Positions 1 through 32,690 of a DNA stretch of 32,690 nt are shown here, piece after piece. How positions within the stretch are numbered: the stretch's first letter is position 1; each line of letters starts with the position of its first letter. The DNA is taken from NCBI GenBank assembly GCA_001929475.1, contig LXFE01001385.1, positions 1 through 32,690 of the forward strand, in the 5' to 3' direction. The position numbers were made by a program, and so were the translations under genes. The notes below the pieces were generated by a model. That model saw nothing but the letters and a program-made list of their open reading frames with translations, was not told the DNA's origin and did no database searches. Origin of the DNA: Neolecta irregularis DAH-3. Lineage: Eukaryota.

Positions 1-3000
1 AAGGAAAATTCTAAGATGGCCCACGCAGGTACATGGGTTATTGAAATAAAACTAATGCATAGTCCCGCCAACAATGTCGCCAATAGTATCTATGGATCGT
101 CCAGAGAGACCTGTAGATTCATTCGACGATACATTTGCTCTTTCTGATGGTGCAAGATCCTTTGGGGGAATTTCTCCAAGACCACCACAGCAGTCCAACA
201 TTTCTTTGCCTCTGATTACTGATCCAGTAAGGGAGAATACTTTAGAAACGTCCACCAAACCCTATTCGGAGGAATTTGAGGAGCATGTTGAAACAAAAAT
301 TAGCCCTTCAAGCGTTGTCCCTCCTGTTGTCACAACAACTAGCGAAACTTCCCTATCCAAATTGCTTCCTAACACCATGAAAATATTACAAGAATCACAA
401 ATGACATCCAAAGAATTTCAATTTGACATGGACCTTCCCTCTAAATCAGCAATGGAAGCAGGCTCTGTAACATCTATTGCAGAATCAGTTATTAGAACAA
501 ACGAATCATTCACACTCATTGCAACAGATACTCTTAGGGTCACCCCTCCAATGGGAGAACTGTTCAATAGTACATCGGAAGTTCTCGCTGCTCCCGCTTC
601 GCATGAAAACCTGGAGCGCGTAGACAGAGACTTTGTTCCTTCGAGAGTTGTCCCTTCTGGTGTCCCGACGAGTATTGAATCTTCGTTATTTAAATTGCTT
701 CCAGACACCAAAAGAATATTGCATGAATCACAAACACCATACAACGAGCTTCACCCTGATGAAATATTGGAGAGACCCTCCGAAACGTTGACAGAAGCAA
801 GATCAATAACATATATCACCGAGTCTGCTATTAGTACAAGCGCCTCATCTCAACTTGTCGATAGCTCTCACCGTAGTGAGACCGATCGTGAGATAATACA
901 TTATAATACCGAAAATTCGCGCTCTGAAAATGCAAACAGCGGAAACTCTATGTCATCGACAGTAATGCGACCATCGTCTGTCGCTCTAGGTTTTTACCCA
1001 CATCATCCCACCGACTATAGAGATCCGAGGAGCTCAATTCAATCCACCATGCGGGATCAAACTCCACCCATTTCCCAGTCTTCCGTATCTGTTGAAGCTC
1101 TTGATTCCCTCACCAATCCATCCCCAGTCACAAATGTCAATGCCTTGAATCCACCTGAGGGTATTGATTCCAGCTCAATCGGACCAGCCTTTTCCCTCAC
1201 TAGAGTCACACGCATGGAAAACTTTCCGTTGAGGAGACTTCTCAATAATGACAATTTACGAGAGCAGTCTATGCAGACTGTTTCTATAACGAGAGAACAG
1301 AAGTTTCCTTTGAATTTTCAATTGTCTACCTCCCTAGAAACGGCAGAATCAAGTGTGGTTATGTCTAGGTCAAAATATCCTTCCGGCAAAAGATTTGCAA
1401 CTTCAAGATCTCCTCAGTATTCAACCGACCTGGAAAATGAAGGTGTCGCTTTTTTTCCTACAGTTACTGTGCCCCTTACTATGGTTCCAACCATTGTTAA
1501 TGATATCAACATATCAATCTTTCCCAATCAGATTACCAGATCCAAATTGAAGTTTGCTGTTCAATCCATAACCTTGACAGAGTATTCCAAACCTCCTCAA
1601 GAGACTTCCATACTACAAACAGTACTGGTAGACCGAGGACAGGGTAAACCAATTCATTCTTTCTCTCTCTCATGAAACCAGGCCAATCTTATGGACAACA
1701 AATCGCTATCCCAAAATTCAGTCTTGATCAGTCATTGAAAACACAGATCCATCATACTAGTGTACAACCAGAAAACTCCGCTTTTGGCCACACTCAGGAG
1801 ACTATATCCGTATCAATATCTATAACCCCAAATGTAGATGGGAACTTGATTACAGAGTCACCGCTTGGGTTATCTCTCACTTCAGACGTAGTATCATTTC
1901 AGACAGCCGCTCCTGGCAAGATAAAGAGTTTCTTGTTTTTGGGTTCATCCTTCTTGAGTGCTTGCACTGATCATAGGTATCGACAATACCTCCTTATCCC
2001 CTAGGTCCACTATACCAAGTGTCAACAATGAAGATATTCTTGATCCAAAATACTCGAATAATTTAGGTATGCGCAAATTTCCGTCGGAAAAATGCTAATT
2101 TGCTAGCCCAACCAAATCCAAGAACTCAAGGGAAATATTACCGCAACTTTCACAAGCAAAACTATCCCAGAGAAATCGAACCCAGTCTATTGTACAAATC
2201 GATACAGGAGTCTGCCAATCTGACACCAACCAAAACATCAGTGTTAGATGGCTCCATGACGCCGGACTCAACTGCACTGGTATCTACCGACTTTCCATTA
2301 GCAAAGACATTCCGAGGATACACTTCTCAGAGCACAACTTCCGTTCTGACCTTCTCTGCAGATGATAGATTGCTGTCGCCATCAAATCTTAGAACTGAAT
2401 ATTACCCATCTTTTGCTCAAAACAAAGCTACCTTGTCGATGACAACACTGACGAAACAAACATCAGCTCCAATTTCTCCAAAATCCGAAGCTAGCAATGC
2501 GAATCGTTCTCCTAGAGCTTCACATAGAGAAAATGCGGACGTCGTTGTCGATGACATGAATACAAGCCAGCTACATGAGGTTGAAACCAAAGGAAGTCAA
2601 AGGCCTTCTCACATTCCCTCCGAAAGTCACTCTAATGATGCAAACGAAGGACTAGTTAGGATGAAAGACTCTGACATTGATCGAATAGCTTTGACATCAA
2701 TTTCATCAAAGCAAGGTCAAGGGAAAAGTTTATCAACTCCCAGTCCCTCCATTCAATCGAAGGATGATCAACGCCACGATATCATAGTTTCTCAAAACAC
2801 TGGTTCAAGACTGAAATTATCCAGCACCGAGAAAAACATGGATTCGCATCATGGACAAATAACTTTGAACGAGTCTAAACGAACCAAGGCCCAAGACATT
2901 CAACGGGACTTGAAAATTGTCTCTAACGATATCTCGAATGCCCCAGACCCATCACCAAGTCTCCACAAAGCGTTGAAGCCAATAGCGATATCTTGGTCTC

Positions 3001-3185
3001 ACTACGAAGAAGACGGGAAGAAATCTCAAACACATAGCCAAGGGCAAGACGTTAAAAGAACTTTGGAGCCAAAAGAGATATCCACCATCAATCATAAATC
3101 CCTCATTTATGATTCCTCTGCGGTCAAGGTCGCCTCTCAAAGTTTATTGCCTTCTGTCGCAATATTATTGGGACTGTTACTGTGA
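1..3185 (+). CDS. Large Ser/Thr/Pro-rich putative cell-surface (GPI-anchored-like) protein, probably 5'-partial
   Basis: Three ORFs (74-1675, 1672-2004, 2100-3185) join in frame via introns 29-62, 1644-1681, 1916-1976 (GC-AG) and 2067-2106. Low-complexity S/T content; hydrophobic C-terminus SSAVKVASQSLLPSVAILLGLLL resembles a GPI signal. The frame is open to the window start. Confidence 0.7.
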
Positions 3186-3355
3186 GACGCTTCATATATT
3201 AGATAGACATTAGAAAATACATTTTTGCGAGAATATTGGAAAGCGAGTTGTATCATCGAATATAAAAGATTTCCCCGATAACATTTTGTTTCTTTTACCA
3301 AGAATTGGGAGATTACAAACGAAGCCTTGTTTGAATAGGAATCGCCTTCAAACAC

Positions 3356-4706
3356 ATGATCCTAACCATGGGTGCTCTCTCGACCAACGCCAACCGTGGT
3401 CCTTTATTTCTTTACAACAGTCAAGTCGCACGTGGCAAGTTAAGATATGATAAAAATCAAGTCAGTACGGTTTTCAAATGGGATAATGTTGATTCAACAG
3501 GAATTCTGGAAATTCTACAAACTCTGTTCATAGAATTACAAATGTATAATCTCCCTCCGTTAATCGAACCATCGAGATCTCGCAGTCGGTCCTTTGTACT
3601 TAATTCCGATGATAAGCCATGTTAAATGATTAGTTGGACATATTTAGACGGAATCCAGTGGCTTCTCCTAAAGGCCTCTATTTACATGGTACAGTTGGAA
3701 CAGGAAAATCAATGCTCCTGAATCTCTTCCATGCTTCAATCCTAGGCTCATCACGTCTTCACTTTCACGAGTTTTTACGAAATTATCACCTTGAAACCCA
3801 CAAGTTAAAATCCCAGCATGGAATGGCTTTTAATGCAATACCACAGATAACGTATAACATCGCGGCCAAGTCTCGAATTTTATGCTTTGACGAATTTATG
3901 GTAGAAGACATTCAGTCTGCCATGATTCTACAGAGATTATTGGAAAGTTTGATTGATCGTGGAGTGGTGTTGGTTACCACGAGTAATCGACATCCTACGG
4001 ATCTATACAAGAACGGACTACAAAGAGATAATTTTATTCCCTGTATAAATCTACTTCTAGAAAGGCTTCGGATTGTGGACTTGAACGGACCCGATTATAG
4101 ATCAATGCGTGACTCCACAGTGACCACATCTCCGTATTACTTTCCTCTAGATGAAAACGCAGAGAAACACGCAGAAAAATGGTTTAAAAGGTACGCGGCC
4201 AATCAAGGACAACCGGAAAAGATCTTCATATGGAACAGAGCTATCACTGTTCCTCTAGCGTCTAGTAAAGTCGCGAAATTTACGTTTGCAGAGTTATGTG
4301 GATCGCCGCTAGCTGCTTCTGATTATTTCGAATTATGCCGCCATTACCAGATATTTGTGGTTACTTTGATACCCAAACTCTCTCTCGGACAGAAGGATTT
4401 GGCGAGACGGTTCATCACTTTTATCGACGCTCTATATGAATCTCATAGCAAACTGTTCGCTACTAGCGAGGTAGATTTGGAAGAAATCTTCGCCGGAGAG
4501 GCCACAACAGGACAAGATGCTGTCGAGTATGGAGAATTGGCGGATGATCATGGGGCAAGCATTTTGAAGACCAGTATATTTGTATGTCCTATCGTACAAT
4601 GCGATGACTAAATTTATAGACAGGCGAAGATGAAATTTTTGCATTCAAGAGGGCTAAAAGTAGGATTAGGGAGATGAAGCGAGATGATTGGAGACCGCTG
4701 GCTTAA
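3356..4706 (+). CDS. AFG1: AFG1/LACE1-family mitochondrial ATPase
   Basis: PKGLYLHGTVGTGKS (Walker A), RLHFHEF, LCFDEF (Walker B), TTSNRHPTDLYKNGLQR, ARRFITFIDALYE, and spliced C-terminus GEDEIFAFKRAKSRIREM. Introns 3465-3500, 3596-3633, 4582-4619. Confidence 0.92.
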
Positions 4707-4837
4707 TTTTGGATCGCTGGGTGCCTTAATTTGAATTTATCTTCGTGGCTGAGGTGTCCAACTCTCCGGTTTCCATTGTTCGCCAGGAGCTTTCGTTCGT
4801 TCTATGATTTATTAAGCTTCGAATTACTTGTCATGAT

Positions 4838-5354
4838 TCACAAACCTTGAAGTTCTTTTGCAGGTTCAAAGTCAACTTGTTTGATTCTATTTCCGTTCAG
4901 TCCATCTACTTTGGTTCCACTGCCCTCGAGTCCCTTGGTCTTTGCTCCAGACCACTTCTCGTCAATACATTGGGCGAGGATTTGAATTCTAGCAATTCGT
5001 TGACGGTCAGCGTGTAGTTCTGCCAAGGTTGGTGGGTCCCATCTTGTATACCGTAACCAGTTCAACCATTGTGCTACCATGTCATCAAAAGTCGCTCAAT
5101 CAGATGGTACGACTCATATTCCTCTCATAATCAACGAAATCTAGTTTTTCACGATGTTGAACCATCCGCCGGGGTTTATGAGCTCTAGCTAGACAACTAA
5201 GTCCTTGCGATAGTGAACCATTACGAGCTTTGACCTCCCAGTATGTCGACCCACTCAGGTCATAGCCTGCCAAAATCCTTTTTCGCCAAGGCAAGTTCAA
5301 AGCCTTCCACTTAATATAAAGACTTCGAATTATGGACGCAGAGGTAAGAAACAT
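4838..5354 (-). CDS. NDUFA12-family / NDUFAF2 (mimitin)-like complex I assembly factor
   Basis: LPWRKRILAGYDLSGSTYWE...PRRMV...SPQWLNWLRYTRWDPPTLAEL motifs; intron 5074-5110 joins the two ORFs. Confidence 0.85.
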
Positions 5355-5427
5355 TAACCAGCTGGCACGTGCCTTCGGCCTCCTATAGGAAATTTAGATA
5401 CAGAGAATCACGTCAGCAATCGTCCCC

Positions 5428-5913
5428 ATGTCGACGACTGCACTACCAGCATCTCAACATCGATTGTCCAAGTATCGGGGCGTAAGCATTTACCAAGGCG
5501 CTTATTTTGAGTTATAGGCATCTGTAGAAGATCTCCAGCTCTCTCCTGCTGTCTCAATTTTAGAATCAACATCCTTATCTGCAGCCTTATTACGGGCAAC
5601 AGATCGAGATTTTAGCCAAATTACTGTCTTGGATGAACGGGATCGCTCATTAAGAGGTTATCTCACTGATTCTCGTCTGCAAGAGCTTTTGAAAACCGAA
5701 AATCCAGACGAACCTGTTCAACGGTATATCACAGAATTTGACCGGGGACGAAAATATGTTCTCATTACACCCGACACAGATCTCGATGAATTGGAGAGGT
5801 TTCTGGAGAAAGAAGAGTTTGCTATTGTCACGGATGTCAATAGGAAATTTGTTCTCGGTGTTGCTACAAGAAGTGATTTGGAAGAATTTAATACACGGCG
5901 GCCAATGTTATGA
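5428..5913 (+). CDS. Small stand-alone CBS-domain-pair protein (fungal family resembling the cystathionine beta-synthase C-terminus)
   Basis: Spliced product MSTTALPASQHRLSKYRG|ASVEDLQLSPAVS...RDFSQITVLD...FAIVTDVNRKFVLGVATRSDLEEF; intron 5482-5517 (gtaagc..tag). Confidence 0.8.
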
Positions 5914-7461
5914 GGAGCAGGAAGCTCTGATTGAGGGCACTGTAGATACCCTCCCTAACTTGGGCCCAAACTTTTTTGTATTAATCACAGGCATTGAGAC
6001 ATTGATAGATTTGACAATCGCTAATTCCCCCGAAGCATGAAACACGCAGGATGCAGTTGTAGAGCTTTGCAGACTTGGAGGACTTGAATAAAAACGAAAA
6101 AAATGATTGTTAGACTCCTTTGCTGGATGAATATAGCATTCTTCACAAGTCCTACAAGCAAGCACGTTACTGAGAGGAAACAGAAATAGCCATGTCAGTT
6201 ATAGAAACCTAGACACCAACCAAAGAGAAAGCCAAACAAGAGACCCCTTTAAATATCCTCCAAAAGATTACTATATCGTTTTCGTACCACAAGCAAATGG
6301 CGTCCGCATTATGAAAACTAATGTGAAGATTCAACCAAGCTAGACTAAATTAACAACTCGGAAAGATTCGGAGCAGGCAGCAAGTTTGTGTTGAAGTTCA
6401 CGACGACATTGACCAATCAAAGAACCCGAAACCTAGATGATATGGATTTGTCGATGAGAGTAAACTAGCAACGGCTAAGAAACATCGCATCGCTGTTTCG
6501 GTCTACAAGCTTTGATATCTCTACTGTAGTGGAATCTGGCTATAACGAATGTGGCCTTCCAGGGTTTGAGTTCGTGAAAAGGAGGATTCGTTTGTGGTAA
6601 GTGACACATTTTTCAAACAATATCATCATAATCAAACCTTCCTCCACCTCACCGCATTATTAACTCACTACTACAATTCCCCTCAGCCTGTACCCTCAGT
6701 CACTACAGCATGCCATCGCTTAATGCTTAATACAAACCTTTGCATTTCCCCTCCTTTTTCGCTTTCTCTCACCGCCCAAAACACTCTGCCCCCCTTTTTC
6801 CCCTTCGTCCTATTTTCGAACCCTTCTCGCAATCAAATCGGGAGGCAATGAACTCCTCAATATCATCTGGTCTATCCTGCATCGCCAGACTCCTCTACTA
6901 GATTAGGAAAATTATGAATATCCATGGCATCATGGATATAAACCATATCTTATATGAGTTGGATTTCGGTTGTTATACCACAGTGAGAAGATCTCAGCGA
7001 AGATGATGCAGCAATAGGTCTATTGTATTGCTCAATAAGCCACTAGTCTAAAGATTTATATTCTAGATGAGGACTCAAGGGCTGGTGGGTACGAAGAGCA
7101 ATCTTTTGCTCATTTGTTATAGGGGAACTGTTTTTCATTTTAGAGAATTTTGAATTAATCTAACGAACTTGGTAGTAAGGTTGAAATTCGCTAGACCCAA
7201 TACCAATCAATTTTGGCAAGCAGTTGGGTTCGTTATAAGGAGGAATTTGTGGGGACTTAACCATGCCCCATGATCAGACGGCACCGGCACCTCCCATCGC
7301 AAGCCACGATGGCCACCCCAACGGTTCAAGAGTCACTGACTTCAACACTGACCAAAGCAGCCTGACTGTGGCAAGCAGTACCGCCGAACCAAGTCAGGAC
7401 GGTCACAAGCTTTGCCACCAGAGAGTATGCAGGAAGGCAAACAGAGATGAGGAAGCGCATG

Positions 7462-7673
7462 TGCAAGCATATACCCTTGGGTAGAGCTTACTATTACGGA
7501 AGGAAGGCTTGCAATAATATTGCGGCATTTTAATTTGTATTATATAGAGTAGATAGGCGTTCATTACCTTGCTAAGTTCAGTCACTTAGGCTAGGTATGT
7601 CCGCGGAAGTTCAGTCAGTTTGGCTAGTATAATAAAACCTGGTCTTATTCGAACTCGAGCTTCAACACTTACA
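7462..7673 (+). mobile_element. Solo LTR (212 bp) with 5-bp target-site duplication GCATG
   Basis: TG...CA termini (tgcaag...cttaca); GCATG at 7457-7461 and 7674-7678; TATA-like tract and AATAAA inside; homologous copies at 17486-17686 and 30781-31017. Confidence 0.9.
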
Positions 7674-8764
7674 GCATGTTCTAGTTATCTATAAGTATCT
7701 GGCTTAATCAGCAAGCCAGACCAAACTGGAGGATCCTTATAGCCATGTTCGACTGTATAAAGCTTTGCGCTTCACACGGAACGCAACATATCGCAAAGTT
7801 TTAGTACCCTCCATAGATCAATCCGCTCTCGCTTTTTAATAAAACAGCTCCCCGATAGAGAAATATAAAGAAACAAATACTGTTTGATTCTATACATGGA
7901 GTTTTCACCGCCAACCATATCTATAAAGTACCTTACGTTTTACGATACGAGCTCATCAAGTTCGCAATACCTTCACAATTTGATCAGACTACTTTGCGCT
8001 TGTGTTGAGCATCACGGGAATCTGTTGTTTAGCACTTTTCTCTATTTCCTTTTCCGGAACTGAGACACTGACGGCCAAAGATATTGCTGGCAGGATCATT
8101 CAAAGCAGTATTCCTTCCTCGAAGCTTTACCGACAAAACAAACTGATAATCGCATTGAATGACTGTTCTGGCTAAGCCAAGTCTGCTTATACAAAGGATA
8201 CGAAATAAATCCGACAAGTCGCTTCATACAGAAGCTATCGTACCTTTATTGCATTATTGAACTACAGTCCAAGAAAAGCATATCGCTGTTAGAATCGATG
8301 GGAGCAGGCGGTGTGGTTGAAAAGATGGATCGCAATGGACGGAAATGGCTTTCGCAGCCACTGCTCACCCATTCTGACAGGTCGACTCCACTTACCCATC
8401 CAAACCTGCGAGTTCTGGAGATGACAACAAATGTTGTACTACACTATAATTGGCGCATTCCGCTGTCCAGATTCTTCTTCCGGCTTACTTTCTTTCATCT
8501 GTTGCCTTTCGCCGATACTCGGCCGGATCCGGTCGTCAATACTCTCCTTTTCTTCCCGTATACCGTCTTTACAACAGATAGAGTGGAATATACCAAGGCT
8601 GGTCACTCGTTTATTTCCACCAGATCTACAACACTCTTTGGCTGAGCCTAAGCAATCAAGTTTTTCTCTCCCTGATATTACCGACTTTCATTATCAATCC
8701 CGTCACTATCTACCTTCCTTTCCCCAAGAATTTTCTGCTAGACAGCTTGTTATCTACTTGAGAG

Positions 8765-10081
8765 ATGTCTTCAATCATTGAACTTCAATTGCAAGATATA
8801 CACCCATCAATTCCCGACGGTCTCGATATTGAGGGTCTGTTTACGCAGTCAGGGAGCCTCCCGCTGTACTCTCCCGTGTTTGAGGGGTCTGCTATCACAG
8901 ATATTGAATGGTCCTCTGGGTGGGGCGACAACGATCTCGTCGATGCTTGTTCCGATGGTGCCGCCACACCAGCCTCGTTGTCCTGGCGGGAAGCCGCCTC
9001 ACCCACCGCAATGGTTGGATCATGCCGGAAGCAGAAGTCCAAGAAGCGACGAAATAGCCGCAAACAGCAATGGTCCGCCATGCCCCACAACGCCCTCTCC
9101 AGCCCCTATATGACTGAAGGTCGGTCGCTGCTGGACTCAGCGATTCCTCATTCGCCACCAGTTGCCCCTCTACTTTCATCGCTTCCGGAGTCGTTCACCT
9201 GTTTCCCGGATTCTCTTGGTGAAATTGATCAGAATAATCACAGTGTCCTCCCTGAATCACCACATTCGCCGGAAACGCTCGCAATTCTGCAAAGCTCTGC
9301 CTCGACACTGTTGCGAACGAAAGATTTAGACTCATCTAACCCCACTAATATGAATAACAAACATCTCAGCACAGTACGCCAACCCTATCCGGACACTGTT
9401 CATCCGCAGCACATATTCCTCGGAGAGACCTTCGCTGAAGACTCGTCCGCCATGCCTCGTTCGGAATCCGCTCCTGCGAGTACGATGCCTGAGCCCCCAT
9501 CCACACCCAAACGTCAAAAACCAAAACTCGTTGTACCAAAAGGTCCTTCCCGCAAGCGTTCATTTGATATCGAGGACGAGGATTACACTCCTACTAAGCG
9601 CAGTCGAGCCGAAGGGTTCCCCGTCTTCTCTATTCCCGACTACAATGATCTCCCATCCCCTTATGCTGCGCCTCTCACCACACACCTGAGTTCATACTCA
9701 GAGTATCCATTCGGTAGTCCAATTGATCCGTATATGAGTTACAACCAAGACGAGTACTACAGCAAGTATGCTCCTCTTTCCTCATATCACGCAATGCATA
9801 CACCACCCGCATCGCCTTTTTCTCAGATGGGATATTATCCTTCGATTCCAGAATATGCCCTCCCAACGATGGCATTTCCACCATCTCCGCCTCATAGCGC
9901 TTCCCGGAAATTAAGCATGCCGTTACCACCGAGAAAACGAAGTCGAAAATCTGGAAAAGCTGATGTCTTTATCAACTTCACACAGATGGACGGTCACGCT
10001 TTGTCTTCTGGTGTAGCACCAAGCGGAAGCTCCAAGTCAAGATCTTCGATTTCGCTCAAACGGATTCGATCAATTATTTAG
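8765..10081 (+). CDS. wetA: WetA-like developmental regulator (ESC1/WetA-type C-terminal domain)
   Basis: Intronless 438-aa Ser/Pro-rich ORF ending VFINFTQMDGHALSSGVAPSGSSKS, matching the conserved WetA motif FVNFTxxDxxxxxxGVAPSGSSK; basic NLS-like clusters. Confidence 0.78.
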   Translation: MSSIIELQLQDIHPSIPDGLDIEGLFTQSGSLPLYSPVFEGSAITDIEWSSGWGDNDLVDACSDGAATPASLSWREAASPTAMVGSCRKQKSKKRRNSRKQQWSAMPHNALSSPYMTEGRSLLDSAIPHSPPVAPLLSSLPESFTCFPDSLGEIDQNNHSVLPESPHSPETLAILQSSASTLLRTKDLDSSNPTNMNNKHLSTVRQPYPDTVHPQHIFLGETFAEDSSAMPRSESAPASTMPEPPSTPKRQKPKLVVPKGPSRKRSFDIEDEDYTPTKRSRAEGFPVFSIPDYNDLPSPYAAPLTTHLSSYSEYPFGSPIDPYMSYNQDEYYSKYAPLSSYHAMHTPPASPFSQMGYYPSIPEYALPTMAFPPSPPHSASRKLSMPLPPRKRSRKSGKADVFINFTQMDGHALSSGVAPSGSSKSRSSISLKRIRSII

Positions 10082-10333
10082 CCACTCCTTTAATTTCACT
10101 CTCTCTTTTCTACTCTGCTGTACAGCGTCACATTCACTAAGTTATTATTTCCTTATCTTTGTTATAATCTTGTGTTTTTCTAATCATTTGGGTCTGCCAA
10201 ATACCTTTGTATAGCTAGTTTCTAAATATTACTTGTCGTATAACAGATATCCTTCTCTTTTGAGTATTACCTTGAGTCACTCAAAAATGTCTTAAGACTT
10301 TCTTCCCCACCAACCATTATCGCCTCCGGCACT

Positions 10334-12270
10334 ATGTCTGATAGAGGCTCTAGCTCGCTTGCTGCTTTGTCTACCTGGGAACTGAGAGAAACTGTCGTTG
10401 ATTCCTTGGGTCCGCCAGCCAGCGATGCTAATATAGAACGTTACGATAGGGGAGATAAGAAGTGTTTCAACTGTGACTCTGAGCGTACGTGGCTTATCTG
10501 AAATTCTGTCAACCATTTAGAGCATATGTCGTGGAACTGTACCGAACCAATGAAACTGAAAGAAGGTCAAGCCTGTTTCAACTGTGGTAGCAATGGTGTG
10601 TTTTTCTTTGTGCGGCAGTTTTGAAGACCACAGAACATATGAAGCATGAATGTCCTGAACCAAAGAAAATTGGAAACTGCCGAAATTGCGGTATAGAAGG
10701 TGCACTTTGTCTTCTAGGTGTTCTTTGATTTCTGCAGGTCACTTGTCCAGAGAATGCCCTGAGCCTCGAAAGCCTCGTGAGGGCGAGATGTGCTTCAATT
10801 GCAATTCAACTGGCATGCACACCTATTCTAGATTCATCTCACTTGTCAGAGCATATTTCTAAAAACTGTCCCGTTCCAAAAAACGACGGAATTCCCATCC
10901 TTTCTGCAGAGGAGGCGTGGGCAGAACTTGTCAAAGCCGATGAAGCAAAGGATTCAGATGATGTTCAATTCGCGTTCGATATTTATAGCAAAGCTTGTCC
11001 GCAGGAATCTTTTCAGGAAATTGAAACGAAACTCCGCAATGCAAATATGAATACCAGACTCGTTTCCTTGAAGAAGGAGGAAATTCCTGCAAACAAGATC
11101 ATCTTGAACAATAAAAATGAAGAAGTTGAGTTCGTCCTTCAGTTTCAGATCGGTCCCAGAAATCGGCGAACTAAGTATTGTCCTTGAATCATATATTGTA
11201 TTCTTACTATTTGAAAGATCCACTGCCGGTGGGATTTCCAGCGACGCCGAAGAGAACTTTAAAAGGCTCTCGAAAACAGGAAGACTGGTTGATTGTCCAG
11301 TTCCTGTGTGTAACAATTGCAAGGAGAAAGTATCAGTTGCCAGTTTACACAATATACTGACAATTTAGGGACACTTAGGAAGAGTATGTCCCCTTCCAAA
11401 ACTTGGTATAAATTTGTTTAATCATGCTGTTCATATTTAGGAAGAACAGACCCACGTCCAACCGTTGCGTGTGTTAATTGCGGCGAACAAGGAATTTCTT
11501 ATCTAAATGTCATATACTTACCTTCAGGCCATCGAGCTCGAGATTGCGAGCTTCCTCTGCAGGATAATCTCGGCTCTTGTAGGTCTTGTCATAAATCAGG
11601 CCATAAATCCAAGGATTGTCCCACAATTTCGAGCGGCTCTATACCCGACGAGGGAAGGTATATATCTCGAGATTACCAACTGAATTCCAAAATTTCTGAG
11701 TATCCGAAACCACAGACTTATGACAGGTGCAACCTTGATGGCCATAAACAATGGGAACGTCCTCAAAAACATGAGATGAGGTGTCATAATTGCGACCAAG
11801 CTGGTCATAAAGCTTCAGACTGTACTAGACCTAGGAAAAAGAAATGTCGCGACTGCGGAGAAGAAGGTCATTACACCAAGGACTGCCCCAAGCATGCAGC
11901 TACTCCCACTGCCGGTTGGGGAAATGGTAATCTTAGAGCGTTTCAGGGCTATACACAGAGACATACTGTCAATGAGACTTGGGGCTCCAGGAATCCTTCC
12001 AACTATGACAATTGGGGTACAAAAGAAACACACACGTCTCCTGAGTGGGATTCAAACCCGCCCATGACTGCTACAACCCTTAACCATGGATGGGAACCGA
12101 GAGCGTCAAACACCAATAACTGGGGTTTAAGTTTTGGCAATCGTGCCGCCAAATCTCCCAGCGTTTCTGGAAAGGATAATACTTCCAGATGGGGTTCGAC
12201 TGCCAGTAACCAGCCAGGGGTTGCAGGTTGGAGAGCAGCTGCGTCGAAAGTCGAAAGTCGCTGGAACTGA
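10334..12270 (+). CDS. Multi-CCHC zinc knuckle nucleic-acid-binding protein (fungal CnjB-like family)
   Basis: About 9 CX2CX4HX4C knuckles after splicing, central EEAWAELVKAD...EENFKRL domain, Trp-Gly-rich tail. Introns 10485-10520, 10596-10633, 10700-10737, 10813-10849 (GC-AG), 11175-11217, 11330-11368, 11406-11440, and probably 11492-11527 (GA-AG). Confidence 0.85.
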
Positions 12271-13237
12271 AGACAAATTTGTGCTCTGCTCTTGATTGGA
12301 CTCACGAGCGGCTCTCCGATTTTTCTGGGCGATAAATATGCTTCATTTCTTTAGAGTATTAGTAGATAGCTTTACCAGTATTCTTGGCGACAATCTTCAC
12401 ATTGCACTTTCGAGATTTTTGAATGGCCGTTTAACATCGCCGGAGGGTCTACGACGGCCGCGGGCGGGCGGGTGTCCACTGGAAATCCGAAATCGTTGTG
12501 CCTAATTTGCTACTGCAAATCTTGAGAAACAAATTTAAATCGCCGAAAGACTTTATACAGAATTCTCTTGACATAGTAAATTTATTAGCGTTAGTGCTTT
12601 GCTTTCAGTCCATTTACCTAACATTATGCGAGTAACTTTGACTCCCCACCACGATCGGTCATTAAGATATCTGACTTAACGGAAAAGAATCACAAGATCT
12701 CTGTTAGTCTACTTTTAAAGTGTTGATTAGCATGGTACGGTCCTACATGTATTCCTTTTATTTTCTATGATTTACTTGGTTTGACGAGTTCTATATTCTA
12801 GAATCGAAGATCTCTCGTAGGGGCTGACCACAAAAACCATTGATCGTGATACCGTTTAAAGTACATGATAATTAAACTAGACCTAACTTGTGATCTCCCG
12901 ATGAAACGGATAGTGTACAAATATTTTCTTTTTATGGATCAATTAATTAATTCACGATCTAGCCAATGGAGTAATAATGGCGAACGTATTCCGTGCATTA
13001 AGATGGATCATTCGCTTGTCGGTCTTCGCTTCGTGGCTGTTACATAAGGTAAATTATTCAGAATATGCTGATCCACCTAGAGACTGCGTTCTAATGTAAC
13101 CGTTAATAAGGAATTCTTTTGAATAAACAATCGAAGCAACCTTGACATTTATCATAATAGACATTACGCACTAGGAAGTCACTATGCACGCGGCTCGCAG
13201 ACAAAGCTTTCGATGCGCCAAGTTCCACAAGACTGTC

Positions 13238-13243
13238 TATAAA
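13238..13243 (+). promoter_or_regulatory. TATA box of the secreted-protein gene
   Basis: TATAAA about 100 bp upstream of the ATG at 13344. Confidence 0.5.
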
Positions 13244-13343
13244 TCATGGCCATTTCACCGTTTGAAATTTCCACCCAGGACTTCACGTTGCTGTTCAACT
13301 TTTACAATCACTCTAGACTCTTATCTCGACTGGATATTTTACA

Positions 13344-14088
13344 ATGCAGTTCATTCGCTCTGTCGCCCTCGTTTCTGCCGTCCTTGGAAGTATTTGTCAA
13401 GACTTGTGCTAAATTCTTATGCTCAATAGACATTGGCCTCGCCATAGGTGTCCCAGATACCGCTGTCGCCCACAGAACGAGAGAGATTGAGGTGCAGGTG
13501 TCTGTATTGGTGGAACAGTTCTCTACAACGTGTCATAACCATGACAACAGTCTCAGTATGTGTTTAACCCAAACCTCGAATTGACATTCTAGATGCTACG
13601 ACGAATAGAGAAGATATCGTTGCAACTGATGTACAAGTCGAACTGAATTTTCTTCTTCAGGCTTTTATTGACATCAATGCTGCTCTCACTGGACAAGTTG
13701 ACATTGACGTTTCCACCCAAGTTCAAATCAAGGCTCTTGCAACTGTCCTCGTTTCCATCTATCTTGATATCGGTGCTACTTTATCCCACTGTTATGATAT
13801 TCCAGAATTAGCCCAATGCCATGATTTGATTACTTCCATCGGTGTTCAGGCGAGGCTCTTGCTTCTCAGGCTCGATCATCTTATTCCTGGAACCCTAGGA
13901 TTTGTTCAACTACAGTATAGTCTTCCATCTTTACTTTCGACTAATCCTCAAGCTTGGGAATTACCGAAGGACTTTTAGGAGTTGTTGACAATCTTCTGAG
14001 AGAGCTTTTGGGGTTTGTTGACCATCTGGTAGGTGGATTGTTGACCTGCATCCCATGTGCAAGCAAGTGCTTATATGAAGGCCACTGA
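13344..14088 (+). CDS. Small secreted Leu/Val-rich amphipathic helical protein with several Cys
   Basis: Signal-peptide-like MQFIRSVALVSAVLGNIGLA; introns 13390-13429, 13556-13592 and 13915-13952 give a continuous ~209-aa frame ending LLTCIPCASKCLYEGH*. Confidence 0.8.
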
Positions 14089-14645
14089 TGGGTGGCAGAC
14101 TAGAAAGCTAGGCCGTCAAATTATGATGTTTAATCAGTATCTTTCTAGATAGAGAAATTTATTCAATTCTCCTTGGTCGAAATGGTTGCACTCCTTAATT
14201 TATATCATTGTCTAGACCATGAATCTCCTCAGTCTGACAATTTAATAATTTTCAATCCACTTTGCTTTGATTTGAATGGAAGAGTAGCCTAGTCCTATCT
14301 TTTATGAGTGTTGAAGGATGTGAATAAGGATGTAGATTTATTAATGCAATTTTTTTGGATATTCCAATGAAGATAGGTGTAATTTTACCTTTTCCTCCTT
14401 TTTATACATAACAGCTTTGTTTAACATAGGTGTATGTAGTTCGGTTGATAAATCCCTCAAGCCGTTAATAGTTCAATATGAATTGTAAAAGTATACTTTT
14501 ACTAGGAGGTTACTTGAGGACGAATGTGCTATTAAAGCATCTTGTTCCTGTCTAAAATCTTCCTGAAACTCTTGAAGTTTGTCGTTATTCCTCTAGATTA
14601 TATGGAAAAACAGACATAATATACCAGCTCAACATCGTCTGGCTC

Positions 14646-14700
14646 CAGTGTTGTGGACGGGCTATGAGTCGGGCCCAGAAAAAAGCCCGGCCCATCAGCC
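14646..14700 (+). mobile_element. Putative DNA transposon (hAT-like) terminus, copy 1
   Basis: CAGTGTT..GGAcGGGC...AGAAAAAAGCCcGGCCCAT shared with 19741-19790. Confidence 0.5.
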
Positions 14701-15262
14701 CATGCCAAGACTCGCTTTCACAGATTGAATGCCAACCACCCCCACGCCACCAACCGTATAGTCACTTTTAGTTGGTGAGGACATTGAATTGCCATTTGCA
14801 ATAGGTGATATTCTTTTTATATCATTGGCTAAATTCTGGCAGTCTCCACCTTTTAGCAGTCCTGCACTACTCTGTCGCTGTCCTGCGACTCACAGCCTCT
14901 GTGCATGCATGGGCCTACCACACCAGCTTTCTCCCGGCCATCTTTGCCTACTCAGGCTGCCCCGCTACCCCACCCTTTACCCGCTACTCTGCTAAACTCA
15001 GCACTGCCTGCCTCCCCTCGTCACCCGCCCTCCGTCCTCTTCTCCTGCCCTCCGCGGTCTTTGCCCGTCTTCGTCTTCGTCACCCGCCCTCCGCCCTCGT
15101 CGCCCCCCCTTGCCGCCCGCTGGCTGTGCAGTAAGGAACAGTGCCTTTGCGTGGGCGAGCGACCCCTGGTAGTTGATCAGGCCCACGCGGGTCCAGAAGG
15201 CCGCCACAACTGGCCGTAGGCTATGAAATACATTGTAGACTATTATACATATCTACAAAGAG

Positions 15263-15303
15263 TATAGAGTGGCAGTTATTGCCGCAATAACTGCCACTTT
15301 ATA
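15263..15303. repeat. Near-perfect palindrome / foldback
   Basis: AGTGGCAGTTATTGC-C-GCAATAACTGCCACT (15-bp perfect arms), extending to 20 bp with one G-T pair. Confidence 0.9.
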
Positions 15304-15643
15304 ATCTGTTACTATAAAGTCTATATATTATCTCAACTTGTAACACTGGTATCCTCCCGGTCACGTGCTAGGCCCTGGCCGGACCCTCAGAAAAGGCCAT
15401 GGGCTTTGGCGCGTCCACAATACTGCCTTGCTCTTCGAAGCCTTGAGCCCAAATTCGGGGGATCTGTATAGATCATGGATCATAATCTCTGCCTACAAAT
15501 GTAAAGATGGACAAAAAGCAAGGTTGAAGAACTGGGGTGCAAAGAAGATAACAACAGGGATTATTCCAAAAGACCATCTATTAATTGAAGGTGTTCTTAA
15601 TTTACATTAGTCTTATCTCCTAATTATATCAGAGGATATCTGA

Positions 15644-17109
15644 TCATAGATATTTCTTAATCAAAACAATCGACTAACACATCAGCTCATCTGCTCATTA
15701 ATTAAATTTACCGTCATGCTAATTCCCCAAAAAATCATAAAACTCCATCCATGAATTACATTTCTCACAATCGGAAACAGATAGCCCACAATACACAATC
15801 CCAACCAATTAAGCGAAAATGCAAGCCCTTGCGCGGCAATAACGACCTGTTTATCTACAATATCTGGGATAACGTGAAAGCCTATAGGACCCGCGCCAAT
15901 AGCGAATCCAGCGAGAAAAAAAAGAATAAGAAGACCTGCGAGAACACGAATTTTTAATTCGATGCTGAGTGCAAGGAGGAAGGTTGATGTTCCTAGGCAA
16001 GAGAGGGAAACAAGAAGAAGGTACCGATGAGTGTACCTTTCGGCAATAAGCGCGTATAAAATGGAGAAGGTGAGATTAACAAGAGAACTTAAGACTGTGA
16101 TTTTGCTGGCAAAAGATGGAATTAGAGGTGATAGGATCGGCGTTGAATAAGCCACTACTGCGTTGATTCCTAGTAATTAGGGAAGGTTCAATCTGTGAAT
16201 CGCACCAGTGAACTGATGAGCAACCATAAGTAACGAAACCGTGATCAAGTCTTTCCGATAATTTCTGCTTGAAATGAACTGATATACCGACAGCTGAGAA
16301 GGAATTTCATTTTCGTTCAATGGCAAGTTTTCTTCGAATAATGTCGTGCTCTGCAAATTATTGCTAGCATCTCTCTCAGCTTCATCTTTGTCCATTAACA
16401 TCAAATAACGTGGACTCTCAATGGAAAACAACGCGAGGAGAAATTGTAGGGCACCAATCTGACCACCTACCGAGAGGATAACTCGCCATCCCTGGGAGGT
16501 AGAAAGAACGAGAGCAAGAGATTGAGTTAGTAACAGACCCAACACCACGGAAATCTGAATCAATGATCCTGCAAAGAGTTAGCTGGTCACCCAATCTGGA
16601 TACCAAAGAGAGTTTTATGATGTTGTGGGGCGATTTCAAATATGTATAACGGTCCGGCAACCATGATCTGTGTTATCAGTGAACATCTTGCGTTACAGAT
16701 ACCCAACCAGTCCCAATTCCGGCAGTAACTCGACCGAGAAGCATCATTGATATTTTGCTGGAGGTTGCCATCAATATGCTTCCGAGAATATGCATGCTTG
16801 CTGATAACAAGTTGATTGGCCTAGACCCGAGGTGGATCTTTGTGACCCATAACGACCCAATCAACCCACCAACAGAGTATGACGCCGTAACAAGGCCATA
16901 TTGCGAAGCGGTCAGGTCGAGGCATTTAGGAAAACTCCCTTCGTCGTTTACTGGATGTTTGTGCTGGCAGATGATTACTTTTGAGGGAGTATTCAATTCC
17001 GCCTAGACTTGGTATGGATGATATAAACAACGTGACGCACGAGATGAATTCCAAAATGCATAGTCCCGAGAAGAACAGAGAAGACTGTAATTGCCAACCG
17101 GAGTTTCAT
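15644..17109 (-). CDS. MFS sugar-porter-family transporter (Vps73/GLUT-like)
   Basis: GRVTAGIG, PLYIFEIAP, IESPRYL, HQFTGINAVVAYS, GFAIGAGPI, LNWLG motifs; introns 17003-17040, 16668-16702, 16569-16603, 16170-16205, 15674-15711. Confidence 0.9.
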
Positions 17110-17485
17110 GACACTATGTTTTGAGGAAAAGGGTTCCAGTAATTCCGATTGTTTCCATTAGGCCGAAAACCGATCTGCATCAGGTTTCTTGGTAGTTGAA
17201 AAGCAGATAGGCTTGGATAGTATACAAAACAATACATATATAAAGCATTTTACAGTGAACTATAAGATCTTATGTACTTGGGAAAGGCATAATGTTGTTC
17301 ACTAACCTTTACCTCAATGCCGACTTGGCTTCCAGTTCTCAAAGGCACAACATTACGATGAAGGCCTTTGGCATTCAGAGCATTCGCCTGAAACTCTGCA
17401 GGGCGTAGAAATGAGCCATATAAACACCTATTGCTCAAAGTAGGTGTTGCTTTTGGCAGCCCACCAAGTAAAAACCTGGGGGAAT

Positions 17486-17686
17486 TGTAAGTGTTGAAGC
17501 TCGAGTTCGAATAAGACCAGGTTTTATTATACCAGTCTAAGTGACTGAACTTCTCGCGGACCTACCTACTGCACTTAGCTAGGTAAAGAACGCCTATCTA
17601 CTTTATAATGCAAATTAAAATGCCGCAGTATTATTGCAAGCCTTCCTTCCGTAATGGTAAGCTCTACCCGACGGTATATACTTACA
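17486..17686 (-). mobile_element. LTR (201 bp), probable 3' LTR of a decayed Ty3/Gypsy chromovirus
   Basis: TGTAAG...CTTACA termini, homologous to 7462-7673; no TSD; preceded on the minus strand by G-rich aagacgtggggg (PPT-like). Confidence 0.85.
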
Positions 17687-17749
17687 CCCCCACGTCTTAA
17701 ATCAATGCCAATCCGCTGCCTCTAGTGATGGAACCATCCTTGGGATCCT

Positions 17750-17920
17750 ACCCAATATGATTGCAATAGTTCTTGCCGGAGATTTTCTTCCTTTTCCCAT
17801 GTATTGTTGTTGGAGCTGGAGTTGACCCATTTGACCAAGAAGTTGAGTATAGGTGAAGATCAAGCTATCTAGTTATAGTATTTACATAACCGTTATTGAC
17901 TCATTCCTCTTCACTCCCTA
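17750..17920 (-). pseudogene. Chromodomain relic (integrase C-terminus of a chromovirus)
   Basis: Minus-strand translation NFLVKWVNSSSNNNTWEKEENLRQELLQSYW matches chromodomain YLVKWxG...NTWEPEENL; GSEEE* upstream in another frame. Confidence 0.7.
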
Positions 17921-18072
17921 TTACCGTCTAATGACTGTTCTCATCTTAGCTCCATTTCTTGGAGTCATTAGCATGAAGTAAGTCTACTTGGACGGCCAGG
18001 TTTAATTGTCTAACCTAAGTTATATGAACGCAACTCCTGAGACATACCTAACTTGAATTATATGAACGTAAC

Positions 18073-18530
18073 TCAAGTTAGGTTGAAGTATCTCTCTTCG
18101 TTATATACTCTAATTTTTAATTGCAGTGTGTTTTCATGTCGCCCAGTGCGACTATGTTTCTGTGTTGCCATCAAGATCCCATAGGTATCTGCTGAAGATC
18201 CATGAGGGACAAGATTTTTTGGTAAGGAACCCATGGTGCTTGGTGATTGATCTGGTGCGTTTAGGATATCGTCCCAATCCACGTCGTCAATTGCAAAGGG
18301 ATTGTCTCATAAATCCGAGATCGGATCGACCTGTAAGAAATTTGGGGTAACAGTATTTTGATATAGTCCATCGTAGAAGGATGATACTGTATAGTCATCG
18401 AAATCACATTGTAGGGAAGACTGGTCAATTTTAGAATGACTACCTCCACCAACTGTATCTATTGAAGATCCACGAGGGACAATATCATCTGGTAAAAATT
18501 ACAAGGTGCCTGTGGCTTGATCTGGCGAAA
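18073..18530 (-). pseudogene. Decayed ORF with an internal repeat at 270-bp (90-codon) spacing
   Basis: PDQATGTL*FLPDDIVPRGSSIDT versus PDQSPSTMGSLPKNLVPHGSSADT in the same frame; in-frame stops at 18499-18501 and 18307-18309. Confidence 0.55.
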
Positions 18531-18954
18531 CGTCCGGAGAGCGGTGCCTGTGGCCTGGCCAACCTAGACATTCGTTGCCGCTGGCCGAGGGTAGCGGATA
18601 GCGACGGTTTACGTCTGTCTGACTGTTTGCCCATCAGCCAGCACCGGTACCCACACCCGCACTCTTGTGGTGGTAAGCCTTGCAATGTCCCACAGGCGGT
18701 TCTGGGCTATCAGCACCTGCAACGCCGCCTTCAAGCCCTGGTCGGTGGGCTGTATGCGCACTACAGTACAGACGGGCTAGGAGCAGCGCTCAAGGCGGGA
18801 GCAGCGCTCAAGGTGCATTTCAGCGGCAGGGGCAGGCTGGAGTAACAGCGCAGTCGCGGCGGAGCTCAGCAGTCTGTTCTTTCCCGCTAACGCGCGCCCT
18901 CTCACCCACAACACTGCCTGTTTGTGCCTGCCCATCCACACTACTCCTCCCCCT

Positions 18955-19630
18955 TCCGTCCGTCTAATAAGTTTAAACAGTCCCGCTCCCATCGGCATTG
19001 GAACACCCATAATAATACATTCAGAAACACCCTCGATTGCAACCTTCTTATGATAAAAAACAAATGATCCGTGGTCCTAAAATTGTCAATACCCTCGAAC
19101 TACTTTTCAAAAGACTCCAACATCAAAACACTGTCCCTCATCTTTGCAACTCCAAACCGTGTGATTCCAAGAATTTCTCCCTTGTACGTCATCACATCGC
19201 CGAGTAACATCATATGCCGCGGATCGATGTTCATCCCGTGACTCGTCATCGTTGTATTGATTTCATTGATGATTGAATTTCGTGCGGCTTCGATTCGAAG
19301 CACGTCTTTCATCTCCATTACGTGATTGGTATACCTCTTCTCGCCAACCACGCCTTTAGTATTCATCACATAACGTAGACCGTATCCTTCAATAAGTAAT
19401 TGTTTCTTGCCTTTTTCGTCATTAATGACTGCTCGTGCAATTTGACTGTATCCCTGGAGATTAATTTTAATACCAGGAAAAACAGCACTTTGACAATTAT
19501 ATCAGGTAACGCGTGTATAATGTCGAGGTTTATAATACACTTCTTCGTCGTCTTTATCTTTATCCACATAAATTCTAATCTGATCCGGCTGTACCAACTG
19601 GATTTTCTAAATATATCAGCATCAAACACA
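18955..19630 (-). pseudogene. RPC1: Fragment of the RNA polymerase III largest subunit (C-terminal part), frameshifted, with introns
   Basis: [61 protein letters not shown] motifs; intron 19454-19488 and a shortened 27-nt intron after SFE; two frameshifts; the N-terminal bulk of the gene is absent. Confidence 0.88.
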
Positions 19631-19740
19631 AAGCCTGGGTTAAACCTTAATCTTGATCTTCAATTTCGGAGCACAGACAATAGCATGAGAAATCTCAGTC
19701 AATGTAATGTCCAATTGAAATTTGCAAATAGTCTCCCAAT

Positions 19741-19790
19741 CAGTGTTAGGGATGGGCCAGACCAAGAAAAAAGCCTGGCCCATTGGCCCC
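19741..19790 (+). mobile_element. Putative DNA transposon (hAT-like) terminus, copy 2
   Basis: CAGTGTT..GGAtGGGC...AGAAAAAAGCCtGGCCCAT, similar to 14646-14700. Confidence 0.5.
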
Positions 19791-20186
19791 TCATCTTACT
19801 ATGGGATGTGGAGGAATGAGATATGCTATAGGGTGGGGTATTTGAAGCCTTGGGTAAGACTTTCTTCACCCCCAACTACCAAAATACTACTGGAAAATCC
19901 CTTCACACTAATTATTGAATCAATTGAATCAGATTCAGAGTCAAGAAACATGGATTCATGAATCTGAATCCATTGCGCATTGATACAGATTCTATACATC
20001 ACTGCCATTATAGTTTCTATGAATAATATTTACCATTCATGAGCAACCTCTAAGTGAGAGAGTAGGGTTTATAGCAAGTTACTTAACTCAAACTTTGTTT
20101 AGCCTGCTACTGTCTGTCAAAACAAGGCAGCAGTTGTAGGGATGTGGAGAATAGAGCAATCACAACATCAGGAAGAAGAATTCTAT

Positions 20187-22456
20187 TCAAGCGATACACT
20201 TCCACTCTGCAAAAGCACAATAACTCCGCCGTTCGCTAAGAACAAGAGCTCGAAAGATACCTGTCTCCACAACCTTGGACTGAATGTCCCACGTCCTCTT
20301 TCCATGATCGGGTTGAAATTTCGTCAATGTACCACTTGGCGACTGGAGAGCAAGTTTTACGGGCTTAGAGGTACTATTTCTGGAAGAGGGGTATTGGCGG
20401 ATGGAGAAAACGTAAGTATTGTTAAGACGCAGTAGTTCGCACTGAGGCTGGCGAATATAAAGGTCATGACGCATGGCATATAGAGTGGGATGCCTTGGGA
20501 CGAATGAATAAGGTGCATTTTCACCGGTGTGAACTATGTGAATAGCAAGAGCGAGGGAGTGAGGATTGTCATTTATTGAGTGCTAGATCGTTAGCTCTAA
20601 AAATAGTGGCAGCCCACCATCAGCCCTTTTTTTCCGGCATAAACATACAAGACTCCCCTCACCTGATTTCCCGGAAGGACGCCTTTTATTCTGAAAACCT
20701 TCATATTATCGACCCACATAGCTTGACTGAGGCCTGGTTTTTTTTCGAAATCACTGTTGTTAAACATGTCTCCTTCTGAATCCGTTGTGATAGCTCTAGC
20801 CTCTGTTTCTGCTACACATTCGATATCTTCAGGCACCTGTAAATCAATCTGGATGCACTCGAAACCTTTCAAACGAAGCATTGATGTATCGAAATTGATT
20901 AACCGGATATTACATTGGAAGTAAGCCGGGCCCACATATGGAAGGGAAATGACTATCTCTTGACTCAACGGGGGAACGATATGCTGTTGCCATGAATATA
21001 TTGGTAGATGAGTATAAACCGCATTCAAAGGCCTTGTAAGAAAAAAGAATGGTTCAGCGACCGCTATATTAGAAAATTGTTGGTGATGGGGATGGGTCGG
21101 ATTCGCGAGCGATACATCAATTATTCTCCACTCTCCTTCTATAAGTACGGCGTTCCACGTGTGATTGGTATCAAGTCTCGAGCCAATATCGACTGCTTCT
21201 CCCGGAGCTATAATATGAGTTTAAAGAAATCTGTGCCTTCACACTTTTGATATACCCATGAATGATCTCACAAGGAATGTCGATACTTTCGCACATTGCC
21301 TGCAAAACAATCGCAAGTTCACCACAACTTGCTCGACGAGATTCCAAAACTCGTAGACATACAAAATCATCACCTCTGAGGTCAGGCATCCCTTTCTCCC
21401 AGGAAATTTTCTCGGCCAGGAAGACGAAAATTGCCCGGAGTCGTTGAATGTCATTTCTGTATGGACGACAAACCACGCCAGTAGCAAGACTTTCGGGTGT
21501 TGAATTCGAAGGCCATGTTACTATGCATCTTGTAGTTTTATCAACCAATGAGAAGTTGAGTTCTAAAGTCAGACTGTGCTTGATGATGGCGTACTCTCGA
21601 TGTTCAGTCGGGAACTACTCATGACTACACCACCATTTTCATTCTCATCGCCCTGAACCTGGCCTAAAACTTCGACCGGCTCGAGAACTTTAAATCCTTC
21701 AAGCTTGGTATTCCTTCTTTTTTCTTCCCTTTCCTCTAAGGAAGGACTATTTGACCGGTTAAGATCGCGACGAGCTTCCTGCCATCCAACCCCAGTCGGT
21801 TGAACTGGATGCATATCTTTAGATTTCGGAGTTCCAACACCGAGAATTTTGTTAAATATCCCTTTGCCTTTCATTAAGCTGCTCTTCTTTGTCTTCAAGA
21901 AAGGTGGCGGCGGACACATGCTCGACATGGAAGAATAAGGACGTTCATTGCTTACGATACCCCTCGATGACTCCCGCTCTGCAGGAACACCCGTGAAATT
22001 CATCATCCTCTTGGGACGATCAATTGAAGGAATTGAAGTCGCACCGAAATCAGAAACACATGTTCCTACTGAGGGACTACGTCCAGAAGTTCCTGATTGT
22101 TGATAAGAGTGGCATTCTTTGAAGACTCCATAAAGATGTGGAGGAGGAGCAGGTGTTGCAAACTTAGTTGAAGCACTATGAGGGGACATCTGGCCGCCTA
22201 TTTGCAAAAGTTTGTCTTCCGGCAGTTCGGCATATTCTGACTGGATAGACGGCATTATATCGTCTGGGCAGTGATTCATGCCATTTGAATCCCGCCATGT
22301 AGAGGTTATACTGTGACCTAACGAGGTGTTTGGGCGACGGGGGCTGAAATCCTCATATTGTTCATTCCCACAATTGTCTTCCTCATCCGACATAGGTTCA
22401 TCAAGCTCCGAGTCTATACTTTCAACCCCTTCTGGAGAATGCTTAACATCCTGCAT
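20187..22456 (-). CDS. CYK3: Cyk3-like cytokinesis protein (transglutaminase-like domain); no SH3 domain visible; start uncertain
   Basis: RRDLNRSNS, RPYRNDIQRLRAIF, GYIKTPGE, NHTWNAVLIEGEWRIID, RHDLYIRQPQC motifs; introns 21563-21594, 21208-21244, 20583-20617. Confidence 0.82.
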
Positions 22457-24031
22457 CGACAATGTCGAGGTAGGAGGCTATCCTGTCGGTAAAATCGTAG
22501 TGACAGCGTATGGTTAGTTACGCGGTGAAGCAACGAGCGGATTGTAAGGGCTAGGACTTCTCGTTTGATAGAGTAGTTACTGAACTGATATGCTATCTGA
22601 AGAGTCACTGGGATGGTGGGAAGATCACGCATCACTTATTTTACTATTCATTGGGGATTACTAGTTCTTTCATCACTAATCACATCCAAGCGTAGGCTAG
22701 ACACAAAATCAGGCCTTACCCGATGATCGATTTTGTTCTAAATGTAATGAGACTATAGTACTTTGGTTTGAAGTAGTGCGACAAGATATTATAATTCTAT
22801 TTTCTTTTGGGACTACTATACGTAGTTCCCAAATTGATAACAGAACACTGAAACCATCATGTAAACGCTATCAGCATGGGAAACCTAATCTTTTTTCACA
22901 AGGGTCGAGGTGTTCTCGAATTGTAATAAATAACCATGACATATGATGTAGTCACCTTGATCCCACCAGCATAAAACTAGATATACCGTTTGTAAGCTAT
23001 GCGTTTAGAAGTACAACAAGACCAAGTGGTATAACTAGCCCAAGTAGATATACTTGTACTTGGCTAGGTATTTCCCCATTCCTGTCTCTATATACTACTT
23101 ACATCAATCCTTGTCAAGCCTTCCTACCATTTCCGTCGTGGTAAGGATATACCCGGGGGAATATCCTTACACCATTAGTGACATATGTGTTTTACTTCGC
23201 AGGAACACGATTAGGATATGTCAGAGTGAGGAGAGAAATTGGCGACAGTCAGCTGTGGATCTAGACAGGAGCTACTTTAGAGAATAAAATGCAAAACAAG
23301 TGCCGTCACCCTGATTCACCGATGGAGATTCTAGCCCTACGAGACCTAGGTTGGATCTATTATAGGATTTATCACGAATTGTGGCAGACATGTTGCGTGT
23401 GGTACGAAAATAATATAGTAATCTTTTGAAGGATATCTTAAAGGGGTCTCTTGTTTGGCTTTTCCTTTGGTCAAAGTCTAGGTTTCTATAATCGATGCGG
23501 CTATTTCTGTTTCCTTTAAGTAGGCCTGTGGGTGCTTGCTTGTACTGGTGAATAATGAATGCTCTATTCATCCAGCAAAGGAATCTAACCATGGTTTTTC
23601 TCGGGTTATCTAGGTCATCTAAGTATGCAAAGCTCTACAATTTCAGCCTGCGTGTCACATGCGCAGATTGGGCATGAAACGCAAAAGATCGGGTATTGGC
23701 ACTGCTTGATGTCCACTCAACATTGTTCGGGTTGGCATAATCCAGTTGTTAGGATATACTAACGTATGCCGCTAAACGCTCCAACTCCCCACAGTCCCCG
23801 ATAGGAGTGCCTACAACTTAGACTAGATACAACTTAGACTTGTTTGTCCGCTGGGGCTCACCACGTATAACAATCCGCTGGGGCATTTCACATGGGTTGT
23901 TGCAAAATGAGCACAGACAATATTCAGATAAAAGATTTTTCTATAGACACAGGCCAACAGCATGACGAAGCCAAATGTACTTTTCAGTACCCAAATGTTG
24001 CAACATGATGTATATCAACATACTTTAGATC

Positions 24032-24360
24032 CAGTGTGTCCAACCGCCCGCCGAAGAGATCTGAACCAAATATTTCCCACGTGAAACTCAATATTGTTAA
24101 CAGTGTAGAACGCACTGTTAACAATATATATCTTCATATCGGTCTACAAAACGGAGTTTATCAATGAAGTTGTATTAGAATAGCTGAATATGTGACAAAT
24201 ATTTGAAATATGAATAATAAAATCATTATTGGGGGTGCGTGTAATAGTAAGATAGCTACCATCGGGTGGCACCCGGTGGTTCTGTTTTCAACCCACCAGC
24301 AGGTGCTTACCCACCCACCCAAGTGGGTGGGTGGGGTCGGTCGGGTGGTTCGTCACACTG
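24032..24360. mobile_element. MITE-like element with imperfect terminal inverted repeats
   Basis: Left end cagtgtgtccaaccgcccg versus reverse complement of right end cagtgtgacgaaccacccg (16/19 identical); internal palindromes; no TSD found. Confidence 0.6.
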
Positions 24361-24363
24361 AAC

Positions 24364-25125
24364 TCAATGAAGAGAAGTAACATCATCAAACCGCTCATTC
24401 TTGACATATCCTCCCTTCATGCTACTCTTTACATTCTGCGCGAATTTTTGTCGATGCTCTCTGAGATCGTTCGCTGCGTCTAGAAAATCAGCTATCATCT
24501 GTAATGTAAAGACACCTTTATTGAGTGGGTCGTCAGGATTCGGTTCTTGAAAGAGATACTTTCCATATTAGACACCGTGAATAGAAGAATGATGTACAAG
24601 TAAGCCGATCATCACAGCGTTGATGTTTAATACGGGTTTCCAATCTTCTCGAAGGATATTTAGACATACATTTCCTTCTAAATCAATATTTGGATGATAG
24701 ATCTGACATTCAGCAAAATCCTCAAGGAAGGCTGTGCTTTTTGAGTACACCGAACTTTGGGTGGTTCATGAGGATAGTTTTGGTTAATAGCAAACGTAAA
24801 ATGAAATGTGCCACCGACATAGAAGCCTAAGGGTCAAACAGAAAAGAGAAGCACAACTACCCTCGTCTGGCGTGATATCCAATGTGAAGTTTAGCAGATC
24901 ATCAGGATTTGGGAAATGGGTTTTCATTGATGGAGGAATATGAATTTCGTTGACATCTAGCTAATAAGCCCTAGCATCTATATTTTGCTGAACCCTTTTG
25001 AAGCCGAAGTTGAGCCGCGCATATTTTAGGTTTCCTATTGGTCTCGGAATTTGCTGCATTCTTCTTCATCGACAGGATCTATGCATATAAGGAATGAGCA
25101 GAGAGGATAAGTAAACTTTAAGCAT
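24364..25125 (-). CDS. UBC12: NEDD8/Rub1-conjugating enzyme E2
   Basis: MLKI..., [55 protein letters not shown]; introns 25079-25116, 24957-24993, 24827-24860, 24703-24737 (GC-AG), 24559-24597, 24480-24515. Confidence 0.95.
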
Positions 25126-25198
25126 TTTAGGTCGAGTGGATAGTACAAGTACAGGATCTAGAGGAGTGACGTTGCCTCATCTCCAACTTTTATTCCAA

Positions 25199-26502
25199 AT
25201 GGAATACGAAGATGTACTCACAAATCAACCAGTAGTTCTTGATAACGTATCCGATCAACTCAATTAATCCAATTCTAAGAAACTAGGGAAGTGGCGTTAT
25301 CAAAGCTGGATTCGCGGGCGAAGACCAACCAAAATGCTTCTTTCCTTCATTGTACCCTTTTCTATTCAATCGATGCTCATATAAGCGTGGGTCGTCCTAA
25401 ACACGTGAGAATCATGGCTGGGGCAATTGAAGGAGACGTCTTTATTGGAAGCAAGGCCCAGGAATTACGTGGATTGTTGAAAATCAAATATCCCCTGGAA
25501 CATGGAATAGTTACAGACTGGGATGACATGGAGAGAATTTGGCAATACATATATACTGAAGAGCTAAAAACTCTGTCTGAAGAGGTATATTCCGCTGAAA
25601 CAGTATTTACCATATAGCATCCTGTATTACTAACAGAAGCACCATTAAATCCTCGTTCGAATAGGGACACAGCAACACAGATCTTCTTCGAAACATTCAA
25701 CGTGCCTGCATTATTTACATCAATCCAAGCTGTCCTTTCGCTGTATTCATCGGGCAGAACTACAGGGGTGGTGCTTGACTCAGGCGACGGCGTAACTCAT
25801 GCTGTACCCGTATTTGAGGGCTTTGCAATGCCAAATTCGATTCGAAGAATCGATGTAGCAGGCAGAGACGTGACTGAGCAATTGCAGTTACTGTTGAGAA
25901 AATCTGGAAGGACATTTCATACTTCTGCTGAACGTGAAATTGTGCGAAACGCTAAAGAAAAGTGTTGCTATGTGTCACTCGACCCTCGCCGCGAAGAAAA
26001 GGAAGGTGGGAAAATAGAGGAATTCAGGTTACCGGATGGAAATATTATCAAAGTGCGTATCTATTTGGACTATGTTTGACAGTTTAGCTAGGGACAGAAC
26101 GTTTCCGAGCTCCCGAGATCCTTTTTGACCCTGAAATTATTGGTCTGGAGTATCCGGGAATCCACCAGCTAATAATCGATTCGATAAACAGAACTGACCT
26201 CGATCTACGGAAAACTTTATACGCAAATGTCGTACTGAGTGGAGGTTCGACTATGACTAAAGGTAGGCCAACTGCATTATTCTTAGAAGCTGATGGCAGG
26301 ATTTGGCGATCGTCTCCTGAACGAAATCCGGAAGATTGCCGTCAAAGACACCAAAATCAAGATTTTTGCGCCTCCAGAACGAAAGTATTCAACATGGATT
26401 GGAGGAAGTATTCTGGCATCCCTCTCAACCTTTCGCAAAATGTGGGTTTCAGCAGAAGAATACCAAGAAGATCCAGAAGTGATTCATCGGAAATGTATTT
26501 AG
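25199..26502 (+). CDS. ARP1: Actin-related protein 1 (centractin, dynactin filament)
   Basis: [85 protein letters not shown]; introns 25247-25286, 25352-25385, 25585-25617, 26053-26087, 26263-26299. Confidence 0.95.
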
Positions 26503-26535
26503 AAACTGGAGTTTTTACAATAGATGCCACGCGAC

Positions 26536-26850
26536 TCATCTACCAGATACATTTCCTATCCCGCCGCGACCCAAGCTCTGTGGTCCGGTAACATCAATAA
26601 CTGGAGCATTATTCTTATCTGGTTGCTCTTCGGCAGGATACAAATTTCCACTTCCACCGCGACCTTTGGAAATCAATTGAGACGAGTCGGGGAGCAGTGG
26701 CGGCGTTTGCGGAGTAATTGCACCTGGTCGTTTAGTATGCAAATTACCACAACCTATATATTAATCCAGGTGCGTATTAACAGCAGGTTCACCTCCACGT
26801 CCTACGGTAAATGGTACAATATCTGTGGATAGATTTTCTTTGCTAGCCAT
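26536..26850 (-). CDS. Small GRGGxGN-repeat protein (DUF3602/Par32-like)
   Basis: Spliced (intron 26754-26792) MASKENL...VGRGGCGNL...KGRGGSGNL...LGRGGIGNV, three copies of the motif. Confidence 0.75.
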
Positions 26851-27557
26851 GATTTTGGTTGTTTGTAGATCCGTTGCCCGGGAATTGGCGCCGGCCTGGC
26901 GGGTTGGTCTCGTGAGGTCCCGTATCGGGTAGTTTGGGGTTTTATCGGTGGCTGTGACATTTTCCGACCCACTAGAATGAGTCGATTTATTTGAGACTGG
27001 CGCAGCAAATAATTGGATGCGGTGAGGTGGCGTGCTTGGTTCGAGACAAGTGTTGATCCCGTAAGACTTTGGATTCTCTCTCGAGGTGGTACGTGACGCT
27101 TTAACCTAGAACTCCTGAAGGTCCAAATATATCAAACCTTTGAGAGGTTTGGCTTTCCTGTTTTATTTTTTGGGGGGTGTCGACAAATGTTGCAGCGTTG
27201 ACCTTGCAACTACAATGGTGTTGACGGATAGACGTCTATCCAGATACCTCGGAAAAGTATTTATTGCTATAGACTATAAATTCAATGTATTAGAGTCACA
27301 AGACAAGATTCTATTATCGGAAATTATCAAGTGAGTATCGTCTGAAGCTAACTCGGTTTTGCATGCGTCTAGTTTCTGGCTACAAGTATCAGAATCCACA
27401 GTATTTAATGCTGAATTGGATCGCCTTGTATACTTGACCAAATGAGAAAATCTAGTCAATCGGCTCCGCCTGAATTCAAACATTCCACCACTCCGAGAAC
27501 AGTAAACCCACAGGCTTGAGCCACACAGACGGACTAAAAGGACCGCGAGTTTTCGAT

Positions 27558-28049
27558 ATGAGACCTTCATCAAGATCATTATCAACGGTCCGTCGATCGA
27601 CTGTCTTTCCGCATATTTACCTCCATCCACATTCATCCACCCACACAAAACTCTCTTTATGGCCATTCGAATCATCGCGGTATCTAGGGGTTTCACAGTT
27701 ATCTAATCCATTCACCCCATCCAGTTTCTCTCCAAATCCTGGATTTCTGCCGTTCGTATACAAGATATACTCACTTCACGCGCATCTGGACCCAAATCTG
27801 CGGGCGCTGGCAACGTATCGCAAAGACGGGTGGCTTAATATCGGTGACGAGCGGAATCCAGCGGTATGGGGTCGTACACCTGACATTGAGGATTTACTTG
27901 GCTGCGTACTTGTAAGGGATGGGAGGATAGTTGAGGGTTCATTTCGTGAGGGAGGGATGGTTAGGATAATTACCATGAATGGGCCAGTCAAATTTAATGA
28001 GTGGATAGCGAAACGATTGGAAGAAGCTACTCGGAATGAGTATGAATAA
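27558..28049 (+). CDS. Conserved fungal hypothetical protein, possibly mitochondrial
   Basis: Arg/Ser-rich presequence-like start MRPSSRSLSTVRRST; globular motif GWLNIGDERNPAVWGRTPDIEDLLG; intronless ORF. Confidence 0.7.
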   Translation: MRPSSRSLSTVRRSTVFPHIYLHPHSSTHTKLSLWPFESSRYLGVSQLSNPFTPSSFSPNPGFLPFVYKIYSLHAHLDPNLRALATYRKDGWLNIGDERNPAVWGRTPDIEDLLGCVLVRDGRIVEGSFREGGMVRIITMNGPVKFNEWIAKRLEEATRNEYE

Positions 28050-28909
28050 CGTAATACGTATGAAAACGCGAAACACACGTAATAACCAAGAACGAAACAA
28101 AAATGAAGAAAAAGCCCAAAGCATCCAATCCACCCTAACCATTAAACACCCATCAAACCATTAAACACCCAATCCATTTGACGGCCCAGAGAACTTACCA
28201 TACTGGTACGTATTAACAAAACACTTTCCCTGTTGCAAAACCTCTTTATTAAAATGCCTAGGCGAAACCTCCGCCAACTTGGGCCCAAGAATCTACCAAT
28301 AAGTCATTTCCGGGGGAAAAGAAAGGGTACAGGAACGTCAAGACCACATTTAACTGCATACCTCGCAAAGGAAAAAATGCATTGAATAACCTGCGCAGGA
28401 TTCTTGCGTTCATATAAATCTACCGTTTGAAATAGATCGTATTCACTTGCTTTTTAGCACGTGCATGTGTATAACAACTTACGGTACCCCGATTTCCTTT
28501 GCAAATTTGAGAAATGTGCTTATTTGTTCCATTTGAACAAAGGGCATTTTAGAAGATTTGTATTTTGTGGTAGATGGTTTTATTGCATTGATTAATCTGT
28601 AACCAAATAAGAACCAAAATATGGAAAGGGGTGTATATACTGACAAAGAACGACGCCGTCTTTCAAAGCTGCAAGAATATCCGAGTCAATTGACGAGCCA
28701 ATGACGTTTTCTATCCAATTTTTGGCCTGAGAGTGAGGTTGTTTTAAAGTAAAATGGATACTTGTGCAGCTTGGTCAGGGTCCCAGCGGTCTGCTAGACG
28801 TTTTTGGATATCACGATCAAGAGACATGGGGGTTTTGATTGTTGTGAGTAGATTGTTTGACGAGATGAGAAGCGAATCAGCCCAGGGTTTTACCAGACAC
28901 GTGAGGCAC

Positions 28910-28919
28910 NNNNNNNNNN
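28910..28919. other. Assembly gap
   Basis: Run of 10 N flanked by an identical 66-bp sequence. Confidence 0.98.
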
Positions 28920-29079
28920 AGTGAGTAGATTGTTTGACGAGATGAGAAGCGAATCAGCCCAGGGTTTTACCAGACACGTGAGGCACGATATAATAGATAC
29001 AGGAAATTAAAATATGCAACAATAAACCTGCTTAAACTCTGTAACAAAGAGATATATAAATCAAACTTGCTCTACATAA

Positions 29080-30258
29080 CTAAAAATTCCCACAAGTAGT
29101 CTCAACAATGATACTTGTAACTAGATATGGATCAATATTTGACGCAGGTCGTCTATCTTCAAAGTATCCACACTGAGCTTTAAACACAGATCGCGGGATA
29201 CGAATGCTAGCAGCACGATCAGCTACACCGTAGGAAAATCTCGATATATGATTTGTCTCGAATTTCCCAATTAGGCGGAGATCATTGTCTTCGCCGTACA
29301 CAGCAATATGTTCTAAATGGCGTTTTGCAAGTTTTGCAATGGCGGCGTTAATAGCATTTATTCCACCTGGATTTCGCATTTCTTCCGTAGAGTAATTTGT
29401 ATGACAACCGGCACCGTTCCAATCGCCGAGCATTTGCTTTGGGTGAAACGATATCTTTATACCAAATTCTTCTGCGACGCGACAGAGGAGGTATCGACTC
29501 ATCCAGAGGTGGTCACCCATTTCGATGCCGGAGCACGGGCCTACTTGGTATTCCCATTGACTAGGGGCAACTTCGGCGTTGATTCCAGAGATCATGACTC
29601 CGGCTTGAGGGTAAGAGAGATGAAATGGAAAGAGGAATACCGTAGAGACAGGCTCGATAGTGAGCTTCGACAACGTCTCTGCCGTAAACCTTGCCGGTTC
29701 CGACACCGCAGTAGTAAGGACCCTGACTGCCTGGATAGCCATTTTTTGGCCAGCCATAGGGGGAACCAGACTCATTGAGGAGGGTATACTCTTGTTCTAT
29801 GCCGAACCATGGTTTCTGGCTTGCGTATTGGGACATGACTTTGACGCAGTCATGGCGGGTGTTTGTTTTGTTTGGAGAGCCATCGCTGTTGTAGCAGTCT
29901 GCGAGGACAAGGATATTGTCGCCTCTGCGGAAAGGGTCTTTGAAGATAGCGCAGGGTCTGAGGTAAACGTCGCTGTCGCAACCAAGGGCCTGGCCGGTGG
30001 AGCTGCCATCAAAGTTCCACTCTTTGAGATCTTCGACGGACTTTGGCTTTTCGTCAAGTGTCTGAAAGATTAGACGGAATGGGAGCCGGCGGCACACCGT
30101 CGTTTTTGCGCGGACTTCGTTGAATGCATCTATCCAGACGTATTCGGCCATGACGTGGCCCTGCTGGGGCAGTTCCAGATACTTCTTGAGCTGGAGGGTG
30201 AGGGAGTATTCAGGAGAGAGATTACAGTGGATGTGTTTGAGAGGACTGGATCTGACAT
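29080..30258 (-). CDS. GLN1: Glutamine synthetase (type II)
   Basis: [70 protein letters not shown]; introns 30191-30225, 30062-30097, 29604-29640. Confidence 0.95.
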
Positions 30259-30572
30259 TGTGGATAAGGAGAAGGAGAGTGAGAAAGAGAAGGAGCGAGG
30301 GGCGGGTTTTTGAAAGAACAGGATTGTTTGACGGCCGCGTGGCGTGCATGATTCCGGGTGTTTCCGCAATCGGCACATGCAAATGAGCAGCGCATCTGAC
30401 TGCAACGGAATGCAGCATTATATATAAATATAGTTATAATTATAATTATAACAATAGAGCGAGGCATATATATGCTTCTGGGACAGAGCGCAACTGATGC
30501 TGTTATTTGCGACAACTGTGCCAAAACGGCGCTATGCTGCGCCTCTCCAACTGTTCTGTGTTTATCCGTCGC

Positions 30573-30657
30573 CAGTATGTCCAACCGGTCTGAACCGCCC
30601 GCCCGCCGGATAATTATTTGGTCTCCTGCGGGGGCGGGCAGGCGGTTGGACACACAG
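30573..30657. mobile_element. 85-bp hAT-like mini-MITE upstream of GLN1
   Basis: TIRs cagtatgtccaaccg and (reverse complement) ctgtgtgtccaaccg, matching the left end at 24032; flanks tccgtcgc / tcggccgc are a 6/8 match to an 8-bp TSD. Confidence 0.65.
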
Positions 30658-30780
30658 TCGGCCGCATGTTGATGTGCAGCAGCTGGCAGCATCTGCATGT
30701 GATTCGCTGAAAACCCGTGAATCGCCCCTCGCATCATATTTGGAGCCCGAGTTAATTATACATAGGGTTGGGTTGGGTTG

Positions 30781-30866
30781 TGTAAGCCTATACCCTCGGG
30801 TAGAGCTTACCATTACAGAAGGAAGGCTTGCAATAATATTGCGGCAATTTAATTTATTATATACAG
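30781..30866 (+). mobile_element. Truncated LTR (5' part)
   Basis: tgtaagcctataccctcgggtagagcttacc... homologous to the start of 7462-7673. Confidence 0.85.
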
Positions 30867-30872
30867 TGTTGG

Positions 30873-31017
30873 TGTAAGTGTTGAAGCTTAAGTTCGAATA
30901 AGACCAGGTTTATTATACTAGCTAGCCTAAGTGACTGAACTTGGCTAGGTAATGAGCGCCTATCTACTTTATATAACCCTAATTAAATTGCCGCAATATT
31001 ATTGCAAGCCTTCCTTC
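30873..31017 (-). mobile_element. Truncated LTR in opposite orientation
   Basis: tgtaagtgttgaagc...aagccttccttc aligns to 17486-17649 with an internal deletion. Confidence 0.88.
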
Positions 31018-31239
31018 GTCAGTCAACCATCGCCATCCTTCAAGGCTGTGCTCGCCCCTCCTCTCTCTGTGGCTGCTGTGGATTTTAAGCTACCTACCCA
31101 AAGATCAACATCCAAAGTATAAAAAGGTGCTACAGGCAGATGTTTCCAATGATGCCACTCCTTTCCCAATCTCTCTCCCTCTTCCAGTCTTTCACCTCTC
31201 ATCGCTGCTCGTTTTCTCGCCAGTAGCAGTACTGAACCT

Positions 31240-31740
31240 TGTACATTCCACCCTGGGCCGGGCTCAGCCCTATAAATACTGCTGCGCTCTTCGCCGTGCT
31301 CTTTGTCAGGCTCTACATTGTCACTGCAGTCGTTCTCGCCATTTACACAGCGTCGCAAGTGTATCTCGTCCTAAAGAACCCTGCGCTATCGCTTGGCCTC
31401 GTTCTGAGGCCAGTGAAGGAAGCGACAATGCTTGATTGGTATACTGTAAGTTTGTGAGTTTGCTCAATGTCAAGGTGGTCATTTATGGGAGCTATGGCTA
31501 TCGGTGATCTCGTGAAAAGCACGTTGGAACCCAAAGGAATGGTATTTTTACATGCTACAAGACCAGCTGATTTTGAGGATAAAATTCTGCAATTAGGTTT
31601 GAGTGGAGATATAATTAATGGTGACCAATGACGATGCTACGATCCTCAAATCAAATCCACTTGACAACACTGTTGCACGCTTCTGGCTCAACGAAAACAT
31701 CCAGTACCTACTCCTCACCCTCTTATTCTTCGACGCTGCC
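31240..31740 (+). pseudogene. Pom33/TMEM33-like relic, split by an insertion
   Basis: Hydrophobic segment ...VYLVLKNPALSLGLV joins ARFWLNENIQYLLLTLLFF (Pom33-type DENVQYL motif) once 31404-31674 is removed. Confidence 0.5.
31466..31674 (+). pseudogene. CCT2: Fragment of chaperonin CCT beta subunit N-terminus, with intron
   Basis: SFMGAMAIGDLVKSTLEPKGM|DKILQ...MVTNDDATILKSNPLDN versus consensus GDLVKSTLGPKGMDKILQ...VTNDGATILKS; intron 31542-31577; frameshift; conserved Gly residues lost. Confidence 0.88.
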
Positions 31741-32690
31741 CCCACAGGATCTCAGTTCAGGCTTGCGCCGCATCCGCCTTTCAGCGTCGAATCTTGCCGC
31801 ACTCCTCCGACTGGCATACCATGCCAAGCGCTACGATGAAAATATTGGCTGCATGAAGGTTAAACGAGTAGGGACAAAGATTTTGGACAAATCTCGATTC
31901 TCATTGGCACTGGCGCGTCAGATATAGCAAGGTAGGTAATACGCAAGCTGCAATTTCGGGTAGGTTCGCGGAGACTTTGGCTTTTCGGGAGATTCGCCTT
32001 ATTTGAGGAGGAAGGGTGGTTTTGGTTTCCTCGAGTTCATGAGGTTTGGAGAGGTGATTTTGTAGAGATTCTGAAGGTATTAAAGAAGATATATTTTGAC
32101 GATCCGAAAAGACTGGATCCAGGCCAGTATTCTCAGTGTCCTCCTATCTAGCAGAAGGCTGAAAAGAGCAGTTAAAGAGAGACAAAGATAGAAGGAAAAT
32201 ATTAGTGCAACGAAAAGAGAGAAAGAAGAAAAATGACCATTGGCCATTGGGTGATTAGTGTTACCAAACGGCCAAGGACATGGGTGAACAAGCAGCGCTC
32301 GGATGAGCCTTCTCAAACGCGACTTGCCGTTTCTCACAGACGACAGGTAGCAGAATGTTCCTTGGAAGCTGTTGTATCTAACCTATTTATTTACCATCAG
32401 TAACATTTGCTGGAGTGGCTTTCTCTTGTCTCATCCGATAATTTTACAGCTCACGACCCTCCTCTTGTCACAGCGGACATATGTCTCGCCTTTTGTCTCA
32501 ACTGAGTTTTTATTTGCACCGGCTGTTTCACATGTGAGCTCTGCTAGAAATGTCATTAAAAGGAGGGCTCGATCGCCCTTGTAGAAATACCAATAGCTAT
32601 CTCTATTCAGTCTCCACGATCCTTTGAGACTATATTTGCCAAAAACACTCAACAAAAATTCCCTTGTTCTATTGACAACTGTTCAATAAT

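Follow-up and report, generated by a model that had tools for sequence, protein, structure and literature searches.

How does a gene for a protein with conserved zinc knuckles accommodate 36 nt in the middle of one of them, when these nucleotides resemble an intron and yet begin with GA? The question is posed by a CCHC zinc-knuckle gene of Neolecta irregularis DAH-3, an ascomycete that diverged early, cannot be cultured and has very short introns. The gene lies on contig LXFE01001385.1, whose 32,690 nt were analyzed at full length and are referred to here as the window (an assembly gap of 10 N is found at 28910-28919). In its sixth knuckle the motif CVNCGEQG/HRARDC is split by a piece that starts with GA and ends with CAG, exactly as a sequence-only reading of the window had described. 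That reading considered three outcomes, namely splicing from a GA donor, a retention switch that toggles one knuckle, and an intron caught turning into exon. We find that the piece is very probably a true U2-type spliceosomal intron with GA-AG ends, which is cut from the main form of the transcript. The basis for this assignment is threefold: a transcript-like contig lacks the 36 nt, A occupies donor position +2 in the genomic sequence, and splicing yields the conserved motif.

Host gene and interrupted knuckle

The gene model, built from coordinates, opens with an ATG at 10334, closes with a TGA at 12270 and has no internal stops (Table 1). Removal of its eight introns, all 35-43 nt long, yields a protein with nine perfect CX2CX4HX4C knuckles, the spacing of the zf-CCHC family (PF00098), which Pfam detects in the last ORF (E = 2.9e-12). 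The protein is composed of knuckles, a middle domain that is common to ascomycete homologues, and a tail rich in Trp and Gly. By their terminal dinucleotides, the introns fall into six GT-AG, one GC-AG (10813-10849) and one GA-AG (11492-11527).

The introns of knuckles 1-4 and of knuckle 6 share one position: each is a phase-1 intron that splits the codon for residue 8 of the knuckle, immediately ahead of the His, so the common site claimed for the insert and the introns of knuckles 1-4 is confirmed to the codon. The intron of knuckle 5 (11330-11368) is in phase 0, one base earlier than the others. Cutting the corrected knuckle 3 intron (10700-10737, 38 nt) gives CRNCGIEGHLSREC, and 10813-10849 is the sole cut that restores knuckle 4 (CFNCNSTEHISKNC), which makes it a predicted second non-GT intron of the gene. 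The seven donors other than that of the insert match the CAG/GTAAGT consensus at 4-5 of 9 positions. The annotated protein of the AFG1 neighbour, mapped onto the window, also implies two introns of about 37-38 nt; the insert, at 36 nt, is therefore of local intron size, as had been proposed. Elsewhere in the window, the ORF at 3634-4611 (325 aa) shows 99% identity to NEOLI_001657, an NCBI protein from Neolecta irregularis DAH-3.

Table 1. Coordinates of the CCHC zinc-knuckle gene, its introns and the elements of the knuckle 6 insert (window positions).
Feature	Position	Strand	Description
CCHC zinc-knuckle protein CDS	10334..12270	+	9 exons, 8 introns, 1635 nt spliced, 544 aa
Intron 1	10485..10520	+	36 nt, GT-AG, phase 1, knuckle 1; absent from X2 contig
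Intron 2	10596..10633	+	38 nt, GT-AG, phase 1, knuckle 2; predicted from restored knuckle; kept in X2 contig
Intron 3	10700..10737	+	38 nt, GT-AG, phase 1, knuckle 3; predicted; kept in X2 contig
Intron 4	10813..10849	+	37 nt, GC-AG, phase 1, knuckle 4; predicted; kept in X2 contig
Intron 5	11175..11217	+	43 nt, GT-AG, phase 2; absent from X2 contig
Intron 6	11330..11368	+	39 nt, GT-AG, phase 0, knuckle 5; absent from X2 contig
Intron 7	11406..11440	+	35 nt, GT-AG, phase 1; absent from X2 contig (11404 to 11440, cut +1)
Knuckle 6, 5' half	11470..11491	+	CVNCGEQ and first base of the Gly codon
Donor context AAG/GAATTT	11489..11497	+	5/9 match to CAG/GTAAGT (-2, -1, +1, +3, +6)
Probable GA-AG intron	11492..11527	+	36 nt, phase 1, GA..AG ends
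CTAAA, second branch candidate	11503..11507	+	motif level
CTTAC branch-like motif	11517..11521	+	A 7 nt from 3' end, then pyrimidine-rich CCTTCAG acceptor; motif level
Knuckle 6, 3' half	11528..11547	+	last two Gly-codon bases and HRARDC

If the insert is retained, the frame stays open and free of stops, 12 residues (ISYLNVIYLPSG) are added, and the knuckle changes from CX2CX4HX4C to CX2CX16HX4C; on all these counts the letters bear out the earlier description. Knuckle 6 is intact, as CVNCGEQGHRARDC, only when 11492-11527 is taken out. In a run on earlier, different coordinates for intron 3, keeping the insert lowered the number of intact knuckles from 8 to 7. The resemblance of the insert to an intron goes beyond chance. 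Its composition is intron-like, not coding: its G+C content is 10/36 (0.28) as compared to 0.465 in the exons, a value reached by 16 of 1320 exonic 36-nt windows, its T content is 0.42 against 0.23 in the exons, and the stretch from -15 to -4 is 0.75 pyrimidine. The CTTAC reported as a branch-like site is indeed present, 7 nt from the end, and the sibling introns carry YTNAH motifs 7-11 nt from theirs, so that at the level of motifs the branch site and the pyrimidine-rich stretch are as in the neighbouring introns. The statement that no usable GT lies nearby also holds, with the closest upstream GT at 11473, 19 nt away, and the only one inside the insert at 11509; GC dinucleotides upstream of the GA occur at 11480 and 11483.

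Protein searches, with the 282-aa last ORF as the query and targets of at least 155 aa, placed the gene product among multi-knuckle CCHC proteins. The library of representatives gave 989 matches at E up to 0.001, the best of them 37-45% identical, the search of near-length proteins gave 4 distant matches, and the search of longer proteins gave none among 815 candidates. The nearest homologues are P0001 (a hypothetical protein of Cirrosporium novae-zelandiae), P0002 and P0003 (Variospora fuerteventurae), at 30-35% identity. All three resemble the host protein in having N-terminal knuckles, a middle domain, C-terminal knuckles and a Trp/Gly-rich end, and in P0001 and P0003 the C-terminal knuckles include C.NC....HRARDC; these proteins differ from it in sequence (about 30-35% identity) and in that the host protein has one decayed knuckle (11719-11760). 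A protein near-identical to the CCHC gene product was not found in the protein collections (at least 155 aa), where the protein of the AFG1 neighbour was found, and the CCHC gene may lack an annotation or have been given a very different model.

Canonical knuckles were found in all 154 homologues, and the distance between C..C and H....C was 4 residues in 1138 of 1168 cases and 16 residues in none of the 1168. The middle domain is present in 32 of the 154 proteins; in 23 of these 32 it is followed by a C..C....HR.R[DN]C motif, which is uninterrupted in 23/23 such motifs. In each of three separate BLASTP alignments with P0001, a 12-residue gap coincides exactly with ISYLNVIYLPSG. The knuckle interrupted here is a conserved one, and splicing at 11492-11527 rebuilds it.

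Two further features of the protein were observed. Between knuckles 7 and 8 the protein carries the decayed knuckle, YDRCNLDGHKQWER, to which an intact knuckle of P0001, CKHCGEMGHFVKDC, aligns in one of three local BLASTP alignments. The C-terminal 119 residues (11911-12267) contain 9 Trp, with 5 WG and 3 GW pairs, and Trp/Gly-rich ends are also seen in P0001 and P0003; GW/WG repeats are Argonaute-binding hooks in other proteins.

Contig evidence at knuckle 6

The gene was found in two public runs, X1 and X2, neither of them listed as RNA, which belong to one study and come from different samples with different coded organism labels. X1 (word share 1.00) is a genomic re-assembly that may be the window's own source, and X2 (word share 0.85) has 20,248 records that total 11 Mb of contigs, its kind being guessed as 'DNA?'. 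Contigs were compared with the window over 10300-12300. In this interval the X1 contig contains the 36 nt and shows 0 differences at a word depth of 455. The sequence-only reading had reckoned with a T at 11493 that the assembly might have misread; the X1 contig has A there, an observation that is not independent, as X1 may be the source of the window.

Record 2 of X2 (3810 nt) is identical to the gene over 1812 aligned bases, with 0 other letters and 0 gaps, and skips five intron-sized pieces. Four of these have GT..AG ends and correspond to introns 1, 5, 6 and 7 (36, 43, 39 and 35 nt, the last at 11405/6-11439/40). The fifth skip joins 11489 to 11526 and removes 36 nt, with three ambiguous bases, which leaves four equivalent cuts: 11490-11525 (AG..TC), 11491-11526 (GG..CA), 11492-11527 (GA..AG) and 11493-11528 (AA..GG). 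We infer that the GA..AG cut is the one used, as it alone has an AG acceptor and also keeps the phase of the sibling introns.

The X2 record is silent on the nature of its material. We infer that the contig derives from spliced RNA because it has five exact intron-sized skips, four of them GT..AG, with otherwise perfect identity, in a run of 11 Mb of contigs; were it DNA, its formation would still have required a spliced intermediate. It is unbroken from 10521 to 11174, and so keeps the predicted introns of knuckles 2-4. With these three introns kept, translation stops at codon 85. Since three predicted canonical introns are kept, the contig does not represent a fully processed mRNA. The introns concerned (10596-10633, 10700-10737 and 10813-10849) could be detained or regulated introns, or could come from unprocessed RNA picked by the assembler; possibly, they mark regulated intron detention in the message of the RNA-binding protein itself. 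At its other end, record 2 runs 1904 nt upstream of 10300 (its positions 1-1904) into the neighbouring gene (ORF 8762-10081); either the transcripts overlap or read through, or the assembler joined them.

Which donor base the X2 source had is not visible in a contig that has lost the intron, and X1 and X2 carry different organism labels and stem from different samples. The individual that supplied the RNA could accordingly have a GT donor, the A at 11493 being an allele or an error of the sequenced genome. We regard this as quite improbable, because X2 is identical to the window over all 1812 bases, including three kept introns and untranslated sequence, so that the lone difference between the two would have to fall at +2; moreover, the A is read in X1 at the word depth given above.

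Comparably improbable is that a sizeable share of the mRNA keeps the 36 nt, as a retention switch or an exonising intron, so that the 12 extra residues of a 556-aa product disable knuckle 6. The open frame of the insert would permit this, three other introns of the gene are kept in the X2 contig, and the word share of X2, 0.85, falls between the values expected without (0.828) and with (0.861) the retained form, between which it cannot discriminate. However, the one X2 contig listed for the gene is without the 36 nt, the insert has the composition of an intron, and no homologue has the 16-residue spacing that retention would create. The two proposals of the sequence-only reading that called for retention, the switch and the exonising intron, thus found no support, and complete retention in RNA, which it had said would refute GA splicing and speak for exonisation, is not what the X2 contig displays. 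As this is one contig from one study, and contigs drop rare variants and show presence rather than absence, the data support splicing from the GA donor as the main form and are compatible with a minor retained fraction.

The least probable of the alternatives, and one to which we give hardly any weight, is that the joint is an artefact of the 3-base repeat AGG, where the reverse transcriptase switched templates or the assembler joined the ends. The ends of the joint do share three bases, and Frey and Pucker include template switching among the possible origins of apparent GA-AG junctions (PMC7072748). Yet it is the joined form, and no minor variant, that the contig preserves, the joint coincides in phase and knuckle residue with four sibling introns and restores a conserved motif precisely, and the skipped piece has the length, the composition and a branch-like motif of an intron.

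Other classes of intron were considered and rejected. U12-type introns have the donor /RTATCCTT and the branch site TCCTTAAC; the donor here, GAATTTCT, is not of this form, and TCCTTAAC does not occur in the 36 nt. Introns of the HAC1/XBP1 type, processed by Ire1 and tRNA ligase, are cut in the loops of twin stem-loops with a CNGCNGN-like loop. The fold of 11462-11557 is unremarkable (z = 0.39, with 130 of 200 shuffles folding at least as well), which also speaks against any structured element, and the junctions lie outside matched hairpin loops and have no such loop motif. Use of a nearby GT or GC as the donor does not fit either, as the nearest upstream GT is at 11473 and the joint in the contig involves neither the GC at 11480 nor that at 11483. 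A screen of the whole window for introns joining open frames returned 92 + 78 ORF-pair junctions, which were mostly spurious and unusable for counting GA donors.

Proposed origin and relatives of the probable GA-AG intron

The position shared with the introns of knuckles 1-4 suggests that a knuckle was duplicated together with its intron, and such a duplication would have preceded the change at the donor. The GA intron may accordingly derive from an ancestor with a GT donor, located where its four phase-1 siblings sit in their knuckles, in which the T at +2 became A. The GA donor would be tolerated because all donors in this gene are weak beyond +3; pairing with U1 would be poor for every one of them, and losing the U at +2 would cost little. 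Recognition probably rests instead on the A at -2, the G at -1, the G at +1 and the A at +3, on a narrow range of lengths (35-43 nt), and on the CTTAC site and pyrimidine-rich acceptor near the 3' end.

Alignment of the six knuckle-plus-intron units revealed no clear paralogy of the introns beyond the sequence CTTATCT[G/A]AA in introns 1 and 8. This sequence is common to intron 1 (10493-10504) and the GA intron (11498-11508), at a similar distance from the donor. A search of the window against Rfam gave 0 matches, and no snRNA.

Introns with GA-AG ends are rare but already on record for fungi and animals, and this intron adds one case. In the splice-site table of a study of Ganoderma lingzhi, 35 GA-AG introns are counted, amounting to 0.038% of all introns (PMC11590231). 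For the 2604 introns of a study of Fusarium graminearum, GA-AG is grouped with the other non-canonical sites that make up 0.31%, sites recognized by inspecting RNA-seq data manually; Sanger sequencing verified seven genes with sites of this kind, and the passage does not specify whether the GA-AG one was included (PMC3577648). Both cases resemble the one described here: U2-type introns of fungal protein-coding genes, bounded by a GA donor and an AG acceptor and seen in RNA. The present intron differs from those of other fungi in belonging to Neolecta (Taphrinomycotina), in its length of 36 nt, in lying inside a knuckle at the site of paralogous introns, and in being in frame and free of stops. 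The words intron, splice, RNA-seq and transcriptome have 0 occurrences in the Neolecta genome paper (PMC5309816), and a GA-AG intron in Neolecta is not mentioned in the titles and the beginnings of abstracts of the literature on Neolecta introns and splice sites, nor in passages of PMC7940399.

Among animals, two species invite comparison, one of which, Oikopleura dioica, likewise has very short introns. According to passages of Frey and Pucker (2020), GA-AG introns are abundant in Oikopleura dioica and Eurytemora affinis, where they exceed GC-AG introns genome-wide, and a U1 variant has been proposed for Eurytemora affinis (PMC7072748). The same passages describe GA donors in these animals with an upstream AG and a downstream A, as in the AAG/GAA found here (PMC7072748). 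In those species the class is abundant across the genome, whereas here one case is known. A human GA 5' splice site, in FGFR, is described in the same source as being used efficiently by the major spliceosome, with a canonical site 6 nt upstream said to be needed (PMC7072748). Compared with that description, the Neolecta donor has no canonical site at 6 nt, the closest upstream GT being the one 19 nt away at 11473.

Two of the eight introns of this gene are non-GT, one GA and one GC, which hints at a broader property: a Neolecta spliceosome that works on introns of 35-45 nt with donors degenerate beyond +3 and is generally relaxed at donor position +2, with GA and GC donors many times above the roughly 0.04% of GA-AG introns in Ganoderma. 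We consider a genome-wide relaxation of this kind unlikely, if less so than the alternatives to splicing weighed above; should it hold, it would provide a fungal parallel to Oikopleura and Eurytemora.

For annotation, the intron carries a caution, as a gene finder limited to GT and GC donors would read through the 36 nt unwarned, since the frame stays open and free of stops, and break one knuckle. For the biology of splicing, it would represent a fungal case in which an A at +2 permits both catalytic steps with no canonical site near, unlike what has been claimed for FGFR. It leaves the general knowledge of splicing unchanged, and contributes one data point on the tolerance of A at +2.
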